DNA from: a virus
Virus record (IMG/VR): IMGVR_UViG_3300045988_127420
DNA length: 37,829 nt
Direction: 5' to 3' (one strand)
How positions within the stretch are numbered: position 1 is the stretch's first letter; each line of letters begins with the position of its first letter. The notes beneath the pieces are model-generated. The model was not told the origin of the DNA and ran no database searches. It saw only the letters and a program-made list of their open reading frames with translations. The translations under genes and the position numbers were made by a program. Below are positions 1 to 37,829 of the stretch, one piece after another.

Positions 1-111
1 GAGCGAGCCGCAGCAGAGCGAGCCGCAGCAGAGCGAGCCGCAGCAGAGCGAGCCGCAGCAGAGCGAGCCGCAGCAGAGCGAGCCGCAGCAGAGCGAGCCG
101 CAGCAGAGCGA
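1..111. repeat. Perfect 15-bp tandem repeat GAGCGAGCCGCAGCA (7 units plus GAGCGA); duplicate of 37719-37829 (contig-end overlap)
   Basis: Counted directly: 7 exact units then GAGCGA. The same 111 nt is found at 37719-37829. Confidence 0.95.
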
Positions 112-162
112 TGGACCCTGAGCGCGCGCGAGCGCGCGGTCATCGACGGGCTGCGGGGATAA
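1..162 (+). CDS. 3' end of the wrap-around methyltransferase-like gene that starts at 37053
   Basis: Frame 1 reads (ERAAA)7-ERWTLSARERAVIDGLRG-stop (TAA 160-162). This is the same frame and repeat phase as the ORF running off the window end. Confidence 0.7.
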   Translation, partial: ERAAAERAAAERAAAERAAAERAAAERAAAERAAAERWTLSARERAVIDGLRG

Positions 163-174
163 GGAGACCGCAAG

Positions 175-1575
175 ATGGCAACCGACGAGTTCAGCGTGCC
201 GGCGCACGTGACCAAGAAGCTGAAGGAGCTGGGCTACGCCCTGGACACCTCCATGGATTCGTACATCCAGGCCTGGTACGACTGGTACAGCGGCAAGGAC
301 GACTGGTACAAGGAGGGCTACACCGACCTGCAGGGCCACAGGCGCAAGCGCGACCGCATGAGCATCAGGCCCGCCAAGCGCGTGGCCGCCGAGTGGGCCA
401 GCCTTCTGGTGACCGACGACACCGAGGTGAGCGTGGAGGGCGCGCAGGCCAACGAGTGGCTGCAGGACTGGCTCGACCGCGCGAACTTCTGGCCCACGGG
501 GCAGTTGATCGTGGAGAAGGCCTTCGCCATGGGCACGGCGGCCTGGGCGCTGTGGTTCGACGTGCGCGACGACGGGGCGGCCGTCAAGGTGCGCCGCTAC
601 GACGCCCGCATGGTGCGCCCGCTGTCCTGGGACGAGGAGGGCGTGAGCGAGTGCGCGTTCGTGACCCGCGCCGCCGTCAAGGGCAAGCGCGCCGACCAGC
701 TGCAGGTGCACGCCTGGGACGCCGACACGGCCAGCTACCACATCCGCACGTACCTGTTCGAGGAGGGCAGGCAGCTCGACGCCGAGGACAACGGCATCCT
801 GGAGGACTTCGACACGCAGCAGGCCTGCCCCACGTTCGGCATCGTGAGGCCCGCGCTGGAGAACACGTACGTGGACCTGTCCCCGTACGGCCAGAGCGTG
901 TTCGCCGACGCGGTGGACGCCGTGAAGGCGGTGGACCTGGCCTTCGACTCCATGTTCCAGGAGGTGGATTTGACTCGGCCCAAGGTGTTCGTGGACGAGT
1001 CGATGGTGGATGTGCGCAGCGAGAACGGCAAGGTGGTGCCCGTGCCGAAGGTGGAGGGCCGCCTGTTCCGCAAAATGGTGGGCCGCGACGTAACCAAGGA
1101 CCTCATCGACATCTACAGCCCGAACATCCGCATCGAGCCGCTGCGCTCCGCGTTCGACGTGGCGCTGGCCGAGCTGGGCGAGCTGTGCGGCTTCGGCCAG
1201 CAGTACTTCGCGCTGGACCGCACGGGCGGCCTGAAGACGGCTACCGAGGTGACCGCCGACAACTCCGCGCTGATGCGCAACGTCCGCAAGCACGAGAACG
1301 TGCTGCGCGGAGCCATCCAGCGCGTGGTGACCAGCCTGCTCAACTGCGCCCGCATCCACTGCGGCGCGGCCATCGAGGAGGACTTCGGCGCGGTGAGCGT
1401 GCAGTTTGACGATTCGGTCATCACGGACACACAGACCGAGAAGACCACCATGATGGCCGAGATAGCGGCGGGCGTGCTGCCGAAGTGGCGCTACGCCGTG
1501 GAGTTCTACGGCATGAGCCCCGAGGAGGCGCAGGCGGCGCTGCCCGCCGAGCAGGTGCTGGATGTGGGGTTCTAG
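175..1575 (+). CDS. Portal protein (SPP1 gp6-like)
   Basis: 466-aa ORF lying between the terminase (via circular closure) and the MuF head protein. Size and sequence character fit a siphovirus portal; GGAG-type RBS upstream. Confidence 0.8.
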   Translation: MATDEFSVPAHVTKKLKELGYALDTSMDSYIQAWYDWYSGKDDWYKEGYTDLQGHRRKRDRMSIRPAKRVAAEWASLLVTDDTEVSVEGAQANEWLQDWLDRANFWPTGQLIVEKAFAMGTAAWALWFDVRDDGAAVKVRRYDARMVRPLSWDEEGVSECAFVTRAAVKGKRADQLQVHAWDADTASYHIRTYLFEEGRQLDAEDNGILEDFDTQQACPTFGIVRPALENTYVDLSPYGQSVFADAVDAVKAVDLAFDSMFQEVDLTRPKVFVDESMVDVRSENGKVVPVPKVEGRLFRKMVGRDVTKDLIDIYSPNIRIEPLRSAFDVALAELGELCGFGQQYFALDRTGGLKTATEVTADNSALMRNVRKHENVLRGAIQRVVTSLLNCARIHCGAAIEEDFGAVSVQFDDSVITDTQTEKTTMMAEIAAGVLPKWRYAVEFYGMSPEEAQAALPAEQVLDVGF

Positions 1576-3352
1576 CATGCTGAGCCCCGAGTACCTGGAC
1601 CAGGCGGGCGAGAAGGTGGCCAGCGTCTACCGCCAGATAGAGGCCGACATGCTGGCATACCTGGCGCGCCGCATGGTGGAGGGCGACATAGCCGACCAGC
1701 GCAGCCTGACCGCCCTGGAGCTGCTGGCGCAGTCCAGCGCCTCCAAGCTGATGGAGATCATCGGCGAGCGCGAGGCCGACATAAGCCGCGCCGTGAGGCT
1801 TGAGGTGACCGACGCCATCAAGCGGTGCAGTGCGGATGACCTGCGCCGCATCAAGCAGGGCCTGGGCGTGGACCTTGAGGCCGCGACCACCCGCCAGGCG
1901 GCGCTCACCATCGGCGGCGTGGCCCGCATCCTGGCCCGCGACAACATCGACATGGCCGAGGGCGCGCGGCGCGCGTTCCTGGACGCCAGCACGTGGGCCG
2001 TGATGCAGGTGAACAGCGGCGCCATGACCACCGAGCGCGCGCTGCACATGGCGGTGCGCAGGCTTGAGCGAGACGGCGTGAGCGTGGTGCAGTACCGCAA
2101 CGCCGCCACCGGCGCGCAGACCGTGGCCAACAAGGTGGACGTGGCCGTGCGCCGCCACATCCGCACGCAGATACTGCAGGACGGCATGGCCATGACCGAG
2201 GGCATCATGGACCAGGCGGGCGTGCAGCTTGTGGAGGTCTCCAGCCACGGCGGCAGCCGCCCGAGCCACGCCAAGTGGGAGGGCCGCGTCTATAGCCGCC
2301 ACGGTGACCAGGTAATCGACGGAGTGCTGTACCGCGACTTCAAGACGGCGTGCAACTGGGGCGACGTGGCGGACGGCATCGGCGGCGCGAACTGCCGCCA
2401 CAGCTACAGCGCGTGGTTCCCCGGCATGAAGCGCCTGTACGAGCCGGACCCGCCCCACCCCAGCGGCCTGGACAACGCCGAGGTGTACGAGCTGACGCAG
2501 AGGCAGCGCGCGGGCGAGCGCGAGATACGCGCCACCAAGCGCGAGCTGGCGGGCGCGCAGATGCTGTACGAGAAGAGCGGCGGCCTGTCCGACCGCGCCG
2601 AGGTATCGCGCCTGCAGATACGCCTGCGAGACCAGCAGGCGCGCATGCGGCAGCTGGTGGCCGAGAACCCCAAGGTGCTGCAGCGCAGCCCGCGGCGCGA
2701 GTGGGCCGGGGACATGCCGAAGGTGACGCTGCCCGTGAAGGCGAGCGGGCGCAAGCTGGACGATCTGCTCAAGGAGCGCAGCGACGCCATCAAGGCCAAG
2801 GGGCTGAGCGTTTCGGAGGTGCGCGGCGGAATTGTGGCCAAGCTCAAGGAGCAGGACATGACCGCCAAGGACTTCGCGCAGCTGGCGCGCAAGGAGCAGA
2901 ACGGCATGCTCGACAACGCGACGAAGCAGTCTGGCGCGCTCAACAATAAGAACGACCCGGACTACGAGCGCAGGAACGCGCACGCCGTGAGCTACTACGA
3001 GGAGCTGAGGAACCGGGACCGCGGCACCATCGCAAGGAAGATAGCCAGGGAATCAAGCATCGACGAGAAGACGGCGCGCAAGGCATTCGAGCACCTGTTC
3101 GTGGAGGAGCACGACCTGGAAGACGGGCACCGCCGATTCTGGGAGGACTATCACATAGCCCAGTCGGTCCAGCGCCTCCTGCTAGGCGAAGGCGTGCAGG
3201 AACACGACCGCATCCTTTTCAAGCATGAGGCGCTTGAGGCCGAGTACATGGCGCAGGGCATGGCGCAGGGCGCAGCCCACGACGCGGCGAATCTGCGGTA
3301 CAATTACGCCGAAGCGCTGAAACAATGGCGAGAAGAGAACGGGGTGGATTAA
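1562..3352 (+). CDS. Minor head / head-morphogenesis protein (MuF / SPP1 gp7 family) with a ~200-aa C-terminal extension
   Basis: 596 aa directly after the portal. Central segment (SHGGSRPSHAKWEGRVY ... GGANCRHS) matches the MuF/minor-capsid-2 pattern. Alternative start ATG 1577. Confidence 0.75.
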   Translation: MWGSSMLSPEYLDQAGEKVASVYRQIEADMLAYLARRMVEGDIADQRSLTALELLAQSSASKLMEIIGEREADISRAVRLEVTDAIKRCSADDLRRIKQGLGVDLEAATTRQAALTIGGVARILARDNIDMAEGARRAFLDASTWAVMQVNSGAMTTERALHMAVRRLERDGVSVVQYRNAATGAQTVANKVDVAVRRHIRTQILQDGMAMTEGIMDQAGVQLVEVSSHGGSRPSHAKWEGRVYSRHGDQVIDGVLYRDFKTACNWGDVADGIGGANCRHSYSAWFPGMKRLYEPDPPHPSGLDNAEVYELTQRQRAGEREIRATKRELAGAQMLYEKSGGLSDRAEVSRLQIRLRDQQARMRQLVAENPKVLQRSPRREWAGDMPKVTLPVKASGRKLDDLLKERSDAIKAKGLSVSEVRGGIVAKLKEQDMTAKDFAQLARKEQNGMLDNATKQSGALNNKNDPDYERRNAHAVSYYEELRNRDRGTIARKIARESSIDEKTARKAFEHLFVEEHDLEDGHRRFWEDYHIAQSVQRLLLGEGVQEHDRILFKHEALEAEYMAQGMAQGAAHDAANLRYNYAEALKQWREENGVD

Positions 3353-3586
3353 GTGCTCAAATTCGAGAAGATAAGCGATGACGGCAACGTGGCGACCTAT
3401 GCCTACCACCCCGGTGGCTCCGGTGCTCCAGGAACGGCTACCTACGACCGCGCGAGCAGCAAGGCAACACTGGTAAAAAAATCACCCGACGAAGATGGAA
3501 TGAGCGCCGGGCAGATGATGGCATGCCTGCGAAGAATGGCATCGGCCGGAGACTTCAAGCAGAGCGGCACCGTAGCCTGGTACTAG
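3353..3586 (+). CDS. Hypothetical 77-aa protein
   Basis: GTG start abuts the TAA of the upstream gene. Locally lower GC. Followed by a terminator hairpin. No recognisable domain. Confidence 0.45.
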   Translation: MLKFEKISDDGNVATYAYHPGGSGAPGTATYDRASSKATLVKKSPDEDGMSAGQMMACLRRMASAGDFKQSGTVAWY

Positions 3587-3616
3587 CCACAAAACAACCG
3601 AACAGAACCGAACGCG

Positions 3617-3645
3617 AAGCCGTCCCGATGGGGCGGCTTTTCTCA
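3617..3645 (+). terminator. Rho-independent terminator-like hairpin
   Basis: AAGCCGTCCC-GAT-GGGGCGGCTT stem (one G-U pair) followed by TTTTCTC. Confidence 0.55.
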
Positions 3646-3799
3646 TGCCCGGAAACCGCAGGCGACACGTGCCCGACCATCCAACCATCGCGAGGGGCGG
3701 CGGCAACGGCCCCGTGCGCGGCAGCGGCGGCAACAGCTGCAATCGACCGAAGCGCGCAGTGAAGCGCGGCAACCAAACACCGGGAAGGACGGTACGGAC

Positions 3800-4354
3800 A
3801 TGGCAGACCAGCAAGACCCCAAGGACCCCAAGGGCACCGAGGGCAACGGCACCGAGGGCGGCGCCAACACCGAGGGCAACGCCCAGGGAGACCCGAAGCC
3901 CAAGGACCCCGAGGGCAACGGCACCAACCCCGAGGGCGCGGGCGAAGGCGGCGGCGAGGGCGGCAAGCCCGGCGCGACCGTCAACCGCCACAAGTACGAG
4001 CGCGACCTAGAGGCCAAGGACAAGGAAATCGAGGAGCTGAAGGCGCAGATCGCCGAGGCCGCGAAGACCAAGGAGGGCCGCGAGGAGCTGGAGAAGAAGA
4101 TGGACGACCTCAAGGCGCAGATGGCGTCCGAGAAGGTCGGCTACCAGCTGGAGCTGGCGGGCTGCGTGAACGTCAAAGCGGCCAAGGCGCTGCTCGACGA
4201 CTACGACGGCGACGTGGCCAAGCTCAAGGAAGCGTGCCCGTACCTGTTCGGCAAGGAGAAGAAGACCGGCGCCACGGGCGCGAAGCCCACGGGAGCCGTA
4301 GGCGACGACGACGCGGAACTCGACCGCGCGTTCGGCCTGAAGAAGAAGCAGTAG
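3800..4354 (+). CDS. Scaffolding protein
   Basis: 184 aa just upstream of the major capsid gene. Low-complexity G/E/N/P N-terminus, then a charged coiled-coil segment (KDKEIEELKAQIAEAAK...), as in GP20-type scaffolds. Confidence 0.6.
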   Translation: MADQQDPKDPKGTEGNGTEGGANTEGNAQGDPKPKDPEGNGTNPEGAGEGGGEGGKPGATVNRHKYERDLEAKDKEIEELKAQIAEAAKTKEGREELEKKMDDLKAQMASEKVGYQLELAGCVNVKAAKALLDDYDGDVAKLKEACPYLFGKEKKTGATGAKPTGAVGDDDAELDRAFGLKKKQ

Positions 4355-4367
4355 GAAGGAGCGGCAC

Positions 4368-5267
4368 ATGCCCGCAAACAACCTCGGCGGGGTCGTGGAG
4401 AAGTTCACCACCCGCCTCGACCAAGTAATCACCCAGGAGTGCGTCACCGGCGACCTCAACATGAACCAGGACCTGCTGGGCGAGATGAGCGGCAACGGCA
4501 CCATCAAGATCGCCCGCATGAGCATGGACGGCCTGGCGGACCACAAGCGCGGCCAGGGCTTCACCAAGGGCGGCATCACCATCGAGTGGGACGACTACAA
4601 GCTGCAGTACGAGCGCGACCGCGAGTTCAACATCGACGTGCTGGACGACGAGGAGCGCGCCAAGCTCGTGTCCGCCCGCGCCATGGGCGAGTTCGCCCGC
4701 ACCAAGGTGGTGCCCGAGGTGGACGCCGTGCGCTTCGCCAAGCTGGCCAAGGAGGCGGGCACCACCGTGGCCGCCGACCTGTCCGGCGCCGACGAGACCG
4801 TGCAGGCGGTCCTCGACGCGGAGGCCTGCATGGAGGACCACGGCAAGAAGCTGAGCGAGTGCGTGTTCTACCACTCCTCCGCCACCAAGAAGCTGCTGCG
4901 CCTGTCCGGCAAGTACCAGCTGTCCGCCGGCCAGAACCCCAACACCAACATCACCACGTGGGACGAGATGAAGATGGTGGGCGTGGCTGGCGACCGCTTC
5001 TACACCGCCATCGACCTGCTGGACGGCGTTTCCTCCAGCGAGGAGGAGGGCGGCTACAAGAAAGCGACCACCGGCAAGGGCATCAACTTCATCGTGATGG
5101 CCCCCGAGGCCGCGGCGGCCATCGCCAAGCACGAGAAGCTGCGCTACTTCTCCCCCGACATCAACCAGGCGGACGAGTGCCACAAGTGGCAGTACCGCCT
5201 GTTCCACGACCTGCTAGTGTACGCCCAGAAGAAGGGCCTCATCTACGTGCACCATGCAACTGCCTAG
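4368..5267 (+). CDS. Major capsid protein
   Basis: 299 aa immediately after the scaffold gene, with RBS GGAAGGAG. Call is by position and size. Confidence 0.7.
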   Translation: MPANNLGGVVEKFTTRLDQVITQECVTGDLNMNQDLLGEMSGNGTIKIARMSMDGLADHKRGQGFTKGGITIEWDDYKLQYERDREFNIDVLDDEERAKLVSARAMGEFARTKVVPEVDAVRFAKLAKEAGTTVAADLSGADETVQAVLDAEACMEDHGKKLSECVFYHSSATKKLLRLSGKYQLSAGQNPNTNITTWDEMKMVGVAGDRFYTAIDLLDGVSSSEEEGGYKKATTGKGINFIVMAPEAAAAIAKHEKLRYFSPDINQADECHKWQYRLFHDLLVYAQKKGLIYVHHATA

Positions 5268-5279
5268 GAAGGAGAGGTC

Positions 5280-5435
5280 ATGAGCACATTCGTGGGGCTG
5301 GAGCTTCCAGCCGAGAAGAAGACGGGCAAGAAGAAGGCCAACAAGGCCGCAGCGCCCGAGCAGCCCGAGCAGAAGCCCGCAGAGCCGGAGCAGAAGCCAG
5401 AGGGCGAGCCCGAGCAGCCCGAGCAGAAGGCGTAG
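5280..5435 (+). CDS. Small PEQ-repeat protein (51 aa), hypothetical
   Basis: ATG 5280 preceded by GGAAGGAGAGG. Product MSTFVGLELPAEKKTGKKKANKAAAPEQPEQKPAEPEQKPEGEPEQPEQKA. Below the length cut-off of the ORF track. Confidence 0.4.
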   Translation: MSTFVGLELPAEKKTGKKKANKAAAPEQPEQKPAEPEQKPEGEPEQPEQKA

Positions 5436-5437
5436 CC

Positions 5438-5788
5438 ATGCTGCCCGAGGTAGGCAGCGCGGACTACAAGGGGGCGCATACCTGGGACGAGGTGTGCGCC
5501 CATCTCCCCGCCGCCGTGGCCGCCGTGCGCGAAGTCATGGGGTTCAACATCCCCGAGCGCGAGGAGCAGGTGGCGGCGTACAAGGCCGCCGTGTGCGCCG
5601 CGCTGGACGTGGACGCGGCCTACGGCTTCTCGGGCGGCGTGGCCGAGAGCCTGCAGTCCATGACCGTGGGCAGCTTCAGCGTCACGCTGGGGCAGCAGGG
5701 CGGGCAGAGCGTCTACGAGCAGGACGTGCAGCGGGCCATCCGCCGCGAGCTTTCGGGCACGGGGCTGCTGTGCCAGCGGCTGGGGTGA
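5438..5788 (+). CDS. Head-tail connector (gp6-like adaptor)
   Basis: 116-aa ORF (MLPEVGSADYKGAHTWDEV...) in the head-completion position after the capsid gene. It is the 3' part of track ORF 4439-5788. Confidence 0.5.
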   Translation: MLPEVGSADYKGAHTWDEVCAHLPAAVAAVREVMGFNIPEREEQVAAYKAAVCAALDVDAAYGFSGGVAESLQSMTVGSFSVTLGQQGGQSVYEQDVQRAIRRELSGTGLLCQRLG

Positions 5789-5795
5789 TGCGCCG

Positions 5796-6140
5796 ATGAT
5801 GCAGATACCCAAGCGCCTGCTGCGTGACCGCATGGTGGTGCTGCTGCCCGACCCCGAGGCCGACTACGCGGGCGAGTACGCCGAGCGCCGCGAGGTGCGC
5901 GGGGTGCTGTTCCAGGGCAAAGCCCAGCTGGGGCGCTCCTCGTGGTCCCTGGCGGACGGCGCGAGCGGGCGCGTGTACATGGACGCCCAGAACAGCCGGG
6001 GCGCGTTCGAGCTTCCCGTGGGCGCGCGCGTGGAGGTGAGCGGCCCGGAGATACCGGGCACGCTGGCCATGGAGGTCAAGGCCTGCGCACCGTACTGCGG
6101 CCTGCGCGGGCTGCACCACTGGGAGGTGGACGTGGGATGA
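5796..6140 (+). CDS. Head closure / head-tail joining protein
   Basis: 114 aa. Call is by position in the connector block. Confidence 0.45.
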   Translation: MMQIPKRLLRDRMVVLLPDPEADYAGEYAERREVRGVLFQGKAQLGRSSWSLADGASGRVYMDAQNSRGAFELPVGARVEVSGPEIPGTLAMEVKACAPYCGLRGLHHWEVDVG

Positions 6141-6505
6141 GCAAGCCGAGGATAACCGTGGACCTGTCGGGCATCGAGGCCAAGCTGTCACCCGAGGCAA
6201 TGCGCGCCAAGCAGGCCGTGTTCGCCCAGCGCGTGGGCAGCGACATGAACGAACGCTGCCCCGTGGACGAGGGAACGCTGCGCGACTCCATGCCAGTGAA
6301 CAGCGACTTCGAGAAGGGGCAGATAGTGTGGAACACGCCCTACGCCAAGCGCGTGCTCAACGCCGACGGCGTGCGCACCGTTAAGAACCCGAGGGCCTGC
6401 CCGCAGTGGCCCGAGGCCGTCAAGGCCGAGCGCCTGGGCGAGTGGCAGAAGATGGCCGGCGCGCTCGTGGCGGACGCAACCGGCAGCGTGGGGGGCACGG
6501 ACTGA
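6137..6505 (+). CDS. Tail-completion / neck protein (HK97 gp10-like position)
   Basis: ATGA start-stop overlap with the upstream gene. 122 aa beginning MSKPRITVDLSGIEAK... Confidence 0.45.
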   Translation: MSKPRITVDLSGIEAKLSPEAMRAKQAVFAQRVGSDMNERCPVDEGTLRDSMPVNSDFEKGQIVWNTPYAKRVLNADGVRTVKNPRACPQWPEAVKAERLGEWQKMAGALVADATGSVGGTD

Positions 6506-6894
6506 TGGGCGTTGCGAGCATCGACTTCTGCGACGTCCTGGCCGCGCGGCTACGCGATGCGGGATACGAGGACGCCCGCGTGCGCCGCCTGGAGAACGTG
6601 AGCCGGGGCGGCATCGCCGTGCGCCGCATGCCGCCCACCACGGCGGGCGAGTACTACGGCGGCGGGCGCTCCGTGTCCTACGTGGCCCAGGTGGTCGTGG
6701 CGCGGGAGAGCGAGGCGCGGGCCATCGACGAGTGCTGCGCAATCGCGGGCATGCTGCGCGACCTCGACCTGCGCAGCGCCAACGGCTCCTACGGGCTGTC
6801 AGCCGCCCGCGTGTACACCGAGCCGCAGGAGCTATACCAGGGGGCCGTCACCGCCTGGGAGTTCCGCATTCAGGCAGACATAACCGTTCGATAG
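6505..6894 (+). CDS. Tail terminator / neck protein
   Basis: TGATG overlap with the upstream gene. 129 aa, immediately before the major tail gene. Confidence 0.4.
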   Translation: MGVASIDFCDVLAARLRDAGYEDARVRRLENVSRGGIAVRRMPPTTAGEYYGGGRSVSYVAQVVVARESEARAIDECCAIAGMLRDLDLRSANGSYGLSAARVYTEPQELYQGAVTAWEFRIQADITVR

Positions 6895-6908
6895 GAAGGA
6901 ACGAGAAC

Positions 6909-7616
6909 ATGGCAGACGAGACCCTCGACTTCGCGCCGAACTACGCGCACACGTTCGAGATCAACACCACGCCGGACTCCGACAAGAAGACCTGGGCCAG
7001 CGCCCTGGTGGGCATCACCAACGTGGTGCCGGCAAACGAGGAGACCGTGAGCGAAGACGCCTACTACAACGACCTGGGAGACACGGACAGCTCCGTGGAC
7101 GCCGTGAAGGTGAGCCTCGCGTTCACCGGCCACCGCAAGTACGGCGACCCCGCGCAGGACTTCATCCAGTCCCGCGCGCTGATGACCAAGAAGAAGCGCA
7201 AGACCGACTACCGATGGACCCAGCCGGACGGCACGCTCCTTGAAGGCGTGCTGACCATGGCCGACCTGGTGCCCGGCTCCGCGATGGGCGACGCCAACAG
7301 CAAGGGCGACTTCACGTGGACCGCGAAGCTGAATACCATCGCCGAGACGCCCGCCGCGAACGAGGCCATGCCCACCGGCGTGACCGTCTCCGAGGTCAAC
7401 GTGACCACGAAGGCCCCGAAGCAGGCCGTGGCCTCCGTGCAGCCGCAGGGCTGCAACCAGAAGTGCCACTTCGCGGTGCAGGACGACACCATCGCCACGG
7501 TATCGCCGGACGGCATGGTGACCGGCCTCAAGGAAGGGAAGACCAAGCTCACCGTGAAGGCGGCGGCGTGCCCGTCGGTCATGCAGACCGTGGAGGTGAC
7601 CGTCACCGCAGGCTAG
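6909..7616 (+). CDS. Major tail protein with C-terminal Big_2 Ig-like domain
   Basis: 235 aa. C-terminus (VTVSEVNVTT...AVQDDTIATVSPDGMVTGLKEGKTKLTVKA...VEVTVTA) matches the bacterial Ig-like group 2 pattern. A strong terminator follows. Confidence 0.7.
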   Translation: MADETLDFAPNYAHTFEINTTPDSDKKTWASALVGITNVVPANEETVSEDAYYNDLGDTDSSVDAVKVSLAFTGHRKYGDPAQDFIQSRALMTKKKRKTDYRWTQPDGTLLEGVLTMADLVPGSAMGDANSKGDFTWTAKLNTIAETPAANEAMPTGVTVSEVNVTTKAPKQAVASVQPQGCNQKCHFAVQDDTIATVSPDGMVTGLKEGKTKLTVKAAACPSVMQTVEVTVTAG

Positions 7617-7651
7617 CCGCAGGCGACACAGGCGGGAACATCCCACGACGT

Positions 7652-7692
7652 GGGGCAGGGACAACGTGAGCCGTCCCTGCCCCTTTTCTTTT
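7652..7692 (+). terminator. Rho-independent terminator
   Basis: Perfect 11-bp stem GGGGCAGGGAC/GTCCCTGCCCC with a 10-nt loop, followed by TTTTCTTTT. Confidence 0.8.
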
Positions 7693-7724
7693 GCCAAGGC
7701 TCACGGACTAGGAAGGCTCACGTC

Positions 7725-8210
7725 ATGGCAGAACTGATCAGAATCAACCGCGCGGTGGAGACCATCGAGGTGCGCGACGAGAACGGCGATGTGGCGTGCT
7801 CGTGGAAGGTGCGCACCGACGACGAAAACCTGGAGCGCATGCTGCGCATGGTGGGCAACGCCATGGACCGCTTCGCCGCGCTCAACGACGAGATGACGCA
7901 GGCTGAGACCGACGAGGAGCGCCAGAAGGCCGCCGAGACCATGGCGCGGCTGTTCAAGCGCACCATCACGGCCATTATCGGCGAGCAGGGCTGGCACGAC
8001 GTGCTGGCCTACATCGGCGACGGCGAGGAGTGCGACCCAGCCGCCAACATCGCCAACCTGGGCGAGGTGTTCGCCGCGCTCACCACGTGGCTGTGGAACC
8101 ACTGCAGCTCCAAGCAGCTGCGCGAGGCGGGCGTGTACTTCACAGCCGAGAAAGCCAAGCTGCCCATGAACCGCAAGCAGCGCCGCGCCAAGAAGAAGGG
8201 CGGCAAGTAG
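7725..8210 (+). CDS. Tail assembly chaperone
   Basis: 161-aa acidic protein between the major tail gene and the tape measure gene. Confidence 0.5.
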   Translation: MAELIRINRAVETIEVRDENGDVACSWKVRTDDENLERMLRMVGNAMDRFAALNDEMTQAETDEERQKAAETMARLFKRTITAIIGEQGWHDVLAYIGDGEECDPAANIANLGEVFAALTTWLWNHCSSKQLREAGVYFTAEKAKLPMNRKQRRAKKKGGK

Positions 8211-8875
8211 TGGACGCCGCCAGCCTGACCGCCCCGAGGGTGCGGCTTGAGGGCGGCGGCACCGCGCTGCGCTTCCCGTGGAACGGCGAGGAGGTGCTGG
8301 TGCGCGACGACAGCCTGACTGCCCTGCAGGTGGCGGCCATCTTCGCGGACGAGGGGATGGCCGAGGCCGAAAAGCCCCGCGAGGTCATCCCCCGTCTGTT
8401 CGCGGACCCCGACGCGGCCTTCACGGCATGCGACTACAGCTGGCCCGAGTTCGGGCGGCTGATACAGGCCGCCGTGAACCAGGTGTACGGCATCGACAAC
8501 TCGGGAGGGCCGAAGCGCCCGCCGCTGTGGGACCCCGAGGAGGACGCCGCCTGCATACGCGCCAGCCTGCGCATGGCCTACGGGCTCGACTGGGACGAGA
8601 AGGCATCCAGCCTGCCCTGGGCCGAGTTCGTGGCGCTGGTGTGGTCCCTCCCGCGCGACACGCCCATGGGCGCGCGCATCTACTACCGCAACAACGACAA
8701 CCGCCCGAAGCGGGCGAAGAACAACGCGAACAAGGCGGAGATGGAGGAGTTCGACCGCCTGCACCGCGCCTTCGCGCTTAAGAACAACAAGAGAACAGGC
8801 TCACACGACAGCGCGGAAGCGTCCAACCAGGCCATGAACGACCTGGCGCGGGCGCTCCACGCCAAGATGGGGTGA
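8210..8875 (+). CDS. Gp15-like tail chaperone-region protein
   Basis: GTG 8210 overlaps the TAG of the upstream gene and lies in the -1 frame relative to it. 221 aa, just before the tape measure gene. Confidence 0.45.
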   Translation: MDAASLTAPRVRLEGGGTALRFPWNGEEVLVRDDSLTALQVAAIFADEGMAEAEKPREVIPRLFADPDAAFTACDYSWPEFGRLIQAAVNQVYGIDNSGGPKRPPLWDPEEDAACIRASLRMAYGLDWDEKASSLPWAEFVALVWSLPRDTPMGARIYYRNNDNRPKRAKNNANKAEMEEFDRLHRAFALKNNKRTGSHDSAEASNQAMNDLARALHAKMG

Positions 8876-8880
8876 GCTGA

Positions 8881-11583
8881 ATGGCCGACGGCCGCGTGAT
8901 CATCGAGGCCATCCTCGATACCGTCAACGTACAGAAGAACGTAAAGAACCTGGGCAAGCAGCTGGACGGCATCAGCTGGAAGAACATCGCCGCCGGCGAC
9001 GAGAAGGCCCAGGCGCTGGCCGGCGCGTTCAAGGGCGCGGGCGTGGCGTGCACCGCGAGCCTCACCACGCCCATCGTGGCGGCGGGGCGCGCGGCGTTCT
9101 CGGTGGCGTCCGACTACGAGAGCGCCACCAGCCGCATCCAAGCGGCCTTCGGCGTCACGCGGGCCGAGGCCGAGCGCTTCAGCGGCATAGGCAAGACCAT
9201 CTACGAGAACGGCTGGGGCGCCAGCCTGGACGAGGTGAACGACGCCCTCATCCAATGCAAGTCCACCCTGCGCGACGTGTCGGACGAGGACCTGGGCACG
9301 GTCACCACCAACGCCCTCATGCTGTCGCAGACGTTCGGCGCGGACGTCAACGAGTCCATCCGCGGCGTGAACGCGCTCATGGAGGGATTCGGGTTGACCG
9401 CCGACGAGGCAACCGACCTCATGACGGCGGGCATGCAGCGCGGCCTGAACTACACCGACGAGCTGGGCGACAACCTGTCAGAGTACTCGGTGCGCTGGGG
9501 CGAGGCCGGCATGAGCGCCAGCGAGTACTTCAGCCTGCTTGAGGCGGGCACCTCCAACGGCGCGTACAACCTCGACAAGGTGGGCGACTACCTCAACGAG
9601 TTCCTGACCGCGCTCAGCGACGGCCGCATGGAGGAGTCCATCGGCCAGTTCTCGGAGGGCACCCAGCAGGTCTTCGAGAACTTCAAGAGCGGCGGGGCCA
9701 CCGCCGAGGATGTGCTGCAGGCCGTGCTCGGGGACCTCACGCAGATGCCCAACGAGTACGACAAGGCCGCGTTGGCCTCCACCCTGTGGTCCTCCCTGGG
9801 CGAGGACAACGCCATGGGCATGATCGAGAGCCTGGCGGGCGTGCAGGACAGCTTCGGCGACGTGGGCGGCGCGGCAGAGGACGCGGCGTCGGCCGCATCG
9901 GACAACTTCGAGACCAAGGCCATGACCGCCGTGCGCGACCTGCAGGGGGCCATCGAGCCTTTGGGCGGCGTGCTGCTCAATCTCATGGAGCCCGTCACCG
10001 AGGTGGCCGGCGCGTTCGCGCAGTGGCTGGGAGGCATGGACCCGCAGGCGCAGATGGCCGTGGTGGCCCTGCTGGGCATCGTGGCGGGCATCGGCCCCGT
10101 GCTCGTCGGCGTGGGCAACCTCGTGGGGTCCGTGAAGCAGATAGCGTCCACCTTCGAGACGGTGGGCAAGGTCGGCAGCTCCGCGCTGGACCTCATCACC
10201 AAGCACCCCATCATCGCGTTCATAACGCTCATCGTGGCCGCCGTGGTCACCCTGTGGAACACGAACGAGGACTTCCGCAACGCCGTCATGGCCATCTGGG
10301 ACGCCATCGGGCAGGCCTTCAAGACCGCCGTGGACGTGGCCGGGCAGGTGGCGGACTCCATCGCGCAGTTCTTCACAGGTCTGGGCGAGACCCTGGGCGG
10401 CGTCTGGGACGGCATCGTGGCCGCTGTGGGCGCGGCAGTGGACGGCATCGCGCAGTTCTTCCAGGGCCTTGCCGAGACGGCGCAGGCCGTGTGGGACGGC
10501 ATCTGCAACGCCGTGCAGGTGGCCGTGATGCTGCTGGGCTCCATCCTGAGCCTGGCCGTGGACGTGCTGCTCATCCCGTGGAACTTCATCTGGGAGAACT
10601 TCGGCGAGACGCTGACCGCCACGTGGGAGACCATTTGCACGGCGGTGCAGGAGGCCATCACCGCGGTGCAGACGGTCATCACCACCGTGATGGACGCGGT
10701 GAGCGCGTGGTGGTCGGGCGTGTGGGAGGCCATCGGCGCGGTGGCGTCCGCCGTGTGGGAGACCATCGTGGCCGCCGTCACCGCGTACATCGGATACGTG
10801 CAGACCATCATCAGCACGGTGCTGTCCATCATCCAGTTGGTGTGGTCCACCGTGTGGGGCGTCGTGAGCTCCACGGCGTCGGCCATCTGGTCGGCCATAA
10901 GCGGCGCGGCCTCCGCGTTCATCTCCTCCGTGCTGTCCGTCATCCAGTCGGTGCTGTCCACCATCCAGGGCGTGTGGTCGGCCATCTGGTCGGCCGTGAG
11001 CTCCACGGCATCCAGCATCTGGAACGGCATCAAGTCGGCCATCGGCTCCGCCGTCAACGCCATCAGCTCCACCATCAGCAGCGTTTTCAGCGCGGTGAGC
11101 GGCACGGTATCGAGCATCTGGAACGGCATCGAGTCCACCATCACCGGGGCCATCGACGGCGCGAAGAACACCGTGAAGAGCGGCCTGGACGCCATCAGCG
11201 GGTTCTTCTCTGGCCTGAGCCTGTCCTTCCCGCACATCAGGCTGCCGCACTTCAGCATCTCGGGAGACTTCAGCCTGAACCCGCCGAGCGTGCCAAGCTT
11301 CGGCATCGAGTGGTACGCGAAGGGCGGCGTCTTCAACGGCGCGACCATCGCCGGCATCGGCGAGGCGGGCCCCGAGATGGCCCTGCCGCTCAACCCGCGC
11401 AGCATCGCCCCGTTCGCCAGGGAGATCGCGGGCTTCATGCCGCAGGGCGCGGGGCAGGTCGTGTACCAGTTCGGCGACATAAACGTGAACATGAGCGAGC
11501 TTCGCGACCTGGCCACGCTGGAGGACTTCGTGGACCTCGTGCTGCAGGCCAAGCGCGCGAACCCGACGAGAACGAGAGGATAG
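8881..11583 (+). CDS. Tape measure protein
   Basis: 900 aa. Central hydrophobic segments. Long periodic W/F-containing repeats (…AVWDGI…, …SAIWSAV…, …SSIWNGI…). Position fits. Confidence 0.9.
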   Translation: MADGRVIIEAILDTVNVQKNVKNLGKQLDGISWKNIAAGDEKAQALAGAFKGAGVACTASLTTPIVAAGRAAFSVASDYESATSRIQAAFGVTRAEAERFSGIGKTIYENGWGASLDEVNDALIQCKSTLRDVSDEDLGTVTTNALMLSQTFGADVNESIRGVNALMEGFGLTADEATDLMTAGMQRGLNYTDELGDNLSEYSVRWGEAGMSASEYFSLLEAGTSNGAYNLDKVGDYLNEFLTALSDGRMEESIGQFSEGTQQVFENFKSGGATAEDVLQAVLGDLTQMPNEYDKAALASTLWSSLGEDNAMGMIESLAGVQDSFGDVGGAAEDAASAASDNFETKAMTAVRDLQGAIEPLGGVLLNLMEPVTEVAGAFAQWLGGMDPQAQMAVVALLGIVAGIGPVLVGVGNLVGSVKQIASTFETVGKVGSSALDLITKHPIIAFITLIVAAVVTLWNTNEDFRNAVMAIWDAIGQAFKTAVDVAGQVADSIAQFFTGLGETLGGVWDGIVAAVGAAVDGIAQFFQGLAETAQAVWDGICNAVQVAVMLLGSILSLAVDVLLIPWNFIWENFGETLTATWETICTAVQEAITAVQTVITTVMDAVSAWWSGVWEAIGAVASAVWETIVAAVTAYIGYVQTIISTVLSIIQLVWSTVWGVVSSTASAIWSAISGAASAFISSVLSVIQSVLSTIQGVWSAIWSAVSSTASSIWNGIKSAIGSAVNAISSTISSVFSAVSGTVSSIWNGIESTITGAIDGAKNTVKSGLDAISGFFSGLSLSFPHIRLPHFSISGDFSLNPPSVPSFGIEWYAKGGVFNGATIAGIGEAGPEMALPLNPRSIAPFAREIAGFMPQGAGQVVYQFGDINVNMSELRDLATLEDFVDLVLQAKRANPTRTRG

Positions 11584-11589
11584 AGGAGC

Positions 11590-14010
11590 ATGGCCAAGGG
11601 ATTTTGGGGAAATGCGAGCGGCCCCGACGCGAAAATGTACGCCTACGTCGAGTTCCGAACCTCCGCGCAGGAGGAGGGCCGCGCATGGGTCCAGTACAAG
11701 CGGAGCTGCTACGTCGACAGCGGCAACTTCGGCGGCACCATCGTGGACACCTCGTGGGGCGGGCGCCTGCGGCTGTACGGCACGGGATGGTACGGCGACA
11801 GCGGGTGGCAGGACTACGGCTGGGTCGGCTACGGCGGCAGCGCGCACGTGAGCGCGTCCGTGTGGTACCTGGGCTGGTCCAACACCCACTACAACAGCTC
11901 CGTGGACGCATGGTACAGCCCGGACGTGCCGACGTGGAAGCCCAACAACGTCATGAGCCAGGTGGCAGTCCTCCGAAGCGACGGAACGGTGCTGGTGACG
12001 TGGCGCAGCAACACGACCGACGCGCGCCCATACGACGGCGTGTACGTCGACGTGTCCATAGACGACGGCGAGTACGAGCTGGCCGAGGACTGCGGCGGAG
12101 ACGTCACGGCGTACACGTACCAGACTGAGCCGAACCGCCTGTACAAGTTCCGAGTGCTGCCGCACAACAGCGCGGGGAACGCCCCCGCGCACCAGTACAC
12201 GAACGCAGTGGCAACGACGCCGAACGCACCGAAGTCCGCGAGCGTGGCGCGCGATTCCGACACGCAGAACACGCTGTCCATCGTGCCAGGAAGCCCATGC
12301 GCCGGTCTATACCTGGCGCACGACGTGCAGCGCCAGATGGACAGCGGCGCATGGTCGGACTTCGGCGCCATCGAAGCGGCGGGCAGCACGAAGGTGGACC
12401 GCTCGACGAGCGCGAACCATTCGTGGCGATACCGCGTGAGAAGCCGCAACGCCGCGGGCGCTTCAGCGTGGGTCGAGACCAGCACCGTCTACAACACCCC
12501 GTGCGCTCCGGGCAAGCCGAAGATGTCCCGCGTGTCCGACACCAAGGTGAAGGGCGCCTTCGAGAACGGGGCGAACACCGCAACGGGCACCGAGATAGAG
12601 CGAAGCCCGGACTTGGAAATGTGGACGGCGGTCCGCACCACGCAGGGCAAGGCGACTGACTTCGAGGACGACCCCGGCGGCGGCACGTGGTACTACCGCG
12701 CTCGCAATGTATGCGGAGACCTCGTGAGCGCATGGGTCGAGTCGGACGGCATCGTGACCATCTGCGCGCCCGCAGCCCCCACGATCACGTCGCCATCAAG
12801 CTCGCAGGTCATCCCGAAGACGCAGGCGAGCATAACGGTGGCGTGGCGCCACAACCCCATCGACGGCTCAGCGCAGACGGCCGCCCAGTGGCGATGGAGC
12901 ACGGACGGCGGCGCGACGTGGCATGTGGCTGATGTGGACGGCGGCGCGTCCTCCGCCTCCTTGGACAACTCGTTCGCAGTCAACGCCAAGCTGACCGTGC
13001 AGGCCCGCACCAAGGGCGCCCATGCGGACTTCGGCCCGTGGTCGGTCGCCGTATCGACGTACGTGCGGCAGGTGCCGACGGTGACCATCGAGGAGCCGGG
13101 CAACGGCTTCACAATCGAGAACACGCCGGTGCACGTGCGCATCGCCTACAGCGACCCGAGCGGCGCCATGGCTGCGGGCACGCTGACGGTGAGGGACGCC
13201 GACGGCGCAGCCGTGTACTCGCGCGACCTCATGGGCGGACTGGAGTTCGACGTGCCAGCGGGCGAATGGCTGCCGAGCGACGGCGCGAGCTACGCGCTGG
13301 CAGTCACCGTGCGCTCCAGCTCCACGCTGCAAGGTTCCGCCTCGCGCTCCGTTTCGGTCAAGTACGTGCTGCCCAGCGTGGCCATCGCCGACGCCGTGCC
13401 CGACCCCGAGACGGGATACGTGGCGGTGACCGTGCGCGAGGGCCGCACGGACTCCGCCGTTGCCATGGAGTCGTGCAGTCTGTGGCGCAACGTGGACGGC
13501 GCGCGCACGCTGCTGGCCGAAGGCCTGGCGGACGGCTCCCGCGTGGTGGACCGCTACGCGCCGCTGAACACCGACTACAGCTACGAGACCGCCAGCTTCG
13601 CGGACTCGGGCGCAGTAAGCGGGGCCAGCTTCCCCGGGCGCTTCGAGTCGGCGCGCCTGTTCGTGTACTGGAGCGGCGGGGTGGCCAGCGGCATGTACAA
13701 CGCCTCCGACAACTTTAGCGTGAAACCGTCGTTCGACACCTTCGAGATAGCGGGGCGCGGGCTGCCCGTGGCGGTGGCGCGCGAGTACGTGGAGGAGCCG
13801 CACGACGTCGCCGTGAAGCTGCGCAGCCGAGAGGAGGCCATGGCGTTCTACCGGGCCGTGCGCAGCTGCGAGCCGATGGTGTTCAAGACGCTGTACGGCT
13901 TCGTGTTCCACGGCATGGCCAGCGCGAAGTTCGAGCCGAGCCTGGGCGACGCCGAGGGCTCGTGGGAGGTATCGCTGGACGTGACGAGGATATGGGGCGA
14001 GGCGCTATGA
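11590..14010 (+). CDS. Distal tail protein (Dit-like), enlarged by several fibronectin-III-like modules
   Basis: 806 aa directly after the tape measure gene. Repeated P-x-A-P ... W modules such as TPNAPKSASV..., TPCAPGKPKMS... and CAPAAPTITSP... . Confidence 0.5.
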   Translation: MAKGFWGNASGPDAKMYAYVEFRTSAQEEGRAWVQYKRSCYVDSGNFGGTIVDTSWGGRLRLYGTGWYGDSGWQDYGWVGYGGSAHVSASVWYLGWSNTHYNSSVDAWYSPDVPTWKPNNVMSQVAVLRSDGTVLVTWRSNTTDARPYDGVYVDVSIDDGEYELAEDCGGDVTAYTYQTEPNRLYKFRVLPHNSAGNAPAHQYTNAVATTPNAPKSASVARDSDTQNTLSIVPGSPCAGLYLAHDVQRQMDSGAWSDFGAIEAAGSTKVDRSTSANHSWRYRVRSRNAAGASAWVETSTVYNTPCAPGKPKMSRVSDTKVKGAFENGANTATGTEIERSPDLEMWTAVRTTQGKATDFEDDPGGGTWYYRARNVCGDLVSAWVESDGIVTICAPAAPTITSPSSSQVIPKTQASITVAWRHNPIDGSAQTAAQWRWSTDGGATWHVADVDGGASSASLDNSFAVNAKLTVQARTKGAHADFGPWSVAVSTYVRQVPTVTIEEPGNGFTIENTPVHVRIAYSDPSGAMAAGTLTVRDADGAAVYSRDLMGGLEFDVPAGEWLPSDGASYALAVTVRSSSTLQGSASRSVSVKYVLPSVAIADAVPDPETGYVAVTVREGRTDSAVAMESCSLWRNVDGARTLLAEGLADGSRVVDRYAPLNTDYSYETASFADSGAVSGASFPGRFESARLFVYWSGGVASGMYNASDNFSVKPSFDTFEIAGRGLPVAVAREYVEEPHDVAVKLRSREEAMAFYRAVRSCEPMVFKTLYGFVFHGMASAKFEPSLGDAEGSWEVSLDVTRIWGEAL

Positions 14011-15125
14011 GGTGGCACGGCAACAGGTTCGACGAGCGGTGGACCTTCCGCCGCGTGAAGTGGCCGGGCATGGAGGAGGCCGAGGACTACTGGCAGATCA
14101 CGGGCGGCAAGTCCAGCGAGAGCCAGTTCAAGGACCTCAAGGCAACGGGCAGCATCGACTTCGAGGGGGCCGAGGTGCCCGACGACAACGACCCCGTGCG
14201 CGTGTACTACGGCTTCACCAACCAGTGGGGCGAGACGTGGGAGGGGCCGGTGCTCACGGGCTTCCTGGAGTTGAGCAAGACCGAGCGCAGCGGCGCGGGC
14301 GTGTCCGGCAGCGGCAGCGTCAGCGGCATGCTGTGCGTGGCCGCAGACACCGGCCCCGGCGCGCCGCTGACCGTCCCCGAGGGCACGGCGGCGGTGGAGG
14401 CGGCGGCGGGCTACCTGCGGGCGCTCGGGCTGGCGGTCAACGCCGCCCCGAGCGCCTACAGACTCGCGGGCGCGCACACCTTCGACGCGCAGGACACGTG
14501 GCTGGCCATCGCCAACTGGCTGCTGACCGCCGCGAACTTCGGTAGCGCCACCACAGACGCGTGGGGCACCGTGCAGATGCAGCCCTACGTGGAGCCGACC
14601 GAGCGCGAGCCGACCTGGACGTTCCGCGACGACGAGACCGCGTTCTTCTTCCCCAAGGTGACGACCTCCGACAACCGCGCGGACACGCCCAACGTGGTGC
14701 GCCTGTGGTACGAGGGCGACGCGGCGGGCCTCATGGCCGAGGCGCGCAACGACGACCCCCGAAGCCCCGCAGGCACCGTGCAGCGCGGCCGCGAGGTGCT
14801 GCTGTGCGAGACGGTCACCGAGCTGTCCGGCGACACGCCCGCGAAGATGCTGCAGGCGCTGGAGGAGCTGGCCGCCAAGCGTCTGGCCGACAACTCCACG
14901 CGCATCGAGTACGCGGAGGTGCAGTGCCTGTTCGTGCCAGCGCAGGTCGGCGAGTGCGGCCTGCTTGACTACACGAGGGCGGGCGCGACGTTCACGGGCG
15001 GCATCACCGCCAAGGACGTGGACTTCGGACACGGCGGCGAGACCACCGTGACCATGCGCCGCCTCCTGCGGCCCGACTTCAAGACCACCACGAGCAGCAA
15101 GGCGGTGTGGACAGATGAGCAGTAG
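14007..15125 (+). CDS. Tail-associated / baseplate hub protein (Tal-like)
   Basis: ATGA overlap with the upstream gene. 372 aa. Call is by position after Dit. Confidence 0.4.
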   Translation: MRWHGNRFDERWTFRRVKWPGMEEAEDYWQITGGKSSESQFKDLKATGSIDFEGAEVPDDNDPVRVYYGFTNQWGETWEGPVLTGFLELSKTERSGAGVSGSGSVSGMLCVAADTGPGAPLTVPEGTAAVEAAAGYLRALGLAVNAAPSAYRLAGAHTFDAQDTWLAIANWLLTAANFGSATTDAWGTVQMQPYVEPTEREPTWTFRDDETAFFFPKVTTSDNRADTPNVVRLWYEGDAAGLMAEARNDDPRSPAGTVQRGREVLLCETVTELSGDTPAKMLQALEELAAKRLADNSTRIEYAEVQCLFVPAQVGECGLLDYTRAGATFTGGITAKDVDFGHGGETTVTMRRLLRPDFKTTTSSKAVWTDEQ

Positions 15126-15363
15126 GGCGATGCTGGCCGACGAGCTGGCCGAGGCCCTGTGGCCGATCCAGGGCGAGCGCGAGTACCACACGCGCGCGCC
15201 CGTGGCCAAGGTAGACGGGGCGACCGCCTACGTGCGCCTGCGCGGGGCGGCCGAGCTCACGCCGTGCAGCGTGCTGGCGGGGGCCGCCCCGAAGGCGGGC
15301 GACCTGGCGCTGGTTCTGGCCATGCCGTCGGGCTGCGTGGTGCTCGGGACCATCCAGAGATAG
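15115..15363 (+). CDS. Small tail/baseplate-region protein, hypothetical
   Basis: 82-aa ORF overlapping the upstream stop by 11 nt. Confidence 0.4.
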   Translation: MSSRAMLADELAEALWPIQGEREYHTRAPVAKVDGATAYVRLRGAAELTPCSVLAGAAPKAGDLALVLAMPSGCVVLGTIQR

Positions 15364-15381
15364 CAAGAGAGAGGAGAGCGA

Positions 15382-16062
15382 ATGAGGGAGATTATCACGC
15401 TGGACCTGCAGAAGTCCGCCACGCAGTTCATGCCCGTGGTGAGCCTGCGGGCGCGCCGCGGGGACTCGCGCAGCCTGTCGCGCACGTTCCAGGTGCTTAA
15501 CGACGGCGAGCCGGTGAACCTGGCCGACTGCACCGTGAGCTTCATGGCGGAGAACGCGGCGGGCAGCCCGGTGATGGAGGAGGTGGAGCAGAAGGGCCAG
15601 GACGGCCAGTTCACGTACCGCTTCCCCGACGCAGTGGCGGCCAAGCGCGGCACCATCACCATGGCGTACTTCCGCGTGGTGGGCGAGGACTACACCGCGT
15701 CCACCAACAGCCTGCGCATCGAGGTGCTGGACAACGTGGACCTGACCAACGAGGTCACGGGCGCGTACACGCCCATGCTGGACCGCATCATCGAGCAGTC
15801 CCAGGAGATGGCGGCCAACGCCAACGAAATCACGCGCCAGGCGACCGCCGCCATCAACTCCTGCACGGCCATCACGGAGAAGGCCACGGCGCAGGAGCAG
15901 GCGCGCGTCGAGGAGGAGGCGCGGCGCGTGGTGGCAGAGGCCGACCGCGCGAGCAACTACAGCCGGAAGATGGCCGAGTGGGAGAAGGCAGTGCTCGGCC
16001 TGACCAACGGAATCTGCGTCAACGACAAGGGCCAGCTGTGCGTGGCCGTAGCGAAGGGATAG
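15382..16062 (+). CDS. Baseplate upper protein-like (BppU N-terminal domain) with coiled coil
   Basis: 226 aa. N-terminus (ITLDLQKSATQ...VSLRARRGDS...TFQV...DGEPVNL) resembles the BppU_N pattern, followed by a coiled-coil C-terminus. Confidence 0.5.
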   Translation: MREIITLDLQKSATQFMPVVSLRARRGDSRSLSRTFQVLNDGEPVNLADCTVSFMAENAAGSPVMEEVEQKGQDGQFTYRFPDAVAAKRGTITMAYFRVVGEDYTASTNSLRIEVLDNVDLTNEVTGAYTPMLDRIIEQSQEMAANANEITRQATAAINSCTAITEKATAQEQARVEEEARRVVAEADRASNYSRKMAEWEKAVLGLTNGICVNDKGQLCVAVAKG

Positions 16063-16066
16063 AGAC

Positions 16067-17281
16067 ATGGCAGACAGCGAAGTGAAGTACCCCATCATCA
16101 CCGACGACACGGGCCGCGCCATCGCGGGCGCGCTGCAGGCGCTGGCGCACGGCAAGGTGGCCGAGCTGAAGACCGACTGGGACGGGCTGGCGCGCATGAG
16201 CCGCGACGGCCTGGCGCCCTACGTGCTCGGCATCGGCGACCAGATCACTTCCAAGTGGACCGACCCGGACGGCGGCACCGCCTACGACGTGGCCAACGAC
16301 GTGTGCCACTTCCCCGCCGAGCTGGAGCTGCAGGACGGCGAGAAGCTGCCCGGCACCATCCTGCAGTGGCACTACACCCTGCCCTTCGGCACGCAGTTCG
16401 ACCAGAAGGAGGCCTTCTGGTACTGCGAGGCCGCGCTGACGGCCGGCACCTACAACCTGACCATGGGCGCCTCGTGGGGCACCAACGTGGTCAAGGGCAA
16501 GACCTACCAGTTCACGCTCGCCAAGGACGTGCCGAAGGGCGGCGTGCTGGCCGGCATGGAGTACGCGCCGGACCGCGACCCGGGCACGTGGCAGGTCAAG
16601 TCCTACAAGACCGTGAGCGACGCCGACCCCATCGAGACGGTGGGCATGAGCGAGGGCGCGCAGGGCACGAGCCTGGGCACCATCGGCACCAAGCCGGACG
16701 GCAACATGAACAGCATCTACCGCTGCGCCTACGGCTACAACCGCTGGAGCCAGTCCGCGCTGCGCCAGTACCTCAACGGCAAGGGCACGAACTGGTGGAA
16801 GCCGCAGAACAAGTGGGACCGCCCGCCGGAGTACGTCGGCAAGCACGGCTTCCTGGACGGCATCCCCGAGGCCGAGCTGGCCGTCATGCGCCGCGTGAAG
16901 GTCGTCACCGGCGTGCCCTACTGCGAGGAGGGCACCGACAGCGAGCCGGTGCTGGACACCACCTACGACCTCGTGTTCCTGCCGAGCATGGAGGAGCACT
17001 TCCTGGAGCTCGGCGAGTCCGGCATGAAGGGCAAGGAGGGCGAGGCGTGGGAGTACTGGGCGCGCGTCGCGCAGTCCCCGACGCCGCTGGCGCTGTGGCA
17101 GACGTGGCCGCAGCTGATCACGTACGCCATCAACGGCAAGACCAGCCCGCAGTACGTCTGGGCGCGTTCCGCTAATCGCGGCAACGGCAACTACACGTTC
17201 GTCGTGTACGCGTCGGGCGGCGTCGACGGCTACTACGGCGCGCAGTACGCGCTGCGCTGTGCTCCCGCCCGCGCCATCTAG
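16067..17281 (+). CDS. Receptor-binding tail protein; DGR target with C-terminal variable region (C-type-lectin/FGE-like fold inferred)
   Basis: 404 aa, the last tail gene. C-terminus ...YVWARSANRGNGNYTFVVYASGGVDGYYGAQYALRCAPARAI is repeated at nucleotide level 622 nt downstream, between avd and the RT. Confidence 0.8.
   Translation: MADSEVKYPIITDDTGRAIAGALQALAHGKVAELKTDWDGLARMSRDGLAPYVLGIGDQITSKWTDPDGGTAYDVANDVCHFPAELELQDGEKLPGTILQWHYTLPFGTQFDQKEAFWYCEAALTAGTYNLTMGASWGTNVVKGKTYQFTLAKDVPKGGVLAGMEYAPDRDPGTWQVKSYKTVSDADPIETVGMSEGAQGTSLGTIGTKPDGNMNSIYRCAYGYNRWSQSALRQYLNGKGTNWWKPQNKWDRPPEYVGKHGFLDGIPEAELAVMRRVKVVTGVPYCEEGTDSEPVLDTTYDLVFLPSMEEHFLELGESGMKGKEGEAWEYWARVAQSPTPLALWQTWPQLITYAINGKTSPQYVWARSANRGNGNYTFVVYASGGVDGYYGAQYALRCAPARAI
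17150..17275 (+). repeat. DGR variable repeat (VR)
   Basis: Hand alignment to 17772-17894. Differences cluster in codon positions 1-2 of N/Y/G/D/S/C codons. The 3' end is a GC-only tract (CCCGCCCGCGCC). Confidence 0.75.
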
Positions 17282-17297
17282 CCATCGATGCCAATCC

Positions 17298-17319
17298 GGG
17301 GCGGGCCACCGCCCGCCCC
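17298..17319 (+). promoter_or_regulatory. GC hairpin downstream of VR (candidate DGR target-recognition hairpin, possibly also a terminator)
   Basis: GGGGCGGGC-CACC-GCCCGCCCC: perfect 9-bp stem with a 4-nt loop, 16 nt after the stop codon. No T-tract follows. Confidence 0.6.
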
Positions 17320-17340
17320 CTGTTCGAAAAGGAGGCCGCT

Positions 17341-17751
17341 TTGTCGGTACCTAAAAGGTTGAGGAAGAAAAGCAAGCTCGAAGTGTTCGTGAACGCCTGC
17401 GACCTCGTGGAGTACGTGCTGAAGATCACGGCGAACGAGAAGGTGTTCAAGCCGGAGCAGTCCGCCGTCACGGACAAGATAAAGGCGGCGGCGCTCGACA
17501 TAGCGCGCTTCATATGGTGTGCCAACAGCATCCGCGTGCGCCAGGACGCGCAGCTGTACGCCGAGCGGCGCCGCCTGCAGGACATGGCCATGACGTGCTG
17601 CCGCGAGCTGCTTTTCCTCATCGACCTCGCATGGGACGTCATGCACCTGTCTGAGCGCCGAGCCGTCTACTGGGTCGGCAAGACAATGGACCTGCGAGAC
17701 GAGATAGCCGCATGGAGGGCATCCGACGCCAAGAGATACGGGCGTCTGTGA
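17341..17751 (+). CDS. avd: DGR accessory variability determinant (Avd-like four-helix-bundle protein)
   Basis: 136-aa basic, helical protein. TTG start 5 nt after AAAAGGAGG. Sits between the VR-bearing gene and TR/RT, as in the canonical cassette. Confidence 0.7.
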   Translation: MSVPKRLRKKSKLEVFVNACDLVEYVLKITANEKVFKPEQSAVTDKIKAAALDIARFIWCANSIRVRQDAQLYAERRRLQDMAMTCCRELLFLIDLAWDVMHLSERRAVYWVGKTMDLRDEIAAWRASDAKRYGRL

Positions 17752-17771
17752 TAGCCGGGGCCGCGGCTGTA

Positions 17772-17894
17772 CAGCGCGTCTGGACGCGGTCCGCTTATCG
17801 CTACTGCGGCTCCTGCACGTTCATCGTGTACGCGTCGGGCTACGTCAGCGGCTACAACGCGCAGTACGCGCTGCGCTGTGCTCCCGACCGAACC
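17772..17894 (+). repeat. DGR template repeat by position (TR); sequence is atypical, see findings
   Basis: 123 nt homologous to the VR, starting 21 nt after the avd stop and about 135 nt before the RT. The 3' end has A where the VR has C/C/G (GACCGAACC vs GCCCGCGCC). Confidence 0.65.
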
Positions 17895-18029
17895 GGCGAA
17901 AGCCCCACCGAAGCCTGCGGCGCAGCCGCGGAGCGGGGCGAAACCGGCGCGGGGAGCCGCGACCCCGAGCCCGAGAGGGCCGAACAACGCCGGGGCGACG
18001 CCGACGCGGCTGGAACGCGGGCGGCTATC

Positions 18030-19100
18030 GTGCGCCCCGGACCCACACCCGAACTGGAACCCGGCGAGCTGAACGGCGTCGTCGGGTTCTACGCCTTGAG
18101 GGAGAGCGCGAAGAAGTGCAGGCGCGGCGTCATATGGAAGGGCAGCGCCGCCAGCTACATGCTGAACCTGTCAGAGCGCACGCTGGCCATGAGCCGCAAG
18201 CTGCAGGCGGGCACGTTCAGGTGCGGGCCCACGCGGGAGTTCTACGTGACGAGGCCCAAGCGCCGCACCATCGTGAGCGTGGGCTTCGCCGACCGCGTGT
18301 TCCAGCGCAGCCTCAACGACAACAGCATCTACCCCCGCATGGTGCGCGGCTTCATATCGGACAACGCGGCATGCCGGAAGGGCAAGGGCACCGACTACGC
18401 CCGCGAGCGCCTGAAGGAGTTCATGCGCCGCCACTACCGCAAGAACGGGCCGAACGGCTGGGTATGCCAGATGGACGTGGCGGGCTACTACCCGAACATG
18501 CGGCACGAGACGGCCGAAGCGGCATTCGCCCGCAAGCTGCCGCCCGAGATCATGGCCATGGCCAGGGCGGTCATGCGGAACCAGTACCCGGGCGAGGTCG
18601 GCTACAACCCGGGCAGCCAGATGATACAGATAGCCGGCATCAGCGTGCTGGACCCGCTCGACCATATGGCGAAAGACCGCATGGGCATCAGGAACTACGT
18701 CAGGTACATGGACGACGCCGTGGCCATCTTAGCCACCCGCGAGGAGGCCGAGCGCGCCCTGGAAGCGTTCGGCGACACCCTGCATAACCTGGGTTTCGAG
18801 CTGAACCCCAAGAAGTCGTGCATCTACCCGCTGCGGGACGGCGTGCCGTTCCTGGGCTTCGACTTCCACCTGACCGACACGGGCAAGGTCCTCATGTTCG
18901 TGAAGCCGTCGAACGTCAAGGAGATGAGGCGGCGCATAGCGAAGATGGCGAGGCTGAGCCGCAAGGGGCGCATCATGCGCGCTGAAGTGGACGAGAGCTA
19001 CCGAGCATGGCGCAACCACGCGGGCAAGGGCGACAGCTTCAGGCTCATCAGGCGCTGCGACGCCTGGTACAAGGAACTATGGAAGGAGCACCGATGCTAG
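18030..19100 (+). CDS. DGR-type reverse transcriptase
   Basis: Motifs seen: RRTIVSVGFADRVFQ, NPGSQMIQ (DGR-typical SQ motif) and YVRYMDDAV (YxDD). The N-terminus aligns conceptually with Bordetella bRT (FYALRESAKKCRR...LQAGTFRCGPTREFYV). Start is uncertain: GTG 18030, CTG 18069 or ATG 18159. Confidence 0.88.
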   Translation: MRPGPTPELEPGELNGVVGFYALRESAKKCRRGVIWKGSAASYMLNLSERTLAMSRKLQAGTFRCGPTREFYVTRPKRRTIVSVGFADRVFQRSLNDNSIYPRMVRGFISDNAACRKGKGTDYARERLKEFMRRHYRKNGPNGWVCQMDVAGYYPNMRHETAEAAFARKLPPEIMAMARAVMRNQYPGEVGYNPGSQMIQIAGISVLDPLDHMAKDRMGIRNYVRYMDDAVAILATREEAERALEAFGDTLHNLGFELNPKKSCIYPLRDGVPFLGFDFHLTDTGKVLMFVKPSNVKEMRRRIAKMARLSRKGRIMRAEVDESYRAWRNHAGKGDSFRLIRRCDAWYKELWKEHRC

Positions 19101-19264
19101 ACATCAAGAAGGCGCCCGACGACCTCGCCGCCTCCCGCCGCCAGGAGAACCTGGAGAGCAAGGCGGAGCGCCAAGAGGCGCTGATGGAGCTCGTCGCGGC
19201 ATGCGCAGACGTTGAGCTGCCAGGCGATGACGAAGACGACAGCATGCCGGGGGAGGTGGAGTAG
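19094..19264 (+). CDS. Small acidic hypothetical protein (56 aa)
   Basis: ATG overlaps the RT stop (ATGCTAG). Product MLDIKKAPDDLAASRRQENLESKAERQEALMELVAACADVELPGDDEDDSMPGEVE. Confidence 0.4.
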   Translation: MLDIKKAPDDLAASRRQENLESKAERQEALMELVAACADVELPGDDEDDSMPGEVE

Positions 19265-19414
19265 ATGGCCGTGAAGCTGAGCCGATACGCCCGGCGCGTC
19301 CAGAAGTGGTACCTGGCGGGCTTCTACAACGACGAGAGCCTGGAGCAGCTGCTGCAGGCGGGCAAGATCACCAAGAAGGAGATGGAGGCCATCAAGGCGT
19401 CCAAGAAGGAGTAG
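19265..19414 (+). CDS. XkdX-family small phage protein
   Basis: 49 aa, MAVKLSRYARRVQKWYLAGFYNDESLEQLLQAGKITKKEMEAIK..., matching the XkdX pattern. Below the ORF-track cut-off. Confidence 0.55.
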   Translation: MAVKLSRYARRVQKWYLAGFYNDESLEQLLQAGKITKKEMEAIKASKKE

Positions 19415-19416
19415 GC

Positions 19417-19830
19417 GTGGAAATTCTGGAGCTGTTCGCGCCGTACGGCCCGGGGTGGCTCGGCGGCGTGCTCCTGGCGCTCATTTTGTTCTACTTCGGC
19501 CGGCAGTTTCTGGAGGAGTTCAGGAAGCAGAACGAGCGCAAGGCCGGCCTGGACGTGAAGCGCGAGGAGCGCAAGCAGGCCGAGGTTGCCGAGCGCGCGC
19601 AGCGCGACCGCGAGCGCTCGCAGATGGAGGGCCGCATCGCCGCGCAGATGGAGCGTAGCAACTCGCTCATGGAGGCCATGAAGACGCTCATGGAGTCCGT
19701 GGCCACATCCAACGAGGTGTTGCATGCCGACCTCGCCAACAGCCAGGCGCGCAGCCAGGGCATGGCGGCCAAGGTGGACCATATCTGCGACCGCGTGGAC
19801 CTGCTGTACGACAAGGAAGCAAGCAACTAA
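19417..19830 (+). CDS. Membrane-anchored coiled-coil protein in the lysis-cassette region
   Basis: GTG start. One N-terminal TM segment (WLGGVLLALILFYFG), then a charged coiled coil. 137 aa. Confidence 0.4.
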   Translation: MEILELFAPYGPGWLGGVLLALILFYFGRQFLEEFRKQNERKAGLDVKREERKQAEVAERAQRDRERSQMEGRIAAQMERSNSLMEAMKTLMESVATSNEVLHADLANSQARSQGMAAKVDHICDRVDLLYDKEASN

Positions 19831-19841
19831 AGGAGAGAATC

Positions 19842-20147
19842 ATGACAATCATGCAAGCCGGGGCGGCCATCGTGCTGTCCCTCGTCGTGCCGTTCGCGGT
19901 GCAGCTCATCAAGACCGAGGCAATGACCGGCAAGGCGGCCCGCTGCCTTGCGCTGGCGTGCTCGCTTCTCGCGGGCGTCGTGACCGGCTTCGTGGGCGGC
20001 GTGCCCGCAGACCCGGGCGCGTGTGTCACGTGCGCGTTCGCCGTCGTCGGCGGCGTGCAGGCCGCCTACACGCTTTTCAAGTCCGTCGGCTTCACCAGCA
20101 AGTGGCTTGACGCTCTGCTGGGCGTGACCGTAGGCGGGAAGGAGTAG
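19842..20147 (+). CDS. Holin (about 3 TM segments)
   Basis: 101 aa with three hydrophobic stretches, immediately upstream of the endolysin gene. Confidence 0.6.
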   Translation: MTIMQAGAAIVLSLVVPFAVQLIKTEAMTGKAARCLALACSLLAGVVTGFVGGVPADPGACVTCAFAVVGGVQAAYTLFKSVGFTSKWLDALLGVTVGGKE

Positions 20148-20149
20148 CC

Positions 20150-21049
20150 ATGGGCAGCGTGAGCAAGATGGTTTCGTTCGTGAAGGAATGGTGCGCGGAC
20201 GACTCGCACGGATACAGCCAGAACAACCGCTGGGGGCCGGACTGCGACTGCTCCAGCCTGATGTACATGGCGGCGGCGCACGCAGGCTACGACGTGCCGA
20301 CCAGCGGCACGCGCTACACCCGCACCATGGTGCGCGACTTCACGGCTGCTGGCTTCCAGGCCGTGCCGTTCGACGGCAACCTGTACGACTGCGAGCCGGG
20401 GTGCATCGCGCTCAACGAGGCCAACCACGTGGAGATGTTCACCGGCTGGGGGCAGCTGGGCGGCGCTCACATCGACGAGCACGGCGGCGTGCAAGGCTGC
20501 TGCCAAGGCGACCAGACCGGAAACGAGGTGTCCGTAGGCCCGGCGTACACGCCCAGCTACGGATGGGACTACATCCTGGTGCCGCCTACGGACTCCGGTG
20601 ACGGCTTTACACCGGTGCCGACCGAAGGCAAGCCCGTGGTGCCGGAGTACCGCATTTACAACCGCGAGAGCGGTTGGCTGTCGTGGATGACGGGCTTGAA
20701 CTGCGCGTGCCCATGCGGAGACGACTTCGCCGGTGAACCCGGCTGCTACGCGTACGACTTCGAGGCGCGCAACCTCGGGCCGGGCGGCTGGTACAAGATC
20801 ATCCGCGCCGACGGCTCCGAGTCCGTCAACGCGTCGGGCAACACGGACAGCCCCATCGTCGGCATCGAGGGCTACTACGACACGCCCGACCCGAACGCCA
20901 CCGGCTACTGGAAGCTGTACTACCAGGCGCACTGGCTGGGCGCGGAGCCCGGCTGGGGCAAGTGGGAGTACGACGACGAGGACGGCGGCGCCGGCAAAGA
21001 CGCGGACAGCCCCATCGACATGCTGCGCATGACCATCCGAAAGGCGTAG
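20150..21049 (+). CDS. Endolysin with Amidase_5-type N-terminal domain (phage Dp-1 Pal-like) and a C-terminal wall-binding region
   Basis: HGYSQNNRWGPDCDCSSLMYMAAAHAG resembles the Pal segment YSMDFRDGPDSYDCSSSMYYALRSAG. Position follows the holin. Confidence 0.75.
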   Translation: MGSVSKMVSFVKEWCADDSHGYSQNNRWGPDCDCSSLMYMAAAHAGYDVPTSGTRYTRTMVRDFTAAGFQAVPFDGNLYDCEPGCIALNEANHVEMFTGWGQLGGAHIDEHGGVQGCCQGDQTGNEVSVGPAYTPSYGWDYILVPPTDSGDGFTPVPTEGKPVVPEYRIYNRESGWLSWMTGLNCACPCGDDFAGEPGCYAYDFEARNLGPGGWYKIIRADGSESVNASGNTDSPIVGIEGYYDTPDPNATGYWKLYYQAHWLGAEPGWGKWEYDDEDGGAGKDADSPIDMLRMTIRKA

Positions 21050-21051
21050 CC

Positions 21052-21378
21052 ATGGCGCGCCGCAAAGACGCTGGCAAGGGCCCCGACTTCGAGAACGCGA
21101 TGTGGGTGCTGTGGGCGCTGTCCGTGCTCGCGCTGCTGGCCATGGCCATCGTGTCCGCATCCGGCCTCGCCATCCAGGCATCGGAGGCGCAGGAGGTGCA
21201 GGTATCGCCAGCCCGCACCGACGGCCCCATCTACGACCTGCCAGAAGGCATCGGCCAGGAAATCGTATGCGACGAGCACAACCGCGAGTACCTGCTGCTG
21301 ACCACCGAGCAGGGCGGCGTGTTCCTCATGCCGTACCTCGACGAGAACGGCGAGCAGGAGATCATGCCCCAAGCATAG
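21052..21378 (+). CDS. Membrane-anchored hypothetical protein (end of lysis cassette)
   Basis: 108 aa with an N-terminal TM segment (MWVLWALSVLALLAMAIVSA). Confidence 0.4.
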   Translation: MARRKDAGKGPDFENAMWVLWALSVLALLAMAIVSASGLAIQASEAQEVQVSPARTDGPIYDLPEGIGQEIVCDEHNREYLLLTTEQGGVFLMPYLDENGEQEIMPQA

Positions 21379-22873
21379 GCAGGCGCACCGCCGCGACGAA
21401 ACCCCAGGCCGTGACGTGCACCATGGTGTTCGCTATAAGTAGCGAGTGCCCCGCCAGTCGACAGTTACGCGAACCCCCATCAGATTCAGCCTGGTGGGGG
21501 TTCTTTTTTATGCCGTCGAACGAGAACGCGACGCGCATCTCCCCCGCCTCCCTGTTGAGCACGACGCGGTCCACGAACAGGCGCACGGCCTCCAGAGGGT
21601 CGGAACGGCCCATGAGCCTGCGCACCCAGAACTCCGCCCGCTCCTCGTCGACCATGGCGCACGACAGCTCCATCTCCGCGAGCGACGCCTCAAGCTCCTC
21701 TCTCTCGTCGGCCAGCTGCCCGAGCTTGGCGGCCACCGCGTCGACCGCCCCGGTCTTTGCCGCGAGGTCGACCACGCGCGACTGCTCGCGCGCGTTCTGC
21801 TCCAGCCGCTTGCGCGTCGCGTCCGCGGCGGCGATGGAGTCGGCCATCTCCTCGGCCTGCGCGGCCATCACCATGGCCACGATGGCCTCCACCGCGTCGT
21901 CGTCCGCGGCGATCACGTCGGCGGCGGCCTTGGCCACGGCGTCCTCCAGCACGTGCTGCGGCACCTGGTGGCCCGTCGCCGGGCAGCGGTAGTACGTGTA
22001 CTTGCGGCCGGACTTCCCGTGGCCGCTGCTGGACTGGTAGCGGTGGCCCTCCGCGTCGAACAGCTTGCCCGAAAGCAGGTACTCCATGGTGCTGCGCCTC
22101 CTCCTCGCGCGGGCGGCGAGCATCCCCTGCACGCCCTCGAACAGCTCGCCGTCGACTATGGCGGGCATGCCGTCCTCCACGCGCGTCTGCCCGTAGCTGT
22201 ACACGCCCCGGTACTTCTCCAGGCGCAGGCTTTTGCTGATGAACCCGACGGACAGCGGCTTGCCCATCTTCGTGCGCGCCTCCGGCATGGCCGCCGCTAT
22301 CTCGGGCATGCTCGCGCCGTCCGCGTACATGCGGAACATGCGGCGCACCACGGCGGCCTCCTCCTCGTTCACGTGGTAGTAGCCGTCCTCGCCGAGGTCG
22401 TAGCCGTACGTGCGCACGCCGTTGTGCTTGCACTTCATGGCGTTGCCCAGCTGGCCGCGCTTGACGTTCTCGGCCAGGGCCACGCTGTAGTACTCGGCCA
22501 GGCCCTCCAGCATCGACTCCAGCAGGATGGACTCGGGGCCGTCGCCGACGGCCTCCGTGGCGCTGCGCAGCTCCACGCCGCAGCGGCGCAGCTTGGCCTT
22601 GTACACGGCCGCGTCGTAGCGGTTTCGCGCGAAGCGGTCCAGCTTGTACACGTACACGACGTCGAACAGGCCGCGGCGCGCGTCGGCGACCATGCGGAGG
22701 AACCCGTCGCGGCCCTCGGCGGTGCGCCCCGTGGTGGCGTCGTCGTGGTACACGCGGGCGATGGCGGCGCCGTCGCGCTCGGCGGCCTGGCGGCACACGC
22801 GCACCTGGTCCTCGATGGACTCCTCGCGCTGGCCCGCGCTGCTGTACCTGGCGTATATGACGGCGTTGGCCAC
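21362..22873 (-). CDS. int: Large serine recombinase (phage integrase)
   Basis: N-terminus VIYARYSSAGQREESIEDQ... (resolvase catalytic-serine motif), then recombinase domain, zinc ribbon and coiled coil. GTG start. 503 aa as an open frame. Confidence 0.9.
   Translation of the reverse strand: MANAVIYARYSSAGQREESIEDQVRVCRQAAERDGAAIARVYHDDATTGRTAEGRDGFLRMVADARRGLFDVVYVYKLDRFARNRYDAAVYKAKLRRCGVELRSATEAVGDGPESILLESMLEGLAEYYSVALAENVKRGQLGNAMKCKHNGVRTYGYDLGEDGYYHVNEEEAAVVRRMFRMYADGASMPEIAAAMPEARTKMGKPLSVGFISKSLRLEKYRGVYSYGQTRVEDGMPAIVDGELFEGVQGMLAARARRRRSTMEYLLSGKLFDAEGHRYQSSSGHGKSGRKYTYYRCPATGHQVPQHVLEDAVAKAAADVIAADDDAVEAIVAMVMAAQAEEMADSIAAADATRKRLEQNAREQSRVVDLAAKTGAVDAVAAKLGQLADEREELEASLAEMELSCAMVDEERAEFWVRRLMGRSDPLEAVRLFVDRVVLNREAGEMRVAFSFDGIKKNPHQAESDGGSRNCRLAGHSLLIANTMVHVTAWGFVAAVRLPMLGA
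21474..21509 (+). terminator. Rho-independent terminator of the late/lysis operon
   Basis: CCCCCATCAG-ATTCAGC-CTGGTGGGGG (10-bp stem, one G-U pair) followed by TTCTTTTTT. Confidence 0.75.
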
Positions 22874-22875
22874 GG

Positions 22876-23265
22876 CTAGCCCTCCTCCGCCGCGTTCGCG
22901 GGGTCCTTCGCCAGCGACGTGGCCACGCTGTGCAGTATGTGGCGCCCGTTCTCGTTCATGGAGTCGTAGGCGTTTTCTATAGCTTCCAAGCGCTTATCTA
23001 TCACACGTACAGGGCGCGGCGCGGGCTCATCTTGAACACCCATAGCTGCAGCAATCGCGCCAGGTTCTGTGAAATCGTACCCATACAACTCAGTAACCGA
23101 CACGCCAAAGAAGTCGGCTATGCGCTTCACTTCCGAGCTTTTCTGCGGCTGGTTTTTGCACTGTTCCCAGTTTCTATACGTTCCCGGGTTCACACCTAGC
23201 AGTTCGGCGGCTTCCTTCTGCGAAAGATGCGCGCGTTGTCTGATGGCTTTTAACTCGTAAAGCAT
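22876..23265 (-). CDS. CI-like repressor (XRE-family HTH)
   Basis: 129 aa. HTH_3 pattern LSQKEAAELLGVNPGTYRNWEQ. Divergent from the early operon and co-oriented with int. Confidence 0.8.
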   Translation of the reverse strand: MLYELKAIRQRAHLSQKEAAELLGVNPGTYRNWEQCKNQPQKSSEVKRIADFFGVSVTELYGYDFTEPGAIAAAMGVQDEPAPRPVRVIDKRLEAIENAYDSMNENGRHILHSVATSLAKDPANAAEEG

Positions 23266-23306
23266 GCGCTTTTCACCGCCTATCTGTGTACTTCTACGTT
23301 TCCGCG

Positions 23307-23357
23307 ATTATAAATTACAAATTTATTGTTGACTAGTACACGGCTTCTGTGTATCTT
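23307..23357. promoter_or_regulatory. Divergent back-to-back promoters of the lysis-lysogeny switch
   Basis: Plus strand: TTGACT (23329-23334), 17 nt spacer, TATCTT (23352-23357). Minus strand: TATAAT (complement of 23307-23312), 17 nt spacer, TAGTCA (complement of 23330-23335). This is an AT-rich island. Confidence 0.6.
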
Positions 23358-23362
23358 ACAGA

Positions 23363-23379
23363 TGCACGAAGTTTGTGCA
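23363..23379. promoter_or_regulatory. Inverted repeat TGCAC-N7-GTGCA at the predicted early transcript start (candidate operator)
   Basis: Seen directly. Related TCTGTGTA motifs lie at 23283-23290 and 23346-23353. Confidence 0.4.
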
Positions 23380-23420
23380 TTACTACACGGGTTATATGTA
23401 CCAACCGAAAGGAGAAGGCA

Positions 23421-23753
23421 ATGACGAGGAGCAGCTACTGGGTGGCGATGGTGAACGAGTGCCACGTGGACAGCCCGACGAACGAGGCGTTCGCGTTCGA
23501 GATGGCCGAGAACGGATGCATGGAGGAGACCGAGGAGAGCATCTGCTGCCGCGCCGCCGCCATGTTCGGCTTCGATTTCGAGCGCATCGTGCCGCTGGAG
23601 TGCTCCATGCGCACGATGTTCGAGGTGGGCGGCGTGCAGTTCAACCTGTGCGACTCGCTGCAGTTCAGCGTGGCGGGCAAGGGGTGGAGCACCGACTTCG
23701 ACACCCTGGCCGAGGCCCCGCAGTACGACGAGAAGAAGGAGGAAGAGGAGTAG
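23421..23753 (+). CDS. Acidic, Cys-rich hypothetical protein (110 aa); first early gene
   Basis: ATG 23421 preceded by AAAGGAGAAGG. No recognisable domain. Ends in EKKEEEE. Confidence 0.55.
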   Translation: MTRSSYWVAMVNECHVDSPTNEAFAFEMAENGCMEETEESICCRAAAMFGFDFERIVPLECSMRTMFEVGGVQFNLCDSLQFSVAGKGWSTDFDTLAEAPQYDEKKEEEE

Positions 23754-23953
23754 TGAACGGGAAGCTGATGAAGGAGCGCCGCAAGGCGCTGGGCATGACC
23801 CAGATGCAGCTGGCGGTGGCCGTGGGCGCTTCGAGCGTGGCCCTGGTCAGCAGCTGGGAGCGCGGGTGCACCGTGGCCAGCGTGCCGAAGCTCAAGAAGC
23901 TGGCAGAGGTGCTGGGCGTGACCATGGAGCAGCTGCTGGAAGAGGAGGAATAG
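23753..23953 (+). CDS. Cro-like / Aca-like XRE HTH protein
   Basis: About 66 aa. HTH_3 pattern RKALGMTQMQLAVAVGASSVALVSSWERG. GTG 23753 overlaps the upstream TAG; alternative ATG at 23768. Confidence 0.65.
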   Translation: MNGKLMKERRKALGMTQMQLAVAVGASSVALVSSWERGCTVASVPKLKKLAEVLGVTMEQLLEEEE

Positions 23954-23974
23954 GAATGGCGGTGATCATTGACC

Positions 23975-24160
23975 ATGGCGGAGCGTGGCGAGGAGCGCAG
24001 GGACGCGGCGAAGAGGATGGCGCGGTCGCGGCTCATGTCGGCGGTGCGCGCGGCGTTCGAGGCGCCGGGCGTCGAGGAGGAGTTCGAGAGGTGGAAGGCC
24101 GCGCGGGAGAAGCCTGCAAGCAAGCCCGCGCAGCCGGAAGCCATGCCCGCGGGGGCGTGA
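23975..24160 (+). CDS. Small charged hypothetical protein
   Basis: Track ORF 23969-24160. Start is TTG 23969 or ATG 23975. Confidence 0.35.
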   Translation: MAERGEERRDAAKRMARSRLMSAVRAAFEAPGVEEEFERWKAAREKPASKPAQPEAMPAGA

Positions 24161-24396
24161 CCGGGCGAGTATACGCCAAGGCGGCCGCGAACGCCAACGC
24201 CGTGCTGGCCTTCGCGGCGGGGGCCGTGCTGCTCATGGCGCTGCTGACCGGCCAAATGTGCCACAAGGCGTACCTGGACGGCCAGGCGCACGGCATCGCC
24301 TACGGCAAGGCTCAGGCCCAGCAGCAGGCCTACGACCGCGGGTACGCCGACGCCGTGAGCGACTACGAGGAGGGCGAGGCCGCATGGGCGCGCTAG
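24157..24396 (+). CDS. Small membrane protein, hypothetical
   Basis: GTGA start-stop overlap. One TM segment (AVLAFAAGAVLLMALL). It is the 3' part of track ORF 23866-24396. Confidence 0.35.
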   Translation: MTGRVYAKAAANANAVLAFAAGAVLLMALLTGQMCHKAYLDGQAHGIAYGKAQAQQQAYDRGYADAVSDYEEGEAAWAR

Positions 24397-24887
24397 GGGC
24401 CATCGTGGCCGTCGACCCGGGCTGCCTGCACACGGGCATCGTGTACATGGACGAGCGCCGCGTGATCGACTCGCGCACCATCGGGTTCCCGAAGGGCGTG
24501 AGGGGCGACAACGACCTGCTGGACGAGCGCTGCGAGTCCATCTGGCGCCAGCTTGAGCGCTTCCTGGCCGAGCACCCGCACGACCTCGTGGTGCTCGAAG
24601 GCTACCAGCAGCAGGGCGGCCGCGGCCACATGAGCATGAGCCACCAGACGCCGTGGCTGGTGGGCAGCCTCACCGCGCACCTGCACAAGGCCGGCGAGCC
24701 GTTCACCATCCAGCTGAGCGCCAAGGTGCTCAACCCGAGGGCGCGCGGGAACTGCGCGTGGGCGGTCGACGAGGCGCTGCAGGGGCGCGAGGTCCTGCAG
24801 GGCTGCGGCCGCCTGGTGACCAATGAGCACCTGCGCAGCGCGTTCGCGCACGGCCTGTGGTTCTACCAGCGCCATGGCGGGCGCTGA
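24384..24887 (+). CDS. RuvC-like Holliday-junction resolvase
   Basis: 167 aa. IVAVDPGCLHTGIV (RuvC-type first acidic motif) and DLVVLEGY. Confidence 0.5.
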   Translation: MGALGAIVAVDPGCLHTGIVYMDERRVIDSRTIGFPKGVRGDNDLLDERCESIWRQLERFLAEHPHDLVVLEGYQQQGGRGHMSMSHQTPWLVGSLTAHLHKAGEPFTIQLSAKVLNPRARGNCAWAVDEALQGREVLQGCGRLVTNEHLRSAFAHGLWFYQRHGGR

Positions 24888-25423
24888 TGCGGCGCGGCGA
24901 GAGCCTGCGCCCGTGGACCGTCGCGGAAGAGCGCAGGCTGCGCGAGATGGCCGGGCGCGTCCCCCGCCGCGAGATAGCGTGGCGGCTCAGGCGCTCGAAC
25001 GAGAGCGTGCGCCAGAAGGCGAAGCGCATGGGGCTGTCCCTGCGCTGCTGGGAGCCGAGGTGCGCGCAGACCTGCCCGCGCTGCGGGATGGCGCGGGAGA
25101 GGATGGGCAAGAGCGGGGCCTGCAGGCCGTGCGAGCTGCGCGACCTCATAGCGAGGGCCGACGCGGACGCGTCCATGGCCATGGCGATGCTCGGCCACGC
25201 CGACCGGGCCACCTACCAGAGGACCGAGGCGCGCACCCAGTCGGGCGTGCCGCCGAAGCCGCCCGAGCCGGACACCAGCGGCATGACGCCCTACCAGGCG
25301 GCGAAGGCCCGCGACGAGTGGGCGGGCGCCATGGAGGCGTGGGACGTGCGCAGGCTGACCCGCGTGCTGAAGGCCAAGCGCAGGCGCGTCGAGCGCATGC
25401 GAAAAAAAATCCCGAATCAATGA
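24887..25423 (+). CDS. DNA-binding protein (Myb/SANT-like HTH plus CxxC...CxxC zinc ribbon)
   Basis: TGATG overlap with the upstream gene. WTVAEERRLREMAGRVPRREIAWRLRRSNESVRQKAKRMG, then CPRCG...CRPC. Confidence 0.45.
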   Translation: MRRGESLRPWTVAEERRLREMAGRVPRREIAWRLRRSNESVRQKAKRMGLSLRCWEPRCAQTCPRCGMARERMGKSGACRPCELRDLIARADADASMAMAMLGHADRATYQRTEARTQSGVPPKPPEPDTSGMTPYQAAKARDEWAGAMEAWDVRRLTRVLKAKRRRVERMRKKIPNQ

Positions 25424-25458
25424 CACTTTTATATTTTGCCTGATAGGAGGCACCGAAC

Positions 25459-26769
25459 ATGGAACTGAAGCGAGTCAAGACCGCCGACGTGTACCCGAGC
25501 GAGGGCAACCCGCGCGAGGACATGGGCGACCTGGAGGCGCTGGCCGCCAGCTTCGAGCTGAACCCGAAGAGCCCGGGCGAGCCGCTGAACCCGCCGCTGC
25601 TCGTGCGCGACGGCGGCGTGTACCGCATCGTGGACGGCGAGCGCCGCTGGCGCGCCATGGGCATCGCGGGCACCAAGGAGTTCGACGCGGTGGTGTGCGA
25701 GGACTGGGCCGACGCGGACGCCGCGCTGGCGATGCTGGCCACCGACGACAAGAAGCCGCTCGACGAGGTGGAGCGCAGCCGCGGCGTGCAGCGCGCCCTG
25801 CTGCTGGGCGTGGAGCCGCAGAAGGTCGAGAAGGCCGCCCGCCGCAAGGGGCTGCGCAAGGTCAAGAAGGCCGCCGAGCGCCTGGGCGGCGAGGCCGAGC
25901 TGATGAGCATCGACCACCTGCTGGCCGTGGCCGAGCTGGCCGACGACCACCCCGAGCTGTCCGACGAGGTGGCCAACGCCGACGAGGGCGCGTGGGAGCG
26001 CGTTTACAGGGAGGCCAGGGCGCAGGTCGAGCGCGAGCGCGCCGCCCAAGCCCTGCGAGACAAGGCCGCCGAGCTGCGCCTTGGCCTGGAGGAGCGCGGC
26101 GACCGCCCCGACCGCCCCGAGGGCATGTGCTACGCGCTGACGTGCCGCACGCCCGAAGACCTGGAGGCCGCGGCCGAGGAATACGCCGGCGGGGCGCTGT
26201 ACGCGCTGCTCGTGAGCAAGTACGACGGCGCGCGCGTGGTGGTCTACACCGCCCTGCCCGACGACGCCGTGGACCCTTCGCGCGAGGCCGCCAAGGAGCG
26301 CAGGGACGCCATGGCCGCCCGCATCGAGGACATGCTGCACAGCGTGCGCGCGTTCCTCGTGCCGAGCCTGATGCGCCCCCTCGACTGCCGCGAGGCTCGC
26401 GAGTGCATGGAGGAGGCCGTGAAGTCATGGCTCGGCGACCGCGAGTCCAAGTGGGACAACGGCGGCAAGGCGGCGTGCTGGCTCGACGAGGCCGAATGGG
26501 GAGGCGCCCGCCCCGACGGAGCGGCCAGCGGCATGGTTGCCGCCTGCATCGCCCGCGACTGGCTGGCCGGCGCCGAGCCGAACCGCACGGTGCTGGGCAT
26601 GGCGTGCGGCCTGGACGAGATGAGCGACTACGGGCGCGACCAGCTGACGCACTTCCTGGACGCCATGGGCGCCGCGGCGGGCGACGGCTGGGAGCCGAGC
26701 AGGGAGGACATGGCGCTGATGGCCGAGCTGTCGGCGGCGTGCAAGGAAGACGAGAGCGAGGAGCTGTAA
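25459..26769 (+). CDS. ParB-like nuclease-domain protein
   Basis: N-terminus ...NPRED...LAASF......PLLVRDGGVYRIVDGERRWRA matches the ParB/Srx domain pattern. 436 aa. Confidence 0.7.
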   Translation: MELKRVKTADVYPSEGNPREDMGDLEALAASFELNPKSPGEPLNPPLLVRDGGVYRIVDGERRWRAMGIAGTKEFDAVVCEDWADADAALAMLATDDKKPLDEVERSRGVQRALLLGVEPQKVEKAARRKGLRKVKKAAERLGGEAELMSIDHLLAVAELADDHPELSDEVANADEGAWERVYREARAQVERERAAQALRDKAAELRLGLEERGDRPDRPEGMCYALTCRTPEDLEAAAEEYAGGALYALLVSKYDGARVVVYTALPDDAVDPSREAAKERRDAMAARIEDMLHSVRAFLVPSLMRPLDCREARECMEEAVKSWLGDRESKWDNGGKAACWLDEAEWGGARPDGAASGMVAACIARDWLAGAEPNRTVLGMACGLDEMSDYGRDQLTHFLDAMGAAAGDGWEPSREDMALMAELSAACKEDESEEL

Positions 26770-28181
26770 TGGTGAAGATCGCATCGGTGGAGGCCGAGAA
26801 CGTCAAGCGCGTGAAGGCCGTGTACCTGGAGCCGAAGGCCGACGGGCTGACGGTCATAGGCGGCCGAAACGGCCAGGGCAAGACGAGCGTGCTGGACGCC
26901 ATCGCGTGGGCGCTCGGCGGCGACAAGATGCGCCCGAGCAACGCCAAGCGCGAGGACGCCGCCGGCGACCCGCAGCTGCGCGTGGTGCTGGACAACGGCA
27001 TCGTGGTGGAGCGCAAGGGCAAGAACAGCTCGCTGAAGGTCATCGACCCGAGCGGCAACAAGGGCGGCCAGCAGCTGCTGAACTCGTTCACCGAGCAGCT
27101 GGCCCTGAACCTGCCCAAGTTCATGCAGGCCAGCGACAGGGAGAAGGCCGAGACGCTGCTGTCCATCATGGGCGTCGGCGAGGAGCTGGCGGCCCTGGAC
27201 GCGCAGAAGCAGGCGGCCTACAACCAGCGCCTGGCCGTGGGCCAGATGGAGCGCCAGAAGCGGGGCGCGGCCAACGACATGCGGCACTGGCCGGACGCGC
27301 CGGCGCAGGAGGTGAGCGCGTCCGAGCTCATCGCCGAGCAGTCGGCCATCCTGGCGCGCAACGGCGAGAACCAGCGCAAGCGCATGGAGGCCCAGCAAGT
27401 CAAGGCGCGCCTGGACGCGGCCATGGGAGAGCTGGCGCGCATGAACGAGCAGAGCGCCGAGCTGGCGCGCCGCATGGCCGAGAAGTCGGCGGAGGTGGAG
27501 CGGCTGAGCGCCGACGCGGCCACCGCCGCCAAGACCGCCGAGCAGCTGCGCGACGAGTCCACCGCCGAGCTGGAGGAGCAGCTGCGCCAGGTCGAGGCCG
27601 TCAACGACAAGGTGCGCACCAACATGCGCCGCGCCGCCGCGATGGCCGAGGCCGACGAGCTGAAGGCTCAGTACGACGAGCTGGATGAGCGCGTGCGCGG
27701 CCTGCAGAAGGCCCGCACCGACCTGCTGCGCGGAGCGAAGCTGCCGCTGGAGGGGCTGACCGTGGAGTTCGACGCCAAGGGCGAGCCGCGCCTGGAGTAC
27801 CAGGGACAGCCGTGGGACTGCATGAGCGGCAGCGAGCAGCTGAAGGCGGCCACGGCCATCGTGCGCGAGCTGAAGCCGGAGTGCGGCTTCGTGCTGGTGG
27901 ACAAGCTTGAGCAGATGGACCCGCAGACGCTGGCCGAGTTCGGGCAGTGGGCCGAGGGCGAGGGCCTGCAGGTCATCGGCACCCGCGTGGGCACCGGCGG
28001 CGAGTGCAGCCTGGTCATCGAGGACGGGCGCGGGCAGCTGGGCGACCCCGAGGGAGACGAGGAGCGCATGGTGGCCGAAAGCCTCCGCGAGTGCGCGGCG
28101 GACAGCGGCTGCCCGGAGTGCACCATCCCGCACGACGGGGCGTGCGCGCCCGCGGCGGCGAAGGGCTGGGTGATTCAGTAA
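26769..28181 (+). CDS. SMC/SbcC/RecF-like AAA ATPase with central coiled coil
   Basis: Walker A GGRNGQGKTSVLDAI. Long coiled-coil middle. C-terminal LSGSEQ-like signature (MSGSEQLK) and a Walker B-like VLVDKLE. Confidence 0.65.
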   Translation: MVKIASVEAENVKRVKAVYLEPKADGLTVIGGRNGQGKTSVLDAIAWALGGDKMRPSNAKREDAAGDPQLRVVLDNGIVVERKGKNSSLKVIDPSGNKGGQQLLNSFTEQLALNLPKFMQASDREKAETLLSIMGVGEELAALDAQKQAAYNQRLAVGQMERQKRGAANDMRHWPDAPAQEVSASELIAEQSAILARNGENQRKRMEAQQVKARLDAAMGELARMNEQSAELARRMAEKSAEVERLSADAATAAKTAEQLRDESTAELEEQLRQVEAVNDKVRTNMRRAAAMAEADELKAQYDELDERVRGLQKARTDLLRGAKLPLEGLTVEFDAKGEPRLEYQGQPWDCMSGSEQLKAATAIVRELKPECGFVLVDKLEQMDPQTLAEFGQWAEGEGLQVIGTRVGTGGECSLVIEDGRGQLGDPEGDEERMVAESLRECAADSGCPECTIPHDGACAPAAAKGWVIQ

Positions 28182-29242
28182 TGGCCATCCAGATAACGCG
28201 AGGGGCCGCGCAGAAGCCCCAGAAAGTCGTGATCTATGGCGTCGAGGGCATCGGCAAGACGACGCTGGCCGCGCAGTTCCCCAACCCCCTGTTCGTCGAC
28301 ACCGAGGGCGGCACCGAGGGATACGACGTGGCCCGAACGCAGACCCCGCAGAGCTGGACGGCGCTCAAGGGCCTGCTGCGCGACGTGGCGGCGGAGCGCC
28401 CGTGCGGCACGCTGGTGCTCGACACCGCCGACTGGGCCGAGCGCCTGCTGTGCGCCGAGCTGTGCGCGCAGCACAAGTGGGACTCCATGGAGACGCTGGG
28501 CTTCGGCAAGTGCTGGCAGTTCGCACTGGAGGAGTTCGGCCGCATGCTCGACCTGCTCACCGACGTGCGCGACGCGGGCATGAACGTCGTGGTCACGGCG
28601 CACGCCATGGTCTCCAAGTTCGAGCAGCCCGACGAGGCCGCGAGCTACGACCGCTGGACCATGAAGATGTACAAGAAGGACGCCGCGCTGCTCAAGGAAT
28701 GGGCCGACGCGCTGCTGTTCGTCAACTACAAGACCATCGTGGAGATGGTCGGCGAGGGCTTCATGGCCAAGGGCAAGGCGCGCGGCGCCAAGCGCACGAT
28801 CTTCTGCACGCACCAGGCCACGTGGGACGCGAAGAACCGCTGGGGACTTCCCGACGAGGTGCCGCTGGGCTACGAGGCCATAGCGCCGCACGTGCCGAGC
28901 CTCGGGACCGACCCGCGCGTGCCCGCCCCCGCCCCGCAGGCGCGGCCCATGCCGCAGCCCCAAGCCAAGCCCGCCCCGCAGGCGCAGGGCGACGCGCCTG
29001 GGACCATCGCCGCGAAGAAGGGGCTGCCCGCGTTCTGGGCACCCGCCTGCGAGCTGATGGAGCGAGACGGCGTGAGCCTGGCCGAGGTGCTGAACTTCGC
29101 GGTGCTGCAGGGCCACTTCACGCCCGACACGCCGCCCGAGGCGTACCCGCCCGACTACATCGCCGGGCTGATCGTGCCGCAGTGGGAGACGGTGAAGGCC
29201 AAGGTGGCCGAGTACCGCGGCGGCGAGGACATCCCCTTCTAA
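28181..29242 (+). CDS. AAA_24 / Sak4-like recombination ATPase
   Basis: KVVIYGVEGIGKTTLAAQFPNPLFVDTEGG. Followed by a DUF669-like gene, which is the usual pairing. Confidence 0.65.
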   Translation: MAIQITRGAAQKPQKVVIYGVEGIGKTTLAAQFPNPLFVDTEGGTEGYDVARTQTPQSWTALKGLLRDVAAERPCGTLVLDTADWAERLLCAELCAQHKWDSMETLGFGKCWQFALEEFGRMLDLLTDVRDAGMNVVVTAHAMVSKFEQPDEAASYDRWTMKMYKKDAALLKEWADALLFVNYKTIVEMVGEGFMAKGKARGAKRTIFCTHQATWDAKNRWGLPDEVPLGYEAIAPHVPSLGTDPRVPAPAPQARPMPQPQAKPAPQAQGDAPGTIAAKKGLPAFWAPACELMERDGVSLAEVLNFAVLQGHFTPDTPPEAYPPDYIAGLIVPQWETVKAKVAEYRGGEDIPF

Positions 29243-29269
29243 CGAGACGCATGACGAAAGGAAGAGAAC

Positions 29270-29959
29270 ATGGCGGAAATGCAAGACGAGGTGCTGGACT
29301 GGGACCTCACCGAGGCGGACCCCGACGACGGAAGCCACGGCGGCTGGACCGTGCTGGAGGACGGCTTCTACCCGTTCACCGTCCAGAAGATGGAGCGCGC
29401 CCGCTTCGAGGGCAGCGCGAAGATGCCGGCCTGCCCCATGGCGGTGCTGACGCTCAAGGTGCAGGGCGCCGGCGGCGAGGAGGCGCTGGTGACCCAGCGC
29501 GTGTACCTGCTGCAGCGCATGCTGTGGAAGATCACGCAGTTCATGGAGGCCATCGGCCAGGGCCGCAACGAGCGCGGCAAGGTCGTCGTCAACTGGGGCG
29601 ACGTCGAGGGCCGCGGCGGCTGGCTCAAGCTCAAGAAGCGCTCGTACACCAACCGCGACGGCCAGGAGCGCGAGACCAACGACGTGGACTGCTTCTGCAA
29701 GCCGGAGGAGCACGAGAAGGCGTGGCGAGCCTACGCCAAGCAGTGCGGCGAGGACCCCGACGCGGCGCTGAGCGCCCCGCAGGCGGCCCCGACCCAGCAG
29801 GCGCCAGCCCAGCAGGCGTACGCGCCCCAGGCGGCTTCCTACGCGCCCCAGGCGGCCCCGCAGCCGCAGCAGCAGTACCAGCAGCAGGCCATGGCGGGAA
29901 TGCCCACCCCGCAGCCGCAGGCGGGGGCGTCGCAGCACCCCGGCTGGGGCATCCAGTAG
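29270..29959 (+). CDS. DUF669-like (putative ssDNA-binding) protein with Q/P/A-rich tail
   Basis: Call rests on position next to the Sak4-like gene. 229 aa with a low-complexity C-terminus (APQAAPQPQQQYQQQ...). Confidence 0.5.
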   Translation: MAEMQDEVLDWDLTEADPDDGSHGGWTVLEDGFYPFTVQKMERARFEGSAKMPACPMAVLTLKVQGAGGEEALVTQRVYLLQRMLWKITQFMEAIGQGRNERGKVVVNWGDVEGRGGWLKLKKRSYTNRDGQERETNDVDCFCKPEEHEKAWRAYAKQCGEDPDAALSAPQAAPTQQAPAQQAYAPQAASYAPQAAPQPQQQYQQQAMAGMPTPQPQAGASQHPGWGIQ

Positions 29960-29962
29960 CCC

Positions 29963-31570
29963 ATGGAGCTTAGGCCGTACCAGCGGGAGGCCGTGGACGC
30001 CGTGGAGGCCGAGTGGGAGCAGGGCCGGAGGCTGACGCTCCTGGTCCTGCCCACCGGCTGCGGCAAGACCGTGGTCTTCTGCAACGTGGCCAAGGACGTG
30101 GTGGACCGGGGCGGGCGCGTGCTCATCCTGGCCCACCGCGGCGAGCTGCTGCAGCAGGCCGCCGACAAGCTCCAGGCCGCCACCGGCCTGGGGTGCGCGG
30201 TGGAGAAGGCGGAGGAGACCAGCCTGGGCAGCTGGTACCGCGTCACCGTCGGCAGCGTGCAGAGCATGATGAGGGCGAGGCGGCTGGCGCGCTTCCCCGC
30301 CGACTACTTCAGCGCCATCGTGGTCGACGAGGCGCACCACGCGCTGTCGGACAGCTACCGCGCCGTCCTCGACCACTTCCCCGGCGCCAAGGTGCTGGGC
30401 GTCACCGCCACCGCCGACCGCGGCGACAAGCGCGACCTGGGCCAGCTGTTCGAGAGCGTGGCCTACGAGTACACGCTGCCGACGGCCATCCGCGAGGGGT
30501 ACCTGTGCCCCATCCGGGCGCAGACCGTGCCGCTGTCCATCGATCTGGCGGGCGTGAAGGTCTCCGCGGGCGACTTCGCCGCCGGCGACCTGGGCACGGC
30601 GCTCGACCCGTACCTGGAGCGCATCGCCGACGAGATGCTGGCGGCGGGGTGCATGCGGCGCAAGACCGTGGCGTTCCTGCCGCTCGTGGCCACCTCCAAG
30701 AAGTTCGCGGCGGCGCTGGCCGCCAAGGGCTTCGACGCCATGGAGGTCGACGGCGAGAGCGAGGACCGCGCCGAGGTGCTTGGGCGCTACGAGCAGGCCG
30801 GCCCCGGCGCGGTGCTGTGCAACTCCATGCTGCTCACCGAGGGCTGGGACTGCCCGAGCGTGGACTGCGTGGTGGTCCTGCGGCCCACGAAGGTGCGCAG
30901 CCTGTACGTGCAGATGGTCGGGCGCGGCACGCGCCTGAGCCCGGAGACGGGCAAGGCGGAGCTGCTGGTGCTCGACTTCCTGTGGATGACCGAGAGGCAC
31001 GACCTGTGCCGCCCGGCGCACCTGGTGGCGCAGTCGCCCGAGGTGGCGGCGCGCATGACCGAGCTGGCCGAATCGGCGCCCGGCGGGGTCGACCTTGAGG
31101 CGTGCGAGCGGCAGGCCAGCGCCGACGTGGTGGCGCAGCGCGAGGAGAGCCTGGCGCGCGAGCTGAAGGCGATGAAGGGCCGCAAGCGCAAGCTGGTCGA
31201 CCCCGTGCAGTTCGAGATGAGCATCCAGGCCGAGGACCTGGCCGGCTGGGAGCCCGCGTTCCCCGCCGACCTGGAGCCGCCGACGGACAAGCAGCTGTCG
31301 GCGCTGGAGCGCTTCGGCATCTTCCCCGACGAGGTGGCGTGCAAGGGCAAGGCCAGCCTGCTGCTGGAGCGCCTGGACAAGCGCCGCCGCGAGGGGCTGA
31401 CGACGCCCAAGCAGATACGCTGCCTGGAGCGCTTCGGCTTCTCGCATGTGGGCACGTGGCCGTTCGACGCGGCCAGCAACATGATCAGCCGCATAGCGGC
31501 GCAGGGCTGGCGCGGCGTCCCGCGCGGCGTCGACCCCGCGACGTACGACCCGACGACGATGGAGGTGTAG
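29963..31570 (+). CDS. Superfamily-2 DEAH-box helicase
   Basis: LRPYQREAV, LPTGCGKT (Walker A) and VVDEAHHA (DEAH), with C-terminal helicase motifs. Confidence 0.85.
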   Translation: MELRPYQREAVDAVEAEWEQGRRLTLLVLPTGCGKTVVFCNVAKDVVDRGGRVLILAHRGELLQQAADKLQAATGLGCAVEKAEETSLGSWYRVTVGSVQSMMRARRLARFPADYFSAIVVDEAHHALSDSYRAVLDHFPGAKVLGVTATADRGDKRDLGQLFESVAYEYTLPTAIREGYLCPIRAQTVPLSIDLAGVKVSAGDFAAGDLGTALDPYLERIADEMLAAGCMRRKTVAFLPLVATSKKFAAALAAKGFDAMEVDGESEDRAEVLGRYEQAGPGAVLCNSMLLTEGWDCPSVDCVVVLRPTKVRSLYVQMVGRGTRLSPETGKAELLVLDFLWMTERHDLCRPAHLVAQSPEVAARMTELAESAPGGVDLEACERQASADVVAQREESLARELKAMKGRKRKLVDPVQFEMSIQAEDLAGWEPAFPADLEPPTDKQLSALERFGIFPDEVACKGKASLLLERLDKRRREGLTTPKQIRCLERFGFSHVGTWPFDAASNMISRIAAQGWRGVPRGVDPATYDPTTMEV

Positions 31571-31573
31571 GAG

Positions 31574-33994
31574 ATGGACGGGAGCCTTCTGGGCGAAGAC
31601 CTCGACGGCATCCTGGCGGCGCTGCCGGCGTCGTCGCTCGACTACCAGGAATGGGTGGGCGTCGGCATGGCGCTCAAGGCCGAGGGCTACGGCTGCGAGG
31701 TCTGGGACGCGTGGAGCGCCGCCGACGCGGCGCGCTACCACGCCGGCGAGTGCGAGCGCAAGTGGCGCTCCTTCGGCGACGGCGGCGAGGGCCGCGTGAA
31801 CGGCGGCACGCTGGTGCAGATGGCCCTGGAGCGCGGCTACGAGCCGCCCGGCTGGGGCGACGACGAGGCGTTCGGCTGGGACCTCGCCGAGGCCGACCCG
31901 TGGGACGGCCCGGGGGCGCCGGGCGGGCGCGAATGGCGCACGACGCGCCCGCAGCAGCAGGGCCAGGCGAAGCCCGCCAACATCGTGGTCGACCCCACGT
32001 GGCTGGAGGGCGAGGAGCTGCGCGAGCCCGATGGCGACGCGTGGCACCCCGCCGACCAGCTGACCCGCTACCTGTCGGCGCTGTTCGACCCCGAGGACAT
32101 AGTGGGCTACGTCACCGCCGCGTTCGAGCGCGACGGGCGGTGGACGCCCGCGGGCAAGGGCGACTGCACCCGCACCGCCGGCGAGATCATCCAGCAGCTG
32201 GCCAAGTACGGCGACGATTTGAGCTACACGCTGGGCCAGCCGAACGCCGAGGCGGGCGCGTGGATACGCTTCAACCCGCTCGACGGGCAGGGCGTGCGCA
32301 ACGACAACGTGGCGGAGTTCCGCTACGCGCTCGTTGAGTCCGACGAGATGGCGCCGGGCCGGCAGATGGCCATCATGCGCGCCCTGGAGCTGCCCATCGC
32401 GGCGGTGGTCCACAGCGGCAACAAGTCCGTGCACGCCATCGTGAGGGTGGACGCCAAGGACTACGACGAGTACCGCAAGCGCGTGGACTTCCTGTACCGC
32501 ACCTGCGCGGACAACGGCCTGAAGCTGGACACGCAGAACAAGAACCCCAGCAGGCTGAGCCGCATGCCGGGCGTGGAGCGCGCCGGGCGCAAGCAGTGGC
32601 TCGTGGCCGAGTCCATGGGCCGGGCCAGCTGGAAGGACTGGCGGGAGTGGCTGGACGAGCAGAACGACGACCTGCCCGACCCCGAGACGCTGGCCGCCAC
32701 GTGGGACGACATGCCCGAGCTGGCCCCGCCGCTCATCGAGGGCGTGCTGCGCCAGGGGCACAAGATGCTCCTGGCGGGGCCGTCCAAGGCGGGCAAGTCG
32801 TTCGCGCTCATCGGGCTCACCGTGTCGCTGGCCGAGGGGCTGCCGTGGTTCGGCTGGAGGTGCGCCCAGGGCCGCGTCATGTACGTGAACCTGGAGCTGG
32901 ACCGGGCATCCTGCCTGCACCGCTTCCGCGACGTCTACGCCGCCATGGGCGCCGAGCCGCGCAACCTGGACAACGTGTGCATCTGGAACCTGCGCGGCAA
33001 GTCCAAGCCGATGGACCAGCTGGCGCCGGCGCTCATACGGCGCGCGGCCAAGGAGCGCCCCATCGCCGTGATCATCGACCCCATCTACAAGGTCATCACC
33101 GGCGACGAGAACAGCGCGGACCAGATGGCGGCGTTCTGCAACCAGTTCGACAAGGTGGCCGACGGGCTCGGCTGCGCGGTCATCTACTGCCACCACCACT
33201 CCAAGGGCGCGCAGGGCGGCAAGCGCTCCATGGACCGCGCATCCGGCTCGGGCGTGTTCGCGCGAGACCCCGACGCGCTGCTGGACATGCTGGAGCTGCA
33301 CGTGTCCGACGAGCTGCGCGCGCAGCTGGAGGCCCGCGCGGTCGGCCAGCAGGCCGCGGGCTTCATGGACGCCAACGCCGCGCGGCTGGGCGCGGGATGG
33401 CGGGCCGAGGTGCCCGAGGACGACCTGGCGGCGGGCGGCGACAAGCTCATGGCCGCGTGCCGCTCCATCGTGCAGGCGCGCGCGCCGGAGTGGACCAAGG
33501 CGTACCTCGACGGCATCCTGGCCGCGCGGGGCAGGGCCAAGGCGATGAGCGCCTGGCGCGTGGAGGGCACCCTGCGCGAGTTCCCGCGCTTCGAGCCGGT
33601 GGACCTGCTGTTCGACTACCCCATGCACGCGGTCGACCGCACGGGGCTTTTGGCCGACGCCAGCCCCGAGGGCGAGGAGATGGGGCGCATGGACTACCGC
33701 GCCCAGGGCCGCGAGCGCAAGGCCAGGAACGACGCCAAGAAGCAGGAGGAGAAGCTGGCGGCGCTGCGCGAGGGCATGGCCGCATGCGCCGAGGACGGCG
33801 TGGACGCCACCGTGGCCAACGTGGTGGAGCGCATGCCCGAGGTGAACGGCAAGCAGGTGACCAAGGCCACCGTGCAGTCATGGGTCAAGGCTTCGGCCAA
33901 CGAGTGGTGCACGATCATCAGCGAGGGAGGCAAGGGCAACCAGCCAGGCGTGCTGCGCGACCCCGAGATGGAGGACGCCATGACGGGCTGGTAG
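31574..33994 (+). CDS. Primase-polymerase (PriCT-2 + AEP) fused to a RecA-like AAA_25 helicase
   Basis: YQEWVGVGMALK...KWRSF (PriCT-2-like). VESDE ... HSGNKSVHA (AEP acidic and SGxxxH motifs). LLAGPSKAGKS (P-loop). Confidence 0.75.
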   Translation: MDGSLLGEDLDGILAALPASSLDYQEWVGVGMALKAEGYGCEVWDAWSAADAARYHAGECERKWRSFGDGGEGRVNGGTLVQMALERGYEPPGWGDDEAFGWDLAEADPWDGPGAPGGREWRTTRPQQQGQAKPANIVVDPTWLEGEELREPDGDAWHPADQLTRYLSALFDPEDIVGYVTAAFERDGRWTPAGKGDCTRTAGEIIQQLAKYGDDLSYTLGQPNAEAGAWIRFNPLDGQGVRNDNVAEFRYALVESDEMAPGRQMAIMRALELPIAAVVHSGNKSVHAIVRVDAKDYDEYRKRVDFLYRTCADNGLKLDTQNKNPSRLSRMPGVERAGRKQWLVAESMGRASWKDWREWLDEQNDDLPDPETLAATWDDMPELAPPLIEGVLRQGHKMLLAGPSKAGKSFALIGLTVSLAEGLPWFGWRCAQGRVMYVNLELDRASCLHRFRDVYAAMGAEPRNLDNVCIWNLRGKSKPMDQLAPALIRRAAKERPIAVIIDPIYKVITGDENSADQMAAFCNQFDKVADGLGCAVIYCHHHSKGAQGGKRSMDRASGSGVFARDPDALLDMLELHVSDELRAQLEARAVGQQAAGFMDANAARLGAGWRAEVPEDDLAAGGDKLMAACRSIVQARAPEWTKAYLDGILAARGRAKAMSAWRVEGTLREFPRFEPVDLLFDYPMHAVDRTGLLADASPEGEEMGRMDYRAQGRERKARNDAKKQEEKLAALREGMAACAEDGVDATVANVVERMPEVNGKQVTKATVQSWVKASANEWCTIISEGGKGNQPGVLRDPEMEDAMTGW

Positions 33995-34010
33995 GCGGCT
34001 GTTGCGTGTA

Positions 34011-34140
34011 TGTATGGACTATCCCTAAAGGGATAAGTGTATCCATACAGACAAAACCAACTAGTTGGATGGCGGCGGGGCCGTGCGTGCGGGCTGAAGC
34101 CGCGCCCGCACTCGTGCGCGGTGGCCACGCCCCGCCATCC
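34011..34140. other. Structured intergenic element: bulged hairpin, 12-bp palindrome and a long GC-rich imperfect hairpin
   Basis: TGTATGGA/TCCATACA plus TATCCC/GGGATA arms (34011-34049). CCAACTAGTTGG (34057-34068). GGATGGCGG...CCGCCATCC outer arms with GTGCGGGC/GCCCGCAC inner arms (34067-34140). Confidence 0.5.
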
Positions 34141-34181
34141 ATGCAACTAGACGAAATACGAACGAACGAAGGAGAACGAAC

Positions 34182-34706
34182 ATGGGAATCATCTGCGAGG
34201 CCTGCGGGCGCGACATCGACGCCCTGGGGCAGGACAACATGGGAGTGGACGCGCCGCTGTGCGAGGACTGCTGGAACGAGCGGCAGGGCCGCGCGGCGGA
34301 GTCGCTGCGCCGCGAGGTTCGCGACCTGAGGTTCGAGAACGCCCGCCTGCGCGAGAAGCTGGACGCCAAGGTCGAAGACGCGGTGGACCCCACATGGGTC
34401 TGCAGGATGCGCAACACGGCCGTGCAGAACCTGCGCAAGGACATCGAGGCGGCCTACAAGGTGAGCCGCGAGCGAGCCCTGGCGCTCACGAAGCTGGACG
34501 AGTGCGAGATGTGGCTCGGGCGCTGCGAGCCCAAGGAGACGGCGGCGCCGACGCTCGAGGGCGCGGCCCAGGACGCCGCCATGCCGTGCCTGAAGGACGC
34601 GCACGTGGAGCTGAACGTGGAGCTGAGGCCCGATGCGCTCGCCGATGCGGCGGCGAAAAGCCTGCGCGAGTCCATGCAGCCGGCCCTGCGGATGGCGGTG
34701 AGGTAG
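34182..34706 (+). CDS. Hypothetical zinc-ribbon / coiled-coil protein
   Basis: 174 aa. CEACG...CEDC at the N-terminus. RBS GAAGGAGAA upstream. Confidence 0.5.
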   Translation: MGIICEACGRDIDALGQDNMGVDAPLCEDCWNERQGRAAESLRREVRDLRFENARLREKLDAKVEDAVDPTWVCRMRNTAVQNLRKDIEAAYKVSRERALALTKLDECEMWLGRCEPKETAAPTLEGAAQDAAMPCLKDAHVELNVELRPDALADAAAKSLRESMQPALRMAVR

Positions 34707-34708
34707 CC

Positions 34709-34888
34709 ATGGAGCGGCAGACGAGGACCAAGCGCCGCCCCAGCATCGAGGTGCGCTGCCCGGAGTGCGGCACGCGCGACGTGTGGCACCACCTGCCGAA
34801 GGGCGGAGACCGCTGCCGGTGGTGCGGGCACCCGTTCGAGGACTTCGCGTACCGCAAGGTCGGCCCGAAAGAGGGCGGCGCGCGATGA
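34709..34888 (+). CDS. Small zinc-ribbon protein (59 aa)
   Basis: CPECG...CRWCG. It is the 3' part of track ORF 34259-34888. Confidence 0.4.
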   Translation: MERQTRTKRRPSIEVRCPECGTRDVWHHLPKGGDRCRWCGHPFEDFAYRKVGPKEGGAR

Positions 34889-35109
34889 CGAACTGGGAAT
34901 ACTACTTCGGGACGCCGGAGAGGGCGACGCGCATGGAGGTGCGCGTGACGACGTGGCCGCTGCTCATCGCGGTGAGCGAGGTCGACCCGCACACGAGGTG
35001 CGCGAAGCACTCGCGCATCGTCGGCGAGTTCGCGCAGTGGGCCGAGTACGCAGCGTGGATGCATGCCGAGCGCGACGACGGGACAATCAGGTGGGAGGAG
35101 GACGCGTGA
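34885..35109 (+). CDS. Hypothetical protein (74 aa)
   Basis: ATGA overlap with the upstream ORF. Confidence 0.4.
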   Translation: MTNWEYYFGTPERATRMEVRVTTWPLLIAVSEVDPHTRCAKHSRIVGEFAQWAEYAAWMHAERDDGTIRWEEDA

Positions 35110-35231
35110 GGAACCTCAACTGGGGCTGCCTGCTGTTCCTGGCCGCGGCGCTGGCCGTCGACGCGCTGCTGTTCATGGCGGCGCGCTCGCTCGCGATGGG
35201 GCTCCTGTCCCTGTACGCGTCGGCGTTCTAG
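35106..35231 (+). CDS. Small hydrophobic protein (41 aa), hypothetical
   Basis: GTGA overlap with the upstream ORF. Product VRNLNWGCLLFLAAALAVDALLFMAARSLAMGLLSLYASAF. Confidence 0.3.
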   Translation: MRNLNWGCLLFLAAALAVDALLFMAARSLAMGLLSLYASAF

Positions 35232-35309
35232 GCGCGGGCGACACCGCTGGCAGCATATCGTCGCGCGGACGGGCCAGGGCAAGCCCGCCGGCGACCTCCT
35301 ATTCGGGTC

Positions 35310-35343
35310 GGGCCGTCCTTCGGGGCGGCCCTTCCTCGTTTCC
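35310..35343 (+). terminator. Terminator-like hairpin upstream of the terminase gene
   Basis: GGGCCGTCC-TTCG-GGGCGGCCC (one G-U pair) followed by TTCCTCGTTTCC. The T-tract is weak. Confidence 0.35.
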
Positions 35344-35363
35344 GGGGCGACACGTGCCAGACC

Positions 35364-37052
35364 ATGGCCGGCATGGGAAGCAGCAAGAGGGACATAACGC
35401 CGGCGCAGGAGCGCTACTGCCAGGAGAGGGCCAAGGGCGCGACGCAGCGCCAGGCCTACCTGCGCGCGTTCCCGTCCAGCGAGAGATGGAAGCCCGAGAC
35501 CGTGGACAAGCGCGCCTGCGAGCTTGAGGCGCGGCGGAAGGTTTCGGGAAGGTTCAAGGAGCTGCAGAAGGCGGCGGCAGCGGCCGCCGTCGTGACGCGC
35601 GCGGAGATAGTCGGCGCGCAGGCCATGCTGCTGCGCAAGGGCGTGGCCGCCGTGGAGGCGCACAGCCTGGCGGACAAGGACCTCGCCCCGGCCGTCAAGG
35701 CGCTGGCCGACGCGAGCGACCGCCTGATGGCGTGGCTGCCGGAGGACGAGCCCGACGAGCGCCCCGCGTTCGTGCGGGACTTCGCGCTGCTGCTGGGCCC
35801 GCGCTTCCTCGCGCCGCACCGCATGATAGCCGACGGCTACCGCGGCGATATCTGGCTGGCCGGCGGGCGCGGCTCGTGCAAGTCCTCGTTCTGCTCGCTG
35901 GAGGTCGTCAACCACATCGAGCGCAACCCCGACCAGCACGCCGTGGTGCTCATGAAGCGCAAGGCGGACCTGCGCGACGCGGCCTACGCCCAGGTGGTGT
36001 GGGCCATCCGCGCGCTCGGGCTGGAGGACCAGTACGACATGCCGGAGTCCACGCTGCGCATCACCAAGAAGGCCACGGGGCAGAAGATCATCTTCCGCGG
36101 CTGCGACAACGCGAACAAGATCAAGTCCATCAAGGTGCCGTTCGGCTACGTGGGCTGCGTGTGGTTCGAGGAGGCCGACCAGTTCCGCGGCATGGCCGAG
36201 GTGCGCAAGGTCACGCAGTCGCTCACGCGAGGCGGCGAGAGCTGCGTGCGCCTGTACTCGTTCAACCCGCCGCGCTCGGCGCGCTGCTGGGTCAACGCCG
36301 AGATGGAGCGCCGCGAGGCCGAGGGCCTGCCGGTGTTCCGCTCCACGTACCTGGACGTGCCGCCGGAGTGGCTGGGCGGGCAGTTCATCGCCGACGCCGA
36401 GGAGCTGAAGCGGACCGACGAGCGCGCGTACCGCCACGAGTACCTGGGCGAGCCGGTGGGAATCGGCACCGAGGTGTTCGACAACGTGGTGTTCCGCGCC
36501 ATCACCGACGAGGAGATCGCGCAGTTCGAGCGCCTGCGTTTCGGCCAGGACTTCGGCTGGTACCCCGACCCGTGGGCCGTGACCGGCAGCGAGTGGAGGC
36601 CCGGCCGGCGCGAGCTGCTGACGTTCTGCGAGGACGGCGCGAACAAGCTGCCGCCCGACGAGCAGGCCGAGCGCATCAAGGCGCTGCTCACGTGGAGCGA
36701 CGAGGAGGGCCGCGCGCCCGTATACCACCACCTGCCCGTGCTGTCCGACGACGCCGACCCCACGGCCATCGCCGTGCAGCGCGACCACGGCGCGAACGCC
36801 CGGGCGGCGGGCAAGGGCAAGCCTGGCCGCATGGCCAGCTACCGCTTCCTGCAGTGCCTCGCGGCGTGGGTCATCGACCCCGCGCGCTGCCCGAGGCTGG
36901 CGGCGGAGGTGCGGGCCCTGGAGTACGCGCAGTCCCCGGACGGCGAGGTGCTCAACGAGATACCAGACGGGAACGACCACTGGGTGGACGCGACCCGCTA
37001 CGCGACGATGGACGAGGCGCGCAGGGCGCGCGGATACAGGAAGGCGGCATAG
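35364..37052 (+). CDS. Terminase: TerS-like (Terminase_2) N-terminal domain fused in frame to a PBSX/XtmB-type large subunit
   Basis: N-terminus ITPAQERYCQERAKGATQRQAYLRAFP...ACELEARRKVSGRFKELQ is small-subunit-like. Walker A GGRGSCKS sits near aa 167. No stop codon between the two parts. Confidence 0.8.
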   Translation: MAGMGSSKRDITPAQERYCQERAKGATQRQAYLRAFPSSERWKPETVDKRACELEARRKVSGRFKELQKAAAAAAVVTRAEIVGAQAMLLRKGVAAVEAHSLADKDLAPAVKALADASDRLMAWLPEDEPDERPAFVRDFALLLGPRFLAPHRMIADGYRGDIWLAGGRGSCKSSFCSLEVVNHIERNPDQHAVVLMKRKADLRDAAYAQVVWAIRALGLEDQYDMPESTLRITKKATGQKIIFRGCDNANKIKSIKVPFGYVGCVWFEEADQFRGMAEVRKVTQSLTRGGESCVRLYSFNPPRSARCWVNAEMERREAEGLPVFRSTYLDVPPEWLGGQFIADAEELKRTDERAYRHEYLGEPVGIGTEVFDNVVFRAITDEEIAQFERLRFGQDFGWYPDPWAVTGSEWRPGRRELLTFCEDGANKLPPDEQAERIKALLTWSDEEGRAPVYHHLPVLSDDADPTAIAVQRDHGANARAAGKGKPGRMASYRFLQCLAAWVIDPARCPRLAAEVRALEYAQSPDGEVLNEIPDGNDHWVDATRYATMDEARRARGYRKAA

Positions 37053-37829
37053 ATGGCCAAGGGCGAGACTTACGAGCAGTTCGTGGAGAAGTTCAGGGTG
37101 AAGAAGACCACCGACGACTGCTACACGCCGCCGCTGGTCTACGAGGCCGTCAAGGGCTGGGCGTGCCGCGAGTACGGCATCGACCCGGCCCGCGTCGTTC
37201 GCCCCTTCTGGCCCGGCGGCGACTACGAGCGCTTCGAGTACCCGGAGGGCTGCGCGGTCATCGACAACCCGCCGTTCTCCATCCTGTCGGCCATCTGCGC
37301 GTTCTACATCGACCGCGGCGTGCCGTTCCTCCTTTTCGCGCCGAGCCTGACGTGCCTGGGCGGCGCGAGCGTGTGCATGCGCATGAACCACCTCATCACC
37401 GACTGCGCCGTGGTGTACGAGAACGGCGCCGAGGTGCGCACCTCGTTCGTCACGAACATGGGCGGCGGCGAGTACGTGATGCAGAGCGCGCCGCGGCTCA
37501 CCCGCGAGGTCAACGCCGCCATCGAGGCGAGCCGCGAGCGCAGGACCGTGCCGCGATACGAGTACCCCTACGAGGTGGCCACGGCGGCCATGCTGCAGCG
37601 CTATGCCAAGTACGGCGTGGAGTTCGGCGTGCGCCGCGACGAGTGCGTGCGCATCGCCGCGCTGGACATGCAGCGCGACCAGGGCAAGGCGATATTCGGC
37701 GGCGGACTCCTGCTGGGCGAGCGAGCCGCAGCAGAGCGAGCCGCAGCAGAGCGAGCCGCAGCAGAGCGAGCCGCAGCAGAGCGAGCCGCAGCAGAGCGAG
37801 CCGCAGCAGAGCGAGCCGCAGCAGAGCGA
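37053..37829 (+). CDS. Putative DNA N6-adenine methyltransferase (DNPPF motif) with C-terminal (ERAAA)n repeat; continues at 1-162
   Basis: TDDCYTPP... and AVIDNPPFS (motif IV-like). The ORF runs off the window end inside the repeat, in the same phase as frame 1 at the window start. Confidence 0.6.
   Translation, partial: MAKGETYEQFVEKFRVKKTTDDCYTPPLVYEAVKGWACREYGIDPARVVRPFWPGGDYERFEYPEGCAVIDNPPFSILSAICAFYIDRGVPFLLFAPSLTCLGGASVCMRMNHLITDCAVVYENGAEVRTSFVTNMGGGEYVMQSAPRLTREVNAAIEASRERRTVPRYEYPYEVATAAMLQRYAKYGVEFGVRRDECVRIAALDMQRDQGKAIFGGGLLLGERAAAERAAAERAAAERAAAERAAAERAAAERAAAER
37719..37829. repeat. 15-bp tandem repeat GAGCGAGCCGCAGCA (7 units plus GAGCGA); duplicate of 1-111
   Basis: Counted directly and identical to the window start. 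Confidence 0.95.

What the first reader, a model, noticed from the sequence alone, without database searches (positions are those of the whole stretch)
16067..19100. Complete diversity-generating retroelement (DGR) cassette aimed at the phage receptor-binding tail protein
All canonical DGR parts occur in the canonical order:
- the last tail gene (16067-17281) ends in a 126-nt segment (17150-17275)
- that segment is repeated 622 nt downstream (17772-17894)
- a basic helical 136-aa Avd-like ORF (17341-17751) lies between the two copies
- a reverse transcriptase follows, carrying DRVFQ, GSQ and YMDD motifs

By analogy with Bordetella phage BPP-1 Mtd, this implies programmed hypervariation of host-receptor specificity. 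It is the one non-standard information-processing system in an otherwise ordinary siphovirus.
Basis: partly seen in the sequence, partly recalled or inferred. Interest (0 to 1): 0.8.

Follow-up and report, generated by a model that had tools for sequence, protein, structure and literature searches.

The report
Phage DGR with a self-mutated template
This is a genuine diversity-generating retroelement in a temperate Collinsella gut phage, but its supposedly invariant template copy has itself lost half its adenines to DGR-type mutagenesis, which the standard model of these elements says should not happen in nature.

Summary
It is a DGR.

The defining test fails in this genome. Only 9 of the 21 VR/TR mismatches sit at template adenines. 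Eight have the adenine in the VR and four have none. In 18 relatives, 306 of 316 mismatches are at template adenines.

About 35 related Collinsella-phage cassettes carry a conserved AAC-rich template. Against it, the window's template has 18 of 35 adenines substituted, 1 of 88 other bases, and one further adenine in the TR-specific 5' flank. A 99.2%-identical relative from the same cohort (L063) still has the pristine template. It differs at 20 positions in the 125-nt tract and at 19 in the other 7.5 kb (P≈3e-29). Two assembly pipelines reproduce the sequence.

The VR and TR are therefore independent mutagenised descendants of one ancestral template. I think one mis-targeted homing of the element's own cDNA into the TR is most likely (about 0.55). 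Copying of a VR allele into the TR is the main rival. Diversification capacity falls from about 10^19 to about 10^8 protein variants.

The parts
16067..17281 (+). DGR target gene (404 aa, DUF6273). It is the last gene of the tail/baseplate module and the presumed receptor-binding protein.
   Evidence: ORF. Pfam DUF6273 at residues 221-392. 1357 homologues, all DUF6273, in clusters with hundreds to thousands of members. The model matches phage DUF6273 proteins (E 1.6e-27) and weakly a tail-collar fibre protein. It follows the tape measure, tail and BppU_N genes. DUF6273 is a published DGR target domain (PMC11792537).
17150..17275 (+). Variable repeat (VR), 42 codons. It is an adenine-only derivative of the ancestral AAC-rich template, with one extra codon in the AAC run.
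   Evidence: All differences from the canonical family template lie at template adenines. It keeps AAT, AAC and AAC where the present TR has TAT, TGC and TCC.
17261..17275 (+). IMH-like G+C-only 3' end of the VR (GCTCCCGCCCGCGCC), invariant in all relatives' VRs
   Evidence: It differs from the TR's 3' end only at the three TR adenines.
17298..17319 (+). GC-rich hairpin/cruciform 3' of the VR (9-bp stem, 4-nt loop CACC), 22 nt after the end of VR/TR homology
   Evidence: Folding. Conserved in relatives, with a compensatory pair change in L009 and the loop flipped in L006. This kind of element is required for target recognition in BPP-1 (PMC3240598).
17341..17751 (+). avd, the accessory variability determinant (136 aa, TTG start)
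   Evidence: phrog_3206 'Avd protein of DGR', E 2.8e-13, residues 2-134. Third-codon-position bias confirms it is coding. No Pfam, NCBIfam or PDB sequence hit.
17772..17894 (+). Template repeat (TR) locus, now occupied by an adenine-mutagenised copy. It keeps the TR-type flanks and the IMH*-like 3' end (GCTCCCGACCGAACC, 17880-17894).
17770..17865 (+). Mutated tract within and 2 nt upstream of the TR: 19 A-to-N changes and one T-to-G, relative to the template of the closest relatives
   Evidence: Against L063 there are 20 differences here versus 0.32 expected (P=3e-29).
17895..18095 (+). Non-coding TR-RT spacer, presumably the 3' part of the DGR RNA. Its central part is nearly invariant.
   Evidence: No codon-position bias. 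Predicted GC-rich helices with 7 compensatory pairs, but a weak covariation term. No Rfam family.
18096..19100 (+). DGR reverse transcriptase (334 aa from TTG 18096; gene callers extend it to ATG 17712)
   Evidence: RVT_1. phrog_1423, 254 bits. Best solved relative 8ub7_A, E 6.6e-18. The coding signature starts at about 18096. L002's ORF starts at the equivalent TTG.

Best explanation
This is a real BPP-1-type DGR in a temperate siphovirus of Collinsella. In the family, RT-Avd copies the TR RNA into cDNA, miscopying about half of the template adenines. The cDNA then replaces the VR at the C-terminus of a DUF6273 tail protein, guided by the GC-only IMH and the downstream hairpin. This step is shown by relatives' TR/VR pairs. 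In this particular genome the template itself has been hit. The sequence in the TR position, still between TR-type flanks, carries A-to-N changes at 18 of 35 template adenines plus one adenine 2 nt upstream of the repeat. The VR is a separate A-to-N derivative of the ancestral template. This step is also shown. I infer that one mis-targeted retrohoming event put the element's own mutagenised cDNA back into the TR locus. The cDNA is fully homologous to that locus. The insertion was possibly IMH-independent and helped by the phage's own Sak4-like single-strand annealing protein, as happens in engineered DGR-recombineering systems. The cassette is probably still active (RT and Avd are intact) but now holds a degraded template: 13 rather than 19 variable codons, about 10^8.4 rather than 10^18.9 protein variants. 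The next homing event would overwrite the present VR with sequence it was not derived from.
For: DGR identity. Eighteen relatives show 306 of 316 mismatches at TR adenines and none with A only in the VR. The hairpin is conserved with a compensatory change. Template mutagenesis: the window's pair has 9, 8 and 4 mismatches with A in the TR, A in the VR, or A in neither (Fisher p=4e-11 against relatives). About 35 family templates are AAC-rich and conserved. The window's TR against the canonical one has 18 of 35 A changed versus 1 of 88 non-A (p=4e-11). Changes private to the window are 17 in the TR, 1 in its flank and 3 in the other ~1700 nt. L063, 99.2% identical and from another BioSample of the same cohort, has a pristine TR; there are 20 differences in the tract against 19 in 7498 nt elsewhere (P=3e-29). 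The sequence is real: identical VR and TR in an ENA k141 contig and a Logan contig. The two copies share exact words of only 29 and 17 nt, and the mutated codon 2 abuts the TR-specific flank, so a k-mer graph cannot have built this as a chimera. One event suffices: 51% of adenines changed, against about 48% per homing in relatives and about 50% for bRT (PMC7826257). Own cDNA rather than a VR donor: 17770 A>T lies where every VR has C. The template has two TGC (Cys) codons in 13, whereas real VRs have 1 in 228 codons and 2 in 702 residues, and none of 54 VRs has two (p=6e-4 to 1.5e-3). First-position A>T is 9 of 13 against 65 of 228 (p=0.004). There is no excess of shared derived states between the window's own VR and TR. 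Plausibility: the phage encodes a Sak4-like annealing protein. With an annealing protein, the dgrRNA locus overwrites itself and the target at similar rates without needing an IMH (bioRxiv 10.1101/2025.03.24.644984; 10.64898/2026.07.21.739853).
Against: No reads were available, so I cannot show that the mutated template is the majority allele in the sample. The two assemblies may rest on the same reads. The TR keeps its IMH*-type 3' end, so the event was not licensed by an IMH conversion. The role of the annealing protein is pure inference, and relatives with intact templates presumably encode the same protein. The peptide encoded by the mutated TR scores like a typical functional VR under site-specific VR frequencies (rank 20 of 54). 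Only 0.5-6% of simulated unselected products score as well, depending on the null, which leans towards a selected VR as donor. The flank argument rests on a single nucleotide. L008's template shares an identical 25-nt patch with its own VR, so short VR-to-TR conversion may occur in this family. The RT signature motif is only partly conserved (PGSQMIQ).
Confidence: 0.6

Rival explanations
1. Canonical, intact DGR: copy B (17772-17894) is the pristine template, and the VR was made from it by adenine mutagenesis.
For: All parts are present in the canonical order. Nine mismatches do fall at TR adenines, including the three in the IMH/IMH* region.
Against: Twelve of 21 mismatches are not at TR adenines. 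Eight have A in the VR opposite T, G or C in the TR, a type never seen in 316 mismatches of 18 relatives. A published survey of 372 DGRs found at most 11 non-A-to-N differences in one target (PMC5758913). The relatives' templates show what the pristine sequence is.
Confidence: 0.02
2. VR-to-TR transfer: homologous recombination or gene conversion copied a diversified VR allele into the TR locus, between the shared ends of the repeat. The donor was this phage's earlier VR or the VR of a co-infecting relative. The present VR differs because the donor was foreign, or because the target-gene end was later exchanged.
For: The mutated template's peptide looks like a functional VR (rank 20 of 54 real VRs; 0.5-6% of simulated unselected products reach it). 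L008's TR and VR share an identical 25-nt patch with three A-site changes. Engineered systems also saw RT-independent TR/VR recombination. Three differences from L063 cluster just 5' of the VR (17122, 17146, 17149), which hints at recombination around the target-gene end.
Against: Codon 2 is changed only 3 nt from the edge of TR/VR homology. Position 17770, 2 nt outside it, is T where all 20 or more VRs have C, so a crossover would have had to occur within 'CAG' and be followed by an extra point mutation. Two Cys codons are essentially unseen in real VRs (p about 1e-3), and the template shows an excess of first-position A>T (p=0.004). The window's own VR shows no special kinship with the template. 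No matching VR allele was found among about 80 VRs.
Confidence: 0.25
3. Assembly or sampling artefact: the contig stitches VR-variant reads, or free cDNA molecules, between TR flanks, and the real genome has a canonical template.
For: Hypervariable repeats are hard to assemble. All contigs that carry the mutated template come from one cohort, possibly from one sample's reads.
Against: Two different pipelines give base-identical sequence over VR and TR. The window's own VR is not the inserted sequence. The substituted positions start 2 nt inside TR-specific sequence, and the longest exact words shared by the two loci are 29 and 17 nt, too short to bridge at k=141. Errors would not be adenine-specific.
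Confidence: 0.05
4. Ordinary decay: the DGR is dead and its template is drifting by normal point mutation, or adenines were lost stepwise under selection in a stable environment.
For: The lineage does show DGR loss: L002 has deleted avd and the TR. Theory predicts loss of template adenines when the environment is stable (bioRxiv 10.64898/2026.02.18.706561).
Against: Twenty changes in 125 nt against 0.25% divergence elsewhere (P=3e-29), with 19 of the 20 at adenines. Across relatives, template polymorphism is not adenine-biased (12 of 36 against 26 of 87 columns), so normal template evolution does not look like this. The RT is 100% identical to L008's, and Avd has a single conservative change.
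Confidence: 0.05

Closest known systems
Bordetella phage BPP-1 DGR (mtd-avd-TR-brt)
   Same: Same gene order. The VR is at the 3' end of a tail receptor-binding gene. A G+C-only IMH in the VR faces an adenine-interrupted IMH* in the TR. A GC hairpin with a 4-nt loop lies 3' of the VR. The accessory protein is Avd. The RT's closest solved relative is bRT-like (8ub7), with R74 and Q187 equivalents kept. About 50% of adenines are miscopied per event.
   Different: The target is DUF6273, not an Mtd-like protein with a demonstrated C-type lectin fold. The hairpin loop is CACC, not GRNA. The RT motif is PGxxxIQ, not IGxxxSQ. The host is an actinobacterial gut anaerobe. In this genome the TR is itself mutagenised, which in BPP-1 I recall only from an engineered IMH*-to-IMH swap (my recollection of Guo et al. 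2008, not checked here).
DGRs of Faecalibacterium prophages with DUF6273 targets (PMC11792537)
   Same: Gut temperate phages with the VR mapping to the C-terminus of a DUF6273 domain.
   Different: Different host phylum. That paper does not describe a mutagenised template.
Engineered DGR-recombineering systems (DGRec, bioRxiv 10.1101/2025.03.24.644984; HGT-DGR, 10.64898/2026.07.21.739853)
   Same: The template locus is overwritten by its own adenine-mutagenised cDNA ('TR self-mutagenesis'), independently of an IMH, when a single-strand annealing protein integrates the cDNA. The annealing protein used there, CspRecT, comes from Collinsella. The window's phage has its own Sak4-like annealing protein.
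   Different: Those are artificial plasmid systems in E. coli with mismatch repair suppressed, and their authors contrast the behaviour with natural DGRs. Here it is a natural phage genome, a single fixed event, with no demonstrated role for the annealing protein.
DGRs with 'non-A-to-N' TR/VR differences in genome surveys (Wu et al. 2018, PMC5758913)
   Same: The TR/VR pair has many mismatches that are not at TR adenines. 23% of 372 surveyed DGRs have at least one.
   Different: The survey attributes such differences to RT misincorporation or integration errors, and its maximum is 11 per target. Here there are 12, and comparison with relatives shows that they arise from adenine mutagenesis of the template side.

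Membership tests
Diversity-generating retroelement (DGR) | The reverse transcriptase belongs to the DGR clade rather than to group II intron, retron, Abi or DRT RTs | tested here: met
   The best solved relative is 8ub7_A, a 328-aa RT with R74, I181 and Q187 as published for bRT (E 6.6e-18). Group II maturases score 2e-7 and retron-type RTs 4e-6. TIGR04416 scores 75.6 bits against a cut-off of 300. PADLOC RT, DRT and retron models reach at most 82 bits. phrog_1423 scores 254 bits.
Diversity-generating retroelement (DGR) | Signature RT motif [I/V/L]GxxxSQ (QGxxxSP in other RTs) | tested here: inconclusive
   The aligned segment is P-G-S-Q-M-I-Q. G and the terminal Q are kept, and the terminal residue is not the P of QGxxxSP. 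The first residue is P and S is replaced by I. The family nevertheless performs adenine-specific mutagenesis.
Diversity-generating retroelement (DGR) | A TR/VR repeat pair next to the RT, with the VR at the 3' end of a protein-coding gene | tested here: met
   17150-17275 and 17772-17894, the only two copies in the window.
Diversity-generating retroelement (DGR) | TR/VR differences confined to template adenines | tested here: not met
   In the window, 9 of 21 mismatches are at TR adenines, 8 have A only in the VR, and 4 have A in neither. The feature is met in 18 relatives (306 of 316). It is also met for each of the window's two copies when compared with the ancestral template. The failure is explained by mutagenesis of the template, not by a different mechanism.
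Diversity-generating retroelement (DGR) | Accessory variability determinant (Avd) next to the TR | tested here: met
   phrog_3206 'Avd protein of DGR', E 2.8e-13, covering residues 2-134. No Pfam, NCBIfam or PDB sequence hit.
Diversity-generating retroelement (DGR) | IMH at the VR 3' end distinct from IMH* in the TR, plus a GC-rich hairpin/cruciform 4-34 bp 3' of the VR | tested here: met
   GCTCCCGCCCGCGCC in the VR against GCTCCCGACCGAACC in the TR, in all family members. A 9-bp stem with a 4-nt loop lies at 17298-17319, conserved, with a compensatory change in L009. The loop is CACC, not the GRNA consensus (PMC3240598).
Diversity-generating retroelement (DGR) | Ongoing diversification of the VR (heterogeneity among genomes or reads) | tested here: inconclusive
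   At family level every relative has a different VR over a conserved TR. For this genome the VR is identical in 6 contigs, and no reads could be examined.
C-type lectin / FGE-like DGR variable proteins (Mtd, TvpA type) | The VR is displayed on a C-type lectin or FGE-sulfatase fold | tested here: inconclusive
   Pfam finds only DUF6273 in all 28 aligned homologues. The AF2 model has pLDDT 79 overall but below 50 over the VR. Foldseek against the PDB gives nothing at E<0.26. The profile against PDB hits only an IgA protease domain, 9qa6, at 1.6e-5.
DUF6273 phage DGR targets | DUF6273 domain with the VR at its C-terminal end, in a phage structural module | tested here: met
   PF19789 at residues 221-392 of 404, with the VR at residues 362-403. 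It lies downstream of BppU_N and the tape measure gene. Published precedent: PMC11792537.

The most novel reading that the evidence does not exclude
A natural DGR has retrohomed into its own template. One burst of adenine mutagenesis rewrote the TR of a circulating gut phage, probably through IMH-independent annealing of the cDNA to its fully homologous source locus. That would mean TR-to-VR directionality is leaky in nature, templates can evolve by saltation rather than only by ordinary point mutation, and part of the 'non-A-to-N' mismatches catalogued in DGR surveys are template-side events.
Probability: 0.55. Interest if true: 0.75.

Novelty: new member of a known kind. Interest (0 to 1): 0.6.

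Why it matters
The cassette itself is one more gut-phage DGR with an already documented target domain, so on its own it is ordinary. Its state is what matters. The accepted model, and current theory, hold that the template is invariant and evolves only by ordinary mutation, with directionality enforced by IMH/IMH* and the target hairpin. Template self-mutagenesis is known only as a nuisance of engineered DGR-recombineering systems. Here there is a natural before-and-after pair from one human cohort, 99.2% identical, in which the template has lost half its adenines in what looks like a single event. If confirmed at read level, this has four consequences. It gives a natural rate-limiting failure mode and a fast route to DGR decay or template resetting. 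It warns that DGR finders relying on adenine bias will miss such cassettes. It offers a different reading of non-A-to-N mismatches in surveys. And it points to Collinsella prophages that are cultivable in isolates (C. aerofaciens TM115-146, Collinsella sp. CLA-ER-H10) as a system in which leakiness of directionality, and a role for phage annealing proteins, can be measured.

Tried and rejected
1. I looked for a third, pristine copy of the repeat in the window. There is none.

2. I tested whether templates in this family generally accumulate adenine-site changes. They do not: 12 of 36 A columns are polymorphic against 26 of 87 non-A columns. The window's state is a discrete event.

3. I tested whether the window's VR and mutated TR share history. 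They share 5-7 of 18 derived states, against 3-9 (mean 5.3) for unrelated VRs, so there is no excess.

4. A likelihood test of the template's peptide against real VRs at first looked decisive for a VR donor: 0.5-0.8% of simulated raw products reached its score. With a codon-position-specific null this weakened to 6%, and the Cys-codon and A>T-spectrum tests contradict it. I report it as unresolved.

5. Target fold. Foldseek against the PDB, a profile search against PDB sequences and a lenient Pfam scan gave no C-type lectin, FGE or DUF1566 link.

6. Avd by Pfam, NCBIfam and PDB sequence search: no hit. Only PHROGs recognises it.

7. No GenBank phage record resembles the region, and there is no Rfam family in it.

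8. A scan of IMG/VR with the TR-specific 5' flank found no further templates.

9. Is the 462-aa ORF that runs through the TR a real N-terminal extension of the RT? I rejected this because there is no codon-position bias upstream of about 18096.

10. Literature searches for natural adenine-specific template mutagenesis found none. The 'TR variants' of Treponema DGRs are lineage variants. The library does not cover subscription journals, so absence is not proven.


Full report
OBSERVATION. The ORF at 16067-17281 (404 aa) ends in a 126-nt segment, 17150-17275. That segment recurs at 17772-17894 as 123 nt, with one 3-nt indel and a start-to-start spacing of 622. Two conserved sub-stretches of the repeat occur exactly twice in the window and in none of 100 shuffles. 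Between the copies lies a 136-aa ORF (17341-17751) with a TTG start preceded by AAGGAGG. After the second copy comes a reverse transcriptase that ends at 19100.

IDENTITY OF THE PARTS. The RT has an RVT_1 domain. Its closest solved relative is chain 8ub7_A, at E 6.6e-18. That chain is 328 aa and carries R74, I181 and Q187, the residues published for the Bordetella phage bRT (PMC7826257). Group II intron and retron-type RTs score ten or more orders of magnitude worse. The group II equivalog model scores 75.6 bits against a cut-off of 300, and defence-system RT models reach at most 82 bits. The signature motif [I/V/L]GxxxSQ is only partly kept, as PGSQMIQ.

The 136-aa protein matches phrog_3206, 'Avd protein of DGR' (E 2.8e-13, full length). 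Pfam, NCBIfam and PDB sequence searches do not recognise it.

The target protein carries DUF6273. It has 1357 homologues, all with that domain, in unusually populous 90%-identity clusters. It lies after the tape measure, tail and BppU-type baseplate genes and before the lysis genes and a serine integrase. DUF6273 is already documented as a DGR target domain with the VR at its C-terminus (PMC11792537). A C-type lectin or FGE fold could not be shown. The AlphaFold model is confident except over the VR, and it matches only other phage DUF6273 proteins.

A 9-bp GC stem with a 4-nt loop sits at 17298-17319, 22 nt beyond the VR. It is conserved in relatives, with a compensatory change in L009. This fits the target-recognition hairpin defined for BPP-1 (PMC3240598), although the loop is CACC rather than GRNA. 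The VR ends in a G+C-only IMH-like stretch, which three adenines interrupt in the TR. The TR-RT spacer shows no coding signature and is predicted to be structured, with weak covariation.

The host is Collinsella: six genome loci, including C. aerofaciens TM115-146 and Collinsella sp. CLA-ER-H10.

THE ANOMALY. Read in frame, the two copies differ at 21 positions, 19 of them at codon positions 1 and 2. Only 9 have the adenine in the intergenic copy. Eight have the adenine in the tail-gene copy (AAT, AAC and AAC opposite TAT, TGC and TCC), and 4 have none. From this I predicted that both copies descend from a hidden AAC-rich template.

Relatives confirm the prediction. Ten IMG/VR loci, six Collinsella genome loci, eight metagenome loci and 13 further members of the ORF cluster that spans the template carry an almost invariant template: CAG AAC GTC TGG ACG CGT TCC GCT AAT CGC AAC AAC GGC AAC AAC ACG TTC ATC GTG AAC .... 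Their own VRs differ from it at template adenines in 306 of 316 cases, and never with an adenine only in the VR. So the family obeys the DGR rule strictly, and the window does not (Fisher p=4e-11).

WHAT HAPPENED TO THE TEMPLATE. Against the canonical template of its clade, the window's copy B has 18 of 35 adenines replaced (T 9, G 7, C 2) and 1 of 88 other bases (p=4e-11). It keeps the TR-type flanks and the IMH*-type 3' end. Counting only substitutions private to the window against its four closest relatives gives 17 in the TR, one at an adenine 2 nt upstream of the repeat (17770), and three in the remaining ~1700 nt of avd, spacer and RT.

The closest relative, L063, comes from another BioSample of the same cohort and is 99.2% identical over 7.7 kb. 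It has a pristine template and a different VR. It differs from the window at 19 positions in 7498 nt outside the repeats and at 20 positions (19 of them adenines) in the 125-nt template tract (P=3e-29).

The window's VR is an adenine-only derivative of the canonical template with one extra codon in the AAC run. It cannot derive from the present template.

The mutated template is not an assembler artefact. An ENA k141 contig and a Logan contig are base-identical to the window across both repeats. The substituted positions begin inside TR-specific sequence, and the two loci share exact words of only 29 and 17 nt. It is also not ordinary decay. Template polymorphism among relatives is not adenine-biased, and the flanking genes are essentially unchanged.

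MECHANISM. Two steps are shown. The family's RT-Avd performs adenine-specific mutagenic homing into the VR, and the window's template carries that same signature.

The rest is inferred. The fraction of adenines changed (51%) equals that of a single homing event in relatives (about 48%) and the roughly 50% misincorporation of bRT. So one event suffices.

Two routes are possible. In route (a), the element's own cDNA, which is homologous to the TR locus along its whole length, replaced the template. In route (b), a diversified VR allele was copied into the TR by recombination.

Four observations favour (a).
- 17770 A>T lies where all VRs have C, and codon 2 is changed only 3 nt from the homology edge.
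- The template has two TGC (Cys) codons in 13 AAY codons. Real VRs have 1 in 228 codons and 2 in 702 residues, and none of 54 VRs has two (p=6e-4 to 1.5e-3).
- The template has an excess of first-position A>T (9 of 13 against 65 of 228, p=0.004). Both this and the Cys codons are expected for an unselected product.
- There is no special kinship between the window's VR and TR.

Two observations favour (b).
- The encoded peptide scores like an average functional VR, and only 0.5-6% of simulated raw products do as well, depending on the null.
- L008's template shares an identical 25-nt patch with its own VR.

I put (a) at about 0.55 and (b) at about 0.25.

Route (a) has a direct engineered precedent. 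When DGR cDNA is integrated by a single-strand annealing protein, the template locus overwrites itself at rates similar to the target and needs no IMH. This phage encodes a Sak4-like annealing protein at 27947-29242. That link is circumstantial.

CONSEQUENCE. RT and Avd look intact, so the element is probably still active. The template now offers 13 rather than 19 variable codons, about 10^8.4 rather than 10^18.9 protein variants. The identical VR in six contigs gives no sign of homing since the event. The lineage also contains a fully disabled cassette: L002 has lost avd and the TR.

NOVELTY. As a DGR it is a new member of a known kind. I found no description of natural adenine-specific mutagenesis of a template. 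Surveys attribute non-A-to-N mismatches to RT or integration errors, with at most 11 per target. Theory assumes templates evolve by standard mutation. Engineering papers contrast template self-mutagenesis with natural systems. The literature library is incomplete, and my recollection of the IMH*-to-IMH swap experiment of Guo et al. 2008 was not checked.

VERDICT. The cassette is a real DGR with a self-mutated template. Confidence is about 0.95 that it is a DGR, about 0.85 that the template mutagenesis is biological, and about 0.55 that the route was own cDNA. Interest is 0.6.

Noticed in passing
L002:3855-3929 (corresponds to window ~17306 joined to ~17925): A relative with a 98%-identical RT has deleted avd and the TR completely. 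The left breakpoint is at the loop of the VR-proximal hairpin (CCGGGGCGGG|GCGAAACCGG) and the right one is in the TR-RT spacer, with GGGGCG microhomology. This fits the hairpin/cruciform being a site of DNA breakage.
   Followed up: partly
L006:3224-3298 (equivalent to window 17298-17319): The 4-nt loop of the target hairpin is flipped to its reverse complement (GGTG instead of CACC) while both stem arms are unchanged. This is the signature of an inversion across a cruciform.
   Followed up: no
L008:3713-3835 and L008:3092-3214: The window's sister phage (RT 100% identical) has three A-site changes in its template (AAT CGC AAC AAC to AGT CGC TAC TAC). They sit inside a 25-nt stretch identical to its own VR. 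This is either a small template-mutagenesis event later copied to the VR, or a short-patch VR-to-TR conversion. Its VR also carries a 5' segment (GTG TTC CTG) of another lineage's type.
   Followed up: partly
protein P0134 (member of the 462-aa ORF cluster): Another close relative's template peptide has two adenine-site changes (AQN to AQT, and APD to APA). The second converts one of the three IMH* adenines to the IMH base.
   Followed up: no
window 17225-17239; L037:1587-1712: The window's VR has five codons where the template's AAC run has four. L037's template has five AAC while its VR has four. These are in-frame slippage on the AAC run, in both directions.
   Followed up: partly
window 17712-18095: Gene callers extend the RT ORF to ATG 17712 (462 aa), reading through the TR in the VR's frame. 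The frame is open in all 15 relatives examined, yet it shows no third-position bias upstream of about 18096. It is probably a by-product of 69% G+C and of the TR mirroring a coding sequence. It is useful, because protein clusters of this ORF record template states.
   Followed up: yes
relatives' VRs (L001-L053, P0001-P0214): At AAY-derived codons of real VRs the joint outcomes are far from independent: TGC (Cys) 1 observed against 18.8 expected, GAC 8 against 23.3, GGC 30 against 11.3, TAC 59 against 38.8. The cause is either strong selection on the binding surface or correlated misincorporation by the RT.
   Followed up: partly
window 27947-29242, 25459-26769, 34182-34706: The phage encodes a Sak4-like ssDNA-annealing protein (phrog_124, 1e-55) and a ParB-like nuclease/partition protein. 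A 174-aa protein has a sub-threshold match to the Acb2/Tad1 hairpin domain (23.8 bits against a cut-off of 27), so it is a possible anti-defence sponge.
   Followed up: no
clusters of P0001, P0006, P0010, P0124: Names attached to near-identical proteins point to several Coriobacteriia besides Collinsella: Senegalimassilia, Parolsenella, Eggerthella lenta and Coriobacteriaceae CHKCI002. The 90% cluster of the target protein also contains 136-aa Avd sequences, which looks like a clustering artefact.
   Followed up: no
window 18579-18599 (RT motif): The residue equivalent to bRT I181, a published promoter of adenine mutagenesis, is proline, and the S of 'SQ' is isoleucine. Yet the family still miscopies about 48% of template adenines per event.
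   Followed up: partly

What the first reader, a model, noticed from the sequence alone, without database searches (positions are those of the whole stretch)
17150..17894. TR and VR both look already diversified: the mismatch pattern is not adenine-specific
Hand alignment (offset 622, then 619 after a 3-nt GGC insertion at VR 17237-17239) gives 21 substitutions.
- Only 9 lie at adenines of the TR-position copy: 17784, 17803, 17823, 17842, 17847, 17856, 17887, 17891, 17892.
- Twelve lie at non-A positions of that copy.
- At 8 of those twelve it is the VR that carries the A: 17154, 17174, 17183, 17184, 17189, 17190, 17193, 17226.

The codon pairs (VR|TR) are TAC|CGC, AAT|TAT, GGC|TAC, AAC|TGC, AAC|TCC, TAC|TGC, GGC|TAC, GAC|AGC and TAC|AAC. 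Each pair has positions 1-2 variable and position 3 fixed. That is what two independent adenine-mutagenised copies of AAC/AAT codons would look like.

The copy sitting where the template should be keeps only one AAC codon. Possible explanations:
- the template itself was overwritten, by self-homing or by VR-to-TR gene conversion
- a pristine AAC-rich TR exists elsewhere or has been lost
- this is a decaying DGR

A template that has consumed its own adenines would be an unusual state for a DGR.
Basis: seen in the sequence. Interest (0 to 1): 0.8.

Follow-up and report, generated by a model that had tools for sequence, protein, structure and literature searches.

The report
DGR template overwritten by own mutagenesis
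In this Collinsella gut phage, the master template of a protein-diversifying retroelement, which is supposed never to change, has itself been scrambled at its adenines, and related phages show that this happens repeatedly in nature.

Summary
Software alignment gives the same 21 substitutions: 9 at TR adenines and 12 at non-A positions, 8 of which have the A in the VR.

The cassette is a complete DGR (target gene, avd, TR, RT) in a complete 37.7-kb temperate phage. The genome holds no third copy.

- **Relatives.** 33 related cassettes from Collinsella genomes and gut metagenomes carry a pristine AAC-rich TR at this position, apart from three changed sites in L009. Their TR/VR differences are 97% at adenines.
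- **Window VR.** Against that pristine TR, the window VR is a canonical product: every substitution is at an A, and it has one extra codon in the AAC run.
- **Window TR.** It differs from the pristine TR at 20 sites, 19 of them adenines.
- **Clustering.** The changes lie in 17770-17865, with only 2 private changes in the flanking 1 kb. One lies 5 nt outside the VR homology.
- **Assemblies.** The sequence is identical in two independent assemblies.

The template was therefore overwritten by an adenine-mutagenised copy. The most likely donor is its own cDNA (self-homing). VR-to-TR gene conversion is the main rival.

Mining RT-ORF proteins found 11 other eroded TR alleles among 126 distinct sequences. 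This natural behaviour appears undescribed.

The parts
16067..17281 (+). DGR target gene: a 404-aa tail-module protein with a C-terminal DUF6273 domain that carries the VR.
   Evidence: ORF. Pfam DUF6273, E=2.4e-8. It follows the BppU_N-type and tail genes.
17150..17276 (+). Variable repeat (VR). It is a canonical adenine-mutagenised copy of an L002-type pristine TR.
   Evidence: Against the pristine TR of L002 there are 19 substitutions, all at TR adenines. The count is 16/16 within columns 15-120.
17237..17239 (+). Extra codon in the VR. The VR has five NNC codons where the T1-type TR has four AAC. Placement within the run is ambiguous.
   Evidence: AAC-run length also varies in relatives: the L017 TR has 5 AAC and its VR has 4. 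Indels opposite AAC repeats are known (Wu 2018).
17240..17281 (+). A 3' GC-rich block identical to the TR (17240-17267), followed by IMH-type divergence (GCCCGCGCC versus TR GACCGAACC) and the stop codon.
   Evidence: The IMH-type sequence is the same in all relatives' VRs.
17298..17319 (+). GC hairpin downstream of the VR, with a 9-bp stem and a 4-nt loop. This is the cruciform-type target element.
   Evidence: strand folding centroid structure. Its role is known from Guo 2011.
17341..17751 (+). avd, the accessory variability determinant (136 aa). It carries a private N63S change (17528 A>G).
   Evidence: PHROG 3206 'Avd protein of DGR', E=2.8e-13. Residue 63 is N/D/E in the 34 other sequences carrying this motif and S only here.
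17770..17865 (+). The tract of the template that has been adenine-mutagenised. It holds 20 window-private changes, 19 at adenines and one T>G at 17789. The change at 17770 lies in the TR-specific 5' flank.
   Evidence: 20 private differences here versus 2 in the other 1023 nt. Fisher P=1e-20 and binomial P=2e-10 for 19 of 20 at A.
17772..17895 (+). TR-position repeat (the eroded template), including the intact IMH*-type 3' end (GACCGAACC, 17886-17894).
   Evidence: The 3' end is identical to the pristine T1-type TRs.
17896..18002 (+). Spacer between the TR and the RT-homologous region. This is presumably the part of the DGR RNA that primes cDNA synthesis.
   Evidence: Position only, by analogy with BPP-1. 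There are no private changes except shared polymorphisms.
18003..19100 (+). DGR reverse transcriptase with the YMDD motif. Gene callers extend the ORF to 17712, reading through the TR in frame.
   Evidence: RVT_1. PHROG 1423, E=1.6e-75. The best solved structure is 8ub7_A, E=7e-18. The protein is 100% identical to L009.
27947..29242 (+). Sak4-like single-strand annealing protein of the phage, with homology from about 28178. It is a candidate helper for cDNA annealing at the TR. That role is an inference, not a result.
   Evidence: PHROG 124, E=1.1e-55.

Best explanation
The locus is a canonical phage DGR (target-avd-TR-RT) in a temperate Collinsella siphophage. Its ancestor had the AAC-rich TR still present in sister phages.

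Inferred sequence of events:
1. The VR was last written from that pristine TR by ordinary mutagenic homing.
2. Later, an adenine-mutagenised cDNA made from the TR RNA was incorporated into the TR DNA itself instead of the VR (template self-homing, or retro-conversion).
3. That replaced a tract of 96 to about 134 nt (17770-17865 at minimum) and removed 19 of 37 adenines.
4. Incorporation probably used homology only. It was perhaps assisted by the phage's Sak4-like annealing protein or by host recombination, because the IMH*-type end and flanks of the TR are unchanged.
5. No homing into the VR has occurred since. The two repeats now look like two independent VRs.

Shown: both repeats are independent A-specific derivatives of the pristine TR; the changes are private, clustered and real. 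Inferred: the donor was cDNA rather than VR DNA; the SSAP is involved; it was one event rather than several.
For: - **Relatives.** Their TR/VR differences are A-specific: 415/429 in 28 distinct pairs, with 46% of adenines substituted per VR.
- **Window TR against pristine T1.** 19/20 differences are at A, which is 51% of the adenines. The spectrum (T10, G7, C2) is not distinguishable from the family VR spectrum (p=0.12). It therefore looks like the product of one round of DGR mutagenesis.
- **Clustering.** There are 20 private changes in 96 nt and 2 in 1023 nt of flanks.
- **Flank change.** 17770 A>T lies 5 nt outside the VR/TR homology, in CTGAACAG. That motif is invariant in 33 relatives' DNA. 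The encoded Glu is unchanged in all but one of the other 125 RT-ORF proteins. cDNA is known to run past the 5' end of the TR into avd.
- **Resident VR is not the donor.** It shows 12 non-A mismatches with the TR and is a clean product of the pristine TR.
- **Assemblies.** The sequence is identical in the ENA MEGAHIT contig and the Logan contig.
- **Synthetic precedent.** In synthetic DGRs, TR-cDNA recombines into 'the TR itself' when an SSAP is supplied, and this depletes adenines. This phage encodes a Sak4-like SSAP.
- **Other lineages.** Some eroded TRs do not share their eroded bases with their own VR: L063, L067, L072.
Against: - No read-level or experimental evidence is available.
- The flank argument rests on one site. 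The chance of a background private mutation within 10 nt of the boundary is about 0.02, estimated from the rate.
- The TR target features (IMH*, no hairpin) are unchanged, so the canonical homing machinery should not recognise the TR.
- In at least one relative (L070) the TR and VR are almost verbatim identical across the eroded tract: 1 of 13 remaining adenines differ. That looks like DNA-level VR/TR conversion, so that route exists in the family.
- Two of the eroded sites (T at 17802 and 17805) are shared with L009. The erosion may therefore have accumulated in steps rather than in one event.
Confidence: 0.6

Rival explanations
1. Ectopic gene conversion. A diversified VR allele, from a sibling or co-infecting genome or from an earlier state, was copied at the DNA level into the TR by homologous recombination. 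The 17770 A>T and 17789 T>G changes are unrelated point mutations.
For: The VR and TR share 120 nt of homology 622 nt apart. In six relatives 40 of 41 eroded TR bases are identical to their own VR. In L070 the remaining adenines are also nearly all identical (1/13 changed), as expected for a verbatim DNA copy. The IMH* end being untouched is compatible with a tract confined to the homologous core.
Against: - The resident VR cannot be the donor, given 12 non-A mismatches.
- The VR cannot have been rewritten afterwards from the eroded TR. A second genome, or an extra recombination event, is therefore needed.
- 17770 lies outside the homology and is otherwise invariant.
- Most shared-base cases (L069, L074, L075) show about 50% of remaining adenines changed in the VR. 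That is what mutagenic homing from an already eroded TR gives.
Confidence: 0.25
2. Assembly artefact. VR-variant reads were threaded between TR flanks in a mixed population.
For: The source is metagenomic. The VR and TR share a 28-nt and a 17-nt identical block.
Against: - The same TR and VR occur with 0 mismatches over 6.6-7.2 kb in contigs from two different assemblers.
- The TR copy carries changes that no VR read could supply: 17770 in the TR-only flank, and 17789 G.
- The only k-mer shared at the 5' junction is CAG.
- Other eroded TR alleles recur in many cohorts, for example P0006 on 11 contigs.
Confidence: 0.03
3. Ordinary mutational decay of an unused template, or another adenine-directed process such as deamination.
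For: Theory predicts loss of TR adenines when diversification is not selected. A sister lineage (L001) has deleted avd and the TR outright.
Against: - There are 20 private changes in 96 nt against 2 in 1023 nt of neighbouring sequence, and 19/20 are at A.
- The changes are mostly A>T and A>G, with some A>C, which is not a deaminase signature.
- TR divergence among 18 other alleles is not A-biased, and the AAC codons are conserved.
Confidence: 0.02

Closest known systems
Bordetella phage BPP-1 DGR (mtd-avd-TR-brt), the reference mutagenic-homing cassette
   Same: - The order is target gene, then avd, TR and RT.
- The VR sits at the C-terminal end of a tail protein.
- The TR is AAC-rich in relatives, and TR-to-VR changes are A-specific.
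- The identical GC-rich 3' block is followed by IMH/IMH*-type divergence.
- A GC hairpin with a 4-nt loop lies after the VR.
   Different: In BPP-1 the TR 'remains unchanged throughout the process' (Guo 2011). Here the TR has lost 19 adenines. The target domain is DUF6273 and has no sequence-detectable solved relative.
Engineered TR homing in BPP-1 by replacing IMH* with IMH (Doulatov et al. 2004, Nature; recalled from memory, not read here)
   Same: The TR becomes a recipient of adenine-mutagenised sequence.
   Different: Here the IMH*-type end is intact and identical to pristine relatives. Loss of directionality signals does not explain the event.
Recombineering-coupled synthetic DGRs in E. 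coli (DGRec and related work; bioRxiv 10.1101/2025.03.24.644984, 10.64898/2026.06.12.731847, 10.64898/2026.07.21.739853)
   Same: TR-cDNA recombines into 'the TR itself'. The template drifts and adenines are preferentially eliminated. An SSAP is present, and the window phage encodes a Sak4-like one.
   Different: Those systems are artificial, overexpressing CspRecT plus dominant-negative MutL. Their authors contrast them with natural DGRs. Here the event is natural, and SSAP involvement is only inferred.
DGRs with non-A-to-N TR/VR differences in genomic surveys (Wu et al. 2018, PMC5758913; atypical-bias DGRs in Roux et al., bioRxiv 10.1101/2020.04.01.020958)
   Same: There are many non-A mismatches between TR and VR. 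Wu et al. report these in 23% of DGRs, with a maximum of 11 in one target. Indels opposite AAC are also reported there.
   Different: Those were attributed to RT infidelity, integration errors or independent mutation. Here orthologous TRs show that the template changed, and that it changed at adenines.

Membership tests
Diversity-generating retroelement (DGR) | Reverse transcriptase of the DGR type next to the repeats | tested here: met
   RVT_1. PHROG 1423, E=1.6e-75. The best solved-structure match is 8ub7_A, a 328-aa reverse transcriptase, E=7e-18, with YMDD aligned. No curated DGR-specific model was available in NCBIfam.
Diversity-generating retroelement (DGR) | Near-repeat pair, with one copy (VR) at the 3' end of a target gene and the other (TR) non-coding next to the RT | tested here: met
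   VR 17150-17276 lies inside ORF 16067-17281. The TR 17772-17895 lies between avd and the RT.
Diversity-generating retroelement (DGR) | TR/VR mismatches confined to TR adenines | tested here: not met
   In the window only 9 of 21 substitutions are at TR adenines. The feature is met in 28 relatives (415/429). It is also met when the window VR is compared with the orthologous pristine TR (19/19). The failure is therefore due to secondary change of the TR, not to a different mechanism.
Diversity-generating retroelement (DGR) | Accessory protein Avd | tested here: met
   PHROG 3206 'Avd protein of DGR', E=2.8e-13. There was no Pfam or NCBIfam hit.
Diversity-generating retroelement (DGR) | IMH/IMH* asymmetry and a GC-rich inverted repeat downstream of the VR | tested here: met
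   A 28-nt identical GC-rich block is followed by GCCCGCGCC (VR) versus GACCGAACC (TR). A 9-bp GC hairpin with a 4-nt loop lies at 17298-17319. Function was not tested.
Diversity-generating retroelement (DGR) | Template repeat is invariant (unidirectional information flow) | tested here: not met
   The window TR has 19 adenine substitutions relative to orthologous TRs. A further 11 distinct eroded TR alleles occur among 126 family RT-ORF sequences.
Diversity-generating retroelement (DGR) | Ongoing diversification of the VR in the population | not testable with these tools
   No reads are available. The same VR is present in four assemblies. Sister phages with an identical pristine TR (L002, L012, L024, L028) all have different VRs.

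The most novel reading that the evidence does not exclude
Natural DGRs are not strictly unidirectional. In this Coriobacteriia phage family the mutagenic cDNA recurrently re-enters the template itself. The patches often lie in the 5' half of the TR, the opposite of the 3'-anchored polarity described for VR homing in BPP-1. Templates therefore evolve in jumps by their own mutagenesis. This either re-bases the accessible sequence space while the DGR stays active, or burns out the adenines and freezes the receptor-binding protein.
Probability: 0.5. Interest if true: 0.8.

Novelty: new variant of a known kind. Interest (0 to 1): 0.7.

Why it matters
DGR biology and current evolutionary models assume that the TR is a protected master copy changing only by background mutation. 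Template drift has been treated as a defect of synthetic systems, 'unlike natural DGR systems'.

A natural lineage has lost half its template adenines in a 96-nt tract. In addition, roughly one in ten distinct TR alleles in the family shows adenine erosion. Together these have four consequences:
- Template protection is leaky in nature.
- There is a fast route for DGR inactivation or re-programming.
- Some of the 'non-A-to-N' DGRs in surveys may be explained this way.
- Collinsella lysogens with pristine and eroded TRs offer an experimental system for studying how IMH* and recombination functions keep cDNA out of the template.

There is also a practical point for DGR finders. Cassettes like this one fail A-bias filters although they are genuine DGRs.

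Tried and rejected
- **Third AAC-rich copy in the window.** None was found by exact or mismatch pattern searches, or by sensitive local alignment on both strands. The window is a closed circular genome.
- **GenBank phage collection.** Megablast of the cassette found no match.
- **Shared 27-mer in IMG/VR.** No hit, so the window contig itself is not there.
- **TR-specific 3' flank pattern in IMG/VR.** This returned the known relatives plus unrelated chance matches only.
- **A-biased divergence among ordinary TR alleles.** Not seen in the first 18 alleles. The erosion signal appeared only when RT-ORF proteins were mined.
- **Eroded TR as an N-terminal extension of the RT.** The frame is open through the TR in most relatives but broken in L029, L037, L039 and L040. 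I treat it as a gene-calling by-product of high GC.
- **Derivation of the window TR from the L009 TR state.** Rejected, because AGT to TAT needs a G>A change.
- **Partial rewriting of the VR 3' end from the eroded TR.** Rejected. It needs a codon insertion at a single AAC. Agreement at 6 of the 9 sites mutated in both copies (hand count from the difference lists) is within chance, by my hand calculation with the family mutation spectrum (P about 0.075).
- **Solved-structure search with the target protein.** No hit.
Full report
**Observation.**
- A local alignment gives offset 622, then 619 after a 3-nt gap.
- It gives 21 substitutions up to 17273/17892.
- Nine are at TR adenines and twelve at non-A TR positions.
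- At eight of the twelve the VR carries the A, at exactly the coordinates listed.
- The repeat finder reports the same pair.
- The conserved blocks occur twice and nowhere else.
- A sensitive alignment of a pristine relative TR to both strands of the window finds no third copy.

**Anatomy.** The window is a complete, circularly closed temperate siphophage genome of about 37.7 kb. It starts and ends in the same 15-nt tandem array, with a 111-nt overlap.

| Feature | Coordinates | Evidence |
|---|---|---|
| Portal, capsid, tail, tape-measure and tail-tip genes | upstream of 16067 | |
| Target gene (DUF6273 C-terminal domain) | 16067-17281 | |
| VR, last 40 codons of the target | 17150-17276 | |
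| GC hairpin, 9-bp stem and 4-nt loop | 17298-17319 | |
| avd (PHROG 'Avd protein of DGR') | 17341-17751 | |
| TR-position repeat | 17772-17895 | |
| Spacer | 17896-18002 | position only |
| RT (RVT_1; PHROG 1423; best solved relative 8ub7_A) | 18003-19100 | |
| Lysis genes, serine integrase, repressor, replication/recombination module | downstream of 19100 | |

The replication/recombination module includes a Sak4-like single-strand annealing protein. This is the canonical target-avd-TR-RT layout.

**Relatives.** Searching with the RT recovered related cassettes from three sources:
- IMG/VR.
- GTDB genomes. All close hits are Collinsella, including cultured C. aerofaciens strains.
- Gut metagenomes.

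All 33 TR-position copies from these loci are AAC-rich and highly conserved. The exception is L009, which has three changed sites.

In 28 distinct TR/VR pairs, 415 of 429 differences lie at TR adenines. On average 46% of TR adenines are substituted per VR. Phages with an identical pristine TR (L002, L012, L024, L028) all have different VRs. The family is therefore an ordinary, active DGR family.

**What happened in the window.**
- *VR against the pristine T1-type TR (L002, L012, L024, L028, L029).* There are 19 substitutions, all at adenines, plus one extra NNC codon inside the 4x AAC run.
- *AAC-run length.* It also varies in relatives: the L017 TR has five AAC and its VR has four. Indels opposite AAC repeats are known (Wu 2018).
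- *TR against the same pristine TR.* There are 20 differences, 19 at adenines and one T>G at 17789.
- *Extent.* 51% of the adenines are substituted. The spectrum (T10, G7, C2) is not distinguishable from the family's VR spectrum.

**The TR change is a discrete event, not decay.** I compared 1119 nt around the TR with seven close relatives. The window has 20 private differences inside 17770-17865 and only two elsewhere, at 17528 and 18091. Fisher's test gives P=1e-20.

The 3' limit lies between 17866 and 17886. That stretch has no adenines, and the IMH*-type adenines at 17887, 17891 and 17892 are untouched.

The 5'-most change, 17770 A>T, lies in the TR-specific flank CTGAACAG, 5 nt beyond the point where VR homology ends. 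That flank is invariant in 33 relatives' DNA. The Glu it encodes in the called ORF is unchanged in all but one of the other 125 family proteins.

**The sequence is not an artefact.** The 462-aa ORF that reads through the eroded TR, and the 404-aa target protein, occur on an ENA MEGAHIT contig (ERZ27272197, 37,784 bp). They also occur on a Logan contig (SRR3993055). Both show 0 mismatches to the window over 7.2 and 6.6 kb. The same VR is present on two further short contigs.

**Family-wide erosion.** Gene callers read through the TR in frame, so protein databases record TR states.
- Among 126 distinct family RT-ORF sequences, 107 have 13-14 Asn codons in the TR peptide, 6 have 12, and 13 have 11 or fewer.
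- Those 13 sequences are 12 distinct TR alleles, counting the window.
- The window and P0006 are the extremes, with one Asn left.
- P0006 is on 11 contigs from several cohorts.
- DNA of eight eroded lineages shows changes almost only at adenines of the nearest pristine allele.

The eroded lineages fall into two classes:
- *Class 1.* The eroded bases are absent from the lineage's own VR (window, L063/P0006, L067/P0015, L072/P0175).
- *Class 2.* They are shared with the own VR, 40 of 41 sites (L009, L069, L070, L073, L074, L075).

In class 2, L069, L074 and L075 have about half of the remaining adenines changed in the VR. That is expected for normal homing from an already eroded TR. In L070 the TR and VR are nearly verbatim (1 of 13), which suggests DNA-level conversion.

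Partial erosions lie mostly in the 5' half of the TR (L009, L067, L072, L073, L074). In BPP-1, mutagenesis in the VR has a fixed 3' boundary at the IMH and a less precise 5' boundary set by homology (Wu 2018). T>G is the commonest non-A change both in family VRs (5 of 14) and in eroded TRs (the window, L070 and L074).

**Mechanism.** The best explanation is that a mutagenised TR cDNA was incorporated into the TR DNA itself.
- cDNA is known to run past the TR 5' end into avd. This explains 17770.
- The resident VR cannot be the donor. It also could not have been regenerated from the eroded TR.
- In synthetic DGRs, supplying an SSAP makes TR-cDNA recombine into 'the TR itself' and depletes adenines. 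The phage has its own Sak4-like SSAP.
- The TR's IMH*-type end and flanks are unchanged relative to pristine relatives. The event was therefore probably homology-driven and off-pathway, not a loss of directionality signals.
- The steps from cDNA to integration are inferred, not shown.

The main rival is VR-to-TR gene conversion from a VR allele that is no longer present. It needs a second genome or a later replacement of the VR, plus an independent mutation at 17770. Assembly error, ordinary decay and deamination are rejected for the reasons given above.

**State of the element.**
- The RT protein is identical to that of L009.
- avd is intact but has one private change, N63S.
- The VR has not been rewritten since the erosion and is identical in four assemblies.
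- The eroded TR keeps 17 adenines, so it could still diversify a smaller set of positions.
- A sister lineage (L001, RT 98% identical) has deleted avd and the TR outright.

Whether the window element is dying or merely re-based cannot be told from sequence.

**Comparison with what is known.**
- The cassette is a DGR by every feature except two: A-restricted mismatches and template invariance. Both fail because the template changed.
- TR mutagenesis is known when IMH* is swapped for IMH. This is Doulatov 2004, recalled from memory.
- It is also known in recombineering-coupled synthetic DGRs.
- Reviews and models treat the natural TR as unchanged or slowly evolving.
- Surveys attributed non-A mismatches to RT infidelity.
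- Four full-text searches found no description of natural TR self-erosion. The library is incomplete, so this is absence of evidence only.

**Limits.**
- There is no read-level data.
- The frequency estimate comes from distinct sequences listed per cluster, not a random sample.
- The nearest pristine allele was chosen to minimise non-A differences.
- The polarity observation rests on about nine lineages.

Noticed in passing
L001:3895-3960 (IMGVR_UViG_3300045988_121423): This sister phage (RT 98% identical) has only the VR. The 5' arm of the VR hairpin is fused directly to the TR-RT spacer at a GCGGG microhomology, deleting avd and the TR (about 620 nt). It is a DGR remnant with an intact RT.
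   Followed up: partly
L009:3137-3270 (IMGVR_UViG_3300045988_103641): The 5' end of the VR (GTGTTCCTG) is of the L007 sublineage, while the rest matches its own L002-type TR. This is a natural example of module shuffling followed by partial, 3'-anchored homing. Its TR has three eroded sites (AGT, TAC, TAC) that are shared with its VR.
   Followed up: partly
L017:3767-3895 (Collinsella sp. CLA-ER-H10 isolate) and window 17225-17239: The length of the AAC run is polymorphic. The L017 TR has five AAC and its VR four. The window VR has five NNC codons and its TR four.
   Followed up: partly
L063-L066 (P0006 lineage; ERR12023608, SAMN11274021, SAMEA10031098, SRR9690642): This is a second almost fully eroded TR, with about 16-19 A changes. 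Its VR belongs to a different TR sublineage (GTCTGGGCG type versus GTGTTCCTT). That VR is identical in the three of these contigs that include it, so it was never rewritten by this TR. The lineage is circulating with an uncoupled, frozen DGR.
   Followed up: partly
window 17789; L070, L074 TRs; L069 VR: T>G is the recurrent non-adenine change. It appears in three eroded TRs and is the commonest non-A class in family VRs (5 of 14). The L069 VR has it at the same CGT>CGG site as the window TR. This may be a misincorporation hot spot of this RT.
   Followed up: partly
window 17712-19100: The RT reading frame is open through the spacer and the TR, in the TR's own codon frame. Gene callers therefore annotate a 459-463-aa 'RT' whose first ~100 residues are TR and spacer. 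The frame is broken in L029, L037, L039 and L040, so the extension is probably not real. It does make TR states searchable in protein databases.
   Followed up: partly
window 17528: A private A>G change gives Avd N63S, next to the conserved W-C-A-N motif. The 34 other sequences carrying this motif have N (26), D (5) or E (3). Apart from the TR tract, it is one of only two private changes in the 1.1 kb examined.
   Followed up: partly
window 1-111 and 37719-37829: A perfect 15-nt tandem array (GAGCGAGCCGCAGCA, 7.4 copies) lies at both ends of the window, between the terminase and portal genes. The circular assembly was closed inside it, so the true copy number is unknown.
   Followed up: partly
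L037:1942-2065 (ERZ1643250 contig, coverage 2.5): The TR lacks about 20 nt at its 3' end, including the GC-rich block before IMH*. This is either a real deletion that would disable homing or a low-coverage error.
   Followed up: no
window 27947-29242: A Sak4-like single-strand annealing protein lies in the replication module, next to SbcC-like, helicase and primase genes. It is relevant as a possible helper for cDNA annealing. I did not check whether pristine-TR relatives also carry it.
   Followed up: no
cluster members P0123, P0178, P0191: RT-ORFs at least 90% identical to family representatives are annotated in Eggerthella lenta, Senegalimassilia and 'Coriobacteriaceae bacterium' records. 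The phage group seems to span several Coriobacteriia genera, not only Collinsella.
   Followed up: no
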